Shown here: in pieces, positions 1 through 64,000 of the stretch
Position numbering within the stretch: position 1 is the first letter of the stretch
How the letters are laid out: every line of letters begins with the position of its first letter
From: Vicinamibacteria bacterium
Lineage (GTDB): Bacteria > Acidobacteriota > Vicinamibacteria > Marinacidobacterales > Marinacidobacteraceae
Reading direction: 5' to 3'
Length of the DNA: 64,000 nt
Assembly (NCBI GenBank): GCA_963555995.3
Contig: OY821641.1
Span: 832,001 to 896,000, forward strand
Made by a program: the position numbers and the translations under genes
Notes under the pieces: generated by a model
The model's database searches: none
What the model saw: only the letters and a program-made list of their open reading frames with translations
Told to the model about the DNA's origin: nothing

Positions 1-432
1 GAGGCGCGGAAACGCCCGCTTCCCGACGGGGCCGGGGCGGCGGTGGAGCGGTTGGGCGCGATCCTCCGGGTGCTGGAGGATCTGGAACTCGCCGGCCGGT
101 TCCGTTTCGACCTGGCCGAACTCCGGGGCTTCGACTACTACACGGGGCTCATCTTCGAGGTGCACGCTCCCGGGGCCGGGCAGGAGATCGGGGGAGGGGG
201 CCGCTACGACGACCTGCTCGCCAACTTCGGCGACCCGCGCCCCGCCGTCGGTTTCTCGCTCTCGGTGGACCGGATCGCCGGAATCCTGCCGGAATCTTCG
301 GATGCCGGGCAGGGCGCGACCGAATCCGTCGCCCGCGGACCCGATACCCGGAGCGGGCTGGCGGCGCGCTTCCGGGCCGCGCGGGCCGCCCGCGCCGGTG
401 GCTCCGCGGTCCGCTTCGAACCTCCGTCCTGA
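1..432 (+). CDS. hisZ: ATP phosphoribosyltransferase regulatory subunit HisZ, C-terminal part (5' end outside window)
   Basis: HisRS-like motifs [13 protein letters not shown] and [13 protein letters not shown]; lies directly upstream of a short-form hisG. Confidence 0.88.
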
Positions 433-500
433 CCAAGCGCGGACCGCGCCCCCGGGCAGCCCGCGCGGCGGGCGCATCCCCCTAGAATCCCCGCTCACCC

Positions 501-1124
501 ATGGACCCCCCGCTCGTCGCCGCCCTCCCCACGGGGCGGCTGCTGCGGGCGGTGGCCGGGCTGCTCGGGCGCGCCGGAGTGCCTCTGCCCGAGGGGAGCG
601 CCGACCGCCGCCTGCGCCTCCGGGACGACGGGATGGAGGTGCTGTTCGCGAAGGACCGCGACGTCCCCATCTACGTCGAGCACGGGGTGGCCGACTTCGG
701 GGTGGTCGGCCGCGACATCCTGGAAGAAGCGCCCGCGCATATCTACGAGCCGCTCGACCTCGGGGTGGGCCGCTGCCGCATGGTGGTCGCCCGTCCGGCG
801 GCCCGGCCGCTTCCCGAGCCGCCGCTGCGGGTGGCGACGAAGTATCCGTCCGTTGCGGCCCGCCACTTCGGCGGGCGCGGCGCGCCCATCGAGCTGATCC
901 GGCTCTCCGGCGCCATCGAACTGGCCCCCGCGATGGATCTCGCCGACGCCGTGGTGGACCTGGTCGAGACCGGCGCGACGCTCCGGGACAACGGTCTGGT
1001 AGAAGAGGAGACGCTCTTCGAGAGCACCGCGCGGGTGGTGGTGAATCGCGCCTCCTTCCGGCTTCGCGGGTCGGCGCTCCAGGGGTGGCTCCGGCGTCTC
1101 GAAACCGCCACGGAGGGAGGATGA
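501..1124 (+). CDS. hisG: ATP phosphoribosyltransferase, short form
   Basis: 207 aa; motifs ALPTGRL, DVPIYVEHGVADFGVVG, RVATKYP, DLVETGATLRDNGL. Confidence 0.95.
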   Translation: MDPPLVAALPTGRLLRAVAGLLGRAGVPLPEGSADRRLRLRDDGMEVLFAKDRDVPIYVEHGVADFGVVGRDILEEAPAHIYEPLDLGVGRCRMVVARPAARPLPEPPLRVATKYPSVAARHFGGRGAPIELIRLSGAIELAPAMDLADAVVDLVETGATLRDNGLVEEETLFESTARVVVNRASFRLRGSALQGWLRRLETATEGG

Positions 1125-2500
1125 GCGGCGGGGACCCCCGGTCTCCCTTCGCGGTCCCGCTCTTCGAGGGCGCCGCCGCCTGGCGGGCCGATCCGCGGCG
1201 AGCCCGGTCGGGAGGAAACGGCGCCGGCGAGGGGGTTCGCGCCGCGACGGCGGCCATCGTCGAGCGCGTGCGGTGCGAAGGCGACGAGGCGCTCGTCGCC
1301 CTGGCGCAGCGGTTCGAAGCGCCCGATTTCGATGCCTCCCGGCTCCGGGTGTCCCGGGAGGAGCTCGTGAAGCGCGCGGGCGACGCCGGACCGGAGGAGC
1401 AGGCGCTGCTCCGGCGAACCAGGGACCGCATCGCCGCCTACCACGAACGCCAGCGGGAGATCTCGTTCCGGATGGACCTCGGAGACGGCTCGCGTCTCGA
1501 GTGGAGACCGCGCCCGATCGCGGCCGCCGGGGTGTATGTCCCGGGCGGGGCCGCCGTCTATCCGTCCACCGTGCTGATGACCACGGTCCCGGCCGCGGTC
1601 GCCGGGGTCCCGCGGATCGCGCTCGCGACACCTCCCGGCGCGCTCGAACGCAGCCCGGTGCTCGCGGCCGCGGTCCTCGCGGCCGGAGTCCACGAGGTGT
1701 ACCGCATCGGCGGCGCGCAGGCCATTGCCGCCTTCGCCTTCGGGACGGCTTCGGTCCGCCGGGTGGACAAGGTGGTGGGTCCGGGGAACGCCTACGTCGC
1801 CGAGGCCAAGCGCCAGCTCGGCCAGTTCATCGGAACGGATGCGTTCGCCGGCCCCTCCGAGGTCGTGGTGCTCGCCGACGAGACCGCCCGGGCGGACTGG
1901 GTGGCCGCCGATCTCCTTGCCCAGGCCGAGCACGGTTCCGGCGAGGAGCGGGCCATCCTGGTCACCACCTCGCGCGAACTCGGTCGTGCGGTGGTGTCCG
2001 AGCTCATCCGCCAGGCCGAAGGGCAGCCGAACGCGGAAACGATGGCCCGCGCGCTCGCCCGTCACGGAGCGGTGGTGGTCGCCCGGGATCTGGAGGAGGC
2101 GGTCGAGGTCGCGGAGGAGATCGCGCCCGAGCACCTCGAAGTGATGACCCGGGACCCCGAGGCGCTTGCCGGCCGCTTCCCGAGCGCGGGGGCGGTCCTG
2201 CTGGGCGACCACTCGCCGGTTGCGGCCGGGGACTACGGGGCCGGCCCCAATCACGTCCTGCCGACCGGCGGCGCCGCCCGCTTCGCCTCGCCGCTCTCGG
2301 TCGGCGATTTCCTCAAGCGGCAGAGCGTCCTCCGCTACGGGGAACGGACTCTCGCGTCGCTCCGGAAGGATTTCGAGCGCTTCGCCCGCATCGAGGGATT
2401 CGAGGCCCACGCCCGGTCCGTCGCCATCCGCTTCGAGGCGGAAGACGCCGGGCGAACCGCCCACTCCGACACCAGCGAACTCTCCGCCGAAGATCGTTGA
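1121..2500 (+). CDS. hisD: histidinol dehydrogenase
   Basis: GVYVPGG, GGAQAIAA, KVVGPGN, AGPSEV, AQAEH, PEHLE, GPNHVLPT; ATG 1121 overlaps the hisG stop (ATGA) and follows GGAGGGAGG. Confidence 0.95.
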   Translation: MSGGDPRSPFAVPLFEGAAAWRADPRRARSGGNGAGEGVRAATAAIVERVRCEGDEALVALAQRFEAPDFDASRLRVSREELVKRAGDAGPEEQALLRRTRDRIAAYHERQREISFRMDLGDGSRLEWRPRPIAAAGVYVPGGAAVYPSTVLMTTVPAAVAGVPRIALATPPGALERSPVLAAAVLAAGVHEVYRIGGAQAIAAFAFGTASVRRVDKVVGPGNAYVAEAKRQLGQFIGTDAFAGPSEVVVLADETARADWVAADLLAQAEHGSGEERAILVTTSRELGRAVVSELIRQAEGQPNAETMARALARHGAVVVARDLEEAVEVAEEIAPEHLEVMTRDPEALAGRFPSAGAVLLGDHSPVAAGDYGAGPNHVLPTGGAARFASPLSVGDFLKRQSVLRYGERTLASLRKDFERFARIEGFEAHARSVAIRFEAEDAGRTAHSDTSELSAEDR

Positions 2501-2525
2501 CCGCCCGTTTGGTTAGATTGCCCGC

Positions 2526-3653
2526 ATGAAACCCGTTCCGCTCGACGCGATCCGACCCGAGGTGCTCGAACTCGCCCCCGACATCGGCTCCCGTCCGGAT
2601 GTCCCGATCTACCTCGACTGGAACGAGAGCCGCTGGCCGCTCCCCGAAGGCGTCCTCGGCGGGATGGCGGACGCGATCGCCGGCACCGACGCCCGGCCGT
2701 ACCCGGATCGGGGCTACCCGGCCGTCCGCGAGGCCATCGCCCGGCTCGCCGGCTGGACCCCCGACGGCGTGGCCTTCGGAAACGGCGGGGACGACATGCT
2801 CGAGTTGACCGGGCTCGCCACCACCGGCGCCGGGCGGCGCGCGCTCTATCCGTCTCCCGGTTTCTCCATGTACCCCTGGGCGGTCCGGCTCGCGGGCGGC
2901 GAACCGTCTCCGGTGTCCCTCTGCGACGACCTCTCCTACGACGTCCCGGAGTTCCTGCGGCGGATCGAGGCCGAGCGGCCATCGCTCGTCTTCATCACGA
3001 ATCCGCACAACCCGACGGGACAACTGCTGCCTCTGGGCGCGCTGCGCGAGCTGGCCGCGGCGGCGCCGGGCTTCCTGCTGGTGGACGAGGCATACCACGA
3101 GTTCAGCGGCCAGACCGCCCGGCCGCTTCTCGACGAGTTCGGAAACGTCATCCTGCTCCGGACGTTCTCGAAGGCGATGGCGATGGCGGGGGCCCGTCTC
3201 GGATACCTGCTCGGCGCTCCGGAGGCGATCTCGGGTTTCCGCCGGGCGCAGCCGCCGTTCCCCGTCGGGGTCTATACCTGCCGGGCGGCGGCCGCGGTCA
3301 TGCGGCAGCGGGAGGCGCTGCTGGAAATGACCGCCAGGATCACCGCGGAGCGCGAGTCGCTGGCGGTCCGGCTCGCCGCGGTGCCGGACGTTTCCGTCTG
3401 GCCGTCGCACACGAACTTCCTTCTCTTCCGGACGCCGATGGAGAGCACGGTGCTGGCCCGCCGGCTCCTCGACCGGGGCGTCGCGCTGCGCGACTTCTCC
3501 CGCCACCCGCTGCTCCGGGAAACGCTCCGCGTGACCGTCGGAACCCCCGAAGAGAACGTGGTCTTCCTGGACGCGCTCGCCGATTCCCTCGCGTCCGCCG
3601 TCGAGGACTCGGAACTCCAGGTCGCGGGAATGCCGGAGTCTCCGGTCGCATGA
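2526..3653 (+). CDS. hisC: histidinol-phosphate aminotransferase
   Basis: NPHNPTG, VDEAY, RTFSKA..G.RLGY PLP-lysine motif; his cluster context. Confidence 0.93.
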   Translation: MKPVPLDAIRPEVLELAPDIGSRPDVPIYLDWNESRWPLPEGVLGGMADAIAGTDARPYPDRGYPAVREAIARLAGWTPDGVAFGNGGDDMLELTGLATTGAGRRALYPSPGFSMYPWAVRLAGGEPSPVSLCDDLSYDVPEFLRRIEAERPSLVFITNPHNPTGQLLPLGALRELAAAAPGFLLVDEAYHEFSGQTARPLLDEFGNVILLRTFSKAMAMAGARLGYLLGAPEAISGFRRAQPPFPVGVYTCRAAAAVMRQREALLEMTARITAERESLAVRLAAVPDVSVWPSHTNFLLFRTPMESTVLARRLLDRGVALRDFSRHPLLRETLRVTVGTPEENVVFLDALADSLASAVEDSELQVAGMPESPVA

Positions 3654-4273
3654 GTGTCTCCGCCCCGGCGGGGGTTCCGGCGCGGCGCCGGCAGGCCTCC
3701 CGTCTCCGGGAAACGCGCGAGACACGGGTCCGGGTCGCCCTCGACCTCGATCCGCCGGCGCCATCCGCGGAGATCTCCACCGGCATCGGCTTCTTCGATC
3801 ACATGCTCGAGGCCTTTGCGCGCCATGCCGGGATCTCCCTGACCGTGGAGGCCGAGGGGGACCTGCACGTGGACGCCCACCACACGATGGAGGACGTGGG
3901 TTTGACCCTGGGCGAGTGCCTTGCGGACGCGCTCGGCGATCTCAAGGGAGTACGCCGCTTCGGCGCCGCCCACGTTCCCCTGGACGAGGCGCTCTCGCGG
4001 GTGGTGGTGGATCTCTGCGGGCGGCCGTTCCTGGGCTGGCGGGTGGCGTTTCTCGCCGAACGGGTCGGAGAGACGCCCACCGAACTCTTCGAGGACTTCT
4101 TCCGCGCCCTGACCGACCGGGGGCGGCTCACGGTACACGTGGACGGGCTCACCGGCCGGAACGCCCATCACGTGGCCGAAACGGTCTTCAAGGCCTTCGC
4201 TCGGGCCTTCGCCGAGGCGAAGGACGTGGTGGGCGGCGCCGTTCCCTCGACCAAGGGCACCCTGTCCGCGTAG
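3650..4273 (+). CDS. hisB: imidazoleglycerol-phosphate dehydratase
   Basis: TGIGFFDHML, DAHHTMED, NAHHVAE..FKA, PSTKG. Confidence 0.96.
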   Translation: MSVSAPAGVPARRRQASRLRETRETRVRVALDLDPPAPSAEISTGIGFFDHMLEAFARHAGISLTVEAEGDLHVDAHHTMEDVGLTLGECLADALGDLKGVRRFGAAHVPLDEALSRVVVDLCGRPFLGWRVAFLAERVGETPTELFEDFFRALTDRGRLTVHVDGLTGRNAHHVAETVFKAFARAFAEAKDVVGGAVPSTKGTLSA

Positions 4274-4279
4274 CGGCCC

Positions 4280-4906
4280 GTGAGCGCCGAAGCGGTCGTG
4301 GTCGTTGATCACGGCGCCGGGAACCTCGCCAGCGTGGTCCGCGCCCTCCGGAGGCAGGGGGCCGAAGCGGAACTCACCTCCGATCCCGGGCGCATCGCCG
4401 CCGCGAAGCGGCTGGTCCTGCCGGGGGACGGACACTTCGGCGAAGCGATGCGGGCGCTCCGGGAGCGCGGGCTGGAAGCGCCGCTCGGGAGCGCGCTCGA
4501 TTCGGGAGCCTGGCTGCTCGGAATCTGTGTCGGACTGCAGATGCTCTTCAAGGGAAGCGATGAGGCGCCCGGAGTTCACGGCCTCGGCCTGCTGCCGGGA
4601 CGTGTCCGCCGTTTCGGCGGCCGGCTCCGCGTGCCCCACATCGGCTGGAACCAACTCGAAGGGTTCGGCGAGGCCTCCCTGTTTCGCGGCATCCCCGAGG
4701 GCGGCTACGCCTATTTCCTCCATTCGTTCTACGTGGACCCCGCGGAGGGGCGCCACTGGCTGGCCACCACCGAATACGGCGTCCGGTTCGCGTCGGCGGC
4801 GGGAAACGGCCGCGTCTTCGGGATCCAGTTCCACCCCGAAAAGAGCGGGCGCCTCGGCGCCCGGGTGCTCTCCAACTTTCTGGCGCTCGGCGGGCAGGAG
4901 AACTGA
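4280..4906 (+). CDS. hisH: imidazole glycerol phosphate synthase, glutamine amidotransferase subunit
   Basis: GICVGLQ, PHIGWN, QFHPEKS. Confidence 0.96.
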
Positions 4907-4909
4907 ACC

Positions 4910-5701
4910 TTGTCCTCCGGGGCGCTCGAACCCATTCCCGCGGTGGATCTCTCCGGAGGGCGGGTCGTGCGCCTGCTCCGGGGGGTGCGGGAGCGCGAGA
5001 CGGTGTACGGCGACGATCCACTCCGGACGGCGAGCGGTTTCGCCGCCGCCGGGGCGCGCTGGCTGCACGTGGTGGACCTCGACGCCGCCTTCGGCGACGG
5101 TGGCAACCGGGAGACGATCCTGCGGCTCCTCGGCGAGTCGCGGCTCCGGGTGCAGGTCGCCGGCGGCGTCCGGACGGTCGAGTCCTACGCGGCGCTCCGG
5201 GAGGCGGGCGCCGCCCGGGTCGTGTTCGGAACCGTCGCCGTCGAAGACCCCCGGGTGGTGGAAGCGGCCATCCGGATGGACGCCGCCGGAGTCGCGGTGG
5301 CGCTCGACGTGCGCGGCGGCCGGCTGCAGACCCGGGGTTGGGTCGAACCGGACCCCGGCGGCGCCCCCCGGACCGGGACGTCGCCGGAAGCCGCGGCGCG
5401 TCACTGGGGCGAGCGTGGCGCCTCGGCCATCGTGTACACGAGCGTCGAGCGCGACGGCACGATGGAAGGGCCGGACGCGGAGGCCGCCCTGCGGGTAGCC
5501 GCCGCCTCCGGACTGCCGACGGTGGTGGCGGGCGGCGTCGGGGCGCTCTCGCATCTGCGGGCGGTGCGCGCCGCCGCCCGGGAGCATGAGATCACGCCCG
5601 GCAGCGGTTCCGCGCCGGGCCGCCTCGCGGGCGTCATTCTGGGACGGGCGCTCTACGAGGGGCGTTTCACGCTCCCCGAGGCCCAACGGGCGCTCGCCTA
5701 G
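4910..5701 (+). CDS. hisA: ProFAR isomerase
   Basis: [39 protein letters not shown]. Confidence 0.94.
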
Positions 5702-5727
5702 CCGGGTACGTGCGGGTCGGCTTGGCG

Positions 5728-6372
5728 TCAGGAAACCGGGGCGGGGAAACGGCGGGTGATCTCCGCCGCCACCTCCCGCCCGTCGATCCCGAGGTCCTCC
5801 AGCAGGACGAGCAGGTGGTAGAGGAGATCCACCGACTCGTTCACGACCTCGCCGGCTGACCCGGAGACGGCGGCGAGCGAGACCTCGACGGCTTCCTCAC
5901 CCACCTTCTGGGCGATGCGCGGGGTGCCCGCCTGGAGCAGGGCCGCCGTGTAGGAGCCCTCGGGACGGCTCGCCGCGCGTTCCCGGACGATCCCGACGAG
6001 CGCGCTCAACGCGGGTCCGAGCTCCGGGGCGGGCACGGGTTCCGGAGCTTCTCCTTCCTCCGTCACCGGCTCGAAGAAACACGACGTCCGGCCCGTGTGG
6101 CAGGCCGGACCGGTGGGGTCGGCCTGGACCAGGAGGACGTCGCCGTCACAATCGGCGGTCAGCGAACGGAGGTGGAGCTCGTTGCCCGAGGTTTCGCCTT
6201 TCTTCCAGAGGGTCCGGCGGCTCCGCGACCAGAAATGAACCCGCCTGGTCTCGATCGTCCGGGACAGGGCCTCTTCGTTCATCCAGGCGAGCATGAGGAC
6301 CCGGCCGCTCACCGCGTCCTGGACCACGGCGGGGACCAGGCCGGCCTCGTTCCACTGGATCTTGGGCTTCAT
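5728..6372 (-). CDS. hisIE: bifunctional phosphoribosyl-AMP cyclohydrolase / phosphoribosyl-ATP pyrophosphatase
   Basis: [40 protein letters not shown]; ATG 6372 overlaps the hisF stop. Confidence 0.95.
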
Positions 6373-7172
6373 GGAACGACGGCGCGTTCGGGAACGCCGA
6401 AGAAATCGGCCTCCGGCGGACGGACCGGGATCCCCCGCCCGGCGAGGAAACGCTTGACCTCGGCGACCGGGTGGATGCCGCGATGGAAGATGGACGCGGC
6501 GAGCGCCGCGCTCGCGCCGGTTGCTTCGAAGACCTCCGCCAGGTGCGAGGGGCGGCCGGCGCCCCCGGAGGCGATCAGCGGCACGGAAACGGCCTCGGCC
6601 GCTTCCCGGAGCTGCTCGATGTCGTAGCCGTCCGCGGTTCCGTCCCGGTCCATGCTGGTGAGCAGGATCTCCCCGGCGCCGAGGTCCTCGCCGCGCCGGA
6701 GCCACTCGATGGCGTCGCGTCCGGTGGGTGTCCGTCCTCCCGCCACCACCACCTCGAACCCGCCGCCCGGAACGCGGCGGGCATCCACCGCGAGCACCAG
6801 GCATTGCGACCCGAACCGGCGGCTGCACTTGGCGAGGAGTTCCGGCCGCTCGACCGCGGCGCTGTTCATGGAGACCTTGTCGGCGCCGGCCCGCAGCAGG
6901 TTGTCCATGTCGGCGACCGAGCGCACCCCGCCTCCGACCGTGAAGGGGATCGTGAGGGCTTCCGCCACCCGCCGCACGGTGCCGAGTGCCGTCCCGCGCG
7001 CTTCCCAGGTGGCGGTGATGTCGAGGAGACACAGCTCGTCCGCTTCGGCGGCGTCATACGCCACGGCGCATTCCACCGGATCTCCCTCGTCGGTGAGGTT
7101 CCGGAAGCGCACGCCCTTGACCACCCGGCCGTTCTTCACGTCGAGACAGGGAATGATCCGGCGGGCAAGCAC
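6369..7172 (-). CDS. hisF: imidazole glycerol phosphate synthase, cyclase subunit
   Basis: [41 protein letters not shown]. Confidence 0.97.
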
Positions 7173-7224
7173 CGCGCGATTCTAGGCCCGGTGAGACCAA
7201 CGGGGCCCGCCTAGACTTCCCGGA
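7172..7224. promoter_or_regulatory. back-to-back putative -10 elements for leaderless hisF and the Fic-like gene
   Basis: TAGAAT (minus, 7184-7179) is 6 nt before GTG 7172; TAGACT (7212-7217) is 6 nt before ATG 7224; no SD sequence before either start. Confidence 0.55.
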
Positions 7225-7973
7225 TGAGCGACGCGCTGCCGCTTCATCCGGGCGCGGGCGCCCCGCGTCCGCAGGGGCCCGGACAGGAAATCCGCGCGCG
7301 GCGCGACCGGATTCGGGAACAGGCAGGGAGCGAACGGTGGCGCTCCGGCCGGCAGACGCTGGTGGTGGAGGCGGCCCGGGCGACGCTGCAACTGACGGGG
7401 ACGGCCCTCACCGAGGAGGAGATTCAGGCGGCGCGCCGGGGGGCGCCCACCCCCACGTTCGGTCCTGCGCTCGGGGCCCTTGGTCTGATCGGAAACGCCG
7501 CCGCCGAACGCGACCCCGGCGTGGAGCTGATCGGTGAGGTTCACGCGGTCTCCGGCGGCCTCACCGGAGCGAGCCCCTTCCGCACCATCCAGATCGAGCC
7601 GCAGTTTCAGGGGGCTGGCCTTTCGCCTCCCCAGACCGTGGCGTTCCGGCTCGGCAACCTCCTGGAGTGGGTTTCCGGCGCCAGCGGGCGCGATCTCGAA
7701 ACCGCGCCGCGCGCAGCGCTCTTCTTTGCCCGTTTCCTCGAGATCTCACCCTTCGAGCGCGCGAACTTCCGCGTGGCGCACCTGATGCTCACCTTCTTTG
7801 CCCTCGCCGACGACCAACCGCCGGTCTGGTTCGAGGTGGAGGATGCGCCCGGCATCCGGGAAGACGTCTCGCGCGCCTTCCGCTTCGATACCGCGCCGCT
7901 GACGGAGCGCATCGAACGGTCCCTCCACCGCTCCCTGGACCTGATCGCCGGTCCGGGCGCGGTTTCCCGGTAA
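7224..7973 (+). CDS. Fic/Fido-domain-like protein with a degenerate active site
   Basis: EISPFERANFRVAHL sits where HPFxDGNGRxxR is expected; N-terminal LTGTALTEEEI and FRT..I segments resemble Fic proteins. Confidence 0.65.
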   Translation: MSDALPLHPGAGAPRPQGPGQEIRARRDRIREQAGSERWRSGRQTLVVEAARATLQLTGTALTEEEIQAARRGAPTPTFGPALGALGLIGNAAAERDPGVELIGEVHAVSGGLTGASPFRTIQIEPQFQGAGLSPPQTVAFRLGNLLEWVSGASGRDLETAPRAALFFARFLEISPFERANFRVAHLMLTFFALADDQPPVWFEVEDAPGIREDVSRAFRFDTAPLTERIERSLHRSLDLIAGPGAVSR

Positions 7974-8011
7974 CTACGGGGTATTCCCGGAGAGGGAGCC
8001 ATCACGCGGAT

Positions 8012-8072
8012 CAGCGCCGCGCCGTGCGCAGCGCTCCGCGCAGCGCGTGCCGGTCTGAAGACCGGCGCTCCC
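8012..8072. repeat. REP-like palindrome (GCCGGTCT-GA-AGACCGGC-GCTCCC, 8049-8072) with GC-rich flank
   Basis: same core recurs near 17307, 39241, 55200, 58088, 58236, 62189 and 62327. Confidence 0.8.
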
Positions 8073-8143
8073 GAGGCCCGCTACAATCCGAAACATCGGG
8101 TGATCGAGGGTGCCGCTCCACCGGCGCCGGCCCGGTGTCCGGA

Positions 8144-8419
8144 ATGATCCCGCCGTTCGGCTCTCTCGGCTCCCTTGCTTCCTGGGCCATGCTCCAGCAG
8201 CGGCAGGTGGTCGAGTACGTCACGCTCCCGAGCGAGGAACCGGAGCGCGGGATCCTGACGCTCATCCTGGAATCCTTCGCCCTCGCCGGAACGCTTCTCC
8301 TGGGTACCGTGCTGATCGGGCTCGGCGTGGGGCTCTTTCGCGTCTGGCTGCTGCGCCGGTATCCGGAGAACAGCTTCAACGGAAGCGGACGGGACATCCC
8401 CCGGCTCGATCTCAGTTGA
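8144..8419 (+). CDS. small single-pass membrane protein (hypothetical)
   Basis: 3' part of ORF 7667-8419 has a clear hydrophobic helix (ILTLILESFALAGTLLLGTVLIGLGVGLF); TACAAT upstream; start could be ATG 8144 or 8189. Confidence 0.65.
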   Translation: MIPPFGSLGSLASWAMLQQRQVVEYVTLPSEEPERGILTLILESFALAGTLLLGTVLIGLGVGLFRVWLLRRYPENSFNGSGRDIPRLDLS

Positions 8420-8850
8420 GTCCGGCGGAAGCCCCCCCGTCGGCCGTCAACCGCCGCTTTCCGGACGGCGTTCCCGTGGCCATCTATGACGGGGGTTGAG
8501 GGTTCTGCACCCGCGCCGCGGTCGCGGCGGCCCGCTTCGCGGAAGACCGGCCGGTCCGTTTCGCCGCGCATCAGGAGCTGACCGACGACCAGTTGCGGCA
8601 ACTGGGCGTCTCGCGCGCCGCCTGCGAGAAGCGGGTTCGTTTCCGGGACGCCCGCGGCAGGTTTCACGGCGGCGCCTTCGCGGTCAACCGGTTCATCCTG
8701 CACGCCGCCCCGCCCGGCTGGACCGGCCTTCCGGCCCGCTTCCTGGTGATGGCCGCCTATGTTCTTCCCCCTCTCCTGCTGGCCGAACTCGCCGCGTACG
8801 AGATCGTCGCCCGCAACCGAAACTGCCGTCTCTTCAATCCGGGCCGCTAA
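8416..8850 (+). CDS. DCC1/DUF393-family thiol-disulfide oxidoreductase with in-frame UGA at 8497-8499; probable selenoprotein (UxxC)
   Basis: reads ..VAIYDGG*GFCTR..HGGAFAVN..YEIVARNR; ORFs 8110-8499 and 8593-8850 share one frame; the UGA takes the place of the first Cys of DxxCxxC; TTG start overlaps the upstream stop (TTGA). Confidence 0.8.
8514..8529 (+). promoter_or_regulatory. putative bacterial SECIS hairpin
   Basis: CGCCGC-GGUC-GCGGCG; 6-bp stem, loop at +21..+24 after the UGA. Confidence 0.6.
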
Positions 8851-8890
8851 CCGCTATCCTGCAACACCGGTACGTCCGAGGAGGATTCCC

Positions 8891-9763
8891 GTGTCCAGAA
8901 CCCTTTTCCTGACCCTCATCGCTGTCTTGTTCCTGCTCGGTTGCGGGGCCCCACCTGTCGAGGAGCCCATGCAGCCCGCTGCGGTCGCCGTGGACGACCA
9001 GCCGGCCGGCGAGTACGTCCGGTTCGCGGATGCCGCGGGCGCGGCGGCGTGGGGGCGGATCGAGGGCGACGAGATCGCCGTGCTCCACGCCGCGCCCTGG
9101 GCGGGCGGGGCGCCCACCGGAGACCGGGTGGCGCGCGACGGAGCGAGGCTCCTGGCGCCGGCCGACCCCGGCAAGGTCATCGCCATCGGCCTCAACTACG
9201 CCTCACACCTGGGCGGGCGCGAACCGGCGCCCTATCCCGGGGTTTTCGCCAAACTGCCGGGCAGCATCGTCGGCCCGGGCGACGCCATCGAGATGACCGA
9301 AGACGCCGGCAACGTCCACTACGAGGGCGAACTGGTGCTGGTGATCGGGAAAGAAGCCCGGGACGTCCCCGTGGAGCAGGCGCAGGACTACATCTTCGGC
9401 GTGACGGCCGGGAATGACGTGAGCGAGCGCGACTGGCAGGGCGCCGATCTCCAGTGGTTCCGCGCCAAGGCGTCGGACACCTACGGCCCTATCGGCCCGG
9501 TGATCTCGCGCGGCGTCAACTACGACGATCTCGAACTCACCACCCGGCTGAACGGGGAGGTCGTCCAGCAGCAGCGGACCAGCGACCTGATCTTCGACAC
9601 GAGCACCATCGTGAGCTACCTGAGCCGCTACGTGGCCCTGATGCCCGGGGACGTGATCTTCACCGGGACCCCCGGCACCACCCAGGCGATGAACGAAGGG
9701 GACATGGTTTCCGTCGAGGTCGAGACGGCCGGCGTCCTCGAGAACCCGGTCGCCCGGCGTTGA
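8891..9763 (+). CDS. fumarylacetoacetate hydrolase (FAH) family protein with lipoprotein signal
   Basis: KVIAIGLNY, HYEGEL, GNDVSERD, AKASDT, GDVIFTGTP; GTG start after GAGGAGG; N-terminal hydrophobic stretch ends in LLGC. Confidence 0.9.
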   Translation: MSRTLFLTLIAVLFLLGCGAPPVEEPMQPAAVAVDDQPAGEYVRFADAAGAAAWGRIEGDEIAVLHAAPWAGGAPTGDRVARDGARLLAPADPGKVIAIGLNYASHLGGREPAPYPGVFAKLPGSIVGPGDAIEMTEDAGNVHYEGELVLVIGKEARDVPVEQAQDYIFGVTAGNDVSERDWQGADLQWFRAKASDTYGPIGPVISRGVNYDDLELTTRLNGEVVQQQRTSDLIFDTSTIVSYLSRYVALMPGDVIFTGTPGTTQAMNEGDMVSVEVETAGVLENPVARR

Positions 9764-9768
9764 CCCGC

Positions 9769-9953
9769 TAACAGCCTGTGGTGAAACCCACGTGAGCGCC
9801 GAGACGGGCGAGGCGCCCGGCTGACAAGGCGCGTGAGGGAGGAATACCCGGTGTATTCCGACCGAAACGCAACGCAGAGCGCCTCGTAGAGGCGCGGTTC
9901 AGCGGGGATGCATCGCCCGTCGAACGCCGCGTGGGTTTTGCCACAGGCTGTTA
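9769..9953 (+). mobile_element. MITE copy 1 (181 bp; TIR ACAGCCTGTGG...CCACAGGCTGT; TA on both sides)
   Basis: terminal inverted repeats, flanking TA, closely similar copies elsewhere in the window; its right end supplies the TAA stop of ORF 9951-10259. Confidence 0.85.
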
Positions 9954-10259
9954 ACGGGCGGCGGCCTTGTCGAGGCGCCGCCCCAGGTGCTCCTCGATCG
10001 CCGAACAGGGGACGAACATCGGCTTCTCGTCCACTTCGATGTGGACGGCGCAGACCCCCGGGGTCTCGCTCGACACCTCGTAGGTCCCGGAGAAGGTCCC
10101 GAGCGGGGTCGGGAGCGAGAACTCTCCGAACCCGGGACCCTCGTCACCGCTGACCGTGCCCCCGAAGCGGGCGAAATCGGCCCGCAGCGCCTCGAGGAGA
10201 CTGGAGACCTCGGCCCGCAGGCTGAAGTCGAACTGGCAGGCGGACACCGCGCAGTCCAC
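9951..10259 (-). CDS. hypothetical protein (102 aa)
   Basis: directly adjacent to the M20 peptidase stop; normal globular composition (GEFSLPTPLGTFSGTY, KPMFVPCSAIE). Confidence 0.7.
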   Translation of the reverse strand: MDCAVSACQFDFSLRAEVSSLLEALRADFARFGGTVSGDEGPGFGEFSLPTPLGTFSGTYEVSSETPGVCAVHIEVDEKPMFVPCSAIEEHLGRRLDKAAAR

Positions 10260-11570
10260 CTAGTCCTCGGTTTCGAAGCCGGCTTCGGCCAGCACGAGCA
10301 GCAGCGCCTTCTGGATGCCCAGATGCCCGTCCCGGTTGGCCCACCACTCGTGGAGCGAGTGGGCGCCGAAGCCTTCTCCGCCGCTGCCGATCGTGGTGGC
10401 CGGGATTCCGAGCGAGATGGGGACGTTCGAGTCCGTGGAACCCATGCTGAGTTCCGGCTCGGCGCCCACGGCGCGGGTGGCGGCGAAGGCCCGCTGAATG
10501 AGGGGGGTGTCGGTGGCGACCATGCCGGAGGGCCGGTTACCGATCATCTCGATGTCCACCGTGAGTTCCTCACCGTCGCGCCGCAGCTCGTTCTGCTCGG
10601 CGAGCGCCTCGGTCATCGCGGCCTGGAAGATGGCGTCTATCTCGTCGAGCCGTCCGGGTTCCATGGACCGCATGTCCACCTCCATCCAGTTCTCGAACGG
10701 GATCGAGTTCACCGAGGTCCCGCCCCCGATACGGCCGATGTTGTAGGTGGTCTTGGCGCCCGCGGTGACGTACTCGCCGGCGCGGTCGTCGAAGAGCTTG
10801 ATGGCCCGGGCCATGGCGTGCGCGGGGTTCCCGAGGCCGAACGCGCCCCACGAATGCCCCCCGGGACCCAGGAAGCGCACCCGGTAGCGATGGGAACCGA
10901 TCGCGTGGTTCAGCACGCGCGTGTTGCTCGTGCCGTCGATCGCGATGAAGGCGTCGATCGTCGGTCCGCCGTCCCGGAACAGATGCTTCACGCCGCGGAG
11001 GTCGCCGATTCCCTCCTCGCCGACCGATCCGACGAACAGCACGTCGTCCCGCGTATCCAGACCGTGCCGGTCCATGAGCTTGACCATGGTGAGCATGGTC
11101 ACCAGGCCGCGGGTGTCGTCGGCGATGCCGGGGGCCATGAGCTTGTCGCCCTCCCGGCGGACCGTGACGTCGGTTCCCTCGGGAAACACGGTGTCGAGGT
11201 GGGCCACCACGGCCACCGTCCGGCCTCCGCCCCGGCCCTCCCGGCGCGCGACGACGTTGCCGATCTCATCCAGTTCCGCGTCGAGTCCCGCTTCCCGGAC
11301 GAGTCCGCGGTAGTGGGCGGCCCGTTTCTCTTCCTTGAAGGGCGGCGCCTCGATCTCCGTCAACTCGATGAGCAGGCGTTCGTTCTCCTCGTCCATCGCG
11401 AGGACGTCGTCGAGCGCGGCCGCGACCCGGGGGTCGGCCGTGATAACCGCCATCTCGGTCTCGTACTCGGGGAACACCTCGAGCTCCTGGGCCCCGACGC
11501 CGAGCGCCGGAAGGAGCAAAGCGACGGCCAGGACGGTTGGAAGTTGCGGTCGGAAACGCGAAAACGGCAT
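10260..11570 (-). CDS. M20/M25/M40-family metallopeptidase with signal peptide
   Basis: AHLDTVFP, PGIADD, VGEEGIGDL, GGHSWG, GGGTSVNSIP, STDSN, AHSLHE. Confidence 0.92.
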   Translation of the reverse strand: MPFSRFRPQLPTVLAVALLLPALGVGAQELEVFPEYETEMAVITADPRVAAALDDVLAMDEENERLLIELTEIEAPPFKEEKRAAHYRGLVREAGLDAELDEIGNVVARREGRGGGRTVAVVAHLDTVFPEGTDVTVRREGDKLMAPGIADDTRGLVTMLTMVKLMDRHGLDTRDDVLFVGSVGEEGIGDLRGVKHLFRDGGPTIDAFIAIDGTSNTRVLNHAIGSHRYRVRFLGPGGHSWGAFGLGNPAHAMARAIKLFDDRAGEYVTAGAKTTYNIGRIGGGTSVNSIPFENWMEVDMRSMEPGRLDEIDAIFQAAMTEALAEQNELRRDGEELTVDIEMIGNRPSGMVATDTPLIQRAFAATRAVGAEPELSMGSTDSNVPISLGIPATTIGSGGEGFGAHSLHEWWANRDGHLGIQKALLLVLAEAGFETED

Positions 11571-11675
11571 AACCGCCCAATGCTACCCGAGTCGCCGCCG
11601 CGTACAACCGCCGCCCTTTCGGAGCTCGGGACGTACGTGAAACCTCGGGTCCCCGGCGGTAGGCTCCCGGCGCCA

Positions 11676-13862
11676 ATGCCGATTCGCACCCCTCCGGCGC
11701 AGTGGCGACGCCGGGCATGCGCCACCGCCCGCCGCCGGGGGGCGGCGCTCCTCGCCGCCGCCGGCTTCCTTGTCGGTGGGTGGGCCGGGGACTTGGCCGC
11801 GCAGCCGGCGGAGCGCGTCGTCGTGCTGGGGTTCGACGGAGCGGATCCGGACGCCATCGCGGAGTTGATCGCCGAGGGAGACCTGCCGCACCTGGCGCGG
11901 CTCGCCCGCGAGGGGACCTTCGCTCCCCTGGCCACCACGAAGCCGTCGGAGTCCCCGGTCGCGTGGGCGACCTTCGCCACCGGCATGAACCCGGGACGTA
12001 CGCGGATCTTCGACTTCCTGGAGAAGCGCGAGGACAGCTACGTGCCGCAGATCGCCCTGGTGCGGCAGGCGACGACCGAACTTCCGGGGACGCCCCTCCG
12101 GGTGGGTCTCGTCCTGTTCCTCGCGCTCGGCGCCGGAATCGCCGCCGCCTGGCTCCTCCAGCGGGTTCGCACAAGCGCCCGGGTGCGCTGGGCGTCCGTG
12201 GCGGTGCTGACGGCGGTTGCCGGCGCGGCGGCCGCGCTGGTCGCGGCGTGGCTGCCCGCCGCCGTTCCGCAGGCGGTCCGGGCGCGGGAGGGAGACGCCT
12301 TCTGGAAGATCGCGGGCGGGGCGGGGGTGCCCACGGTCGCGCTCCAGGCGCCCATGGAGTTCCCGGTGGAGGAGTCGCCCGGCGCCCGGATCCTGGCGGG
12401 GTTCGGAGTTCCCGACGTCCGGAAGTCCTTCGGCCTCTGGTCGGTGTACACGACGGATCTCCTCGACGAGGAATCCACCGAGACCGGGGGCACCCGGTTC
12501 CCGCTCCGTTTCGACGAGGGAACGGCGCGGAGCGTGATCCGCGGGCCTCGCAACTTCACCGTGGCGGCCGCCGAGGCGGACCAGCCGGAGGTCGAGATAC
12601 CCGTCAGCTTCCGGAAGAACGGTGATGTCCTGGAGATCGAGACCGCGGGCGCCGTCCTGAGCCTCGCCGCCGGAGAGTGGTCCGCCTTCGTCCCGGTGCG
12701 TTTCCCGCTCAACCCGCTCATCCGGCTCTCCGGGCTCGTCCGTTTCCGGGTGTTGTCGCTCGAACCGAACGTCACGGTGTACCTGGAGCCGGTCAACTTC
12801 GATCCCGAGCGCCTGCCGCCGATCGTGGATCTCTCCCATCCGCGGGACTTCGCGGGCGAGCTGGCCCGGCGCGCCGGGCCTTACGAAACGATCGGCTGGA
12901 AGATCATCACGAATCCGCTCCGGGACGAGGCGGTGGACTTCGACGCCTTCCTCGAGGACGCCCGGTTCGCCCGCGAGTCGAACGAGCGCCTGCTGATGGC
13001 GTCGCTGGAGGAGGACTCGTGGCGTCTCCTCATGGCCGTCTTCCTGTTCCCCGACCGCATCCAGCACATGCTCTACCGGTTCGCCGATCCCGGGCACCCG
13101 AACCACGACCCGGAACTCGCGGAGCGCTACGGCGGTGGGATCGCCGACGCCTACCGGGACATGGACCGCATCGTCGGAGCGGCGGTGGCGTCCGCGCCGC
13201 CGGACACGCGCTTCGTGGTCGTTTCCGATCACGGCTTTCATTCCTTCCGCAAGCAGTTCAACGTGAACACCTGGCTCGCCGAGAACGGCTACCTGCGGGC
13301 GGTTGGGGATTCGGGGGAGCGCCGGCTCGAAGACCTGTTCGATCCGGAGGCCCTCTTCTTCCCGGGAGTGGACTGGAGCCGGACCAGCGCCTTCGCGCTG
13401 GGCCTTTCCGGGATCTACCTGAACCAGGAAGGACGCGAGCCGGAAGGCACGGTCGCTCCCGGCGCCGAGCGCGAGGAGCTCGTCCGCCGGCTGATCGCGG
13501 ACCTGAAGGCGTTCCGGGACCCGGAGACCGGAGACCCGGTCGTCCGGGTGGTGCACCGGCGCGAGGAGATCTACGAGGGCCCCTTCGTGGAGGAGGCTCC
13601 CGACCTCATCCTCGGTCTCGAACCCGGCTACCGGATCGGCTGGCAGAGCACCCTCGGCGGGATGCCGCCGTCCTCGATCACCCCGAACCTGGACAACTGG
13701 AGCGGCGACCACTGCTCGATGGAGGACACCGCCGGGGTGCTGCTCTCGAACCTGGTCCTCCGGGAGCCCGCGTCGCTCCGGGATGTCGCGCCGACGGTCC
13801 TCGACCTGCTCGGGGTCAGCCCGCCGGAGGCGATGGACGGCGCTTCGCTGCTGCCCCGCTGA
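11676..13862 (+). CDS. alkaline-phosphatase-superfamily nucleotide pyrophosphatase/phosphodiesterase, membrane-anchored
   Basis: VVLGFDG, SPVAW..TGMNPG..IFDF, DRIQH, VVSDHGF, WSGDH; signal-like N-terminus; start inferred inside ORF 9987-13862. Confidence 0.85.
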   Translation: MPIRTPPAQWRRRACATARRRGAALLAAAGFLVGGWAGDLAAQPAERVVVLGFDGADPDAIAELIAEGDLPHLARLAREGTFAPLATTKPSESPVAWATFATGMNPGRTRIFDFLEKREDSYVPQIALVRQATTELPGTPLRVGLVLFLALGAGIAAAWLLQRVRTSARVRWASVAVLTAVAGAAAALVAAWLPAAVPQAVRAREGDAFWKIAGGAGVPTVALQAPMEFPVEESPGARILAGFGVPDVRKSFGLWSVYTTDLLDEESTETGGTRFPLRFDEGTARSVIRGPRNFTVAAAEADQPEVEIPVSFRKNGDVLEIETAGAVLSLAAGEWSAFVPVRFPLNPLIRLSGLVRFRVLSLEPNVTVYLEPVNFDPERLPPIVDLSHPRDFAGELARRAGPYETIGWKIITNPLRDEAVDFDAFLEDARFARESNERLLMASLEEDSWRLLMAVFLFPDRIQHMLYRFADPGHPNHDPELAERYGGGIADAYRDMDRIVGAAVASAPPDTRFVVVSDHGFHSFRKQFNVNTWLAENGYLRAVGDSGERRLEDLFDPEALFFPGVDWSRTSAFALGLSGIYLNQEGREPEGTVAPGAEREELVRRLIADLKAFRDPETGDPVVRVVHRREEIYEGPFVEEAPDLILGLEPGYRIGWQSTLGGMPPSSITPNLDNWSGDHCSMEDTAGVLLSNLVLREPASLRDVAPTVLDLLGVSPPEAMDGASLLPR

Positions 13863-13892
13863 GCGCGGCGGCGGGGCTGGGTCGGGGACGCC

Positions 13893-15662
13893 TCAGCCGG
13901 TGCGGTTCCGGAAGATCCAGACGCCCGCCGCCACGAAGATGCCGGCGGCGACCAGGGAGCCGGCGTTGACCGGCCCCAGCGTCCCGGACCACAGGATCGC
14001 GTAGCCGAGCGCTCCGGGGAGCAGGGCGTAGTAGCAGAACGGCGCCAGCGTGCGCCGGATCACGGCGCCCTCCCGGCCGACCAGCCCGACCACCGCCGAG
14101 GCGGCCACCACGTTGTGGACGCAGATCATGTTCCCCGCCGCTCCGCCGACGGCCTGGAGCGCGACCACCCACCCCGGATCCACCGCGAGCCGCTCGCCGA
14201 CCCCGAACTGGAAGAGCGAGAACATCATGTTGCTCACGGTGTTGCTGCCGGCGACGAAGGCGCCGAGACCCCCGATGAAGGGCGCGAAGAACGGCCAGGC
14301 CGACCCCGCGATCTGGGCGGCGCCCTCGGCGAGCGCGATCGGCATGGAGGCGAGTCCCGCGGCCCCGCCGCCGGTGTTCAGGAACACCTGCACCATGGGC
14401 ACGGTGAAGACCAGCGCGACCGAGGCGAGGCCGGTGCTCCGGAGCGAAGCGGTGACCGCCCGGGTCGCCTGGGCGCGGTCCATCCGGTGCGCCACCACCG
14501 CGAACAGGGAGGCCGCGATGAAGACGGTCCCGGGAAGGAAGAGCGGGGCGGCGCTGGCGCTGATGCCGCTCCCGAGGATGTCCGGCCAGCGCACGACCAG
14601 ACCGGACAGGAAGTCCCGGAGGGGCAGGGAGGGAAGACGGGTCAGCACCAGCAGCCCGGCGACCACGGCGTAGGGAGCCCACGCGGACACGGGGCTGATC
14701 GCCCGGCCCGCCGCGGGCTCGGTCGCGGACTCCGACCTGTCCCCGGTCCAGTCCGCTTCCCAGGCCGAGCGCGCCGGGAACTCGAAGTGCTCCTCCGGAG
14801 GCGGGACGAAGAGGCCCTTCCGGGCGGCGGTGACCACGATCCCGAGGCCGACCAGGCCGCCGAGGAGCGCCGGGAACTCGGGCCCGAGCAGCCAGGCGGT
14901 GAGCATGTAGGGCGCCGTCATCGCCAGCGCGGCGAACAGCGCGAACTTCCAGACCGCGAGACCCTCGCGGAAGCTCCGGTTGGCGCCGAAGAAGCGGGTC
15001 ATGGTGGCCACCACGATGAGCGGGACCAGCGTCCCCGCGACGGTGTGGAGCACCGCGACCCGGAGGCCGATGAAGGCCATGAAGTCGGTCCACTCGGCAA
15101 GGCCGAGGCTGGCCGCGTAGGCGGCCACCGCCTCCGATCCCGAAAGCCCGGTGGAGACCCCGACCAGGATCGGGGTTCCGGCGGCGCCGAAAGAGACCGG
15201 CGTGCTCTGGATCAGCATGCCCGCGACCACCGCGGCGAGCGGCGGGAACCCGAGTCCCACCAGGAGCGGCACCGCGACCGCCGCCGGAGTGCCGAAACCG
15301 GCCGAGCCCTCGATGAACGCCCCGAAGAGCCAGGCGATCACGAGGACCTGAATGCGCCGGTCCGGGGTGATCCCCACGAAACCGCGGCGGATCACCGCGA
15401 GGGCGCCGCTCTCCTGCAGGGTGTGCAGGAGGAGGATGGCGCCGAAGATGATGTACAGGAGGGTCGCCGCCACCACGAGGCCGTTGAGGGATGCCGCGGC
15501 GATCCGCACGCCCGAGATGTCCCACACCAGCCACGCGAGGCCGGCGGCGGCGAACCAGCTCAGCGGCATCGCCCGCGACGCGGGCCAGCGCAGCACCACG
15601 AGGAAGAGCGCCACCACGCCGATCGGGACGAGCGCCACCGCGGCGAGACCGAGAGTTCCCAT
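13893..15662 (-). CDS. lctP: L-lactate permease (LctP family)
   Basis: [47 protein letters not shown]. Confidence 0.92.
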
Positions 15663-15668
15663 GACCGT

Positions 15669-15853
15669 TAACAGCCTGTGGATAAAGTGACGTGAGCACC
15701 GAGAACGCCGAGGCGCCCGGCTGACAAGGCGCGTGAGGGAGGAATACCGAGTGTATTCCGACCGAAACGCAACGCAGAGCGCCTCGTAGAGGCGCGGTTC
15801 AGGCGGGATGCATCGGCGTTCGAATGCCGCGTGACTTTGTCCACAGGCTGTTA
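15669..15853 (+). mobile_element. MITE copy 2
   Basis: same TIRs and TA flanks; sits 6 bp upstream of the lctP ATG in the divergent lctP/mtaB gap. Confidence 0.85.
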
Positions 15854-15928
15854 ACCCTACCGGCTTCCCGGCTCTCCGGCGCTGCCTCCCAAGGGCTGAC
15901 CGGGAGGGCTGCTGTTACCCTGCCGCCC

Positions 15929-17233
15929 GTGCCACGGGCTTCGTTTACTTCGCTGGGCTGTCGTCTCAACCACACGGAGGCGGCGAACTGGGCAGGACAG
16001 TTCGCGGGCAAAGGCTACACGATCGTTCCCTGGGGGGAACCGACCGATCTCGTGGTGATCAACACCTGCTCCGTGACCCACCGGGCGGAGGCGCACTGCC
16101 GCAACACCGTGCGCCGGGCGCTGCGCGGGTCGCCGGAGGCCTTCGTGGTGGTGGCGGGCTGTTACGCCCAGTCCGGCCTCGACGCGCTGCGCGAGATCCC
16201 GGGAGTGGACATGATCGTCGGGACGGAGTTCAAGGAGAGCTTCCCCGACTACCTGGATCGGCCGCGGAAACTCCCGGAGCCGGTCGTGCTGCACTCCGCC
16301 CGGATTTCGCGGCACGAGTTCGAGGTGCCGTCCACCGGGCGCTACGACTCGACCCGCGCCAACCTGAAGGTGCAGGACGGGTGCGACTTCTTCTGCTCGT
16401 TCTGCATCATCCCCTACACGCGCGGACGGGAGCGCAGCCGGCGCTTCGACGACCTGGTCCGCGAGGCGGGGGAGCTGGCCGAGGCCGGTTACCGGGAACT
16501 GGTGCTCACCGGGGTCAACATCGGGCGCTACCGGAGCGGGGGGCGGACCCTCGCGGACGTTGCGGACCGGCTGGAGGAGGTTCCCGGCGTGCGGAGGATC
16601 CGGATCACCTCGATCGAGCCGACCACCGTCGAGGACCGCCTGCTCGAGCGCATGGCCGAGCGCGGAGCGCTCTGCCGCTATCTCCACCTTCCCGTGCAGA
16701 GCGGCGACGACGGCGTGCTGGCCGGAATGGGCCGTCGCTACACCTTCCGGGACTATCGCGAGTTTGCGGAGCGGGCGGTCGAGACGGTGCCCGGACTCGG
16801 TCTCGGGACCGACGTGATCGTCGGATTCCCCGGCGAGACGGACGAAGCCTTCCGGCGCACCTGCGACCGCCTCGAAGAGGCGCCGTTCGCCTACTACCAC
16901 GTGTTCAGCTACTCGTCGCGCGCCGGGACCCGGGCCGCGGGTCTCTCCGGACACCTTCCCCCCGAGGTGATCGCGGAGCGGAGCCGCACGCTGCGGGAAC
17001 TCTCCGACCGGCGGCGGGACGCGTTCGCCCGCCGCCACGTCGGCCAGCGGGAGGAAGTCCTGTTTGAACAGCAGGACCGTTCGGGCCGCTGGACGGGACT
17101 GACCGATTCCTACCTGCGGGTCGGAGTGGTCTCGGCGGAGCCCCTCGAGAACTGCATCCGGGAGGTTCAGGTCACCCGGGTCGCGAGCGACGTGCCGGGC
17201 CTGGCGGTGGGGACGCTCGTTCCCTCGGACTGA
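15929..17233 (+). CDS. mtaB: tRNA t6A37 methylthiotransferase (radical SAM)
   Basis: SLGCRLN, INTCSVT, VAGCY, KVQDGCDFFCSFCIIP, LVLTGVNIG; GTG 15929 preferred because the longer ORF runs into the MITE. Confidence 0.9.
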   Translation: MPRASFTSLGCRLNHTEAANWAGQFAGKGYTIVPWGEPTDLVVINTCSVTHRAEAHCRNTVRRALRGSPEAFVVVAGCYAQSGLDALREIPGVDMIVGTEFKESFPDYLDRPRKLPEPVVLHSARISRHEFEVPSTGRYDSTRANLKVQDGCDFFCSFCIIPYTRGRERSRRFDDLVREAGELAEAGYRELVLTGVNIGRYRSGGRTLADVADRLEEVPGVRRIRITSIEPTTVEDRLLERMAERGALCRYLHLPVQSGDDGVLAGMGRRYTFRDYREFAERAVETVPGLGLGTDVIVGFPGETDEAFRRTCDRLEEAPFAYYHVFSYSSRAGTRAAGLSGHLPPEVIAERSRTLRELSDRRRDAFARRHVGQREEVLFEQQDRSGRWTGLTDSYLRVGVVSAEPLENCIREVQVTRVASDVPGLAVGTLVPSD

Positions 17234-17281
17234 GCGGTCGTTGCCGGCCGTACACGCCGTGAGGGCGGGTGGGGTTGCGCC

Positions 17282-17330
17282 GTGCGCATCGCGGAGCGAC
17301 GCGCGTGCCGGTCTGGAGACCGGCGTTCCA
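17282..17330. repeat. REP-like palindrome between convergent mtaB and nrdJ
   Basis: GCCGGTCTGGAGACCGGCGTTCCA at 17307-17330. Confidence 0.8.
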
Positions 17331-17338
17331 AGCCGTTC

Positions 17339-20077
17339 CTAGGAGCAGCCGGAGGTGGCGCCGCAGTTGAGGCACTTGAAGCAGGTGCCGCTTCGCACCA
17401 TGAGCGCGCCGCACGTCGAACAGGGAGGCGCGTCCGCGAAGACGGCCGCCGACTCGAGGACGGTCCCGCGGCGGCGGGTGCGCTTCTTCTCCGGAGGAGC
17501 CGCGGCGGGCTGGGACGGCTCGCCGTCCTCGGCGTCCAACTCGTCGGCGTCCGTCAGGAAGCGGTGTCCCAGCCAGCGGAAGATGTAGTCGGTGATCGAG
17601 TCCGCGTGGGGAATGTCCGGGTTGCCGGTGTAGCCCGAGGGCTCGAAGCGCGTGTGCGAGAACTTGTCCACCAGGACCTTGAGCGGAACCCCGTACTGGA
17701 GGTTGTAGGAAACCGCCCGCGCGAAGGCGTCCATCAGTCCGGACACGAAAGAGCCTTCCTTGGCCATCCGCAGGAAGATCTCGCAGGGAGAGCCGTCCTC
17801 GCGCAGTCCGACGGTGAGGTATCCCTTGTGTCCGCCGATGTCGAACTTGTGGATGATGGCGTCGCGCTCCGGCGGCAGGTGCTCCTTCTCGGCGGAGAGG
17901 GCGGCGTCCGCCGTTTCGGTGGCCGACTCGCCCCGGTTCAGCGGCTGCGACCGCTTGCTGCCGTCCCGGTAGATGGCCACCGCCTTGAGGCCGAGCTTCC
18001 AGGATGCGAGGTAGGTCTCCTCGATGTCCTCGACGGTGCTCTCCTCCGGCATGTTGACCGTCTTCGAGATGGCGCCCGAAAGGAAGGGCTGGACTGCGTG
18101 CATCATCTTGACGTGGCCCATGTAGTGGATGGAACGCTTCCCGCCGAAGGGCTCGAGCGCGCAGTCGAAGACGGGGAGATGTTCCTCTTCGAGGTCGGGG
18201 GCCCCCTCGACGTGGCCGTGCTCGTCCACGTAGTCCCAGATCCGCTGGAGGGCTTCGCCCTCGTAGCCAAGCCGCTCCAGCGCCGAGCGCACCGTCTGGT
18301 TGACGATGCGGATGATCCCGCCGCCGCTGAGCTTCTTGTGCTTGATGAGCGACAGATCGGGCTCCACGCCGGTCGTGTCGCAATCCATCATGAGGCCGAT
18401 GGTGCCCGTCGGCGCCAGCACCGAGGCCTGGCCGTTCCGGTAGCCGTGTTCCTCACCGAGCACGATGGCCTCGTCCCAGACCTGCCGCGCCCGGGACAGG
18501 ACCTCATGCGGGACACCCTCGGCATCGATTGCGGTTGCCGCATCCCGATGCATGCGCATCACCTCGAGGAACGGCTGCTCGTTCTCCGGGTAACCCCGGA
18601 ACGGTCCGGTGACCCCGGCGATCCGCGCCGACTGGTGGTATGCCCGGCCCGTCATCAGCGAAGTCAGGGCGGCCGCGATCGAGCGGCCGACGTCGCTGTC
18701 GTAAGGGACGCCGCGATGCATCAGGAGCGCCCCGAGGTTCGCGTAGCCGAGGCCGAGGGGCCGGTACTCGTGCGAGTTCGCTTCGATGCGCGGCGTCGGA
18801 TAGCTGGCGTTCCCGACGATGATCTCCATGCCGGTCAGCACCACATCCACCGCGTGCTCGAAGCCGTCGGTGTCGAAGACGCCCCCCTCGTCCACGAACT
18901 TCATGAGGTTCAGGGACGCGAGGTTACAGGCGCTGTCGTCGAGGTACATGTACTCGGAACACGGATTCGAGGCGTTGATCCGCCCGCTGTTCTTCGAGGT
19001 GTGCCAGCGGTTCACGGTGTCGTCGAACTGCATCCCCGGATCGCCGCATTGGTGCGCCGATTCGGCGATCTGCCGGAACAGGTCCCGGGCCCGCATGGTG
19101 TCCATGGGTTCGCCGCTGGTGATCGCGCGGGTGGACCAGTCCTCGTCGTTTTCGACCGCCCGCATGAAGGCGTCGCTGACGCGAACGCTGTGGTTCGCGT
19201 TCTGGTACTGGATGGATGCGTACGCCTCACCGTTCAGGGAGCCGTCATAGCCCGCTTCGATCAGGGCGTGGGCTTTTTGTTCCTCGCGGGACTTGCAGTC
19301 GACGAAGTCGAGGACGTCCGGATGATCCACGTTGAGAATCACCATCTTGGCGGCTCGCCGGGTCTTGCCTCCACTCCGGATGACGCCGGCGAAGGAGTCG
19401 TACCCCTTCATGAAGGAAACCGGTCCGGAGGCCCTGCCGCCGCTGGACAACTGCTCCCGGGAACTCCGGATCGTGGAGAGGTTGGTGCCGGTGCCGGATC
19501 CCCACTTGAAGAGCATGCCCTCGGTCTTGGCGAGGGTCAGGATGGAATCCATGGTGTCTTCGACCGAGTTGATGAAGCACGCCGAGCACTGCGGATGCTC
19601 CTCGACGCCGCAGTTGAACCAGACCGGCGAGTTGAACGCGGCGAACTGGTTCAGCAACAGGAAGGTGAGCTCGTCGCGGAACGTGTCCGCGGCCTCCCGG
19701 TCTGCGAAGTAGCTGTCCTTCACCCCCCAGGCCGCAATCTGGTCGGCCACCCGTCCGACCAGTTGCCGGACGCTCGATTCGCGCTCTCCCCTTTCGAGCG
19801 ACCCGTGGAAGTACTTCGACGCCACGATCGTGGTCGCCATCATGGACCACGACTTCGGGAACTCCACGCCGTGCTGCGCAAAGATCGTCTCCCCGTGTTC
19901 GTCGGTGATGACGGCGTCGCGCTTCTCCCACTCCACCTGGTCGTAGGGTGAGACACCGCGTTCGGTGAACCGGCGCCGGAATTCGAGTCCGCCGGCGCGA
20001 CCGTTCTTTCGCTCCCTGCGGGTCTTCTCGTTTTCGGAACGGGGCCCGACGGTGGTGGGCTCTACGGCAACATGCAT
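17339..20077 (-). CDS. nrdJ: class II (adenosylcobalamin-dependent) ribonucleotide reductase
   Basis: FNSPVWFN, PQCSACFI, GGKTRRAAKM, ASNPCSEY, APTGTI, C-terminal CxxC..CxxC ending GCS; start ATG 20077. Confidence 0.96.
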   Translation of the reverse strand: MHVAVEPTTVGPRSENEKTRRERKNGRAGGLEFRRRFTERGVSPYDQVEWEKRDAVITDEHGETIFAQHGVEFPKSWSMMATTIVASKYFHGSLERGERESSVRQLVGRVADQIAAWGVKDSYFADREAADTFRDELTFLLLNQFAAFNSPVWFNCGVEEHPQCSACFINSVEDTMDSILTLAKTEGMLFKWGSGTGTNLSTIRSSREQLSSGGRASGPVSFMKGYDSFAGVIRSGGKTRRAAKMVILNVDHPDVLDFVDCKSREEQKAHALIEAGYDGSLNGEAYASIQYQNANHSVRVSDAFMRAVENDEDWSTRAITSGEPMDTMRARDLFRQIAESAHQCGDPGMQFDDTVNRWHTSKNSGRINASNPCSEYMYLDDSACNLASLNLMKFVDEGGVFDTDGFEHAVDVVLTGMEIIVGNASYPTPRIEANSHEYRPLGLGYANLGALLMHRGVPYDSDVGRSIAAALTSLMTGRAYHQSARIAGVTGPFRGYPENEQPFLEVMRMHRDAATAIDAEGVPHEVLSRARQVWDEAIVLGEEHGYRNGQASVLAPTGTIGLMMDCDTTGVEPDLSLIKHKKLSGGGIIRIVNQTVRSALERLGYEGEALQRIWDYVDEHGHVEGAPDLEEEHLPVFDCALEPFGGKRSIHYMGHVKMMHAVQPFLSGAISKTVNMPEESTVEDIEETYLASWKLGLKAVAIYRDGSKRSQPLNRGESATETADAALSAEKEHLPPERDAIIHKFDIGGHKGYLTVGLREDGSPCEIFLRMAKEGSFVSGLMDAFARAVSYNLQYGVPLKVLVDKFSHTRFEPSGYTGNPDIPHADSITDYIFRWLGHRFLTDADELDAEDGEPSQPAAAPPEKKRTRRRGTVLESAAVFADAPPCSTCGALMVRSGTCFKCLNCGATSGCS

Positions 20078-20187
20078 TGGGAAAATCCTTGAAGGTGGGA
20101 CAGGGGCGAGCGTCGAGGAGCGACGACCGCCCCTCTCCGGGCCACGCCGTACACCTTGACACCCGCGTCTAGTGTCAAGCCAATCAC

Positions 20188-20237
20188 ACCACAAGATGTA
20201 GCGGTCGTCAACCACCGGACCCCCAACCCCTAGTGGT
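20188..20237. promoter_or_regulatory. tandem NrdR boxes upstream of nrdJ
   Basis: ACCACAAGATGTAGCGGT (20188-20205) and CCCCCAACCCCTAGTGGT (20220-20237), 32 bp apart; resemble the acaCwAtATaTwGtg consensus. Confidence 0.75.
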
Positions 20238-20286
20238 CCACCCTCATCGCGCGCGGGGCCGGATCCTGCCCCGCTCCCATGAGGAA

Positions 20287-20313
20287 ACCCCCGGCGGCCT
20301 GGCCGCCGGGGGT
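20287..20313 (-). terminator. GC-rich hairpin, probable terminator between the FecR/DUF6600 gene and nrdJ
   Basis: perfect inverted repeat ACCCCCGGCGGCC-T-GGCCGCCGGGGGT; only a short T run follows on the minus strand. Confidence 0.5.
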
Positions 20314-20336
20314 CCGCCGTGACGGCCGGAGCGCCT

Positions 20337-20520
20337 TAGCAGCCTGTGGCAAAACCCCCGCGGCATTCGACGGGCGATGCATCCCGGCTGAACCGCGCCT
20401 CTACGAGGCGCTCTGCGTTGCGTTTCGGTCGAATACACTCGGTTTTCCTCCCTCACGCGCCTTGTCAGCCGGGCGCCTCGCCCGTCTCGGTGCTCACGTG
20501 GGTTTCACCACAGGTTGTTA
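20337..20520 (-). mobile_element. MITE copy 3 (inverted)
   Basis: reverse complement of copy 1; its end supplies the TAA stop of the gene ending at 20518. Confidence 0.85.
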
Positions 20521-22686
20521 GTTGTTGTTCGGGCGTCGGCTGCCGCGGCTTCCCCCACTGCCGCCGCCGCCACGACTTACGGCGGCGCCGCCGCCGCCAC
20601 CGCCACCGCGGCTGACCGCGCTGCCGCCGCCGCTGGTACTCGACCCGCCACCCCGGCTGGCCGAAGCTCCGCTACTGCCGCCGAAACGGGAGAAACCGCT
20701 TGGCCGGCTTCGGGAACCCGCGCTCGGCCGGCTTCGCGAGCCCGCGCTCGGGCGGCTCCGCGAGCCCGCGCTCGGGCGGCTGCGGGAGCCCGCGCTGGGC
20801 CGGCTGCGGGAGGCGCCGCTGGGCCGGCTGCGGGAAGCGCCGCTGGGCCGGCTCCGGGAAGCCCCGCTGGGCCGGGCTCGGGAAGCCCCGCTGGGCCGGG
20901 CTCGGGAAGTTCCCGAGCGTCCGGTGGAAGTCGCCCCACTCCTGGGAGAGGCGGGCCGCACCGAGGAAGGCCGTCTGGCGCCGCTGTCGCCCGACCGTCC
21001 GCTGGCGCGCGGCCTGGGAGAGGTGGCGGGGCGATTCCCGGTCGTGGCGCGGCCGCGATTGGCCGACGGCCGTCCGGTTCGGCGTCCTGCCGTCGCCCGA
21101 CTGCTACCGGTAGCCCGGCGCGCGGCTGCCCGGGACCGGTCCGTTTCCGCGCTGCCGGCGCTCCCGTCCCGTCCTGCGACACCGCGGGACAGGATGGCGC
21201 GATCCCTTTCCGTCGCGTAGGACGACCGCGTACTGCGCGCGCGCGCGGCGCTCGTGGGAACGGCCACCCGCTGCGCCCGGGAAGTGCTGCGGGTGGAGCC
21301 GGCCGCGGCCCGGCGTGCGGTTGTCGGGGCTCGCGAGTTGGAGAGCCGCCGGGTGGTGGCCTTCGCCGACCGGGTCATGGCGGTTTCTCCGATCGCGCGT
21401 TGACGCAGACCGCGATCCAGTACCGCGCCTCCGGAAAGGACCTGGGCGTTTTCGACGTTGCGCAGGGTGGACGCCGCCAACCGGTTGCGCGAGGCGGGAC
21501 GCCCGATGGCGTCTCTACTGGTGAAACTCCACGCCTGCCGGTTCACGGACCCGCGTGGTACGGCTTTCCCGAGGACCTGTCCCCGACGGATTCGAGGGCG
21601 GTTTGCGTAGTACTGGTCACCCCAGCCGTAAGGACCGCCGTACCATCCGTGGAACGGATACACCGCATAGCCGTAGTAGCCGAGAGGAGACCAGCCGACC
21701 CAGTCGTATCCGTAGCTCCAGGAGACCCAGCCCGGGCCCCACACGGAACCCGGCAGCCAGTACCAGCCAAGGGGGCCGTGTCCCCACCGGCCGTAGTGAT
21801 ACGGAGCCCAACCCCAGGGGTCGTAGGAGATCCAGGTGATGCCGAACGGCGTGTGCGCCCATCGTCCGAGCCGGTAAGGCGCCCAGCCGGCGGTAACTGT
21901 CGGATACCAGACCCATCCCAGATGGACATCGTGGTGCCAGCGGCCATGTCCCTCGAGATCGGGAGCGTGCTCCCTGACTTCCTCGGGAAGTTCGTCGTAG
22001 TGCGTCTCCGCAGTGGTGACGAAGCGCCGCTGACGATCTTCGGCCCAGGCGAAGAAGCTGTCGTTACCAAGGTACTCCTCGGGCGGGGCCGGCGCCGTGC
22101 CTTCGGAAGCGACGGTCCGCTGACCGGACCCCACCAGCACCGAGCCCGACTCGGTGGATACGGTCGCGATGCCCGAGTAGACGACGAACTGCACCGTGCG
22201 GCCGTCTTCCAGAAGATCCGTTCGGTACTTACCCTCGCCCTGAGGGGAGAAGGTGCCGCCCGGTGTTTCCACGACCACGTCGGCATCGCCGCCGATCCAC
22301 ACGATGAGACTCCCGGTCCAGAACCCGAGCCGGTGCGGGCTGTCCCCTTCCACGTAGTCCAGCTTGGTTGCCTGGTCCATCCATGCCGTGACCCGGCCCG
22401 CGAAGCGCAGTTCGACCTGCCCGGGTTCCCGGGTCCAGATGCGGTCGCCGGGAAGGAAGGGGCTGCCCCTTTCCGCTTCGTGGGCGCCGAAATCGTCCGC
22501 CCGCTGGTGCCAGACATCGCCGTCGACGACGCTGAGATTCCCGTAGGTGTAGGACCGCCCGGTTTCCTCGTCGGACTGCGCGAGCGCCGCCGCGGAGTGG
22601 CCCAGGACGAGCAGCAGGCTCAGGATGCCTGCGTGCCGGAGGACCTTTTTTGGCCTTGGGTTTCGCCTGTTCGCTCTTTCGTGCAT
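20518..22686 (-). CDS. secreted FecR-like + DUF6600-type (Gly/Trp/Tyr-rich) protein with long Arg/Ser/Gly low-complexity tail
   Basis: signal peptide; GDRIWT..G.VEL FecR-like segment; GWAPYRLGRW, PWGWAPYHYGRW, WGPGWVSW; GGAGG SD before ATG 22686. Confidence 0.8.
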   Translation of the reverse strand: MHERANRRNPRPKKVLRHAGILSLLLVLGHSAAALAQSDEETGRSYTYGNLSVVDGDVWHQRADDFGAHEAERGSPFLPGDRIWTREPGQVELRFAGRVTAWMDQATKLDYVEGDSPHRLGFWTGSLIVWIGGDADVVVETPGGTFSPQGEGKYRTDLLEDGRTVQFVVYSGIATVSTESGSVLVGSGQRTVASEGTAPAPPEEYLGNDSFFAWAEDRQRRFVTTAETHYDELPEEVREHAPDLEGHGRWHHDVHLGWVWYPTVTAGWAPYRLGRWAHTPFGITWISYDPWGWAPYHYGRWGHGPLGWYWLPGSVWGPGWVSWSYGYDWVGWSPLGYYGYAVYPFHGWYGGPYGWGDQYYANRPRIRRGQVLGKAVPRGSVNRQAWSFTSRDAIGRPASRNRLAASTLRNVENAQVLSGGAVLDRGLRQRAIGETAMTRSAKATTRRLSNSRAPTTARRAAAGSTRSTSRAQRVAVPTSAARARSTRSSYATERDRAILSRGVAGRDGSAGSAETDRSRAAARRATGSSRATAGRRTGRPSANRGRATTGNRPATSPRPRASGRSGDSGARRPSSVRPASPRSGATSTGRSGTSRARPSGASRARPSGASRSRPSGASRSRPSGASRSRPSAGSRSRPSAGSRSRPSAGSRSRPSAGSRSRPSGFSRFGGSSGASASRGGGSSTSGGGSAVSRGGGGGGGAAVSRGGGGSGGSRGSRRPNNN
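20698..20913. repeat. coding tandem repeat, 9 x 24 bp (SRSRPSAG / SRARPSGA)
   Basis: 24-bp periodicity visible directly. Confidence 0.9.
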
Positions 22687-22721
22687 GGGCCACCTCCCCG
22701 AGGCTGCCACTTCCTGATGCC

Positions 22722-22736
22722 GCAATCCCTATGCCA
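22722..22736 (-). promoter_or_regulatory. sigma54 (-24/-12) promoter
   Basis: TGGCATAGGGATTGC matches TGGCA-N6-TTGC with exact spacing, about 35 nt upstream of ATG 22686. Confidence 0.7.
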
Positions 22737-22759
22737 GATTCCGCGCGACTGCCCCCGGG

Positions 22760-23176
22760 TCACCCGAGCCGGTCGAGGAACTCCGACGCCTGGAGCCGGG
22801 CGCGCGCCGCGCGGAACTTTCGCCAGGCCGGCCGGACGTCGCGGTCGCGATTGACCAGCCGCTCGAGCTTGCTGCCGTCGGGATCGTCTTCGAGCAGGGC
22901 TTCCAGCCGCCCCCGCATGTCTCCTTTCGGGAGGGACTCGACAAACGCGTCCTGCTCGCTCAGCGTGTCTTCCAGCCGGGGCTTCGGCACGGGGACGAAA
23001 CGGCCCCGGATGTCGGACTCCAACTGCCAGACGATTTCCTGCGTCGAGGGATCCTCGTGGTCTTCCGCGACGCTGACCATGCGGGAGGTGTCCCGGTCGT
23101 AGTAGTAGGTCCGTTCCGGGCCGTCGTCGACAAAGGCGGCGACCAGCGCCTCAAGCAGAGAAGGGTCGGTCTCCAC
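22760..23176 (-). CDS. UPF0158-family protein
   Basis: LEALVAAF..YYYDRDT, RFVPVP, FVESL..RLEALL, W..FR pattern; GTG start 23176 inferred. Confidence 0.7.
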   Translation of the reverse strand: METDPSLLEALVAAFVDDGPERTYYYDRDTSRMVSVAEDHEDPSTQEIVWQLESDIRGRFVPVPKPRLEDTLSEQDAFVESLPKGDMRGRLEALLEDDPDGSKLERLVNRDRDVRPAWRKFRAARARLQASEFLDRLG

Positions 23177-23295
23177 GGACTCGGAACCGTTGCAATGAAA
23201 ACTACGGGAGGGACGCCCCTCCGTGCGGGAGATTAAACGACAGACCCCGACCGCGCCAATCCCACCCCGCCGCAATCGTCCGATTCTGTGCGACT

Positions 23296-24279
23296 TCAGC
23301 GGCCCCGGCGACGCGTGGTGCGGGTCAGTTCGGGAGGATCGTTCGTGATCTGGAGCGTGTGGGTTTCGATGCCGCCCCCGCCCAACCGGACCCCCGCGAC
23401 CAGGGCGCCGTCAGTCACGCCGGCGGCGCAGAAGATCAGGCGCCGGCCGGGCGCCAATGCCTCCGTGGTCAGCACGCGCCCCACGTCCTCGACCCCGGTC
23501 TCCACGAGCCTCCGCTGCTCCGCTTCGTTCCGCACGAGGAGCTGCCCCAGCATTCCGCCGCCGAGGCACCGCAGCGCGGCCGCCGCAATCACGCCTTCCG
23601 GGGCGCCGCCCGATCCCATGGCCGCCTGAACTCCCGAATCCGGCATCGCGCTCAGAATTCCGGCGGAGAGGTCGCCGTCTCCGATCAGCCGCACCCGGGC
23701 GCCGGCGCGTCGCAGCCCGGCAATCAGCTCCTCGTGCCGGGGCCGCTCGAGCACGACCACTGTGATCTCGCTCGCGGGGAGGCCCTCGGCCTCGGCGATC
23801 GCGCCCACGTTGTGTTCGGGAGCGTGCTCGAGCCGGATGGCGTCCCCGAGGAGGTCCCGGCTGGCCGGACCCACCATGATCTTCTCCATGTAGACATCGG
23901 GCGCGGTGAGGAGCCCCCCGCGTTCCGAACCGGCGAGCACCGCGATGGCCCCGGGTCCGCCGGTGGCGCAGAGATTCGTCCCTTCCAGGGGGTCCACCGC
24001 GATGTCCAGTTCGGGGGCTCCTTCCCCGCCGCTGCCGAACCGCTCGCCACTCCACAACATGGGAGCCTGGTCCCGCTCGCCCTCGCCGATCACCACCCGC
24101 CCCCGGACCGGCACGGTGTCGAGGATCCGGCGCATGGCGGAGACCGCGACCTGATCCGAATGGCGGCGGTCTCCCAGGCCGATCGTGGGGGCGCAGGCGA
24201 CGGCCGCTTCCTCCACCGTGCGGACCAGGTGGGAGCCGGCGACGGCCAGCGGGCCGTCAGCCGTCGTCCCGCCGCTCAA
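23296..24279 (-). CDS. glpX: class II fructose-1,6-bisphosphatase
   Basis: VIGEGERDQAPML, DIAVDPLEGT, APDVYMEK, ERPRH, IGDGD, GGAPEGV; TTG start overlaps the upstream stop. Confidence 0.93.
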   Translation of the reverse strand: MSGGTTADGPLAVAGSHLVRTVEEAAVACAPTIGLGDRRHSDQVAVSAMRRILDTVPVRGRVVIGEGERDQAPMLWSGERFGSGGEGAPELDIAVDPLEGTNLCATGGPGAIAVLAGSERGGLLTAPDVYMEKIMVGPASRDLLGDAIRLEHAPEHNVGAIAEAEGLPASEITVVVLERPRHEELIAGLRRAGARVRLIGDGDLSAGILSAMPDSGVQAAMGSGGAPEGVIAAAALRCLGGGMLGQLLVRNEAEQRRLVETGVEDVGRVLTTEALAPGRRLIFCAAGVTDGALVAGVRLGGGGIETHTLQITNDPPELTRTTRRRGR

Positions 24280-25490
24280 TGTTCCTCCGGCGGCGGGAGG
24301 CTGACCCGGGTGGGGCGGTCCCGCCGGTAGCCCAGGGCGTAGTCGGCCTGCATCAGGGTGTGGATCTCCCGGGTTCCCTCGTAGATCACGGCGCCCTTGG
24401 AGTTCCGCCAGAAGCGCCCCACCGGATACTCGTCCGAATACCCGTAGGACCCGTGGATCTGGATGGCGTCCGATGCGGCCCTTTCGGAGGCGACCGTGGA
24501 GACCCACTTCGCCAGCGAGGTCTCGCGGGTGTTCCGGCGTCCGCGATTCTTCAGCTCGCCGGCGCGGAGCCACAACAGCCGGCTCACCTCGTAGTCGCGC
24601 TCCATGTTCGCGATCATCTGCTTGACGAGTTGGTGCCGGCCGATCTCCTGACCGAAGGTGGTGCGGGACCGCGCCCAGCGCGCGCTCTCGTCGCGGCAGG
24701 CGCGGATCAGTCCGGTGGCGCCGGCGGCGACCGTGTAGCGGCCCTGGTCGAGGGCGAACATGGCGATCTTGAAGCCCTCGCCCTCCTCCCCGAGCCGGTT
24801 CCCGGCCGGGACGCGGACGTCATGCATGCGGAACCAGCCGGTGTTTCCGGCGCGAATCCCCCATTTGTGGGTCATGTTTCCGGACTCGAAGCCAGGAAAG
24901 GAGCGCTCCACGATGAAGGCCGAGAGTCCCGAATGGTCCCGGCGAGCCCGCTTGTCGGGATCCGTCCAGGCGATCACGAGGAAGTTGTCGGCAATCTCGG
25001 CCAGGGAGATCCAGTGTTTTTCCCCGGTGAGCACGTAGTCGGAACCGTCGCGCCGCGCCGTGGCCCGGATCCCCACCGCGTCGCTTCCGGCGTCCGGTTC
25101 GGTAAGCCCGTAGGTGGCGATCTGCTTCCCTTCCGCCTGCGGCCGCAGGTAGCGGTCCTTCTGCGCCTCGCTGCCCCAGGCGAGGAGCGAGAGGGAGTTC
25201 AGACCGGCATGCACGGACATGATGACCCGCAGCGAGGTGTCGACGTACTCGAGTTCCTCGCAGGCGAGCCCGAGCGAGATGTAGTCGAGTCCGGCGCCGC
25301 CGTAGCGCTCGGGAACCGATATCCCCAGGATGCCGAGTTCTCCGAGTCCCGTCAGGATTTTGCGATCGAACACCTTGGCGGCATCGTTTTCGCGGATATG
25401 CGGCGCCACCTCGCGGGCGGCGAACTCGCGAACCAGCGACTCCGTCGCGCGGTGTTCCTCGGTCAGATCGAAGTTCAGACGCTCAGCCAA
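24276..25490 (-). CDS. acyl-CoA dehydrogenase
   Basis: YGLTEPDAGSDA, GEKHWIS, GEEGEGFKIAM, QIHGSYGY, IYEGTREI. Confidence 0.95.
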   Translation of the reverse strand: MAERLNFDLTEEHRATESLVREFAAREVAPHIRENDAAKVFDRKILTGLGELGILGISVPERYGGAGLDYISLGLACEELEYVDTSLRVIMSVHAGLNSLSLLAWGSEAQKDRYLRPQAEGKQIATYGLTEPDAGSDAVGIRATARRDGSDYVLTGEKHWISLAEIADNFLVIAWTDPDKRARRDHSGLSAFIVERSFPGFESGNMTHKWGIRAGNTGWFRMHDVRVPAGNRLGEEGEGFKIAMFALDQGRYTVAAGATGLIRACRDESARWARSRTTFGQEIGRHQLVKQMIANMERDYEVSRLLWLRAGELKNRGRRNTRETSLAKWVSTVASERAASDAIQIHGSYGYSDEYPVGRFWRNSKGAVIYEGTREIHTLMQADYALGYRRDRPTRVSLPPPEEH

Positions 25491-25613
25491 CGTTCCCTTG
25501 CCTTTCCGGTCGTGCCGGTTCCTTCCCTGTCGCCTGCGTCCCGCCGGCGCGGAGCGCGGAGTATACGGCGCGGCTTCGGGTCGTTTCCCGGTGCGGCGCG
25601 GGGGCCGGGACGA

Positions 25614-27209
25614 TCAGATTCCGCTCGCCAGGGCGGCCGCCGCCGCTTCGGCCTCGGCCTTGCGTTTGCTGGGGCCGACCCCCCTTCCGAGGGCGCGGCG
25701 GCCCGCGAGCACTTCCATGACAAAGGTCTTTTCGTGCTCCGGGCCGCTCTCCGAGATGAGTCGGTACACGGGGAGGCGACCCTCTTTCTTCACGAGCGCC
25801 TCCTGCAGGGTCCCCTTCGGATTTTCGGTCGCGGCGACGGCCGTTGGGCTCTTCCCGGCCGCTCCTCGTCGTGGTCGGCTCCGCCTGCGGGCGGACCGGC
25901 GTTCGAGCCGTTCGAGAGCCCGCCGCGCGGCGTCCTTCTCGGCCTCCTTGAGGCCTCGCCCAACCCCGGTTTCGACGAGTCCATCGGCCAGCCGCAGGGT
26001 CACGGACACCGTCCCGTCGCTCCGCGAGCTGCGCGGTCCGCGTTTGGGCTCGTACCTGGGAGTCTCCTTGCCCGCCTGGGCGAGGCGGTTCTGGAGCAGC
26101 GTCTTGGGGTCGAGGAGTTCCAGGTCGGGATCCCGGAGCTCCTCGAGGGCGGTTGCGAACGGCCGGCCCAGGGCCCGGCGGGCGGCCTCCAGGCGGCCGT
26201 CCAGGTAGAGCGCCCCCATCACGGCCTCCGCGGTGGCCGCGGCGTCGTCCGCGTCCCCGAGTGACCAGTGTTCGTTCAGCGTGCGGGTGAACTCCCGGCT
26301 TTCGAGCCGCATCCGGGCGAGGGTCATCCTCCCCTCGTCCCACTCGGGGAATTGGTCATGAAGCGCCTCGGCCAGCACCAGGTGAAGGACATCCCGCCCG
26401 AGGAAGCGCAGTGCGGGCCGGTTCACCGATCGGGCCGCTCCCGGAGGTCTCGGGGACCCGAGGGACGGGCGCCGCCGCCCCCGCGTTCGCCGCTTTCTGC
26501 CCCGGCGGTTCCTGGAGGCGCGTTCCCGGCCCGCGTCACCCGGGTCGAGCGCCGCGGCCAGGATTCCGGGATCGGCGAAGGTGTATCCGAGGGCGCGTTC
26601 GACCCTCTTGCGCAACAGGAGGAGACGGCGGGCGAACCGGATGCCGAGCGGGCCGATGGATCGCAGTCCGCTGCCGGCTCGACGGACCCATCCCGGAACG
26701 CCTTCCGGCGGCTTCAGCCGGAGCCGCTGCAGCTTCTGCCTGAAGGCCACGCCCAGGACGCCGCGCGCCGCCGGCATCCCGCCGTCGAGATAGGCGGCCC
26801 CGAGGACGGCTTCGAAGACGTTGGCGAGGATGCGGTCGGAAGATCGGACTTCTTCACCGGCGTTGCGCCCGCGGCCGACCCGAATGCCCTCGTCCAGCGA
26901 GAGGGCGCGGGCCGCCGCGGCCAGCGACTGGTTGCTCACCAGTTCCGACTTGGTCTCCTGCCGCCGTTGTCCGTCCCAGTTCGGCCGCTGGAAATGCATG
27001 GACTCGGTCACCACGAGTCCGAGCGCCGCGTCGCCGACGAATTCCAGCCTTTCGTAGTCCGCGACCGCGTGGTCGTTTCGATAGGAGCCGTGCGTCAGGG
27101 CTTCCTCGAGAAGCTCGAGGTCCTGGAAGCGGTACCCCAGATCCCGGGCGAACTCGAGGACCGGCCGGTGTTCGGATGCCGGCGCCCGCCGTCTTCGTCT
27201 GCGGGCCAT
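25614..27209 (-). CDS. rnc: ribonuclease III with tandem RNase III domains (second degenerate) and two dsRBDs
   Basis: domain 1: LGYRF..ALTH, ERLEFVGD, FEAVLGAAYLDGG; domain 2: LGYTF, ALRFLGR, AEAVMGALYLDG; dsRBDs: DPKTLLQ..KEAEKDAA and NPKGTLQE..GPEH..SKRKAEAEAA. Confidence 0.88.
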   Translation of the reverse strand: MARRRRRRAPASEHRPVLEFARDLGYRFQDLELLEEALTHGSYRNDHAVADYERLEFVGDAALGLVVTESMHFQRPNWDGQRRQETKSELVSNQSLAAAARALSLDEGIRVGRGRNAGEEVRSSDRILANVFEAVLGAAYLDGGMPAARGVLGVAFRQKLQRLRLKPPEGVPGWVRRAGSGLRSIGPLGIRFARRLLLLRKRVERALGYTFADPGILAAALDPGDAGRERASRNRRGRKRRTRGRRRPSLGSPRPPGAARSVNRPALRFLGRDVLHLVLAEALHDQFPEWDEGRMTLARMRLESREFTRTLNEHWSLGDADDAAATAEAVMGALYLDGRLEAARRALGRPFATALEELRDPDLELLDPKTLLQNRLAQAGKETPRYEPKRGPRSSRSDGTVSVTLRLADGLVETGVGRGLKEAEKDAARRALERLERRSARRRSRPRRGAAGKSPTAVAATENPKGTLQEALVKKEGRLPVYRLISESGPEHEKTFVMEVLAGRRALGRGVGPSKRKAEAEAAAAALASGI

Positions 27210-27210
27210 C

Positions 27211-29457
27211 TCAGTCCACCCGAACCAGGACCATCGTCAGATCGTCCGAGTGGGTCTCGGTGCCGGTGAACTCGAGGACCGCGTCTTCGACCGTCCGCTG
27301 GAGGTCCGCCGGGGTGAGGGCCGCTCCCTCTTCGAGGAGCCGCATCAGCCGTTCCTCGCCGAACATGTCGGATTCCGCGTTCATGGCCTCCGAGACGCCG
27401 TCGGTGAAGAAGAGCCAGGTCTCGCCTCCCCGGAGGCGTTCCGAGCGCTCTTCCAGGATCTCGTCGAAGACCGGCCCGGGATCGAGGGCCAGCCCGAGCC
27501 CAGGGGGAGCGAGCGCTTCCGAGCGGGGCCAGTGGCCGTCCCGCTGGACCAGATGCAGAAGCGGACTGTGGCCGGCCCGCGCAAACGTGACCAGCCGCTC
27601 CGCGGAATCGAATACCGCATAGGTGATGGTGATGAAGGTCCGTGAATCGAGCGCGGTGTGCAGGACCTGGTTCGCCTCGACCAGCACCTTGCGGGGGGAC
27701 TCGTGGATGCGGCTCAGGGCGAGCATCAGTCCCTTGAGTTCGGCCATGATGAACGCCGCCCGCGTCCCGGTGCCGGAGACATCGGCAATCACCACCCCGA
27801 GCCGATTCGGTCCGAGCGGGATCAGGTCGTAGTAGTCGCCCCCAACCTCGGTGGCGGGGCGGCAGACGGCGGAGACCGCGAATCCCGGCACCGAGACGGA
27901 TCCCTCGAGAGGGAGAAGGCGCGACTGGGACTGCCGCGCGGTCTCCATTTCCTGTTCGAGTACCGCCGCGCGCCGGAGACGCCCCATGTCGTCGGCGATC
28001 TTGGCGGTCATGATGTTGAACGAGCTCGCGAGCTCGCCGAGCTGATCGGGTGAGGCGACGCGTACCTGGTGGCCGAAATTCCCGCCGCGGACGAGCTCGG
28101 TCCCCTGGCTCAGTGCTTCGACGGACCGGGTGATCGAGCGCGCGAGCCGGAGTCCGGCGGAGAACGCGACGCACTCGATGAGCACGAACACGATGCCGAG
28201 CCCGCCGAGCACCAGGAGCAGACCGCTCCGCCAGTCCGGGTTGCTGATTGCCACGGACTCCGCGAGTCCGCCGGTGGTCCCCTGGATCAGGTGAATCGGG
28301 GCGAAGCCGATGGCCACCACGACCGTGCCTCCCTCCATCCCGGGACCCCAGGGGACGGCCTCGAGCAGCAGGGGTTCGTCCCAGTCGATCGTGAAGCGGT
28401 CCTCGTCCGTTCGCGACAGCGGGGCCGGAGCCGGTGGTTCCTCGTTCTGGTCTCCGAGATAGAGCGCCCAGACGGTCCGGACGATCAGGTCCTCCTCCCG
28501 CGCGCTCGCTTCGAGGAGCGGCGCGAGCGGCGCCAGAACCACCGCCAGGCGGTTCCCCCGGAGCCCGGGAAAGACCGCGCCGAACCATTCGGTGTCCTCC
28601 ATCTGGACCACGCCCTCGTAGGGCGCGAGCGCCCATTCCGGCACCGGATCGGACTCGCGAAGCGGTCCTCCGGCATCCGAACCGGTCAGTCGGACAATGC
28701 GCCCCTCCTCGATCTCAAGGTACCAGGCTGCCGCCCCGGGGGCGAACGGAGCGACCCGCGCCGCTGCCCCCCGGAGGCCGCGGGCGATCTCTGCGGGGTC
28801 CGCATCCGGTGAAATCTCAAGCAGGGTCTGCTGGGCGGCGGAAGCGAACGCGGTGCCCCGGGCCGCCAGGTTCGCCTGGAAGGCATAGGAGCCGAACAAC
28901 CCGAGCACCACGTAGAAGGCGAGCAGGAAGAAGGACGTGAGGAGCAGGACCGGCAGGAGCCCGACGAAGAGGTAGGAAACCGCCAGCTTCCGGCGGACGG
29001 GGTAGAGGAGCCAGCCGAGGAGATCGCGCCCGAAGTAGACGAGCACCGCGCCCAGGGTGATGACGAAGACCATCCACGCGTCCGCCGACCAGGAAGGGGG
29101 CAGCGCGCCTGCCGAGGAGAGGGAGGCGACGGCCCCGACCCCGAGCAGGAATCGGCCGGGCCACGAGCCGGTGAGCGCCTTTGCCGCGCGTTCCAGACCC
29201 CTCACGAGGGACCTGGGATGGGCGGACGCCGCCGGAGGCGGAACGGAAGGGGAGGCCGGTCTGGCGGGTCGCTCCGCGGACTTTGCGGGGTCTTGGTTGG
29301 AGATGTTCGGGAGTGCGGGTGTCTGAGGGACGGCCGTTGGCCGGATTGCCGGGTCCGGGGCGCTTCCCGGCGGGGTCCGGTTCGGCGTCCCCGGGGTTGC
29401 GCGCGCTCGCACTCGAAACCCGAGGGCCCGGCGCCGTTCGCCGGGCGGAGGATCCAC
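27211..29457 (-). CDS. membrane HAMP + SpoIIE/PP2C protein phosphatase (RsbU-like); real start probably downstream of 29457
   Basis: TM helices, HAMP (DQLGELASSFN), EVGGDYYD, IADVSG, FTDGVSEA, DDLT. Confidence 0.9.
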   Translation of the reverse strand: MDPPPGERRRALGFRVRARATPGTPNRTPPGSAPDPAIRPTAVPQTPALPNISNQDPAKSAERPARPASPSVPPPAASAHPRSLVRGLERAAKALTGSWPGRFLLGVGAVASLSSAGALPPSWSADAWMVFVITLGAVLVYFGRDLLGWLLYPVRRKLAVSYLFVGLLPVLLLTSFFLLAFYVVLGLFGSYAFQANLAARGTAFASAAQQTLLEISPDADPAEIARGLRGAAARVAPFAPGAAAWYLEIEEGRIVRLTGSDAGGPLRESDPVPEWALAPYEGVVQMEDTEWFGAVFPGLRGNRLAVVLAPLAPLLEASAREEDLIVRTVWALYLGDQNEEPPAPAPLSRTDEDRFTIDWDEPLLLEAVPWGPGMEGGTVVVAIGFAPIHLIQGTTGGLAESVAISNPDWRSGLLLVLGGLGIVFVLIECVAFSAGLRLARSITRSVEALSQGTELVRGGNFGHQVRVASPDQLGELASSFNIMTAKIADDMGRLRRAAVLEQEMETARQSQSRLLPLEGSVSVPGFAVSAVCRPATEVGGDYYDLIPLGPNRLGVVIADVSGTGTRAAFIMAELKGLMLALSRIHESPRKVLVEANQVLHTALDSRTFITITYAVFDSAERLVTFARAGHSPLLHLVQRDGHWPRSEALAPPGLGLALDPGPVFDEILEERSERLRGGETWLFFTDGVSEAMNAESDMFGEERLMRLLEEGAALTPADLQRTVEDAVLEFTGTETHSDDLTMVLVRVD

Positions 29458-29647
29458 CGGAGCGCGGTACGGCGCCGAGACACCGGGTCTGGCGGCGGTT
29501 CTGACGGGCAGGATGCGGCCGACCGGCCAGTTCCGCCAGGCTAGGCCCCGCCTGGAAATGGCCCGGTTACCGCAACGCGGATCGGAAGCGCCGGCGAGCG
29601 CCGGTCCGCCGAAGACGGGCCGACACCCCGAGTGCTCGGAGGAAGTC

Positions 29648-30014
29648 TAGCAGCCTGTGGTGGAACCCCCGTGAGCGCCGAGAGCGGTGAGGCACCCCGC
29701 TGACGAGGCGCGCAACAGCCTGTGGTGGAACTCGCGTGAGCACCGAGAACGGCGAGGCGCCCGGCTGACAAGGCGCGTGAGGGAGGAATACCGGGCGTAT
29801 TCCGACCGAAGCGCAACGATGAGGACCGCGTAGCGGGCCGGTTCAGCCGGGATGCATCGCCGTTCGAATGCCGTGGGAGTTTCACTGCGGGCTGTTCAAG
29901 GAGGAATACCGAGTGTATTCCGACCGAAACGCAACGCCGAGCGCCGCACAGCGGCGGGTTCCGCGGGGATGCATCGCCGCTCGAACGCCGCGAGAGTTTT
30001 GCCACCGGTTGCTG
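29648..30014 (+). mobile_element. nested MITE: full copy (29715-29895) inside a second copy (29650-29713 plus 29898-30012)
   Basis: outer left part stops at ..GAGGCGCG and resumes at AGGAGGAATAC after a complete inner element. Confidence 0.8.
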
Positions 30015-30074
30015 GCAGCCTGTCCCGGGCCCCCCCTTCGCTCTGGCGCGCCGTACACTCCAGGTTCGCCTCCC

Positions 30075-30845
30075 ATGCGCCTCCTGGATCGCCGTCTCGG
30101 CGCGGTATTCGTCCTGGTGGCCGGTGTGGCGGGCAGTGGGCCGGCCCCGGGCCAGCAGGCCGGGAACCCGGAACGCCCCGCCATCCGGCTCTACGGAGTC
30201 GTGCAGCAGCGGGATGGGGGAGTCGCGCTCCTGCGGTTTGCCGAGGGGAGACCGCTCGCGCTCCAGGTCGGCGAGACCCATCGGGGATTCACGGTTGTCC
30301 GGGTACTTGGCGACGGCGTGGAACTGGAGGCGCCCGACGGGCGGATGCTCGAAGTGGGCCTTCCCGACATGGCGGTTCCGGAGGAGACCGGGGAGTCCCC
30401 ACCGATCCCGGGGACCCCGGTCAAGACTCGGCCGCCCGTTGAGATTCCGACAGGTCCCGAAACGTCGCCGCCGGCGCCCCCGGCGGCTGAGGCCCAGACG
30501 CCTCCGCCTCCTCCGCGGGAGGCGGGAGAGCGAACGTTCTCACGAGACGACGTGCGGCTGCGGCTTCAGTCGGAACTCCCGAGGATCCTGTCGAGCGCCG
30601 TCGTCGCCCCGCGGGTGCTCGGGAACGAGATCGTCGGGCTGGAACTCGTCGCCTTTCCCACCGACACCGTGCTCGGGGAAACCGGGCTCGTCCCCGGGGA
30701 CGTGCTCCTGGAGGTCAACGGCAGGGAAGTACGGGGAGCCGAATCGCTGGCGGTGCTGGTGCAGCGGTTTCAGACCGCGAGCCAGGTCGAACTCACCGTG
30801 GATCGCGACGGAGAGGTCTTTCCGATCCGGTATCGGATCGAGTAG
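30075..30845 (+). CDS. GspC-like type II secretion protein with C-terminal PDZ domain
   Basis: RLYGVV..ALL..VGE..GFTV.RV..DGVEL (GspC/PilP-like), Pro-rich linker, GLVPGDVLLEVNG..LTVDRDG PDZ. Confidence 0.65.
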   Translation: MRLLDRRLGAVFVLVAGVAGSGPAPGQQAGNPERPAIRLYGVVQQRDGGVALLRFAEGRPLALQVGETHRGFTVVRVLGDGVELEAPDGRMLEVGLPDMAVPEETGESPPIPGTPVKTRPPVEIPTGPETSPPAPPAAEAQTPPPPPREAGERTFSRDDVRLRLQSELPRILSSAVVAPRVLGNEIVGLELVAFPTDTVLGETGLVPGDVLLEVNGREVRGAESLAVLVQRFQTASQVELTVDRDGEVFPIRYRIE

Positions 30846-30883
30846 CCGGACCTCTCCGGGCTGCTCGCGGGCGCCCGGCTGCC

Positions 30884-31297
30884 TCAGCGACCGCTGAGGG
30901 CCCCGGGACCGGGCGGCTCGAGCAGCACGACGATCTCGCCGGGCTCGACCAGGTGGTGGTGGGTCTTCGCGTGGACGGCGAAGGCCGCAGGATCCTGCCG
31001 CAGCGACGCGATGGAATCCTCGAGGGCGGCGGCCTCCCGGCCGAGCCGCTCGATTTCCGCCGCCAGTTCGCTTTCCAGCCGTCCCTGCTCGTTCAGCGAT
31101 TCGAGTCCGCTCACGCCGACGGCGGCGGCGGCGACCCCGATCAGCACGATCACGACGACGGGCGCCGCGCGCTCGGTCAGTCCGGCGACGACGCGTCCCC
31201 AATCGGCGCCCTTCCGCAGAACGCCTCCCCCGATGCTCCCGAACCGGCGGCGAAGGCTCCCCACGGCGGAAGCTGCTGCCTCGAGCGAGAACTTCAT
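30884..31297 (-). CDS. ftsB: septum formation initiator (FtsB/DivIC family)
   Basis: single TM, coiled coil, LRQDP..AK..LVEPGEIV. Confidence 0.75.
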   Translation of the reverse strand: MKFSLEAAASAVGSLRRRFGSIGGGVLRKGADWGRVVAGLTERAAPVVVIVLIGVAAAAVGVSGLESLNEQGRLESELAAEIERLGREAAALEDSIASLRQDPAAFAVHAKTHHHLVEPGEIVVLLEPPGPGALSGR

Positions 31298-31375
31298 GGA
31301 TCCGGCGGGGACTCGGCCCTGCCCGCATTGTATGCGGAAGCCGGGAGTGCGCCGGAACCCGGAGAGTGGCCCCGC

Positions 31376-34279
31376 TCAGCGCCCGCCGCCGAGCTGCCCG
31401 GCAAGCTCCCGGAGCCGCTCGGTCTGATCTTCCAGCGAGGCGAGTCTTCCGCGCGCCTGCTCCACCACGGCGGGGTCCGCGCCGGCGAGGAAGCCGGGGT
31501 TCGACAACCGTTTCCGGGTGCTTTCGCGCTCCTTGCCGAGACGTCCGAGCTGTCGCTCGACGCGGTGGCGCAGCGCCTCGAGGTCGCCGGCTTCCCCCAG
31601 GACGGTCTGGGCCTCGAAGGCCGGGTCCACGATGGAAACCCGGCCGGCGGCGCCGGGCCCGAGGCCGGGCGGGGACGGGGCACCACCGGGCGGGACGACG
31701 GAGACGGACGTGAGCCGGGCCAGCGAAGCGACGGGTTCCCGGCACTCCGCCAGCAGGGCGCCGAACCCGGGGAGATCGGGCGACTCCTCGACCCGGACCC
31801 GAAGCCGCAGATCGGGCGGCAGTCCGGCGTCCGCGCGGAGTTTGCGGACCCCGCTCACCAGCCGCTGAAGCGCCTCGAAGCGCTCCTCGAGCTTCCGGTC
31901 GCGCCTTCCCCTCCCGTCCGGGAACGCCGAGCGGGTCAGCAGGTCCGCTTCCGGCCGTTCGCCGTCCCACAGGTCCTTCCGGTCCATGGCCAGCCGGAGC
32001 CGGGCGAAGAGGTGTTCGGTGACGAACGGAGTCACGGGATGGAGCAGATGCAGGGTGTCGCTCAGGACGCCTCCCAGGGTGGCGGCGGTCCGCCGCGCCG
32101 CCTCCGGCCCGGAGCGGAGCCGCACCTTGGCCAACTCCACGTACCAGTCGCAGAAGTCGTTCCACACGAACCGGTAGAGGACGGCGCCCACGGCGGCGAA
32201 ATCGAAGCTGTCCAGGGCCCTTCGGACCTCGCTCGCGCAGGCGTTCGCCCGGGAAACGATCCAGCGGTCCTCGGCCTGCGGCTCGCCCAGCGGGCCTTCG
32301 TCGTCGATCTCGTCCAGAGCGATGAGGGCGAAGCGGGACGCATTCCAGAGCTTGGTGAGGAAGCGGCGGCCGATCTCGTGGAACTTCGACAGCGAGAGGC
32401 GCATCTCCTGTCCCTCGGAGCAGAGCCGCACCAGGGTGAACCGCAGCGCGTCGGCCCCGACGCCCTCGAAACCGTCCGGGAAGTTCCGCTCCACCCGGCG
32501 GAGCAGTTCCTTCATGTTGGTGGGGCGCGCCTCCTCCACCGGCCGCTTGAGTTCCGCCAGGGTGGCCCCGTTGATCACCGCGAGGGGATCCACTCCGTTC
32601 CCCTTGCTCTTGCTCATGACGGCGCCGCGTTCGTCGAGCACGGTGGGATGGATGTAGACGTCGCGGTAAGGCAGCCGGTCCGTCATCTCGATCCCGGCGA
32701 AGTTCATCCGCGCGACCCAGAAGAAGAGGATCCCCTTGTCGGTGGACAGCACCGAGGTCGGGAAGTAACGGGCGAGATCGGGTGTGTCATCGGGCCACCC
32801 CAGGGTGCTCATCGGCCAGAGCCAGGAACTGAACCAGGTGTCGAGCACGTCTTCGTCCTGACGCCAGGCGCCCGGATCGGCGAGCACCTCGGCGGGCGTT
32901 TCGACCCCGACGGCGACTTCACCGGTCTCCCGGTGGTGCCAGGCCGGGATGCGATGTCCCCACCAGATCTGCCGGCTGATCGTCCAGTCCCGGATTTCGA
33001 TGAGCCAGCGCGCGTAGACCTGCTCCCAGCGGGCCGGATGGAACCGGAGTTCGCCCTCGCGCACCTTCTCCCATCCAGCTTCTCCCTTCTCGAAGCCGCT
33101 GCGGCGGAGCGCCCGGTCCGCGAGCGGCCGCATCCGGACGAACCACTGGTCGGAGAGGCGGTACTCGATCGGCGCCCCCGAACGCTGCGCCCGGCCGAGC
33201 GGCACCTGGTGGGGGGTCACCGCCTGGAGAAGGCCGGCGGCTTCCAGCGCCTCGACGGCTTCCCGGCGCGCCTCGTAGCGGTCGAGCCCGCGGAACGCCT
33301 CCGGCGCCGCATCGTTCAGGGTCGCGTCCTCGTTCATCACGTTCAGCGGCTCGAGGCCGTGACGCTCCCCGATCTCGAAGTCGTGCGGATCGTGGGCGGG
33401 GGTGATCTTCAGGCATCCGGTCCCGAACTCCCGTTCCACCCCGGAGTCGGCGATGACCGGAATCACGCGGCCGGTGAGCGGAAGCTGGACGCGCCGGCCG
33501 ATGAACCCGCGGTAGCGGGCGTCCTCGGGGTGGACGGCGACGGCGACGTCCCCGAAGAGCGTCTCCGGCCGGGTGGTGGCGACCGTGAGGTGATGGCGGG
33601 GATCGTCGGCGAGCGGATAGCGGATGCTCCACAGGTGGCCCGGTTCTCCTTCCGGCGCCGTCTCGACCTCGTCGTCGGAGAGCGCGGTCCGGTCCACCGG
33701 GCACCAGTTGACCACCCGTTTGCCCCGATAGATCAGTCCACGGTCATAGAGCGCCTTGAAGACCGTCCGCACCGCGCGCGAAAGCCCCTCGTCCATCGTG
33801 AAGCGGGTGCGGCGGTAGTCGCACGAAGCGCCGAGCTTGCGAAGCTGCTCCAGGATGACGCCCCCGAACTCTTCCCGCCATTCCCAGACCCGGGCGATGA
33901 AGGCGTCGCGTCCCAGTTCCCGGTAGTCGACGCCCTCGGCATCGAGGTGCTTGCGGACCACGGTCTGGGTGGAGATACCCGCGTGGTCGGTCCCCGGGAC
34001 CCAGAGCGCGTCCCGGCCTTCCATCCGGCGGTAGCGGATGAGCACGTCCTGGATCGTGTTGTTGAGCGCGTGCCCCATGTGGAGCCGGCCCGTGATGTTC
34101 GGAGGGGGGATGACGATGGTGAACGGCTCCCGGCGCGGGTCGCCGTCCGGGCGGGTCCGTCCCCCCGGGTCCACCTCCGTCTCGAAGGCCCGCGCGCTTT
34201 CCCACCGGTCCCAGCCCTCGGCCTCGACAGCCGCCGGGTCGAGGCGGGTCGCAAGGCCGGCCGCCGGCCCGCTGCTCAT
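31376..34279 (-). CDS. valS: valine--tRNA ligase
   Basis: PPPNITGRLHMGH, PGTDHAGI, ATTRPET, DWTISRQIWWGH, MSKSKGN. Confidence 0.97.
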   Translation of the reverse strand: MSSGPAAGLATRLDPAAVEAEGWDRWESARAFETEVDPGGRTRPDGDPRREPFTIVIPPPNITGRLHMGHALNNTIQDVLIRYRRMEGRDALWVPGTDHAGISTQTVVRKHLDAEGVDYRELGRDAFIARVWEWREEFGGVILEQLRKLGASCDYRRTRFTMDEGLSRAVRTVFKALYDRGLIYRGKRVVNWCPVDRTALSDDEVETAPEGEPGHLWSIRYPLADDPRHHLTVATTRPETLFGDVAVAVHPEDARYRGFIGRRVQLPLTGRVIPVIADSGVEREFGTGCLKITPAHDPHDFEIGERHGLEPLNVMNEDATLNDAAPEAFRGLDRYEARREAVEALEAAGLLQAVTPHQVPLGRAQRSGAPIEYRLSDQWFVRMRPLADRALRRSGFEKGEAGWEKVREGELRFHPARWEQVYARWLIEIRDWTISRQIWWGHRIPAWHHRETGEVAVGVETPAEVLADPGAWRQDEDVLDTWFSSWLWPMSTLGWPDDTPDLARYFPTSVLSTDKGILFFWVARMNFAGIEMTDRLPYRDVYIHPTVLDERGAVMSKSKGNGVDPLAVINGATLAELKRPVEEARPTNMKELLRRVERNFPDGFEGVGADALRFTLVRLCSEGQEMRLSLSKFHEIGRRFLTKLWNASRFALIALDEIDDEGPLGEPQAEDRWIVSRANACASEVRRALDSFDFAAVGAVLYRFVWNDFCDWYVELAKVRLRSGPEAARRTAATLGGVLSDTLHLLHPVTPFVTEHLFARLRLAMDRKDLWDGERPEADLLTRSAFPDGRGRRDRKLEERFEALQRLVSGVRKLRADAGLPPDLRLRVRVEESPDLPGFGALLAECREPVASLARLTSVSVVPPGGAPSPPGLGPGAAGRVSIVDPAFEAQTVLGEAGDLEALRHRVERQLGRLGKERESTRKRLSNPGFLAGADPAVVEQARGRLASLEDQTERLRELAGQLGGGR

Positions 34280-34291
34280 TCCCGCCGCCCG

Positions 34292-35455
34292 CTACCGGCC
34301 GACGGCGGCGACGAGCGCTCCCGCGCGATCGGTGCTCTCCCAGGGGAATCCCGGGGTCTCGTGACCGAAGTGGCCGCCCCTGGCGGTGTTCTCGTAGATG
34401 GGCCGGCGCAGGTCGAAGTGGGCGATGATTTCCGCGGGAGTCAGGCCGAAGACCTCGCGAACGGCGCGCTCGATGGCCGCGTCGTCCGCCTCGCCGGTAC
34501 CAAAGGTGTCCACCCGGACCGAGACCGGCTCCGCGCGGCCGATCGCGTAGGCGATCTGCACCTCCGCCCGGCGCGCCAGTTGCGCGGCGACGATGTTCTT
34601 GGCGATCGAGCGGGCCATGTAGGCCGCCGAGCGGTCCACCTTCGTCGGGTCCTTGCCGGAAAAGGCGCCGCCGCCGTGACGGGCCATCCCGCCGTAGGTG
34701 TCAACGATAATCTTCCGGCCCGTGAGTCCGCAGTCGGCCGCCGGGCCGCCCTCCACGAACTTGCCGGTCGGATTGACGAGGACCGCCGGCGAGCCGCCGC
34801 GAAACCCCTCCGCGAGCACCGGGAGCACCACCTTTTCCTCGATGTCGCGGACGACGCGAGCCGTAGCCTCTTCCGCGTGCTGGGAAGACGCGACGACGGT
34901 GGGGACCGATTCGGGGTCCCCGGCGCCGTTGTAGGCCACCGTGACCTGCGCCTTTCCGTCCGGGCCCAGGTACGGGATCTCGCCGCTGGTGCGGGCCTCG
35001 GTCAGGCGCCTCGTGATCCGGTGGGCCAGCATGATCGGCAGCGGCATCAGCTCCGGCGTCTCGTCGCAGGCGAACCCGAACATCATTCCCTGGTCCCCCG
35101 CGCCCCCCGAGTCCACGCCCATCGCGATGTCCGCGGTCTGCCGGCCCAGGTGGATCTGGACCTCGACCGTGTCGGCGTCGAAGTTGTCGTCCCTCCCGGT
35201 GTATCCGATGCGCCGGATCGTCCGGCGGACCACGGTTTCGAGTTCGCTCCGCGAGGGCCCGTTCCGCGCCGCCGCTTCCCCGGCGATCACCGCGCGGCCG
35301 GCGGTGACGAGCGTCTCACAGGCGACCCGGGCCAAGGGGTCCCGGGTCAGGTAGGTGTCGAGGATGGCGTCGGAAACCTGGTCGGCGACCTTGTCCGGAT
35401 GGCCTTCGGTCACCGACTCCGAGGTAAAGAGCCGCAGGTCGCGGTGTTGTTGCAC
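34292..35455 (-). CDS. metK: S-adenosylmethionine synthetase
   Basis: [42 protein letters not shown]. Confidence 0.98.
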
Positions 35456-35555
35456 GCTAACGGGACGCCTTCCTCGCTTCGGGGTCTGGAACGGTCGTGA
35501 GAGGCGATCTTCGCCGTTCGCCTCGGGATTCGCCGTCTGGGAGAGCGCGGCATGT

Positions 35556-35740
35556 TAACAGCCTGTGGCAAAACCCACGCGGCGTTCGACGGGCGATGCA
35601 TCCCGGCTGAACCGCGCCTCTGCGAGGCGCTCTGCGTTGCGTTTCGGTCGGAATACACCCGGTATTCCTCCCTCACGCGCCTTGTCAGCCGGGCGCCTCG
35701 CCCGTCTCGGCGCTCACGTGGGTTTCACCACAGGCTGTTA
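35556..35740 (-). mobile_element. MITE copy (inverted) between divergent metK and the nucleotidyltransferase gene
   Basis: TIRs and TA flanks; nearly identical to copy 1. Confidence 0.85.
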
Positions 35741-35808
35741 GCAGCCCGGTTTCGGTCGGAATCCGTGGCGCGGAGCCACCCTTCCGCCGCCGGATCGGGA
35801 GCGAATCG

Positions 35809-36942
35809 GTGACGGCAGGCGCCCCCCGGCCCACCGCCGTCATCCTCCTGGCCGGCAAGTCGCAGCGGACCTGGCCGCTAACCGCCGACTTTCCCAAACC
35901 GCTCCTGCCGCTCTGGGGCCGCCCGCTCACCGAGCGCGTGCTCGACCAGTTGCGCGGGGTCGTGGACACCGCGGTGCTGGTGGTCGGGTATCGGAAGGAG
36001 CGCATCCTCGACCACTTCGGGACGCGCTACGCGGGCATCCGCCTCGTTCCGGTCGAGCAGCAGAGCGCCCGCGGGACGGCCGACGCGCTGCGGGTCGCGG
36101 CCGCCGCCGTCCGCGGACCGGTCCTCGTTCTCAACGGCGACGACTTCTACCACCACGACGACCTGGCGCGGGTGAGCGAGCACCCGACGGCGATCCTCTG
36201 CCAGGAGGCCAGCGATCCCTGGAACCGGGCGACGGTCACCGTGACCGCAGACGACTGGCTGGTGGACGTCCAGGAGAAGCCTCCCGCGGCCCGGCCCTGG
36301 GAACTCAGCAGCGTGGGGGCCTATTCGCTCAGGCGGGAAGACCTCGACCACCTTGGCGAAGTCCGGGAGAGCGTGCGCGGCGAACTCGAGCTCCCGGACC
36401 TCATTCGGATCCTGGCGCGCTCTCCCGGGGTGCGCGCGGTGCGCGCCCGGCGTCCCTGGATCCCGTTGACCTATCCGTGGGACGTCATCGGACGGATCGT
36501 GCCCCTCTTCGGCGGGAATCCTCCGGGCGAAGGAGCCCGAGCGCTCGGCTTCGAGACCAGCACGGGGGAGATGGGCGAAGGGGCCGTCTTCGTCGGGGAG
36601 GGAGCATCCGTTCATCCCGACGCCCGCCTGCTCGGACCGGTGGAGCTCGGCGCCGGCGCCCGCATCGCCGCCGGGGCGGTGGTGGAACGGGCGGTGCTGA
36701 TGGAGGGGGCGAGCGTGGGGGCCGGAGCGATCGTCCGGGACAGCGTGCTTGGCCGCGGCGCCTCGGTTGGAGAGGGCGCCCGCCTCCGGTCGGGCCCGGT
36801 CGAGCGGATCGAGGTGCTCGGCCACACCGCACGCGTCGGAGTTCCCGTCGTTGGGGCCTGCCTGGGAGCGGGCGCCGGGGTCGCCGCGGGATCCGAGACG
36901 CCTCCCGGCACTCTGCTGGGCCCGGGCGAGGGCTTCGGTTAG
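35809..36942 (+). CDS. NDP-sugar synthase / GlmU-like nucleotidyltransferase with hexapeptide-repeat C-terminus
   Basis: ILLAGKSQRTWPLT..PKPLLP, GTADAL, LNGDD, EKP, RGELELPD, left-handed beta-helix repeats. Confidence 0.85.
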   Translation: MTAGAPRPTAVILLAGKSQRTWPLTADFPKPLLPLWGRPLTERVLDQLRGVVDTAVLVVGYRKERILDHFGTRYAGIRLVPVEQQSARGTADALRVAAAAVRGPVLVLNGDDFYHHDDLARVSEHPTAILCQEASDPWNRATVTVTADDWLVDVQEKPPAARPWELSSVGAYSLRREDLDHLGEVRESVRGELELPDLIRILARSPGVRAVRARRPWIPLTYPWDVIGRIVPLFGGNPPGEGARALGFETSTGEMGEGAVFVGEGASVHPDARLLGPVELGAGARIAAGAVVERAVLMEGASVGAGAIVRDSVLGRGASVGEGARLRSGPVERIEVLGHTARVGVPVVGACLGAGAGVAAGSETPPGTLLGPGEGFG

Positions 36943-39209
36943 CGACGCTGCAAGAGCAGGAAGACGGAAGCGAGCCCGAAGAAGAGGTTCGGCGACCACG
37001 CCGCCAGCACCGGGTCGAGCAGTTCCGCGTTCCCGATGGAGCGGAAGAACTGGGTGGCGACCAGATAGACGATCGCGATCGCGAAGGCGATGGCGGCGCT
37101 CGCCCAGGCGCTCTGATTCGTCCTCCGGAACGCGAACGGGAGCCCGATGAGCACCGTGACCAGCGAGGCGAAGGGCAGGGAGGTCTTGGTCTCCAGGGCC
37201 ACGTGGAGCACCGGATCGCGGTGACCGGCCGCCTCGATGGTTTCGATGCGTTCCTCGAGGTCGCGATAGGGGAGGTGGTCGGTCGCCAGGTCCTCCCTGA
37301 GGAGCGCATCGGGTACGGAGACGTCCGGAATCTCCTGGACGGCGAACGGTTCGGCGGCCCGGCCGCCGTGGAGGTCGCGCTCCCAGCCTCCGATCCCGGT
37401 CCAGGTCGCTTCCGCCGCCGACCAGTGGGCGGAAGCCGCATAGCTGCGGGCGGCAAGCGAGGCGCTGTCCGGACCGAGCCGGAACACCGAGAGTCCGCTG
37501 AGGACCAGGTTGTCCGCGTCGAAGTCGTCGTAGTGGTAGATCTGGCCCTCGGGTCCCATCCCCCAGTGCCGCTCCAGCGGATTGACGGTGCGCCGGGCCT
37601 CGCCGCGGATGCGGGCGCCCGTATCCTCGGCTTCGGGCGCCGTCCGGGGGATCAGCCGTTCCTGCAGCCCGAAGCCCGCGCCGCTCACGAGCAGTCCGGT
37701 GGCGAGCGCCGGGACCACGAGGCGCGCGCGGCTGATCCCCCCGGCGAGGAACGCGGTCACCTCGTTGTGCCGGCTCAGGAGGCCGAAGGTGACGAGCGTC
37801 GCCGTGAGGGTCGCGAGCGGCAGCATCTGGGCCGTGAACGCGGGAATCGAGAGACCCAGGTAGCGAAGCACGGTGGTGGTGGCGATGTCCCGCTCGAAGG
37901 CGTCGCCGATTACCGCGTTCAGCAGGCCGATCAGCTCCCACGAGAGCAGCGCCGCCAGCGCGATGACGAGGAACGTGAGGTAGCGGGTGACGACGTAGCG
38001 GTCGAGGATCGTGGGCAGTCCCGGCGGGCGCCAGCGGCGTACGGCCGAACGGCGGCGGGGGACGAACCGCCGGAGCCGGCCGAGGAAGCGGCGGACCGCC
38101 TCCAGGGGGTGCAGCTCGCGGGAAGCCAGCGCCAGCAGGACGACGCCGGCGGCCACGGTCACGATGTTGGCCCCCCACATGGCGATCCAGGGCGACAACT
38201 CCTCCGCCGCTGCGAGCTGCTCGCCGAACATGTTCGGGGCGTACCAGGCGAGGATCACGAGGATCGCCACGGCGAACGATCCGGCGCGCGTCGGTCCCGC
38301 CGACGGGCGGATCCCGATGCCCAGGCCGAGCAGTCCGAAGGCGAGACAGGCGAAGGGAAAGGCGAACTTCTTGTGGATCTCGACCAGGTAGATCGGGTGG
38401 TCGGTGCCCTCGTAGGCGGCCACCAGGTCCGGCAGCCGCATGGCGCGGGCGCTGCGGCTCGGACTCGGCGTCTCCGGGCCGAACACCTCCTCGGCATCGA
38501 GCGGGAGGCGGATCCGTTCCGCGCGCTGGATGCGGTACTGCCCCGGATCGTCGAGCCCGGCGTTGTGGACCTCCACGCCGGTGAGTTCGAGGAACGCCAG
38601 ACGCTCCGCGGGGACGGTCACCAGCCGGCCGCGGTCGGCGACGAAGATGGTCGGTTCGTCGGCGCGCGCGGTGTCGGCGAGAAAGACACGCCTCCAGCCG
38701 TCCTCGCCCGGAGGCACGGCTCCCACGAGCAGGACCCGGCCGTCGAGGAGCTCGTCGTAGAACATGCGAGGCTCGATCTCGGTGCGGAGCCGGGAGCTCA
38801 GGAGTTCGTCTCTCAGTTCGACGAACCGCTGGTTCGCCGGCGGGACGACCTCCAGCATCAGCAGCAGGCACAGGCCGAAGGCAGCGCCCGCCGCGGTCCC
38901 GATCGGGACGAGGAGACGCCAGGGAGAGATCCCGCCGGCCCGCATCGCGATCAGCTCGTGTCCGCTGGAGAGCCGGTTCAGCGCCAGCAGGATCCCGAGC
39001 AGCAGGGCGCTCGGGACGGCCACGGCGAGGAGCGCCGGAATCAACTGGGCGAAGGCCAGCCCCACGGTTTCCGGGTTCGCGCCCTGGGTGACGATCAACT
39101 CGATGTTGACGATCAGTTCGTTCAGCAGCAGCGCGAACAGGAAGACGCCGGTCCCGAGGAATACGCCGGGGGCGATGAGCCGGAGGATGTAGCGGCTGAG
39201 GAGACCCAC
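36939..39209 (-). CDS. LPS export ABC transporter permease, LptF-LptG fusion
   Basis: two tandem LptF/G units (LSRYILR..RLSSGHELIAMRAGG..PFACL; ILDRYV..LSRHNEVTAFLAGG..LAAWSPN); GTG start 39209. Confidence 0.9.
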   Translation of the reverse strand: MGLLSRYILRLIAPGVFLGTGVFLFALLLNELIVNIELIVTQGANPETVGLAFAQLIPALLAVAVPSALLLGILLALNRLSSGHELIAMRAGGISPWRLLVPIGTAAGAAFGLCLLLMLEVVPPANQRFVELRDELLSSRLRTEIEPRMFYDELLDGRVLLVGAVPPGEDGWRRVFLADTARADEPTIFVADRGRLVTVPAERLAFLELTGVEVHNAGLDDPGQYRIQRAERIRLPLDAEEVFGPETPSPSRSARAMRLPDLVAAYEGTDHPIYLVEIHKKFAFPFACLAFGLLGLGIGIRPSAGPTRAGSFAVAILVILAWYAPNMFGEQLAAAEELSPWIAMWGANIVTVAAGVVLLALASRELHPLEAVRRFLGRLRRFVPRRRSAVRRWRPPGLPTILDRYVVTRYLTFLVIALAALLSWELIGLLNAVIGDAFERDIATTTVLRYLGLSIPAFTAQMLPLATLTATLVTFGLLSRHNEVTAFLAGGISRARLVVPALATGLLVSGAGFGLQERLIPRTAPEAEDTGARIRGEARRTVNPLERHWGMGPEGQIYHYDDFDADNLVLSGLSVFRLGPDSASLAARSYAASAHWSAAEATWTGIGGWERDLHGGRAAEPFAVQEIPDVSVPDALLREDLATDHLPYRDLEERIETIEAAGHRDPVLHVALETKTSLPFASLVTVLIGLPFAFRRTNQSAWASAAIAFAIAIVYLVATQFFRSIGNAELLDPVLAAWSPNLFFGLASVFLLLQRR

Positions 39210-39240
39210 GGCGGACCCCCCGGATTCTAGGAAACGGCCC

Positions 39241-39290
39241 GGAACGCCAATTTCCAGACCGGCACGCGCGGCGCTCCGCGCCGCGCACCG
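39241..39290. repeat. degenerate REP-like copy in the lptFG/smc gap
   Basis: GGAACGCCAATTTCCAGACCGGCACGCGCGGCGCTCCGCG matches the 55268 unit. Confidence 0.7.
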
Positions 39291-39505
39291 CACATCGCCC
39301 TGAACCCGGATGGCGTACCAGCACGGTGCTCGATCCATTCCGGCCCCGGACGGTTTCCCGCGCAGGGACCCGGATCGCGGACCCACCGCATCTTGGGGGT
39401 GCGTCGCCCTCAAGGCACAACATGTTGTGGACGGCCCCGGCGACCGCCTACAATACAGTCGGCGTTCGGCGGCGCCGCAGCCACAATCTTCAGGGTGACC
39501 AGCGA

Positions 39506-42500
39506 GTGAGGATCGAGCGGCTCGAGATCGCCGGGTTCAAGAGCTTCGCCGAACCGGTGACACTCGAGTTCGGACAGGGCGCCACCGCGGTGGTGGGGCC
39601 GAACGGCTGCGGCAAGAGCAACATCGCGGACGCGGTCTTCTGGGTGCTCGGCGAGTTGGGCGCCGGCACCATCCGGGCGCGGGGGAAGGAGCTCATCTTC
39701 AGCGGGAGCGCTCTCCGGGAACCCCTCGGGGTCGCCGAGGTACGGCTGCACGTCAGCGGCGCCCGGGGTTCACGCCCGACCGAGGCCCAAAACGGCGCCG
39801 CGGGCAACGGTGCGGATTCCGTCGCCGGAAACGGCGCCTCGCCCGCGGGCGGCGCGCTCCCGGAGACCCCGTGCAACGGCGCCGCTGCCGGAACCGCGCC
39901 CGAAAACGGCGCGGCGGCCGGCGGGTTGCAGCGCGACGTGGTGGTCGGGCGCCGGGTGGACGCCAGCGGACAGTCGGTCTACGAGATGGACGGCCGCCGG
40001 TGCACCCGGCGGGACATCCGGCGGCTGTTCGCCGGCACCGGACTCGGTCCCGGGTCCTACGCGCTGATCGAGCAGGGGCGCGCCAACGAGGTGCTCAGCC
40101 GCAAGCCCGCCGATCTGCGGCTGCTGGTGGACGAAGCGGTGGGGCTCGGCGCCTACCGCCTGAACCGGCGGGAGAGCGAGGCGAACCTGCGGGCGGCCGA
40201 GAAGGCGCTCGAGCGGGTACGCGAGCGGCTGCGGGAACTGGACCGCTTCATCCGGGTGGCGCGGCGCGACTCGCGAACCGCGACCCGGGTCCGGGAAGCC
40301 TCGGATCAGGCGCGGCTGCTCGGCGTTGCCGAAAAGGCGGCGCGGCGCGAGGAACTCCTCACCCGCATCCGCGAGAACGCCGCTCCGGGAGAGGCCCTCG
40401 GCGCGGAGCGCGCCCGGCGGTCCCGGAGCCTTCGGGCCTTCGAACGGTTCGTGGAGGCGCTTCGGGAGCAGGTCGCCGGCACCGAAGTCGAACTTCGCGA
40501 AGCCACCCGGGAGATCGGGGACCTGAGGGCGCGCCGGGCCCACGCGGCGGCGCTCCTCGACGAAGGCGCCCGCGCCGCCGAGGGCCGCGCCGCGCAGGTC
40601 TCCCGTCTGGACACGGAGGCCACCACGCTCGGCGCCCGGCTGGACGATCTCGAAACCGAGCGGAAGGAGAGCGAGCGGCGCGCCGGGGAGTTCCCCGACC
40701 GGCTCGCCGAGCTGACCGAGGCGGCCGCCGCGCGGGCGGCGGCCAGGGATCGCGCGCTGGGCGAGGAACGCGAGGCCCACGCCCTCCTGTGGGAACTGCG
40801 GCGGGAAGTGGATCGCCTGCGGGCGAGCGTCCGGTCGTTCCGCTTGTCACGGGACCAGTACGCGGCCCGGCGCGAGCGGCTGTCGGCGGCCGGACTGGGA
40901 CTCGCGGGGAGCCGCCGGGAACTCGCCGCCCGCCTCGATCACGCGACCGGGGGCCTCTCCGCGGCGCGGGAGCGGGTCCGGGCGCAGGAGGACGAGATCA
41001 GCGGGTTGCGTGGCCGGTTGGAGACCGCCGAGGCGGCGTGGCGCGCCGCGACCGCCGCGGCGGAGGCGGCGCGCGGCGAGGAGGCTCAGGCCGAGAAGGA
41101 CCAGGCCGCCCTGTCGGCCCGCCGCCGGTCGCTCGAGGCGCTGGTCGCTTCGCGCAACCAACTGGGGGAAGGCGCCGCGAAACTCGTCGAGGCGGCCCAC
41201 CGCCGCGGGCTCGCGCCGGGCGGCGCGCTCGGAGAGTTGGTGGAGGTGGATCCGGGATACGAGCTGGCGGCGGAACGGCTCCTCGGCGTTCACCGGATCC
41301 GGATCGAGCGCGTGGCCGACGTCGCGGAACTCGTCGAGGAACTGGGCGGCCCGGAGGCCGGTCCGTCCGAGGTCCTGGTATCCGAGCTGCTCGACGCCTG
41401 CGGTTCTCGGGAGCGGCCGGCGTCCGGCGGGGCCGACCGGTTGGGCGACCATCTGAAACCGGCGGATGCGAGGCTTGGTCCGGTCATTCCGGACGCGGTG
41501 GTCACCACCGATCTCGCGGAGGCGCTCGCCGCCTTCCTGAAGGAACCCGGCGCCTACGTGGCGCGGGACGGGGCCAGCGTGACGCCCCCGGGAGTCGTGC
41601 GGTTCGGACGGGGCGGGCCGGGCGAGGGTTTCCTGAGCACGCGGCGCGAAGTGGCCGAACTCGAAGCCAGGGAGCGTGAGGGAGCCCGGCGGTTGGCCCG
41701 GCTGGCCCGCGCCTCGGCTGGCGCCCGGGCGGCGGCGGACAAGGCGCGATCCGCGGTCGAAGGACTGGGGCAGACGCTCGCGCGGGCGGAGAACCTCGCC
41801 CACCGGCTCCAGCTCGACGCGGACCGGCGCGAGGAAACCGTCGAAGATGTCTCGAAGCGGATCGAAGAACTGGAAGCGGAGGTCTCCCGTCACGGCGAGG
41901 AAGCGGAGGGCAACGAGGAGGCGGACGCCCGCGCGGCCGAGCTCCTCGCCCGCGACGAGGCGCGACTCGGGGAAGCGTCCCGCGAACTCGGCGAGCGGGA
42001 GGGGACCCATGCGGCCCTCCGGCGCGAGCTGGAGGCCCGCGAGGGCGAATGGCGCGACGCGGACCGTGAACTGGCGCGCCAGAACGCGGTGGCCGACGAG
42101 GTCGCGGGCCGGGCGCGCGCCCTGGCGCGGCAGGTTCGGGACGACCGCCAGCGGCTGGAACGGATCCGCGCCGAGCGCGCGGCGGCCGGCCGCGACGAAG
42201 AGGAATGGCGGACGCGGCGGGCCTCCGCCGTGCGCGAACGGGAGGCGGCCGAAACCGCCGTCCGGGACCGGGAAGCCCGGGAAGCGGCGCTGGCGGGCGT
42301 GGCCGCGGACCTGCGGACCCGCCTTGAAGGCGCCGTGGAGGCGGCGCGTCTCAGGACGGCGGAGCTCCGCGACCTCGAAGAGAGGTTGCACGAGCTCCGA
42401 TCGGGAACCCAGGAAGCCCAGGGGCTCCTGCGGGAGCTGGAGGACGAGTTCCAGCGCTCCCGCGGACGTTCGCTCGCCGAGGAGGCCGCGCGCCTGCCGG

Positions 42501-43429
42501 CGTCGCTCCAGGGCCGGTCCCGCGAAGCGCTCGCGGAGGAGGTTTCCCAGGTGCAGGACCGCATCCGGCAACTCGGTCCGGTGAACGAGATCGCCGAAGC
42601 GCGGCTCCGCGAACTGCAGGCGGAACGCCGCGAGCCCGAATCGAACCTCCAGGACGTGGAAGCGGGGATCGCCGACGGCCTTGCCGCGATCCGCCGCCAG
42701 GACCGGGAGGCCCGCCGCATCTTCCGCGAGGGTTTCGAAGCGGTCAGCGCCGGGTTCGACGAGGCCTTCCGGCAACTCTTCGGGGGCGGCCGCGCCGAAC
42801 TGCGGCTGGTCGCGACGCCCGGCCCTCCCGGCCTCCAGGAGTCGGAAGACGCGGCGCAAGGGACCGGCCGGGGCGCTGATCCCGCGGGCGGGGATCCCGG
42901 AGCGCCGGCTTCCGCGAGCTCGGGAAACGGGGTCGGCGAAGCGGCGGATGCGGGGCTTGCCGGAGAGTTCGAGGCCTGGAACGGCGGGCGGTCGCTCGCG
43001 CCGGAAATGCCGGTGGACGCCCAGTTCGGGGTGGAGATCGTGGCCCAGCCGCCCGGCAAGAAGCTGCAGAGCGTCCGCCTCCTCTCGGGCGGGGAAAAGG
43101 CCATGACGGCCATTGCCTTCCTCATCGCGCTCTTCCGGTATCGTCCGGCGCCCTTCTGCCTCCTGGACGAAGTGGATGCTCCGCTCGACGATGCGAACGT
43201 GCAGCGGTTCGCGTCCATGCTGGACGAACTCAAGCGGGATACGCAGCTCGTGGTCATCACCCACAACCGGCTGACCATGGAGGCGTGCGAGCATCTCTAT
43301 GGAGTCACGATGGAGGAGCCCGGTGTCTCCCGGCTGATCTCGATGCAGCTCGGCGCCGACGTGGAGAACTGGATCGCCGCGGCGGCGGACCCGGACCGCG
43401 CGGACGGCGCCGCCGCCCTGTCCGCTTAG
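39506..43429 (+). CDS. smc: chromosome segregation protein SMC
   Basis: GFKSFA, GPNGCGKSN, long coiled coils, LGPVN, LSGGEKA, LLDEVDAPLD, ITHN; GTG start 39506. Confidence 0.93.
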   Translation: MRIERLEIAGFKSFAEPVTLEFGQGATAVVGPNGCGKSNIADAVFWVLGELGAGTIRARGKELIFSGSALREPLGVAEVRLHVSGARGSRPTEAQNGAAGNGADSVAGNGASPAGGALPETPCNGAAAGTAPENGAAAGGLQRDVVVGRRVDASGQSVYEMDGRRCTRRDIRRLFAGTGLGPGSYALIEQGRANEVLSRKPADLRLLVDEAVGLGAYRLNRRESEANLRAAEKALERVRERLRELDRFIRVARRDSRTATRVREASDQARLLGVAEKAARREELLTRIRENAAPGEALGAERARRSRSLRAFERFVEALREQVAGTEVELREATREIGDLRARRAHAAALLDEGARAAEGRAAQVSRLDTEATTLGARLDDLETERKESERRAGEFPDRLAELTEAAAARAAARDRALGEEREAHALLWELRREVDRLRASVRSFRLSRDQYAARRERLSAAGLGLAGSRRELAARLDHATGGLSAARERVRAQEDEISGLRGRLETAEAAWRAATAAAEAARGEEAQAEKDQAALSARRRSLEALVASRNQLGEGAAKLVEAAHRRGLAPGGALGELVEVDPGYELAAERLLGVHRIRIERVADVAELVEELGGPEAGPSEVLVSELLDACGSRERPASGGADRLGDHLKPADARLGPVIPDAVVTTDLAEALAAFLKEPGAYVARDGASVTPPGVVRFGRGGPGEGFLSTRREVAELEAREREGARRLARLARASAGARAAADKARSAVEGLGQTLARAENLAHRLQLDADRREETVEDVSKRIEELEAEVSRHGEEAEGNEEADARAAELLARDEARLGEASRELGEREGTHAALRRELEAREGEWRDADRELARQNAVADEVAGRARALARQVRDDRQRLERIRAERAAAGRDEEEWRTRRASAVREREAAETAVRDREAREAALAGVAADLRTRLEGAVEAARLRTAELRDLEERLHELRSGTQEAQGLLRELEDEFQRSRGRSLAEEAARLPASLQGRSREALAEEVSQVQDRIRQLGPVNEIAEARLRELQAERREPESNLQDVEAGIADGLAAIRRQDREARRIFREGFEAVSAGFDEAFRQLFGGGRAELRLVATPGPPGLQESEDAAQGTGRGADPAGGDPGAPASASSGNGVGEAADAGLAGEFEAWNGGRSLAPEMPVDAQFGVEIVAQPPGKKLQSVRLLSGGEKAMTAIAFLIALFRYRPAPFCLLDEVDAPLDDANVQRFASMLDELKRDTQLVVITHNRLTMEACEHLYGVTMEEPGVSRLISMQLGADVENWIAAAADPDRADGAAALSA

Positions 43430-43611
43430 CAGCCTGTGCCAAAAGTCACGCGGCATTCGAAGGGCGATGCATCCCGGCTGAACCGGGCCGCTCCGCGCCC
43501 CTCATCGTTGCGTTTCGGTCGGAATACACCCGGTATTCCTCCCTCACGCGCCTTGTCAGCCGGGCGCCTCACCCTTCTCGGTGCTCACGTCACTTTCACC
43601 ACAGGCTGCTA
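43427..43611 (-). mobile_element. MITE copy (inverted) at the smc stop codon
   Basis: TAG of smc = flanking TA + first base of the element; ends 7 bp before the next GTG. Confidence 0.85.
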
Positions 43612-43618
43612 ACCGCCT

Positions 43619-44641
43619 GTGACTGGCGTCGGGCGCGCGGGAGGAGCGGCCCGCCTGCCCCGGCGGGCGATGGTGTTCGCCGCCGGACGGGGCGAGCGGC
43701 TGGGTCCCCTGACCAGGGACCGGGCCAAACCGGCGCTTCCCTTCTGCGGGGCGCCCCTGCTGACCCGGCTGCTGCGCTGGCTCACCGCCGCCGGGGTGAA
43801 CGACGTGGTCGTGAACCTCCACCACCGTCCGGAAACGCTGGAACCGCTCCTGGTTGCGGCGGAGCGCACCATGCCCGGCCTCGCCATCGGGCGGTCGCCC
43901 GAGCCGGAACTGCTCGGCACTTCGGGCGGGCTGTCGCGCGCCGCGGCGCGCTTCGGACTCGGAAGCGACGCCGGCGGGCCGCTGCTCGTCCTGAACGGCG
44001 ACACGCTCCCCACCTTCGACCTCCGGGCGATGGCCCGTTTCCACGGGGCGGCGGGTGGTGAAGCCACTCTGCTCTCCGACCCGGAACCGGGTCCGGAGTT
44101 CGCCGGCGAGCGCCGCCTGGAGACCGGCGAGGACGGCGTCATCACCGGGCTGAGCGGACCGGGAGGACCGGGACTCGGCTTTTCGGGCGTGTGGCTGCTG
44201 GAGCCGGCGGCGCTCCGCCACCTGCACGGCGGCCCGGGAGGTCTCTCGCGGGACCTCCTGCCCGGGCTGATCGCCGCAGGGACGGCGCGGGCCTTCCCGA
44301 GCCGGGCCCCGTGGTTCGAAATCGGGACTCCGCGGCGCTACCTCGAGGCCTCCCGGCGCGCGCTGGAAGACGGAGCGCTGCCCGAGACCCGGACCGGGCC
44401 GGCAGGGACCGGGCCGGTTCGCAAGGAGGAGGGCGCCGGGGGGCGCCGACCGGAACTGATCGGCGCGGGGAGCGCCATCGGCGAAGCGGCGCGCGTCGAG
44501 GGGTCGCTGCTTCTCGAAGGCGTCCGGATCGGGGCGCGCGCCGTCGTCCGGGACTCGATCGTGGCCGCCTCGGAAAGCGTGCCGGCCGGCGCCCGGATCG
44601 AGGCCGCGCTCTTCGCCGACGGCGCTGCGATGCCGCTATGA
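43619..44641 (+). CDS. sugar-phosphate nucleotidyltransferase (MurU-like)
   Basis: AMVFAAGRGERLGPLT..KPALP, VVVNLHH, LLGTSGG, LNGD, WFEIGTP; next to an AmgK-like kinase. Confidence 0.8.
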   Translation: MTGVGRAGGAARLPRRAMVFAAGRGERLGPLTRDRAKPALPFCGAPLLTRLLRWLTAAGVNDVVVNLHHRPETLEPLLVAAERTMPGLAIGRSPEPELLGTSGGLSRAAARFGLGSDAGGPLLVLNGDTLPTFDLRAMARFHGAAGGEATLLSDPEPGPEFAGERRLETGEDGVITGLSGPGGPGLGFSGVWLLEPAALRHLHGGPGGLSRDLLPGLIAAGTARAFPSRAPWFEIGTPRRYLEASRRALEDGALPETRTGPAGTGPVRKEEGAGGRRPELIGAGSAIGEAARVEGSLLLEGVRIGARAVVRDSIVAASESVPAGARIEAALFADGAAMPL

Positions 44642-44669
44642 CGACGGTCCTTTCTGCGGGAGCCCCGCC

Positions 44670-45797
44670 GTGCCGGTAGGCGTGATCGCCCCGAAGGCGC
44701 CGGGTTCGGACGCCCGGACGCGGCTGGACGTCTTTCTGCGCCGGTCCCGCAGCCTGGCCCCCGACCTCCGCACCGGGGTAGCGGTCGAGCCGCTCGTGAA
44801 GGAGGCCGGCGAGCGGGTCTATTTCCGGATTCGGCCCGCGCGCCGAACGCCCGCGGCCGCCGGGGAGCAGGAGGTGGCGACGGTCGTGCTCTGCGTCATG
44901 GCCGAGCCGTACGCGCCGGGTTCGCTGCCGTTCGCGAACTCCACCCTGCTCTACCGGGAACTGGGAGTCCGGACGCCCCGGATCCTGGAAGAGGCTCCGG
45001 AACTCGGAGTGATCGCTCTCGAGGACCTGGGGGACGAACTCCTGCAGGTGGTGGCGGCCGGGGGCGGCGCTGACGCGGCGGTGCTCTACGACGAAGCCGT
45101 GGACATCATCGCCCGGATCCAGCGGGAAGGGGCGCGCCTCGCCGGGACGCCGGCGGCGAGCGGCTTCCGGGCCTTTTCCGCCCGGCTCGACGCCGAGCTC
45201 TTCTCGCGCGAACTGCGGTTCTTCGCCGAGCACTTCCTGGGCGGGTACCCCGGTCTCAAGCTGAGCGGGCCGGCGCGCGGCGAGCTCGAGTCCCTGTTCG
45301 CGGCGCTCGCGGAGGAAGCGGCCGGCGGTCCGGCGGCGCTGGCCCACCGGGACTTCCACTCGCGCAACCTGATCGCCGGCGACGATCCCGCCGCGTCCGG
45401 CGCGCCCCGCGTTCTCCGGGTGATTGATCACCAGGACTCCCGCATCGGACCGCGCTTCTACGACCTGATGTCGCTGGTCCGCGATCCGTACGTGGCGGGC
45501 GGCGGCGTCCCACCGCCGCCGTTTCGGGAACCGGACCTGGTCGCCCGCTTTCGGGATGCGGCCGGGGTTCGCGGAAGTCCCTCGGAGCTGCTCGCCGAAC
45601 TCGACGCGGTCGCGCTCCAGCGGAACCTCAAGGCGCTCGGGACCTACGGGTTCCAGGTTGCCCGCCGGGGCAACGACGTCTACCGCGCCTACGTCGCCCC
45701 GACCCTGCGCATGGTCCGCGAGAACCTCGAGCGCCACTCGGGGCGCGCCGACCGGCGGCGCCTCGGGCTTCTCCTCGCGGACATCCCCGCCGGCTGA
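44670..45797 (+). CDS. aminoglycoside-phosphotransferase-family kinase (AmgK-like anomeric MurNAc/GlcNAc kinase)
   Basis: [47 protein letters not shown]. Confidence 0.85.
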
Positions 45798-45825
45798 AAC
45801 GTACACTCCCGCCCCGGCGGATTCC

Positions 45826-47187
45826 ATGACTGAGCAACCCCCTGACCCCACGCCGGCGGGATCCTGGAAGGACCGGCGCCTCCCGACGATCGCGTCCCTC
45901 AACCGGAAGCTGGCCCCGGACACCACCGACGCGGGAGTGCCGGCCACCCTGCGGGGATGGCTGGCCGGGCGGCGCTCGAGCGGCAAGCTGCTGTTCCTGA
46001 ACTTCCGGGACGGTTCGGGTTTCGCGCAGGTCGTCGTCGCGAAGGCGGCGGTTCCCGCCGAGGCCTTCGAGAGCGCCCGGCACGCTCCGCTGGAGAGCGC
46101 CGTCGAGATTGCCGGCGCCGCGTTTCGGGAGCCGCGCGCCCCCGGAGGGATGGAGGTCCGCGCGTCGGGCTTCCGGATCCTCCACGCCGCCGATCCCTAT
46201 CCGATCACGCCCAAGGAACACGGCGCCTCGTTCCTGCTGGACCACCGGCACCTGTGGCTCCGGTCCCGAAAACAGCACGCGCTCCTGCGGATCCGCGACG
46301 AGGTCCTGTACTCGTTCCGCGAGTACCTGCGGGAACAGGAGTTCGTGAACGCCGACACGCCGATCTTCACTCCGAACGCCTGCGAGGGGACGACCACGCT
46401 CTTCGAGACCCGCTACTTCGACCGCCAGGCGTACCTGAGCCAGAGCGGCCAGCTCTACAACGAGGCCGTGGCCATGTCGGTGGGGCGGACCTATTGCCTG
46501 GGGCCCACGTTCCGGGCCGAGAAGTCGAAGACCCGCCGGCATCTCATCGAGTTCTGGATGCTGGAGCCGGAGGTCGCCTTCGCGGAACTGCCGGACATCA
46601 TGGACCTCGCCGAGGGGCTGATCTGCCACGCGGTCTCCCGGGTGCTGGAGAACCGCGCCGCGGAGCTCGAGATCCTCGAGCGCGACCCCGGGCCCCTGCG
46701 CCGGATCCGGGCGCCGTTCCCCCGGGTCACCTACGACGAGGCGGCGGAGATCCTGGCCCGCAAGGGGACTGGCTTCACGCCGGGAGACGACTTCGGGGCG
46801 CAGGACGAGACGGCGCTCACCGAGGACCTCGACCGGCCGCTCTGCGTGACCCACTTTCCCGCCGCCATCAAGGCGTTCTACATGGAGCCCGATCCGGAAC
46901 GTCCCGACCGGGTCCTCTGCCTCGACATCATCGCGCCCGAGGGCTACGGCGAGGTGGTCGGCGGCGGCCAGCGCATCCACGACCAGGAACTCCTGCGCCG
47001 GCGGGTCCGGGAACACGGCCTGCCCGAGGACGCCTTCGAGTGGTATCTCGACCTCCGCCGCTACGGAACGACGCCCCACTCCGGGTTCGGGCTCGGCATC
47101 GAACGGTTCGTCGCCTGGATGTCCGGCCTGTCGCACCTCCGGGAAGCGATCCCGTTCCCGCGCACGCTCTACCGCCTGGCGCCATGA
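45826..47187 (+). CDS. asnS: asparagine--tRNA ligase
   Basis: [50 protein letters not shown]. Confidence 0.96.
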
Positions 47188-48569
47188 CGCCCGTCCGGAC
47201 TCCTCGCGTAGGGCTCGTGAGCCTCGGCTGCGCGAAGAACCTGCTCGACAGCGAGGTCATGGCCGGCGTCCTCACGAACCGGGGTTTCGAGATGACCGCC
47301 GATCCGGCGAGCGCCGACGCGCTGGTTGTGAACACCTGCGGGTTCATCGGCCCGGCCAAGGAAGAGGGGATCAACACGATCCTGGACCTCGCCCGCCTCA
47401 AGCGCGAGGGCCGCTGCCGCCGGCTGGTGGTCGCCGGATGCCTGGCGCAGCGCTACGCGGGGGAACTCGCCCGCGAGATCCCCGAGATTGACGCGGTGAT
47501 CGGGCTTGACGAGGTCGAGCGCATCGCCGACGTGCTGGCCGCCCCCGGGCGCCGCACCCCGCCGCTCCGGGCCGACCAGTCGGTCACCTGGCTCTACGAC
47601 CACACCACGCCCCGCATCCGCTCGACTCCGTCCCACACCGCCTACATCAAGGTGGCGGAGGGATGCGACTACCCCTGTTCCTTCTGCGTGATCCCGCAGA
47701 TCCGCGGGCATTTCCGCAGCCGCGATCCGGATTCGGTGCTCGCCGAGGCGGCCTCGCTCGCCGCGACGGGGACCCGGGAACTGGTGCTGGTGGCCCAGGA
47801 CACGACGGCCTACGGCACGGACCTCGGCATCCGGCGCGGGCTCGCGCGGCTGTTGCGCGCACTGGCCGGGGTCGAGGGCATCGCCTGGGTGCGGTTCCTC
47901 TACGCCTACCCGACGACGCTCGATGACGAGGTGCTGTCGGCGATGGCGGAGGTCCCCGAGGTCTGCCGCTACGTGGACATCCCATTGCAGCACGCGAGCC
48001 GGCGGGTCCTCCGGGACATGCGCCGTCCCGGAAACCGGCAAAGCAACGAACGCCTGCTGGCGAGGATCCGCGACGCGGTTCCCGGCGTCGCGATTCGGAG
48101 CACCTTCATCGTCGGGTTTCCGGGGGAGACCGAAGACGAGTTCCGGGAACTCTTCGATTTCGTGGAAGCGGCGCGCTTCGACGCGATGGGGGCGTTCGTC
48201 TATTCCAACGAGGAGTCCGCGACGTCGTACGTGGAGGAGGAAGTGGTCTCGGAGACGGAGAAGGAAGACCGCCGGGCCCGCCTGATGGAGTTGCAGCGCG
48301 GCATCGCGCTGGCGCGGCACCGCGAAATGGTCGGGAGCGTCCTGCCGGTGCTGGTGGATGGGGCCGCCGAGGAAAGCGAGCTGCTCACGGCCGGCCGCAC
48401 CGAGGGGCAGGCGCCCGACGTGGATGCCCGGGTCCTCATCGTGGACGGGGACGCGCCGGCGGGCCGGTTCGTGGACGTGGAGATCACCGAAGCGCATCCC
48501 GAGGACCTGGTGGGTCACGCGCTCCCGGGCGGCGCCGCGGAAACGGTGCGGGCCACCGCGACCGCGTGA
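47184..48569 (+). CDS. rimO: ribosomal protein S12 methylthiotransferase
   Basis: [56 protein letters not shown]. Confidence 0.95.
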
Positions 48570-48688
48570 ACCGGGCCGCGTGACGCTTTCGACGGACGCC
48601 TGACCGGATTCCGCCGGGGCCTGTCGGCGGGTCCCGGCCGGTTCCCGCGGCGGCGAATCGCCCGTTCTGCGGCGATTTCGGCGTGGGG

Positions 48689-48740
48689 TATACTCAGTCG
48701 TTCGGGTGCGGCCGGGGTGGGGTCGCTCCCGTTTTTCTTT
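48689..48740 (+). promoter_or_regulatory. putative -10 box (TATACT) and GGG..CCC + U-tract leader hairpin of the rimP operon
   Basis: TATACT at 48689-48694; GTGGGGTCGCTCCCGTTTTTCTTT resembles the hairpin/U-run usually found ahead of rimP. Confidence 0.4.
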
Positions 48741-48805
48741 CCGGACCCGTCGCGCTTCGGTGCGGCGGGTTTTCTCCGATTCCCCAATCTCGAGAGGCTC
48801 TACGC

Positions 48806-49348
48806 ATTTCGCAGGAAGAAACCGACCCGCCGCTCCTTCGTCAGGCGGGCGACGACCTCACCGCAGACATCGAAAGACTGGCCCGAAGGGCGGCGGCGAG
48901 TGCTCAGGTCGAGTTGGCATGGATCGAGATCAAGGGACCCCGCAGCGGCCGGCGCGTACGCGTCTTCATCGAGCGGCCCGACGATCCAGTCGGGCTGGGC
49001 GATTGCGAGCGGGTGAACGAGAAGCTCTCGGCGCTGCTCGATCTGGAGGATCCGATCCCCGGTTCCTACACGTTGGAAGTGAGCACCCCGGGGCTCGACC
49101 GCCCGTTGCACTCGGTCGAGGAATGCCGGCGGTTCCTCGGGCGTCGGGTCCGGATTCGCCACCGGACGGAGAGCCGGCCGGACACGGTGACCGGAACCCT
49201 CCAGGCGGTGAACGCGGACGCCGTCCTCTGCCTGAATGGGCCCGGCGGCGAGCGGCGGATCGCCTGGAACGCGGTGGTCGCCGCTCGTCTCGCTCCGGAC
49301 TACGCCGCCCTGCTCGGAAGAAGTCCCGGCGAACGGAGGCGCCCGTAG
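48806..49348 (+). CDS. rimP: ribosome maturation factor RimP (start uncertain: ATT 48806 or GTG 48683)
   Basis: VRVFIE, DCERV..LSALLD.EDPI..YTLEVSTPGLDRPL; upstream of nusA. Confidence 0.9.
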   Translation: MSQEETDPPLLRQAGDDLTADIERLARRAAASAQVELAWIEIKGPRSGRRVRVFIERPDDPVGLGDCERVNEKLSALLDLEDPIPGSYTLEVSTPGLDRPLHSVEECRRFLGRRVRIRHRTESRPDTVTGTLQAVNADAVLCLNGPGGERRIAWNAVVAARLAPDYAALLGRSPGERRRP

Positions 49349-49353
49349 ATCTG

Positions 49354-50742
49354 ATGGCCGCCATCGAGGAACTCGCCGTGGAGGTGGACCGCGCCGAAAT
49401 CATCGCTGGCGTGGAGCAGGCGGCGGGCCTCGCCGCGTCGCAGAGCAGCGGCCGTTCCCTGAGCGCCCGCCTCGACGCCGGCGAGGGGCGCCTGGTCTGC
49501 TACGCCCGCAAGCGGGTGGCCGCCGAGGTTCAGGATCCCGAGACCCAGGTCGCGGTCAGCGCCGCGCCCGAAGGGTCGTCTCCCGGCGAGCTAGTGGAAA
49601 TCCCCGTTCCTTTCGGGACCGCCGCCCGCAGCGCGGCGAGGGCGGCCCGCGCCGTGCTCGAAGCGCGGCTGGGCGCCGCCCGGATGCTCGCCCGCGCCGA
49701 GCGCTACCGGGATCGCGTCGGCAAGCTGGAAACGGCCACCGTCGCTCGCCGCGAGGGGCAGGACCTCATCGTCAACCTGGGACCGGTCGAGGGCCGGCTG
49801 CCCGCCGAGGAGCAGAGCCGCCACGAGGTCTTCAACCCCGAGGACACCATCCGGGTCGCGGTTCACTCCATCGAACCCCACGATCCTCCCGTCATCCTTT
49901 CCCGGATCGCCCCGTCCGTCCTGGCGGGATTGATCGAGCGCGAGACGCCGGAAGTCCGCCGCGGCGTCGTCCGGGTCCGGGGGGTCGCGCGCCATCCGGG
50001 ACTCCGGGCCAAGGTGGCGGTGTCCAGCGCGGCCCCCGACGTGGATCCGGTAGCCGCCTGCCTCGGGCCGGGAGGCTCCCGCATTCGCGCGGTGAGCCGG
50101 GAACTTCGCGGGGAACGGGTGGACGTGGTCCTGTGGAACGAGCGGGTGGAGAAGTTCGCGCGGAACGCGCTGCGTCCGGCGGAAGTGCTCGACATCCGGC
50201 GAGTGGACGAGGAGTCCGGCGAGGGAGCCTCACGGAGGCTGCGCCAGGACGGTGGGCTGCTGGTCACGGTTTCCGAAGCCGAGTTGCCCCGCACCCTCGG
50301 AAAGCGCGGCCAGAACGTCCGCCTCGCGTCCGAACTGCTCGGGATCCCCATCGAAGTCGTGGCCGAGGGAGCATCTCCGCGGGAGGACGCGCGGCGGGAC
50401 CGGCGCGGCCCCCGCGAAGGGGCGCCTTCCCGGCGCGGCCCCCGCGACGGGCGTTCTCCGGGACGCGGTCCCCGCGATGGGCGTTCTCCGGGACGCGGCC
50501 CCCGCGACGGGCGTTCTCCGGGACGCGGCCCCCGCGACGGGCGTTCTCCGGAACGCGGCCCCCGCGATTCCCGTTCTCCCCGGCGCGGTCCCCGTGACGG
50601 GGAGTCATCCCGGCGGGGTCCCGACCGGGGGCGCGGCGGCCCCCCGCGGCGCCATGGTCCGCGGGATCACCGGCCGGGTCCCGCGCGGGACGATCGGTCG
50701 GGGCGGGCGCGGCAGCCCGCGCCGGAGGCACGGGACCGTTAG
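49354..50742 (+). CDS. nusA: transcription termination/antitermination factor NusA with repetitive C-terminal tail
   Basis: S1 and KH domains: ILSR, PEV..G.V, ARHPG.RAKVAV, DPVAACLG..GSRI, GKRGQNVRLAS. Confidence 0.93.
   Translation: MAAIEELAVEVDRAEIIAGVEQAAGLAASQSSGRSLSARLDAGEGRLVCYARKRVAAEVQDPETQVAVSAAPEGSSPGELVEIPVPFGTAARSAARAARAVLEARLGAARMLARAERYRDRVGKLETATVARREGQDLIVNLGPVEGRLPAEEQSRHEVFNPEDTIRVAVHSIEPHDPPVILSRIAPSVLAGLIERETPEVRRGVVRVRGVARHPGLRAKVAVSSAAPDVDPVAACLGPGGSRIRAVSRELRGERVDVVLWNERVEKFARNALRPAEVLDIRRVDEESGEGASRRLRQDGGLLVTVSEAELPRTLGKRGQNVRLASELLGIPIEVVAEGASPREDARRDRRGPREGAPSRRGPRDGRSPGRGPRDGRSPGRGPRDGRSPGRGPRDGRSPERGPRDSRSPRRGPRDGESSRRGPDRGRGGPPRRHGPRDHRPGPARDDRSGRARQPAPEARDR
50401..50610 (+). 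repeat. coding tandem repeat, 7 x 30 bp (RGPRDGRSPG)
   Basis: 30-bp periodicity visible directly. Confidence 0.9.
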
Positions 50743-53454
50743 ATGCCGTCCACCGTCAGGGTCAGCGACCTCGCCAAGGAGGTCGGGATGGAGCCGGGTG
50801 AACTCCTCCGGGTCCTGCAGACCGACTTCAGTCTGAGAGTCCGGACCGTCTCGTCGTCCATCGGGGACAGCGACGCCCGGAAGGTCAGGAACCGGCTCCG
50901 CCTGCAGCAGCGGCGGGCGTCGCGCCCCGACCGCCGGCTCCAGGCCGCCGAGAACATCCGGCGCGCCGCCGAGCAGCGCCGTCTGCGGGAAGCCGCGGAA
51001 GCGAAGGCGCGCGGCGAAGCCGAGCGGAAGGCGCGGGAGGAGGCCGAGGCGAAGGCGCGGGAGGAAGCCGAAGCGAAGGCGCGCGCCGAGGAAGAGGAGG
51101 CCGCGCGGCAGGCCGCCGAAGCGGCCGCCGCCGAGCGGCGCGCGGAAGCCGAGCGCCGGGCCGCCGAGGCGGCCGCCAGGGAACCCGAAGCCGAAGCGGC
51201 CCCGGAACCCGCCGAGCCCGCCGGAGCGCCGCCAAAGGCCGCCCCCGAGGCCCGCGCGGAGGAGATCGCGGTCCGTACGACGCCGGCCGAAGCGCCGGCC
51301 CGCCCCGAGCGAATGGCGGCGGCTGCCGACAAACCGGCGGCACCGGCCGCCCCGGCGGCGCCGCGCCGCCTCGAGACCAGGAGCATCGCGTCCACCGCGG
51401 GCCCCGCCCAGTTCCGGCCCGGAGCCACCGACCGCAAGATCGTGCCGGCCGTGACCCGGCCGGTCCGCAGGGCCACCCCGCCGCGGATCCGGGCCACGCC
51501 GCCGCCGCTCAGGAGAACGCCGTCGGGGCCGCCCAAGGCCCAGCGCCCCGCTCCGGGCCGGCGGTCCAAGGGACGGCGGCGCCAGGCGCCGGCGGAGACC
51601 CCCGAGGCTCTGGAGGGCTTCGACAGCCCGCTGCCGCCGGGGTTGCGCCAGGCGGTGACCCGGGAATACCGGACCACGGCCTCGGTCACGCTGAACGACG
51701 GGATCACCGTGAAGGGTCTCGCGGAAGCCATGAGCATCCCGACCGTCGAGGTGATCAAGGCGCTGCTGCTCCAGCACGGAGTGGCGGCCTCCATCAACCA
51801 GCCGCTCGATACGGAGATCGCCACCAAGCTGGTCCTGCGCTACGGGGGGACCATCGCCGAGGCCGGGGCCGCGCCGGCCGAGACGCCCGCCGGCAAGGCG
51901 CCGGCGGCCGGCCGCGAGGAGGAAGACCGGAAGAAGGAGGATCTGGTCGAGCGGGCTCCGGTGGTCACCGTGATGGGTCACGTGGACCACGGGAAGACGA
52001 GCCTCCTCGACGCCATCCGCAGCGCCCGGGTGGTGGACAGCGAGGCGGGCGGCATCACCCAGCACATGAGCGCCTACACGGTGGAAACGAACGGCCACCG
52101 GCTCGTCTTCCTGGACACCCCGGGGCACGAGGCCTTCACCAAGATGCGGGCTCGCGGCGCCGGCGTCACCGACGTGGTGATCCTGGTGGTGGCGGCGGAT
52201 GACGGCGTCAAGGAACAGACCATCGAAGCGCTGAACCACGCTCGCGCGGCCGGAGTGCCGATCGTGGTGGCGGTGAACAAGATGGACAAGCCGGCGGCCG
52301 ATCCCGACCTCGTCATGCGTCAACTGGCGGAGCGCGAGGTGACTCCCGAGGACTGGGGCGGCGACTCCATCTTCTGCCAGGTATCCGCGAAGACCCACGA
52401 CGGGCTCCCCGAACTGCTGCAGTCCGTGCTCGACGTGGCGGAACTCGAGGAACCCACCGCGAACCCGCGGGGACCCGCCCAGGGCGTGGTCCTCGAGGCC
52501 CGGAAGGACAAGGGCCGCGGCCCGGTGGCCCAGTTCCTGGTCCAGGAGGGCACGCTGTCCATCGGCGACACGGTGAGCGCCGGCGCGGCCTGGGGCAAGG
52601 TGCGGGCGCTCCTCGACGAGTCGGGGCGGCGGATGAAGAAGGCGCTTCCGTCCACGCCCTGCGAGGTGCTCGGACTCACCGAGGTGCCGGTGGTCGGCGA
52701 CCCGTTCTCGGCCACCCGGACGCCGGCGGACGCGCGGCGCGCGGCGGAGGAGAAGAAGGAAGAAACCCGCCTGCAGTTGATCGAGGGACGCCAGCGGCTG
52801 AACCTCCAGAACCTGCACGCCCAGATGAGCGGCGGCCTGAAGGAACTCTCGATCGTGGTGAAGGCGGATGTCGGGGGAACCGTGGAGGCGGTCCGGGACG
52901 CGCTGGAACGGCTTTCGACGGACGACGTCAAGGTCCGGGTGATCCACGCCGGCGCGGGCGCGGTCTCGGAGAGCGACGTGAATCTGGCGTCGGCGACCGA
53001 GTCCATCATCGTCGCCTTCGGCGTTCGCCCGGATCCCCAGGCGCAGCGGCTGGCCGAGCAGGAGAAGGTCGAGATCCGCGGCCACACGGTCATCTACCAC
53101 CTCGTCGAGGAGATGGAGAAGGCGCTCGCGGGACTCCTGGAACCGGAGACCGAGATCGTCGAACTCGGCAAGATCGAGGTGCGGCGCACGTTCCAGGTGC
53201 CGCGAGTGGGGATCGTGGCCGGTTCCTACGTCCTCGCGGGCACGGTTCCGAGGAACTCCCGGGTGCGGCTGGTCCGCGACGGGCGGTTGGTGCACACCGG
53301 ACGCATCGGCAGCCTCCGCCGGTTCAAGGAAGACGTTTCCCAGGTCCGCGAGGGCTTCGAGTGCGGTGTCGGAATCGCCGGCTACAACGACGTGAAGATC
53401 GGCGACATCATCGAGGCGTTCCGCGAGGAGCAGGTCCGTCCGGCCGCCGACTGA
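50743..53454 (+). CDS. infB: translation initiation factor IF-2
   Basis: [50 protein letters not shown]. Confidence 0.98.
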
Positions 53455-53497
53455 ACCCGGTGCGCGGCCCGGCTCCCTGCTGGCAATAATTCATCTC

Positions 53498-53806
53498 GTG
53501 ACCGGGCCCGGCACGCGGGTGGGGCTCCTCCGCATCTCCCTGCGCCTCCCCTACGCGCGGTCGCGGAAGGATCGGCGCAGCGTGGTCCGGTCGCTGTCGG
53601 ACCGGCTGCGCGCCCGCTGCCTGGTGGCGGTCGCCGAAACCGGAGATCCGGAGATGCTCCGGGAGGCGGAGGTTTCCGTGGTCGCCGTCGGCCTCGGGGA
53701 AGCGGTGGTGAACGCCCGGCTGGAGACGGCGCGCAACATCGCCGTTCGCGCGTACCCTTCGGAGGTGGCGGACACCGCGATCGAGTGGCTGGCCGTCCAG
53801 GAGTAG
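53498..53806 (+). CDS. DUF503 (YlxP-like) protein
   Basis: VGLL.ISL..ARSRKDRRSVV.SL..R..VAVAE; typical position between infB and rbfA. Confidence 0.85.
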   Translation: MTGPGTRVGLLRISLRLPYARSRKDRRSVVRSLSDRLRARCLVAVAETGDPEMLREAEVSVVAVGLGEAVVNARLETARNIAVRAYPSEVADTAIEWLAVQE

Positions 53807-53822
53807 GAGTGGCTGCTAGCCG

Positions 53823-54248
53823 ATGAGAACCGGGGGAAGGCGCGAACGGGTCGCCGAGGCGATCCGGCGGGAGGTGGCGGGCATCCTGCGGTTCGAACTG
53901 GCGGACCCCCGGGTCGGGCGCGCGACGGTGACCCGCGTCGAGCTGACGGGCGACCTCACCGTGGCCCGGGTCTACGTTTCGGTCTACGGCAGCGAAGCCG
54001 ACCGGAAGGAGACGCTCGCCGTCCTCGGTCGGGCGCGGGGCCGGGTGCGGACGCTGCTGGGGTCCAGGGTCCGGCTGCGCGCGACCCCGGAGGTCCGGTT
54101 CGTGTTCGACCCGTCGGTCGAGTTCTCGATCCGGCTGGAGCAGATCCTCGACCGGGAGCGCGCCGCCCGCCCCCGGACGGCGGGGGACGAGTCCCGGGAG
54201 GGAGGCGAGCGGGGCGAGCCCGCCGGCCCCGGCGAGGAGACGAACTGA
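53823..54248 (+). CDS. rbfA: ribosome-binding factor A
   Basis: RERVAEAIRRE, DPRV, VTRVELTGDL..ARVY, LRATPEVRF..D.S. Confidence 0.95.
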   Translation: MRTGGRRERVAEAIRREVAGILRFELADPRVGRATVTRVELTGDLTVARVYVSVYGSEADRKETLAVLGRARGRVRTLLGSRVRLRATPEVRFVFDPSVEFSIRLEQILDRERAARPRTAGDESREGGERGEPAGPGEETN

Positions 54249-55195
54249 TCTCCGGCCTCCTCCTCGTGGACAAGGACGAGGGACTCACCTCCTTCGCGGT
54301 CGTGCGGCGCATCCGGGCGACCCTCGGCGGCGTCCGGGCCGGTCATGCCGGTTCCCTCGATCCCTTCGCGACCGGACTGCTGCCCGTCTGCGTGGGCCGG
54401 GCGACCCGGCTGGTCCGGTTCGTGGCCGCGGGCGCCAAGCGGTATCGCGCCCGGGTGCGTTTCGGGCAGGCCACCGATACCGACGACGCGACCGGGCAGC
54501 CGCTGGGCGCTCCCGCCGCCTGCCCGGAATCGTCCGCGATCGGGCGGGTGCTCCCGGAGTTCCTCGGCGCGATCGACCAGGTCCCGCCGCGCTACTCGGC
54601 GAAACAGGTTGGGGGCCGCCGGGCATACCGTCTGGCGCGCGCGGGCCGTCCCCTGCGGCTGGCCCCGAGCCGGGTCCGGGTGGATGAACTGGATCTGCTC
54701 GGCTACGACGGGAGGGTGGCGGAGTTCGCCTGCCAGGTGGGGCCGGGCACGTACATCCGCGCGCTCGCCCGGGACCTCGGCGAACGTCTCGGCGGCGCGG
54801 CGCACCTCGCCGCGCTGCGGCGCACCGGCGTGGGGCCGTTCGAAGTGTCGGCCGCGGCCCGGCTCGACGAGCTGCCGGACCGGGACGCCATCACCGCGCG
54901 TCTCCTCGACCCGCTCTCGGCCCTCACGGGGATGCCGCGACTGCCCGTATCGGAGGCGGAGTCCCGGCTCCTGGGGCACGGCCGGCGGCTCCCGTACCGC
55001 GCGCCCGCCGAGGGCGCCGGCCGGCCCGCGGGCCCGCCATCCGAAGGCGAGGTCCGTTGCGCGGTGGCGTCCCCCGACCCGCCCTCGGGTTCGGCCGGCG
55101 CGGGCGGCCCGGCGCTGATTGCCGTGGTCTCGGCCGCGCCGGACGGCTGGTGCCCGTTGGTGGTCTGGAACCCGAGCGGGAGCGACCGCGCATGA
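54245..55195 (+). CDS. truB: tRNA pseudouridine(55) synthase (probable CTG start at 54245)
   Basis: [48 protein letters not shown]. Confidence 0.94.
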
Positions 55196-55199
55196 GCCT

Positions 55200-55366
55200 T
55201 GGCACGCCGGTCTCCAGACCGGCGCGCGCCGCGCTCCGCACTGCGCACGTCGCGACCTGCCCACGCCTGGAACGCCGGTCTCCAGACCGGCACGCGCGGC
55301 GCTCCGCGCTGCGCACGTCGCAACCCACCCACGCCTGGAACCCCGATCCCCAGACCGGCACGCGGC
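55200..55366. repeat. tandem array of REP-like units, 68-bp period (starts 55200, 55268, 55336)
   Basis: TGGAACGCCGGTCTCCAGACCGGC.. repeated with near-identical linkers; third unit partial. Confidence 0.85.
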
Positions 55367-55548
55367 ATGTCCTTGCCGGTGTGGTAAGGTGCGCCGCGAA
55401 CGACAAGCCGACCGGGGGATTGCGATCACGAAGACCGAGCGTCTTGGCCGGCGGGCAGCGAGCCCGGCAGACCGAACCATTCATCAGGCGGCATAGCGAA
55501 CACACAAGTAGCGCCGGCCCGGCTGGCGGCAAACAGGGAAACAGGGAA

Positions 55549-55818
55549 TTGGCACTCACACCGACATCACGGCGCGCCATCGTCGAGAAGTACCGGCGGC
55601 ACGAAACGGACGCCGGTTCACCGGAGGTCCAGGTCGCGCTCCTGACGGCGCGGATCACCGGACTGGCGGACCACTTCGGCGATCATCGGAAGGACCACGC
55701 CTCGCGGCGGGGCCTGCTCCGCATGGTCAGCCGGCGCCGGCGCCTCCTGGACTATCTGCGGCGGGAAGACGTGGAGCGGTATCGAACCCTGATCACTTCC
55801 CTCGGCCTCAGAAAGTAG
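55549..55818 (+). CDS. rpsO: 30S ribosomal protein S15
   Basis: [42 protein letters not shown]; TTG start, 89 aa. Confidence 0.97.
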
Positions 55819-55911
55819 TCCGGCGCGCATCCACTTGCCGGCAGGCCGCCCAGGCCAACGAACGCCGCGGACCCGAAGCGGACTCCCGGCACCAGAGAAG
55901 GAAGAAAGAAC

Positions 55912-58080
55912 TTGATTGAAACGGTACAGACCCGGATCGGCAGCAACGATCTGATCATCGAGACCGGGCGGATCGCCCGGCAGGCCGCGGGAGCGGTGAC
56001 CGTCCGCCTCGGCGACACGGTCGTCCTCGCCGCGGTGACGGCGTCCCGCAGCGATCGGCCGGACGTTGATTTCCTGCCGCTGGCGGTGGACTATCGGGAG
56101 AGCTTCTACGCGGCGGGCCGGATCCCGGGCGGTTTCTTCAAGCGCGAAGGCCGGCCCAACGAGAAGGAGATCCTCACCTGCCGCCTGATTGACCGTCCGC
56201 TGCGGCCGCTGTTCCCGAGCGGCTGGCGCCGCGAGACACAGGTCACCTGTCTGCTGGTGTCCACGGACCGCGAAAACGATTCCGACGTCCTGGCGATTAC
56301 CGGAGCGGCGGCGGCGCTCGGGATTTCCGACCTCCCCTTCGACACCTCCATCGGTGCGGTGCGGGTCGGTCTCGTGGACGACGAGTTCGTCCTCTGTCCG
56401 ACGTTCTCCGACCTGGATCGCTCGGCGCTGAATCTCGTCGTGGCCGGTTCCGACGACGCCATCGTGATGGTCGAGGCGGGCGCCGAAGACGTGCCCGAGT
56501 CCCGGATGGTGGAAGCGCTCAGCTTCGCCCACGAGGGAATCCGCCGCATCGTCGGCATCCAGCAGGAACTCGTGAGCCGGCTGCAGCCGAAGAAGCAGGT
56601 GGTGGTGGCGAAGGATCCGGACCCGGCCCTGGCCACCGAGATCGCGGACGGATTCCGCGAACGGCTGAAGGACGCCTTGCAGACCCCGGGCAAGCTCGCG
56701 GCCTCCCGCGCCGTGGACGAGGTCAAGACGGCCATCGCCGCCAGCCTCGAAGATCGGAGCGACGAAGAGCGTTCCGCCGCCTCCGGCATCGTCAAGGCGA
56801 TGGAGGAGGACATCCTCCGCTGCACGATCCTCGAGGACGGAAAGCGTCTGGACGGGAGGGCCTTCGACGAGATCCGCTCGTTGTCCTGCGATGTCGGCTT
56901 TCTCCCCCGGACGCACGGTTCCGCCGTTTTCACCCGCGGGGAGACGCAGGCGCTCGTGGTCACCACCCTGGCGCCCCTCAGCGAGAGCCAGCGCCTCGAC
57001 TGGGTGCACGGTTCCGGGGAGAAGCGCTTCCTCCTGCACTACAACTTCCCGGCCTTCTCCGTGGGAGAAGCCCGGATGATGCGCGGTCCGGGCCGGCGCG
57101 AAATCGGGCACGGGGCCCTCGCCGAGCGCGCCCTGCTGCCCGCGATCCCCGGCGAGGAGCAGTTCAACTACGCCATCCGGGTGGTCTCCGACACCCTCGA
57201 GTCCAACGGATCGAGCTCCATGGCGGCGGTGACCGGAGGTTGCCTGTCGCTCATGGACGCCGGCGTGCCGCTCAAGGCGCCCATCGCCGGCATCGCGATG
57301 GGCCTCATCACCCGCGGCGACGAGTACCGGGTGCTGACCGACATCGCGGGGGCCGAAGACCACTACGGAGACATGGACTTCAAGGTCGCGGGCACCGCGA
57401 ACGGGATCACCGCGCTGCAGATGGACATCAAGATCTCCGGGCTGCGGCTCGACATCGTCACCGACGCCCTCGAGCAGGCGCGGCGGGCGCGCATCGAGAT
57501 CCTGAAGGCCATGGCGGCCGCGATCCCCGCTCCCCGGAGCGAAACCTCCCAGTACGCGCCGGCGATCCTCACCATGAAGATCCCGGTGCGGAAGATCCGG
57601 GAGGTCATCGGACCGGGCGGCAAGACGATTCGGGGGATCACCGACGAGACCGGAGCGCGGGTGGACGTCTCGGACGACGGGACCATCCACATCGCCGGGC
57701 TCGACGCCAAGTCCACGGCGCGGGCGAAGGAGCGGATCGAGTCCATCGCGGTGAGCCAGCTCCCCGAGGTCGGCCGCGACTACCACGGGGTCGTGAAGAC
57801 GATCGTGGACTTCGGCGCCTTCGTGGAGATCCTTCCGGGAACCGACGGACTGCTCCACATCTCGGAGATCGCGGACCGCCACGTGAACAGCGTGCGGGAC
57901 GAGCTCCAGGAGGGTGACGAGGTCGAGGTCCGGGTCATCGAGGTGGACGGCAACGGCCGGACGCGCCTCTCCTGCAAGGACATCATCCGCGAGCGGGCGG
58001 GCCTGCCGCCGCTGCCGCCCCGGCCGCCGAGGCGGCGCGGCGGCCGCGACCGCGGCGACCGCGGCGACCGCCGGCGGTAG
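55912..58080 (+). CDS. pnp: polyribonucleotide nucleotidyltransferase (PNPase)
   Basis: GRIPGGFFKREGRP, FTRGETQ, RREIGHG, ESNGSSSMA, GDMDFKVAGT, KH and S1 domains. Confidence 0.98.
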   Translation: MIETVQTRIGSNDLIIETGRIARQAAGAVTVRLGDTVVLAAVTASRSDRPDVDFLPLAVDYRESFYAAGRIPGGFFKREGRPNEKEILTCRLIDRPLRPLFPSGWRRETQVTCLLVSTDRENDSDVLAITGAAAALGISDLPFDTSIGAVRVGLVDDEFVLCPTFSDLDRSALNLVVAGSDDAIVMVEAGAEDVPESRMVEALSFAHEGIRRIVGIQQELVSRLQPKKQVVVAKDPDPALATEIADGFRERLKDALQTPGKLAASRAVDEVKTAIAASLEDRSDEERSAASGIVKAMEEDILRCTILEDGKRLDGRAFDEIRSLSCDVGFLPRTHGSAVFTRGETQALVVTTLAPLSESQRLDWVHGSGEKRFLLHYNFPAFSVGEARMMRGPGRREIGHGALAERALLPAIPGEEQFNYAIRVVSDTLESNGSSSMAAVTGGCLSLMDAGVPLKAPIAGIAMGLITRGDEYRVLTDIAGAEDHYGDMDFKVAGTANGITALQMDIKISGLRLDIVTDALEQARRARIEILKAMAAAIPAPRSETSQYAPAILTMKIPVRKIREVIGPGGKTIRGITDETGARVDVSDDGTIHIAGLDAKSTARAKERIESIAVSQLPEVGRDYHGVVKTIVDFGAFVEILPGTDGLLHISEIADRHVNSVRDELQEGDEVEVRVIEVDGNGRTRLSCKDIIRERAGLPPLPPRPPRRRGGRDRGDRGDRRR

Positions 58081-58087
58081 AACGGTC

Positions 58088-58259
58088 TGGGAGCGCCGGT
58101 CTTCAGACCGGCATCGTCCCCCGCAGGGGGACGAAACTCCCGTGGCTGTTTCGCCGCCCGGCGCACCGCTTCACGGTATGGCGGTACACCATTCCCCGGA
58201 CTGACCACGGGAGTTTCGCCCGCTCCGCGGGCGATGCCGCTCTGGAGAGCGGCGCTCCC
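58088..58259. repeat. inverted pair of REP-like palindromes (58088-58112 and 58236-58259)
   Basis: GGGAGCGCCGGTCTTCAGACCGGC ... GCCGCTCTGGAGAGCGGCGCTCCC. Confidence 0.75.
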
Positions 58260-58333
58260 GGAGTCTCGCGGCCTGCCTTCCGCCGCGCCAAATCACCGGT
58301 CCCCTCCGCCCGCTTCCTCCGTAGAATTCCCGG

Positions 58334-59239
58334 ATGGCCGAAGCAGTTCTCACGACCGCCCTGGAGGGCGTCGCCCTCCGTTCCCGCGGCAAGGTCCGCG
58401 ACATCTACGCCGTCGGCGATCACCTCCTGCTGGTGACCACCGACCGGGTCTCGGCCTTCGACGTCGTGCTCCCCGAGGGGATTCCCGAGAAGGGCCGGGT
58501 GCTGAACAGCCTGAGCGCCTGGTGGCTGCGGCGCACCGAGCACATCGTCCCCAACCACCTCGTCACCGACGACGTGGATGAGTACCCCGAGGTGCTGGCG
58601 CCGGCGAAGGGAATGCTGGACGGCCGTTCCATGCTGGTGCGCCGCCTGAACCCGATCCCCTTCGAGTGCGTGATGCGCGGGTTCCTCTACGGTTCCGGCT
58701 GGAAGGAGTACGGGAGGGAGGGCAGCGTGTGCGGCATCTCCCTGCCGGGCGGGATGCAGCTCGCCGAGCGTTTCCCCGAGCCCCTCTTCACGCCGGCCAC
58801 CAAGGCCGAGGACGGCCACGACGAGAACGTGAGCGAGGACTTCATGGCGAACGCGCTGGGTCGGGAGCTGACCACCCGCCTCCACGCGATCTCCCGGGAG
58901 ATCTACGCGAGCGGGGTGGCGTGGGCCGCCGAGCGGGGCATCATCATCGCGGACACCAAGTTCGAGTTCGGACACGACGACGACGGGAAGCTGTACGTCA
59001 TTGACGAGGTGCTGACCCCGGACTCCTCGCGCTTCTGGCCCGCCGACGAATACGCTCCCGGGAAGCTCCAGTCCAGCTTCGACAAGCAGTACGTCCGCGA
59101 CTACCTGGAGACGGTGGACTGGAACAAGGAGCCGCCGGCGCCGCACCTGCCCGGCGAGATCGTCCGGGGGACGACCGAGCGGTTCCTGAGCGCCTATCGC
59201 CAGATCACCGGTTCCTCCCTGCCGGCGCCGCGCTACTGA
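58334..59239 (+). CDS. purC: phosphoribosylaminoimidazolesuccinocarboxamide (SAICAR) synthase
   Basis: RGKVRDIY, DRVSAFD, FTPATKA..GHDEN, IADTKFEFG, DEVLTPDSSRFW, DKQYVRD. Confidence 0.97.
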   Translation: MAEAVLTTALEGVALRSRGKVRDIYAVGDHLLLVTTDRVSAFDVVLPEGIPEKGRVLNSLSAWWLRRTEHIVPNHLVTDDVDEYPEVLAPAKGMLDGRSMLVRRLNPIPFECVMRGFLYGSGWKEYGREGSVCGISLPGGMQLAERFPEPLFTPATKAEDGHDENVSEDFMANALGRELTTRLHAISREIYASGVAWAAERGIIIADTKFEFGHDDDGKLYVIDEVLTPDSSRFWPADEYAPGKLQSSFDKQYVRDYLETVDWNKEPPAPHLPGEIVRGTTERFLSAYRQITGSSLPAPRY

Positions 59240-59273
59240 CCCGCCGCCCGGGGACCCTCCGGCCGCTTCCGGG

Positions 59274-60188
59274 TCAGTCCCGGCCGGCGAGCCGCACCCG
59301 GACGGAGCCGTCGCCGGTCCGCAGGTGGATGCGGGGTCCCGACCCGCCGCCCAGCGTGGCGAGCGCCAGCGGCCCCTCCCGCCGCCAGTCGGCAACGTCG
59401 CGGCCGTCGTCCGCATCCGGCCTTCCCACCGCCGTCAACGCGGCGTCGGCGGTTCGGGGCAGGATGAGCCGCACCGAGCCGCTGACCGTCCGCAGGAACC
59501 ACTCGCCGGCCGGCGCGGGACCACCCCCGCGGACGTTGATCTCGATCCGTCCGTCGCCCGTCACCGCGGTGACCTGCCGCAGCCGTCCCTCGAGCTCGAT
59601 GCGTCCGTCGCCGCTCTCGGCCCGGACGCTCCCCTCGAGGTCCTTCCCCTCGATCCTGCCGTCGGCGGTGCGCAGCCGGATCGGGTCCTCCGCCGGCCCC
59701 GCCGGCGACCGGAGGCCGTCCGCGACGATGCGGCCGGAGGCGGAGGTGGCCCGGACGGGGCCGGTGAGGCCCTCCAGGGCGATCCTCCCCGACCCGGTCC
59801 GGACATCCACCGCCGTGCCCGGCGGGACCGCGATGCGCAAGCGGAGGGCGAGCTCCTCCCACGGCCGGAAGACGCCGGCGGTGGCGTCGCGGCCGGTGAT
59901 GGTCAGCGCGCCCGTATCCGGGTCGCGCTCGAAATCAACGACGAGGGCTTCGAGCGCCGCCCGCGCGGCCTCCCGCGTAGGCGCCTCGGCGGTGCGCCGG
60001 ACCTCGACCTCGAACTCGGCGCCGAGGTGTTCCCGGACGCTCAGCGAACCCCGGTCCAGGCGGACCGCGAGCTCGGACGCCCCGGGACGGCGGACCGTCT
60101 CCACGGCCGTCTGGTCCACGCCGGGAAGACAGCCCCACGCGAAAACGCCTGCCCCGAAGGCGAGGAGCCGGGCAGCGGAACGCCTCAC
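59274..60188 (-). CDS. DUF4097-type beta-strand-repeat lipoprotein
   Basis: repeated T.xGRI/SGSV motifs; lipobox-like AWGC; GTG overlaps the upstream stop. Confidence 0.75.
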   Translation of the reverse strand: MRRSAARLLAFGAGVFAWGCLPGVDQTAVETVRRPGASELAVRLDRGSLSVREHLGAEFEVEVRRTAEAPTREAARAALEALVVDFERDPDTGALTITGRDATAGVFRPWEELALRLRIAVPPGTAVDVRTGSGRIALEGLTGPVRATSASGRIVADGLRSPAGPAEDPIRLRTADGRIEGKDLEGSVRAESGDGRIELEGRLRQVTAVTGDGRIEINVRGGGPAPAGEWFLRTVSGSVRLILPRTADAALTAVGRPDADDGRDVADWRREGPLALATLGGGSGPRIHLRTGDGSVRVRLAGRD

Positions 60189-61903
60189 CGGTCTTCCCCC
60201 GCGGGCGGAACCGTCCGGACCGTGATGTCCCCGGCCCCGGTCGCAATCGTCACGCGCTCGGCGCCGGACCCGGCGCGGCCTTCCCACCGCGGCCTCCCGT
60301 CTGTCGCGCGCCGCTCCAGGGGGAACTCGCTGTCCACCTCCCCGCCATCCGTCGCGGCGGAAAGCGCGAACGATCCCGCGGACGGAAGCGCCAGCCGGAC
60401 GTCCCCGCGTCCGGTAACCAGCGCGACGTGTCCGCCCAGCGCGTCCGTGGCCACGTCCACCTCCGCGTCTCCGCTCGTTACCGACAGGGTGTCCCCGAAC
60501 CCGCGGACGGTGATGGCGCCGGCGTCCCCCGTGAACGCGGCCGGTCCCGAGAGCCGCGAGGCCCGTACTTCGCCGCGGCCGCTGGCCGCGGTCAGTCGCC
60601 CGGCGATGTCATCGAGAACCAGGAGACCGCCGGCTGCCTGAATCGCCACCCCGGAGCGGGCCCCCCGCACCTCCAGCTCGGCGGAGTCGGTCCGGATCTC
60701 GAGGGGACCTTCGATGGACATGGCCACCACGTCGCCGAACTCGGAGCCGAGCACCGCGGAGCCGCCGATCCGTTCGAGGCGGATGGGCGCGATCCGGGTC
60801 TCGATCCCGAGCGGGCCGAACGAATCCTCGACCGCCACGGGCGCGTTCCGGCCGCGCACCGTGACCGAAGACTCCGCTCCCGAGATCCACACCGGAGCGC
60901 CCTCCGCGTCCACCGTCGCGGCCCCGGCGACCCCATCCACCTCGACGGGCGCGCGCCGCGCCGAGATCTCGAGGGCGCCTTCGATCCCCGAGGCCCACGC
61001 CGCCCCGTTGCGCACCGTGAGCGAGACCGGGCCGGCCGTACCCCGGACCTCCACGGGGCCGCTTTCGGTCCGGGCTTCCACCCCCGCGAACGGGCCGGCG
61101 ATGCGCACCGATCCTTCCTCGGTGACGGCGGAGATCCGGACACCCGGAGGAAAGGTTGCGAGCAGTTCGAGCGCGACTTCGGACGTCCCCGCATCTTCGA
61201 CCCGGACGGGAAACTGCCGGGTCCCCGGGTCGGGAGGGCCGGTGCGGAGCCGTACCGCATCCGCCCGCGCGGCGGCCTCGTCGCCGTCCGCCGCCCAGAC
61301 GCGCTTCACGAGCCGCAGCCGGCCCTCGACGCCCGCCGCGGGCGGAACGTCCTCGCTGTCGGTCTCCGGATCGGCGGCCGCGGCGGCCGCGGGTGCGGCG
61401 GCGGCCGCTTCCACCCGGATGTTGCCGGCGGGCAGCGAAATCAGGACCTCCACCTCTCCCCCGGCCAGGGAGGACGTTGGGAGGGAAACGGACTCCTCCG
61501 TCACGAAGGCATGCACGGGGGACGACCCCGATTGCTGTTCGATCAGACGGCGCACTTCCGTCACGCGGGGCTCCAGTCCCTGGCTCTCGACGGCGCGCTG
61601 GGCCAGCGTGACGACGGTGCCGCCGAGGATGAGGAGCAGCAGCAGGAAGACCTCCCCGAACCCGAGGCCGGCCCGCCCCGTCCGCAGCCGGGTGACGACC
61701 TTCCCGGCGCCCCACGCCACCAGCAGGAGCGGCCACCAGACCGCCGCCAGCGGCAGCGCGTCGAGGAGAACGAGCGCCAGGGGCGTGTCCGTCAGGTTGA
61801 CCCAGAGGAACAGGCCTCCCGCAACGATCAACCCGATCCCGAAGGCGGCGCCGCATCCGCCCCCGGAACGCGGCGGGGTTGCCGCCGCTCCCGAGTCCGT
61901 CAT
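60185..61903 (-). CDS. membrane protein with DUF5668-like TM region and DUF4097 beta repeats
   Basis: GLIVAGGLFL..WWPLLLVAWG..; long array of beta repeats ending in GEVDSEF..GDITV. Confidence 0.8.
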   Translation of the reverse strand: MTDSGAAATPPRSGGGCGAAFGIGLIVAGGLFLWVNLTDTPLALVLLDALPLAAVWWPLLLVAWGAGKVVTRLRTGRAGLGFGEVFLLLLLILGGTVVTLAQRAVESQGLEPRVTEVRRLIEQQSGSSPVHAFVTEESVSLPTSSLAGGEVEVLISLPAGNIRVEAAAAAPAAAAAADPETDSEDVPPAAGVEGRLRLVKRVWAADGDEAAARADAVRLRTGPPDPGTRQFPVRVEDAGTSEVALELLATFPPGVRISAVTEEGSVRIAGPFAGVEARTESGPVEVRGTAGPVSLTVRNGAAWASGIEGALEISARRAPVEVDGVAGAATVDAEGAPVWISGAESSVTVRGRNAPVAVEDSFGPLGIETRIAPIRLERIGGSAVLGSEFGDVVAMSIEGPLEIRTDSAELEVRGARSGVAIQAAGGLLVLDDIAGRLTAASGRGEVRASRLSGPAAFTGDAGAITVRGFGDTLSVTSGDAEVDVATDALGGHVALVTGRGDVRLALPSAGSFALSAATDGGEVDSEFPLERRATDGRPRWEGRAGSGAERVTIATGAGDITVRTVPPAGEDR

Positions 61904-62100
61904 GGAGGGGGCGGCGCGCCGGACGCGGGTCCGGAACCGGAGCCGCGGTCCCGGAGCACCAGCCGCACGCCGACCGCGATCAGGATGAGCGGCCAGAAAC
62001 GAACGAGATCGCCCAGATCAACGAGGTCGAGGTTGGACAGCAGGAAGACGATCCCGATGACGATCAGGATCGGTCCCGACCAGTTGTCCTTGCGAGCCAT
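61900..62100 (-). CDS. small DUF5668 (LiaF/LiaI-like TM) protein
   Basis: GPILIVIGIVFLLSNL..RFWPLILIAVGV; strong SD GAGGAGG. Confidence 0.85.
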   Translation of the reverse strand: MARKDNWSGPILIVIGIVFLLSNLDLVDLGDLVRFWPLILIAVGVRLVLRDRGSGSGPASGAPPPP

Positions 62101-62188
62101 GGCTAGTGTGCCTCCTCGTCCCCCGCGGGTTTGCCGTGAAGATGGGGTTTCGGCGAAATGTCAACAAGCGCATGTTGCGCCGCCGGCC

Positions 62189-62351
62189 GGGAGCGCCGGT
62201 CTTCAGACCGGCGCGCGCTGCGCCACCGCGCAGCGCACGGCACAACGCTGACCTGTGGGGTGGCGTCGTGTTCTCCGTCATCACCGCGAACCGCGGCACG
62301 ACATCCGCGGGCCTGCGGCCCGCGGTGCCGGTCTGAAGACCGGCGCTCCCA
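62189..62351. repeat. inverted pair of REP-like palindromes (62189-62212 and 62327-62351)
   Basis: GGGAGCGCCGGTCTTCAGACCGGC and its reverse complement. Confidence 0.85.
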
Positions 62352-62398
62352 GCCGTCTCCATCGTTTTTCGTGTTGGCGGAGTGTGCAGGAGGACCGG

Positions 62399-62908
62399 TC
62401 ATGAGGGTCTCGCGGGCTGCCGGTCCGTCGCGCCCGGCGGGGACGGTGGTCCGCCCGCGGCCGGGGCCGTCTCCGGTCGTTCGGCCGGCGGGGCGGCCCC
62501 CGGAGCCCCTGCCGGCGCGCCGGCGGACCCGGGCAGCACGGGCGGTCCCCGGTAGAGCCGGAATCCGATCCAGACCAGCAGGAGGGGCCAGAACCGCAGG
62601 GCCCCCGGAATCAGCGCGAGCGTCGCGAGCACGCCGGCCGCCATCAGTCCGGTGGCCCAGTTCCGGTCCAGCGAGACGGCCGCCGGCCGGCCCTCGGCGT
62701 GCGCCCGCACGATCTCCTCGGCGGTCCGGATCGCGTTCACGACGCCGAAGATCCAGACGGCCAGCACGAAGGGGACCAGTTCTTCCCGGAGGAGGGCGAT
62801 GAACGCCCCGGCGAGCGCCAGTCCGCGCGCCGTCGCTCCGGCATAGAGATGACCGAGGCCGGGGAACAGCACGGAGAGGACTCCGGCGAGTCCCGGTGAA
62901 CGGTTCAT
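62399..62908 (-). CDS. membrane protein (SP.LA..LS..PGLGHLY.G N-terminus plus FWP-type TM hairpin)
   Basis: MNRSPGLAGVLSVLFPGLGHLYAG; RFWPLLLVWIG; translationally coupled to the anti-sigma gene. Confidence 0.75.
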   Translation of the reverse strand: MNRSPGLAGVLSVLFPGLGHLYAGATARGLALAGAFIALLREELVPFVLAVWIFGVVNAIRTAEEIVRAHAEGRPAAVSLDRNWATGLMAAGVLATLALIPGALRFWPLLLVWIGFRLYRGPPVLPGSAGAPAGAPGAAPPAERPETAPAAGGPPSPPGATDRQPARPS

Positions 62909-63510
62909 GGGGAGACTTCTCCTTGCGGGTCGCCGCCGGGGGCCGGGCCGGCGTCCGCTGCGGGGGCGGACAGCAGTTCGTCACGGTGACGGGTCGCCCG
63001 TTCCAGGTCCCGGAGCCGGTCTTCCAGCCGTCCGATCTGGTCTTCGAGCGCGAAGGAAACCGAGGCGCGGAGCACGCCGAACTCGGCCAGCGCCCGGTCG
63101 GTCTGGCGATTCGCGGCCGCCCGCAGGCTGCTGACCCCGTCGGATGCCCGGGGGAGCGATTTGAGCGCTCCCCGGACCAGCGGGGGCTGGAAGAACAGCA
63201 GCATGGCGGCCGCCGCCGCGGCGGCGAGCCAGGTGGGCCAGTAGTGCGTCCGCCGGACGTAGCGCGAGCGGAAGCTCGGCAGCGTCGCGGCCAGGATGCG
63301 CCCCTGGAGGTCCGGCGGCGGGGTTTCCGCCCCGGCGGCGAAGTCCGCGAGACCCCGGCGCACCGCCCGGACCTCGCCGTAGAGACGGGCGAGCTCGGGA
63401 TCCTCCGCCAGCCGGGCCCGCACCCGCTGCGCCTCGTCCGGGCCGAGTTCTCCCGCGGCGAGCGCGGACACCAGGTCCCGGAGGCGGTCGTCCGCACGGG
63501 CGCCGGTCAT
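62905..63510 (-). CDS. putative transmembrane anti-sigma factor
   Basis: directly after the ECF sigma; LVSALAAGEL..EA.RV..L anti-sigma-like N-terminus, PPPDL..RI, one TM helix. Confidence 0.8.
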   Translation of the reverse strand: MTGARADDRLRDLVSALAAGELGPDEAQRVRARLAEDPELARLYGEVRAVRRGLADFAAGAETPPPDLQGRILAATLPSFRSRYVRRTHYWPTWLAAAAAAAMLLFFQPPLVRGALKSLPRASDGVSSLRAAANRQTDRALAEFGVLRASVSFALEDQIGRLEDRLRDLERATRHRDELLSAPAADAGPAPGGDPQGEVSP

Positions 63511-64000
63511 CGGCCGCCTCCCGCGCCGGTCCGCACGGGTCCGCCGCGGCCCAGCGCGCGCCGGTCCCGCGCGAGCGTCCGGCGGGCGCGGTGGATGCGG
63601 GACTTCACGGTCCCGAGCGGGATGGCCAGCCGCTCCGCGATCTCGGGATAGTCGCAGTCCAGCAGGTCCCGCAGGATGAGCGGCTCCGACAGCTCGGGCG
63701 GCAGCCGGTCGAGCAGTTCCCGGATCCTCCCCGCCTCCTCGCGCCGTTCGGCGATCGCGTCCGGCTGCCAGGCCGCCGGCACGGGAGCTTCCGGGATCTC
63801 CTCGTCGGGCAGCAGCAGCGGCGTCCGCCGCCGGCGCCGGTAGGCGTCAATGGCCACGTTGGTGGCCACCTGCCGCACCCAGGCGCCCAGCGCGCCGCTC
63901 GGGCGATAGCTGGGCAACACGTTCACGAGCCGCAGGAAGACGTCCTGGGTGAGTTCGTCGGCGTCGTCCGGGGTCGCCGCGAAGCGGTAGGCGATGTGCC
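63507..64000 (-). CDS. ECF-subfamily RNA polymerase sigma factor (5' end outside window)
   Basis: DADELTQDVF, AW..VA.N.AID..R, YPEIAERLAIPLGTVKSRIHRAR. Confidence 0.93.
   Translation of the reverse strand, partial: HIAYRFAATPDDADELTQDVFLRLVNVLPSYRPSGALGAWVRQVATNVAIDAYRRRRRTPLLLPDEEIPEAPVPAAWQPDAIAERREEAGRIRELLDRLPPELSEPLILRDLLDCDYPEIAERLAIPLGTVKSRIHRARRTLARDRRALGRGGPVRTGAGGGR

Follow-up and report, generated by a model that had tools for sequence, protein, structure and literature searches.

To our knowledge, an activity of a DCC protein is known only for Arabidopsis DCC1; the family is DCC1-like (PF04134), and we take DUF393 and YuxK to be other names for it. Arabidopsis DCC1 is an oxidoreductase with the motif DxxCxxC that reduces CA2 (PMC7598583). 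Bacterial selenoproteins that combine a thioredoxin fold with a UxxC motif belong to other families, namely thioredoxin (PF00085), glutaredoxin (PF00462), DsbA-like (PF01323) and Prx-like (PF00578) proteins (Table 1 of PMC13188914), and Cys-to-Sec conversion has been proposed as the origin of many bacterial selenoproteins (PMC13188914). PF04134 and DCC are absent from that Table 1, which gives 119 prokaryotic selenoprotein families (2026). DCC, DUF393 and YuxK were not found in the passages and four supplements of deep-Sep that were compared (PMC12013277). No DCC was found in the compared passages of BSepDB, whose Table S1 lists a 'Candidatus Marinacidobacterium' genome (PMC13326102). Full-text literature searches found no paper tying the DCC family to Sec.

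In this study, a DCC gene was analyzed in a 64,000-nucleotide window (the whole stretch of DNA under analysis). We believe, with a probability of about 0.92 as judged from the sequences compared here, that this gene encodes a real, unannotated selenoprotein, a Sec variant of the DCC family made by the standard bacterial mechanism. Sec recoding of the gene had been claimed by an initial annotation, and the claim is supported by the Sec machinery of the genome, the genus-wide TGA, purifying selection and a frozen hairpin.

The DCC gene and its in-frame TGA

The main features of the gene are as follows.

8416..8850, plus strand: DCC1-like (PF04134) oxidoreductase gene, TTG start, TAA stop, 144 aa on read-through
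8488..8508, plus strand: redox motif D25-G-G-U28-G-F-C31 (DxxUxxC), between strand 21-24 and helix 29-41 of the model
8497..8499, plus strand: in-frame TGA, predicted Sec28 (codon 28), TGA in 16 of 16 genomes of the genus and TGC in 12 of 12 genomes of sister genera
8593..8850, plus strand: 85-aa fragment under which gene callers record the gene, protein-collection entry P0002

The frame from TTG 8416 reads ...IYDGG-TGA-GFCTR... and then continues for 116 open codons to ...YEIVARNRNCRLFNPGR-TAA at 8850. The read-through protein matched Pfam DCC1-like PF04134 over residues 23-136 with an E-value of 1.7e-10 and 42.6 bits (cut-off 27.8). The initial annotation had stated that the ORF track splits the gene, that one frame nevertheless passes through YDGG-TGA-GFC to the typical DCC C-terminus (Y..VARNR), and that the TGA occupies the first Cys of DxxCxxC, giving UxxC. 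The ORF listing does end one frame at 8499, the continuous frame was confirmed at 8416-8850 by its PF04134 match, and sequence and alignment agree on the place of the TGA. D25, G26, position 28, G29 and C31 were invariant in 18 aligned rows; if the TGA is Sec, the N-terminal DxxCxxC of DCC1-like proteins is present as D25xxU28xxC31. The pattern [FYW]DxxCxxC was found in 134 of 149 new representatives, and the UGA thus aligns with a conserved Cys of homologues.

Compared with the Cys-type DCC1-like oxidoreductases, the protein has the same Pfam match, the same motif position and the same C-terminal Y..VARNR, but its first Cys is a TGA, and two further traits set its subfamily apart, an additional invariant Cys70 and a C-terminal helix of greater hydrophobicity. 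With the UxxC thioredoxin-fold selenoproteins it shares the UxxC motif, an in-CDS hairpin within the bSECIS constraints and Cys homologues, and it may share their thioredoxin-like topology, whereas it belongs to a different Pfam family, outside the 119 catalogued ones (PMC13188914), and has no NCBIfam selenoprotein model. In NCBIfam 20.0, the sole match was PrdB, with an E-value of 0.011 and 15 bits against a cut-off of 300.

In the protein collection, the gene is present only as the 85-aa C-terminal piece, which has no Pfam domain, and the DCC genes of relatives are likewise stored as fragments of 83-90 aa. The metagenomic runs used for comparison include a marine metagenome and a sponge metatranscriptome. 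Contigs from three runs (X1, X3 and X21) span the TGA unchanged; the X1 contig has 0 differences over 8152-8543, and X1 may be the source sample. The A at 8499 is carried by contigs of other runs, which are assembled contigs and not reads.

A second DCC domain, with the normal motif DGDCGIC, was observed at 171629-172027 (minus strand) of the genome contig, at the end of a 406-codon open frame. It is apparently fused to a membrane region and occurs in most genomes of the genus.

Sec machinery and other Sec genes

The selA, selB and selD genes were found in the genome with 489.7, 297.1 and 247.4 bits, respectively, all above cut-off, together with a tRNA-Sec (69.7 bits, anticodon TCA), and the proposed check for Sec machinery was answered in this way. 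Among the relatives, selA was above cut-off in 58 of 61 genomes, including all 28 of the family. The selD of this genome is a Cys form (CGGCAAK) at about 2910614-2913000 (minus strand) of the genome contig, fused behind an N-terminal domain, presumably an NADH-dehydrogenase-type flavoprotein.

Five other genes of known selenoprotein types carry an in-frame TGA, i.e., Prx TxxU, AhpC-type UxxC, AhpD-type CxxU, SelW-like CxxU and MerB-like genes.

1183397 (minus), 1619913 (plus), 3698142 (plus), 1248819 (plus) and 1026209 (minus) of the genome contig: TGAs of the five other Sec-type genes

Across the family, the TGA was kept in 28 of 28 AhpC-type, 25 of 25 AhpD-type and 17 of 17 MerB-like matches, the last being from 15 genomes of the genus and 2 of genus g4. 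The MerB-like gene (minus strand) has Thr-Sec where SaoL has Cys-Sec, and its score with MerB (about 50 bits) is higher than that with SaoL (19 bits). Its TGA precedes xxMxFF, as does that of a representative in the deep-Sep supplement (PMC12013277). A formate dehydrogenase alpha gene with TGA was not found, the PF00384 search of the genome giving one match without a stop; therefore, redox proteins appear to carry the Sec trait in this genome. TGA is also the main stop codon, ending 1058 of 1722 long ORFs.

Identical 60-nt stretches were observed at seven places of the genome contig, 3291071 and 3765481 on the plus strand and 2804033, 2684839, 2498451, 769699 and 693903 on the minus strand. 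Another identical 60-nt stretch recurs at four places 7-13 kb apart (3365412, 3352350, 3345366 and 3338394, minus strand), and 418788 (plus strand) was a different, single match in this comparison. These recurrent stretches are probably multi-copy mobile elements or tandem gene repeats.

The hairpin downstream of the TGA

Two features of the gene lie just after the TGA.

8512..8534, plus strand: invariant 23-nt run in 15 sequences of the genus, the next-longest invariant run in the gene being 6 nt
8514..8529, plus strand: predicted SECIS upper stem-loop CGCCGC-GGTC-GCGGCG, 6-bp stem, -10.8 kcal/mol, identical in 16 of 16 loci of the genus

The GGUC loop is at 8520-8523. Its distance had been given as 21 nt after the UGA, which is correct in that the loop starts at the 21st base, with 20 nt in between. 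The SECIS of E. coli fdhF has the same GGUC apical loop, as had been stated, and GGTC was found there 18 nt after the UGA; the DCC element differs from it in its spacing of 20 nt and in its unbroken 6-bp GC stem. The hairpin lies within the published bSECIS constraints (loop of 3-9 nt with G first, spacing of 16-37 nt, energy of -7.5 kcal/mol or lower), which were taken from PMC13188914 and checked by our own script instead of bSECISearch.

The stability of the hairpin against shuffled sequences was unremarkable (z from 0.09 to 1.24), and it was the minimum-energy fold in 1 of 4 folded segments. Out of 4000 random TGA triplets of the genome, 578 (14%) passed the published SECIS model, which is loose, and 23 (0.6%) passed a strict version. 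A G-loop hairpin of -7.5 kcal/mol or lower was present 17-27 nt downstream in 6 of the 12 Cys orthologues, with registers and loops different from those of the genus, and the exact 16-mer of the hairpin occurs at 2 other places in the genome. The hairpin by itself is weak evidence; its weight comes from its invariance across genomes and its match with the other Sec genes of the genome. As an argument for Sec, it therefore held on these two counts and failed on folding energy.

Within the genus, all 7 codons from +5 to +11 are invariant, compared with variation in 44 of 46 codons elsewhere in the gene that encode conserved residues with four-fold or higher degeneracy. In the Cys genera, the same 7 codons change freely. 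A C8514T substitution was seen in one strain of run X21, and the outer pair is retained there as U-G. No compensatory double change in the hairpin was found among the 16 genomes because the hairpin hardly varies. The hairpin codons fix Ala34, which is Leu in 8 of the 12 Cys orthologues, and Val36, which occurs in none of them (Arg in 8, Ala in 2 and Thr in 2).

The spacing and the GGUC loop match the other SECIS-like hairpins of the genome, since the AhpC-type, AhpD-type and MerB-like genes have GGC or GGUC-type loops at about 17-21 nt. The AhpC-type genes have a GGC loop at 21 nt in 28 of 28 cases, with A-U, G-U and G-C exchanges, the AhpD-type genes have GGTCT or GTC loops at 17-19 nt in 24 of 25, and the MerB-like genes have a GGTC loop at 19 nt; in 10 of these 17 genes, another hairpin competes with a slightly better score. 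In these three positive controls, the hairpin changes preserve pairing. The local hairpin consensus is not strict because the loop of the Prx hairpin, at comparable spacing, lacks a G and the SelW-like stem contains a bulge.

Conservation and selection

A match to the DCC gene was found in 29 of the 61 genomes searched. TGA is at the motif position in 16 of 16 genomes of the genus, which are kin and not independent samples; all 16 have selA above cut-off. In one of them (G015), the gene is cut between contigs, and the other 15 genes are complete, with no further stops or frameshifts. Six sister genera have TGC at the same locus in each of their 12 genomes examined, and TGC is also found in a genome of another family (G035). 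When 401 genomes of the class were searched, 68 matched, and a TGA inside the match occurred only in this genus. The Cys orthologues of the nearest genera are 58-67% identical and syntenic.

Over 113 codons after the UGA, the median dN/dS of 105 pairs of the 15 genes was 0.12 (range 0-0.38), and dS downstream of the UGA reached 1.59. Close relatives with TGC or TGT throughout, or a decaying downstream sequence, had been named as outcomes that would speak against Sec; instead, the relatives within the genus keep TGA, and purifying selection acts downstream.

Phylogeny and origin of Sec

A pattern scan of metagenomes gave 120 loci, of which 52 were DCC-like at an E-value below 1e-4 and 40 had at least 100 open codons after the TGA. 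One of these 40 belongs to this genus. The 39 others have the TGA at the same motif position and the UxxC, with several different downstream hairpins; the best of these differ in sequence from that of the genus and are mostly 24-27 nt or more from the UGA. The family had been described as normally annotated as Cys-only. This gene is very likely a Sec form of such a family, but such forms are not unique to this genome, as TGA-bearing DCC genes are also present in metagenomes.

Trees were built from 192 rows (FastTree) and 46 rows (IQ-TREE) with the Sec/Cys residue masked. The Sec genus formed one branch (100/99), nested in three nodes (100/99, 99/93 and 100/99) that include Cys genes of the family as well, whereas the other TGA-bearing DCC genes formed a separate branch (100/99 for 10 rows, IQ-TREE). 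A single Sec clade was rejected (p-AU 5e-11), as was a single clade of the Cys genes of the family (p-AU 0.004); the distant outgroups were drawn from protein collections and are biased towards Cys because such collections cannot hold read-through Sec forms. The sister genera use Sec elsewhere, in AhpC-type and AhpD-type genes. Because the Sec genus is nested in Cys relatives and a single origin was rejected, these trees make it likely that Cys changed to Sec once, at the root of the genus, and independently of the metagenomic TGA-bearing DCC lineage.

Neighbourhood, fold and predicted mechanism

Along the window, the his operon is followed by the Fic-like gene, the small membrane-type gene, the DCC gene and the FAA hydrolase gene. 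Positions 1-7214 of the window, directly upstream, presumably hold the histidine biosynthesis operon, with ORFs resembling hisZ, G, D, C, B, H, A, F and IE.

7224..7973, plus strand: Fic/DOC-like gene, PF02661 with E 1.2e-5, neighbour of the DCC gene at 27 of 28 family loci
8144..8419, plus strand: small membrane-type protein without Pfam match, stop overlapping the DCC start, own start uncertain (ATG 8144 or 8189)
8740..8796, plus strand: hydrophobic helix of the DCC protein, residues 109-127, Kyte-Doolittle 19-mer 1.94, possible membrane contact
8891..9763, plus strand: FAA-hydrolase family gene, PF01557 and PF10370, downstream of the DCC gene in 27 of 28 family loci, the missing locus being a cut contig

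In each of the 28 family loci examined, the small membrane-type gene adjoins the DCC gene. The Sec form and the Cys form share the same three neighbours (in 28, 27 and 27 of 28 family loci) and are therefore orthologues. The TTGA overlap between the upstream stop and the DCC start was kept in 16 of 16 loci of the genus, 63-81 nt before the UGA, and its distance to the UGA was always a multiple of 3 despite indels. A membrane-associated redox role is suggested because of the hydrophobic C-terminal helix and the overlap with the small membrane-type gene, whose product is a candidate partner of the DCC protein. Elsewhere in the window, a ribonucleotide-reductase-like ORF was observed at 17339-20215 (minus strand).

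The predicted model, made from an 18-row alignment, had a pLDDT of 85.5 and a pTM of 0.64. Its strand-motif-helix order fits a thioredoxin-like topology. In Foldseek, the best listed matches were almost all thioredoxin, glutaredoxin or PDI domains, with a best E-value of 0.02 and TM of 0.25-0.39, and none reached 0.001; the sequence search found no solved DCC structure. From the sequence, the TGA is very likely decoded as Sec, and the product is a predicted U-G-F-C selenol/thiol oxidoreductase. By established bacterial Sec biology, SelB carrying Sec-tRNA would bind the GGUC hairpin and deliver Sec at the UGA. The fold suggests that Sec28, at the start of helix 29-41, would attack a substrate disulfide or oxidant, and that Cys31 would resolve the mixed bond. 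The building of the hairpin inside the coding sequence may have fixed Ala34 and Val36, as the alignments indicate.

Discussion

Other explanations of the in-frame TGA were weighed against Sec insertion at this codon. A single base change would suffice for a pseudogene with a TGC-to-TGA nonsense mutation, or for an assembly error. However, the TGA is common to 16 species-level genomes, among which dS reaches 1.59 and the downstream dN/dS is 0.12, the 15 complete genes contain no additional stop or frameshift, and the TGA is also found in contigs of other runs, so that we regard this explanation as practically negligible. The nonsense mutation of a TGY codon that the initial annotation offered as its alternative was rejected on the same genus-wide TGA and downstream selection. 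Leaky UGA read-through occurs in bacteria, and this general fact is all that speaks for a TGA translated without Sec, through a reassigned code or the leaky insertion of Trp or Cys; there is no specific support for it. Such a reading is hardly credible in a genome where TGA ends most of the long ORFs, the UCA-anticodon tRNA is of the Sec type, and family searches confirm in-frame TGAs at the redox Cys of known selenoprotein types. The TGA might also be a true stop, leaving a 27-aa peptide and a re-initiated 85-aa C-terminal protein, with the frozen 23 nt as a regulatory site. The 85-aa piece is what gene callers record, and the hairpin, being an inverted repeat, could be an operator. Nevertheless, from the TGA to 8593 the encoded amino acids, Cys31 among them, are conserved despite synonymous variation, the TGA coincides exactly with the motif Cys, the Cys orthologues run through without a break, and no other sense frame is consistently open, the one open antisense frame being broken in 2 of 15 genomes; we believe that a true stop is very unlikely.

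The remaining alternative accepts Sec as real but makes it ancestral in the family, so that sister genera reverted to Cys several times and their hairpins are relics. The SECIS-like hairpins in 6 of 12 Cys orthologues agree with this, as do the existence of other TGA-bearing DCC lineages and the use of TGC, one step from TGA, in all 12 Cys orthologues; but most of these genes (10 of 12) also use TGC for the second motif Cys, and the sister hairpins differ in register and loop. On the supported tree, an ancestral Sec would imply no fewer than three or four returns to Cys, and these in genera whose other Sec genes are retained. The nearest outside homologue that was read through stops (that of G035) has TGC, and Sec-to-Cys change is reported to be rare in bacteria outside FdhA and SelD (PMC13188914). 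We therefore consider an ancestral Sec unlikely, though less so than the explanations above.

It is probable that DCC is an uncatalogued selenoprotein family into which Sec was recruited more than once, and that this genus keeps one such birth almost intact. The birth would consist of one TGC-to-TGA change and a GGUC SECIS set in an Ala-rich helix, which cost two amino-acid changes, and six sister genera that use Sec still have Cys orthologues at this locus. Chance hairpins, present in half of the sisters, may be the starting material for such a SECIS.

The recoding mechanism itself is standard. The finding would add a widespread redox family to the prokaryotic selenoproteome, and it would correct a systematic annotation error by which genes are stored as 85-aa fragments without the active site. 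As the likely gain maps to one genus branch with syntenic Cys orthologues, the birth of a SECIS inside a coding sequence becomes testable side by side. With the matched Cys/Sec pairs, one could test directly what Sec contributes to a DCC enzyme and by which minimal path a new bacterial selenoprotein arises.

Follow-up and report, generated by a model that had tools for sequence, protein, structure and literature searches.

Two RNase III domains (RIII) in one chain were found, followed by two dsRBDs, in a single bacterial open reading frame of the 64,000-nucleotide window (the whole stretch of DNA analysed here). In reviews, tandem RIII domains are taken to distinguish the eukaryotic enzymes Drosha and Dicer, and the bacterial enzyme is presented as a symmetric homodimer (PMC3867540, PMC8708148). 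The locus raises the question of whether the frame is genuine, which gene it stands for, and whether its product cuts one strand of dsRNA or two. No description of the family was found in the literature on bacterial tandem RNase III, on inactive or nicking two-domain RNase III or on RNase III of Acidobacteria and sponges, with most subscription journals and supplements, possible places for domain-architecture tables, outside the scope of that search. The data below identify a real, family-wide variant of RNase III, apparently undescribed.

The features of the locus are listed in Table 1. The ATG of the gene lies 1 nt past the stop codon of the upstream gene, and no promoter-like site was seen in 22500–30000. 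The signatures ERLEFVGD and PALRFLGR, on which an earlier note on this DNA had built its case, were located in the frame at residues 53–60 (27053–27030) and 265–272 (26417–26394), and NVFEA, LGYTF, EGRMT and EAVMGALYLDG were likewise found where that note had placed them. The NCBIfam model TIGR02191 matched the protein with 242 bits in three stretches, covering model positions 2–143 (RIII alone), 37–219 (RIII plus dsRBD) and 149–217 (dsRBD alone), and Pfam gave two RNase III and two dsrm stretches. The profile scan that the earlier note had proposed recognised domain 2 by itself as RNase III (PF00636, 36.3 bits, cut-off 27), and domain 2 aligned with domain 1 at 33% identity (E 1e-8). The chain departs from the per-chain rule of class 1 Rnc, which is one RIII and one dsRBD in about 220–260 aa.

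Table 1. Features of the tandem RNase III locus, in window coordinates
Feature	Position	Strand	Basis
HAMP/SpoIIE phosphatase gene, upstream of tandem RNase III	27211..29457	-	locus comparison, Pfam
Tandem RNase III gene, RIII-RIII-dsRBD-dsRBD, 531 aa	25614..27209	-	ORF and profile matches
RNase III domain 1, residues 17-162, predicted active	26724..27161	-	Pfam, alignment, dN/dS 0.06
Intact signature ERLEFVGD, residues 53-60	27030..27053	-	alignment
Domain 1 RBM3 helix, residues 80-87, E65 and G66 lost	26949..26972	-	alignment
RNase III domain 2, residues 200-362, predicted catalytically dead	26124..26612	-	Pfam, alignment, dN/dS 0.14
Arg-rich insertion in domain 2, residues 224-263	26421..26540	-	low model confidence; dN/dS 0.55
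Dead signature PALRFLGR, residues 265-272	26394..26417	-	alignment
Domain 2 RBM3 helix, residues 292-301	26307..26336	-	alignment
E328, E117 equivalent of domain 2	26226..26228	-	kept 73/73
dsRBD 1, residues 366-438, diverged	25896..26114	-	Pfam, alignment; dN/dS 0.15
dsRBD 2, residues 462-529, canonical	25623..25826	-	Pfam, alignment; dN/dS 0.04

The homologue search returned 75 proteins, namely the window's own, 72 family members (49–91% identity, most of them full length) and two ordinary Rnc. The few named relatives are annotated as 'hypothetical protein' and come from Acidobacteria MAGs. The whole gene was also recovered on a single contig of run X1 with 2 differences, and X1 may be the source sample; in the sponge metagenome run X6, contigs of related strains cover the gene in overlapping pieces. 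A mis-assembly or erroneous fusion is ruled out by the 72 relatives and the one spanning contig of X1.

Genome comparison revealed which gene the tandem frame stands for. Own family and sister families are given here relative to the source genome (GTDB lineage Marinacidobacteraceae, Marinacidobacterales, Vicinamibacteria). Among 41 related genomes, the tandem frame was present in 25/25 own-family genomes, and of the 16 genomes from two sister families, 15 carried a single ordinary Rnc and the other, 73% complete, carried none. Across 151 genomes of the class, RNase III matched twice, and no more than twice, in each of the 27 own-family genomes; the other 124 comprised 121 with one match, 1 with two weak matches and 2 with none. 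A set of 250 other genomes of the phylum, which has 23 genomes in common with the class set and includes the unpublished G175, gave one match in 247, two separate genes in 1 and none in 2. The check for a second canonical rnc suggested in the earlier note turned up nothing besides the tandem gene: no further RNase III, ordinary rnc or Mini-III was found in the source genome (93% complete). The HAMP/SpoIIE gene stands upstream of rnc at 15/15 sister-family loci and at 15/15 own-family loci. Sole copy and shared upstream gene establish orthology with the housekeeping rnc, and the neighbour marks the locus as the ancestral rnc position of the order. We conclude that the tandem gene is this housekeeping gene, remodelled at its original locus at the root of a single family. 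A search among short proteins for a stand-alone dead partner or a split form gave 22 matches and showed no split gene; six were close family, of which the four examined (P0269, P0270, P0271 and P0274) start inside domain 2 and look like fragments, and the other 16 were weaker (31–39%), with ordinary Rnc length and domains. Cas9 RNAs require RNase III; in 28 own-family genomes no Cas9 match above cut-off was found, and 3 matches were weak and partial.

Residues were counted in an alignment of 73 sequences (the query and 72 family members, with the self match and the two ordinary Rnc excluded), and E. coli residues were mapped onto a sister-family Rnc with the E. coli motifs as anchors. Residue numbers and RBM names follow PMC2275086, PMC9291653, PMC1540722, PMC5027489, PMC8708148, PMC9508840, PMC6800513, PMC6212723, PMC3074117, PMC4838370 and PMC12936278. 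Domain 1 holds E53, E56, D60, N130 and E133, equivalent to E. coli E38, E41, D45, D114 and E117, together with the THxS motif. E53 and E56 were found in 71/71 rows reaching them, D60 in 72/72, and E133 in every row that extends to it, so that domain 1 has both the RNase III signature and the E41/D45/E117 set of class 1 Rnc. These three acids were present in 125/125 ordinary Rnc proteins, and none of them tolerated mutation in an E. coli scan (PMC10037077, excerpt). The suspicion raised earlier that D114 to N weakens domain 1 was not borne out: N occurs in 15/15 sister-family Rnc, in 20/125 ordinary Rnc and in Drosha RIIIa, and D114 was the single tolerant active-site position of the same scan (PMC10037077, excerpt). 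Since N is ancestral in the order, N130 is no defect of domain 1. What has gone from this domain is part of its RBM3 helix: E65 and G66 were found in 0/72 rows, and the S69 position is occupied by an invariant Q84. Among ordinary Rnc, E65 was present in 121/125 and G66 in 125/125, and most E65 substitutions were very deleterious in E. coli (PMC10037077, excerpt).

Domain 2 has the reciprocal pattern. E41 is replaced by R268 and D45 by R272 in 73/73 sequences, which answers the proposed homologue search for conserved E to R and D to R changes, and E38 is lost; E65 and G66, gone from domain 1, are kept in domain 2, and E38 shows the reverse. E292, G293, T296 and R299 (equivalent to E65, G66, S69 and R72) were present in 72/73, the sole exception being P0074, a fragment whose tail appears frameshifted. 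D273 was invariant in 73/73. The two arginines are encoded by three (R268) and four (R272) different Arg codons across 15 loci. The domain lacks the THxS His, its RBM4 loop is 13 residues shorter than that of domain 1, and its Arg-rich insertion ranges from 16 to 71 aa across relatives and is 30% basic on average. The first dsRBD has a native short linker to domain 2 and keeps RBM1 K369 and Q373; the second follows a flexible linker and keeps K465, Q469 and H492; and some family members have a third. Mean pairwise dN/dS within one genus (12 genomes, giving 66 non-independent pairs) was 0.06 for RIII-1, 0.14 for RIII-2, 0.15 for dsRBD1, 0.04 for dsRBD2 and 0.36–0.68 for the linkers. Evidently, domain 2 is under purifying selection. 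Random decay is ruled out by the invariant arginines, the several codons that encode them and the dN/dS of 0.14, and the earlier description of a conserved RNase III domain without metal ligands holds.

An AlphaFold2 model built from a 64-row alignment had a mean pLDDT of 79.4 and a pTM of 0.66, with both RIII domains mostly at 82–97 and low confidence at the N-terminus, in the Arg-rich loop and in the dsRBD linker. Its best structural matches among 48,161 solved chains were Drosha and Dicers. Giardia Dicer (2ffl) overlaid both nuclease domains (residues 11–360, 291 aligned, 4.0 Å, Z 21.2), and DCL1 (7ele; 330 residues, 4.0 Å, Z 21.3) and Dicer-1 (8dfv; 358 residues, 4.0 Å, Z 17.9) overlaid both domains and dsRBD1. 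The top Drosha row had a Z of 25.6 but an rmsd of 12.5 Å, probably because the mobile dsRBD2 was included. As the earlier note had anticipated, the two RIII domains are predicted to pack intramolecularly as in Dicer; because Dicer and Drosha were among the training structures of AlphaFold, this packing may in part reflect learned likeness.

In an alternative arrangement, two chains would dimerise via domain 1 and cut both strands in the usual way, with domain 2 an appended scaffold or regulator. Domain 1 alone has an ordinary fold (3o2r, Z 19.4, 1.6 Å over 143 residues) and invariant interface residues, and the loss of E65 is survivable, since the E. coli E38A/E65A/Q165A enzyme still cleaves (PMC9291653, excerpt). 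We nevertheless consider such pairing unlikely, because E65 and G66 would be absent from both subunits, and most E65 changes are very deleterious (PMC10037077, excerpt); because the conserved signature and RBM3 helices of domain 2 would have no partner; and because the predicted structure pairs the domains intramolecularly. Sequence and model argue against a homodimer with two equal sites and 2-nt 3′ overhangs.

We consider it probable, from the residue pattern and the predicted fold, that the protein acts as a single-chain pseudodimer in which domain 1 provides one two-metal site, domain 2 is a positioning partner and the dsRBDs act as a clamp. One strand would be cut per binding event, since only domain 1 keeps the metal-binding acids. 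Domain 2 would be a non-catalytic partner that completes the RNA-binding valley and supplies the RBM3 helix (E292, G293 and T296) missing from domain 1, and the two dsRBDs would restore the 2+2 composition of a normal homodimer. R268 and R272 may stand in for the two Mg2+ ions, either gripping the uncut strand or pairing with E328. For a double-strand break, the enzyme would have to let go and bind again in reversed orientation. In Aquifex structures, the acids and the RBM3 at one end of the valley reportedly come from opposite subunits. If that pairing holds here, one end of the valley would be complete (domain 1 acids with domain 2 RBM3) and the other dismantled on both sides. Each site of RNase III functions independently of the other, and a heterodimer that has only one of them is able to nick dsRNA (PMC3867540, excerpt). 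According to one paper, D44 cooperates with H27 from the opposite subunit (PMC6212723, excerpt), and the reciprocity is therefore incomplete, because domain 2 lacks that His and 13 RBM4 residues. This further asymmetry makes lopsided substrates the likely preference.

Two further observations count against the single-chain pseudodimer: E328 is kept in 73/73, though a dead site needs none, and in a second tandem family (described below) domain 2 has E65 in only 2/7. In a further alternative, domain 2 would still be catalytic, R268 and R272 replacing the metals and forming with E328 an altered second site, so that both strands are cut, at different rates. Conservation of R268, R272, D273 and E328 in 73/73, with Arg kept across several codons, would agree with this; salt bridges or phosphate binding account for it equally well. 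No RNase III is known to us to cleave in the absence of metals coordinated by E41, D45 and E117. Catalysis by the enzyme is described as depending on two metals held by these acids (PMC3867540, PMC9291653, excerpts), and we judge an altered second site very unlikely.

The pre-16S stem of the rRNA operon differed between the own family and its relatives. The operon is linked (16S-tRNA-Ile-tRNA-Ala-23S-5S), which rules out unlinked rRNA genes as an explanation. Outside the own family, a leader motif TTTGAAAACT(A/G) pairs with a spacer motif (C/T)AGTTTTGA. This paired core was found in 9/9 sister-family genomes and in 28/28 genomes of 13 other class families (from a set of 34, less 4 without a 16S match and 2 partial ones), and in nearly all these 37 genomes it lies within a helix of about 24–35 bp. 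By motif-anchored counts, on which this result rests since the initial stem scan was not clearly above shuffles in the GC-rich family, 9–11 of 11 core positions pair in register in 37/37 genomes outside the family and 3–7 of 11 in 14/14 inside. The helix is broken at once at the core in all 14 own-family genomes, where the 3′ arm is short by 11 nt (about 13 in one genus) and its flanks remain. With the leader motif drifted, a one-sided bulge is predicted, flanked by an outer helix (~8 bp) and an inner one (21–25 bp). The mean pairing probability of the core segment was 0.00–0.53 in the own family versus 0.80–0.90 in the sister families; the bulged segment of the source genome, which lies outside the window (G000:C1 2958873–2958863, minus strand), reached 0.53 through an alternative fold. 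The outer helix showed only one compensatory position, in one genus. The 23S stem has 13 bp in the family and is similarly short in the sister families, with no contrast comparable to that of the pre-16S stem, although the partner arm was misplaced in several sister genomes.

The paired core recurs in two Bacillaceae genomes, with the 3′ arm starting at +68 in 2/8 operons. The mapped RNase III site of B. subtilis on this arm lies 67 nt past the 16S end (PMC4838370, excerpt); B. subtilis is a different species, and the coincidence is only suggestive. If enzyme and stem did co-evolve, a possibility that we hold tentatively and return to below, a core that Bacillaceae and Acidobacteriota have in common was swapped for a bulge of one helical turn.

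The own-family stem, with its 11–13-nt deletion in the 3′ arm and the core left as a one-sided bulge, would be a lopsided substrate of the kind proposed for the pseudodimer. Enzyme and stem changed on one branch, however, and their coincidence is a single event that cannot prove co-evolution; the change could reflect a lost role in rRNA cleavage just as readily as adaptation. The protein might be mainly a non-catalytic or barely active dsRNA binder, similar to chloroplast RNC1, with the rRNA matured by other nucleases. The core broken in 14/14 family genomes and the strongly basic protein (net +32) would suit such a role, and RNase III is dispensable in most bacteria (PMC8708148, excerpt). We find this improbable, since the three essential acids of domain 1 and its E38 are invariant where reached, with a dN/dS of 0.06, and since the 21–25-bp inner 16S stem and the 13-bp 23S stem are still conserved.

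As to origin, mean identity to sister-family Rnc was 35% for domain 1 and 44% for dsRBD2, against 29% for domain 2 and 30% for dsRBD1. On these sequence comparisons, domain 1 and dsRBD2 are the conserved pair and domain 2 and dsRBD1 the diverged pair. The invariant R83 of domain 1 corresponds to Lys in 14/15 sister-family Rnc versus 1/125 others, and this basic residue points to descent from the order's own rnc. In a tree of 140 columns, consulted for a possible horizontal origin of either domain, each RIII domain formed one clade across the family; neither a clade of both domains (p-AU 0.51) nor one of both domains with sister Rnc (p-AU 0.33) was rejected. The domain order would be obtainable by nested insertion or by two partial duplications, and the single steps occur elsewhere, as RIII-dsRBD-dsRBD in P0082, P0091 and P0097 and as RIII-RIII-dsRBD in the second tandem family. 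It had been noted before that the order is not a head-to-tail duplication; true head-to-tail copies do exist and differ, as in P0077, where both signatures are intact. In P0085 the dead domain comes first. Either an adaptive change or a neutral division of labour after duplication could have produced the present form.

The second tandem family was obtained from the best 150 of 30,421 matches (1.84 billion representatives) and a follow-up search, and comprises at least seven clusters of 435–443 aa. Its domain 1 keeps E41/D45/E117 in 6/7, and its domain 2 has lost E41 in 7/7 and E117 in 5/7. It groups with its own single-domain relatives (SH-aLRT 98), and a clade uniting it with the own family was rejected (p-AU 0.03, in a quick tree with long branches). 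From these sequences it appears to have arisen independently.

Three observations go beyond the earlier note: the reciprocal E65/G66 loss, the fact that the only rnc was replaced at its own locus, and the altered shape of the pre-16S stem. A wider reading, to which we give somewhat less than even weight, is that a natural single-chain dsRNA nickase replaced housekeeping RNase III throughout the family and co-evolved with the bulged stem as its main substrate, bacteria having reached the Drosha/Dicer architecture independently at least twice and silenced the second site on each occasion. Should a one-site, single-chain enzyme be all the RNase III that the family has, coupled double-strand cutting would be dispensable for housekeeping RNA processing, and a route from homodimer to asymmetric pseudodimer, with the subunit tasks divided, would be visible. 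The altered stem would offer a ready cognate substrate on which enzyme-substrate co-evolution can be tested. The protein could also be a small soluble model for the active and dead RNase III pairs of the trypanosome editosome, and a strand-selective dsRNA nickase may be useful as a reagent.

Comparison with known systems places the protein closest by descent to class 1 RNase III (E. coli Rnc, Aquifex aeolicus; TIGR02191), of which it is a direct ortholog. The folds and the domain 1 acids are shared, and in both cases a functional unit adds up to two RIII and two dsRBDs. Class 1 RNase III is a homodimer with two sites, whereas here one chain has one predicted site, and RBM3 and the catalytic acids are split between two domains. 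It resembles Drosha and Dicer in having a single chain with a pair of RIII domains ahead of dsRBD and, in the predicted model, in the intramolecular RIII pseudodimer. Those enzymes have two catalytic sites (PMC3867540, excerpt) and one is predicted here, domain 2 carrying E41R and D45R throughout; they also carry PAZ, platform or helicase parts, and no Pfam match to PAZ/platform, helicase or a long N-terminal part was found in the 531-aa chain, which has no room for them. The likeness is convergent, since the protein appears to be derived from the order's own Rnc. Chloroplast RNC1 also has tandem RIII domains with lost catalytic residues (PMC3867540, excerpt), but it has no active site and aids group II intron splicing, whereas the acids of domain 1 are invariant here. 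Engineered E. coli heterodimers in which only one subunit is active are able to nick dsRNA (Conrad 2002; Meng and Nicholson 2008, as cited in PMC3867540); they are artificial and otherwise symmetric, and the present protein is natural and fixed and has further asymmetry. The editosome pairs KREN1/KREPB8, KREN2/KREPB7 and KREN3/KREPB6, which are proposed to cut only one strand (PMC9508840, PMC12936278, excerpts), resemble it in the predicted combination of an active with a non-catalytic RIII, but they consist of two chains with a U1-like zinc finger in a guide-RNA editing complex, and not of one chain with dsRBDs encoded by a housekeeping gene. As predicted from sequence and model, the protein is therefore editosome-like in action and Drosha-like in build, and a member of neither family.

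In all 14 Marinacidobacteraceae genomes examined, the 3′ arm of the pre-16S processing stem was found to be short by 11–13 nt, and the core of the same stem is paired in all 37 other genomes of the class, which comprise 9 from the two sister families and 28 from 13 further families (segment of the source genome in the table; further loci L114–L135 and L159–L186). The deletion in the 3′ arm is predicted to turn the pre-16S core into a one-sided bulge in the Marinacidobacteraceae.

In the ordinary single-domain Rnc of the sister families (loci L002–L016), the signature reads NESMEF or NESLEF, with Ser where R39 (E. coli numbering) is usually conserved, and position 68 is Lys in both families. 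One genus of the Marinacidobacteraceae carries a third dsRBD (proteins P0054, P0055 and P0057; locus L026), and this extra domain is a recent copy of dsRBD2.

Elsewhere in the window, the ORF with two LptF/LptG domains is an apparent LptF-LptG fusion, and the FecR/DUF6600 protein has a long, low-complexity Ser/Arg/Gly C-terminal tail with short tandem peptide repeats. In three intergenic regions, translations of overlapping ORFs read alike, which suggests a dispersed repeat element.

Positions of the features described
Feature	Position	Strand	Locus
Pre-16S stem segment, source genome	G000:C1 2958873-2958863	minus	L032
ORF with two LptF/LptG domains	window 36939-39413	minus	
FecR/DUF6600 protein	window 20518-22725	minus	
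Intergenic region with similar ORF translations	window ~20280-20500		
Intergenic region with similar ORF translations	window ~29730-29950		
Intergenic region with similar ORF translations	window ~35460-35680		

Tandem RNase III proteins were also found in other forms. P0077 and P0123 are head-to-tail, the former with both signatures intact and the latter lacking E117 in copy 2; P0085 and P0227 are RIII-RIII-dsRBD proteins with the dead domain first; and P0081 is a three-domain form. A second RIII-RIII-dsRBD family of 435–443 aa with a degenerate second domain (P0112, P0083, P0232, P0079, P0233, P0234 and P0235) is apparently independent of the Marinacidobacteraceae tandem enzyme.
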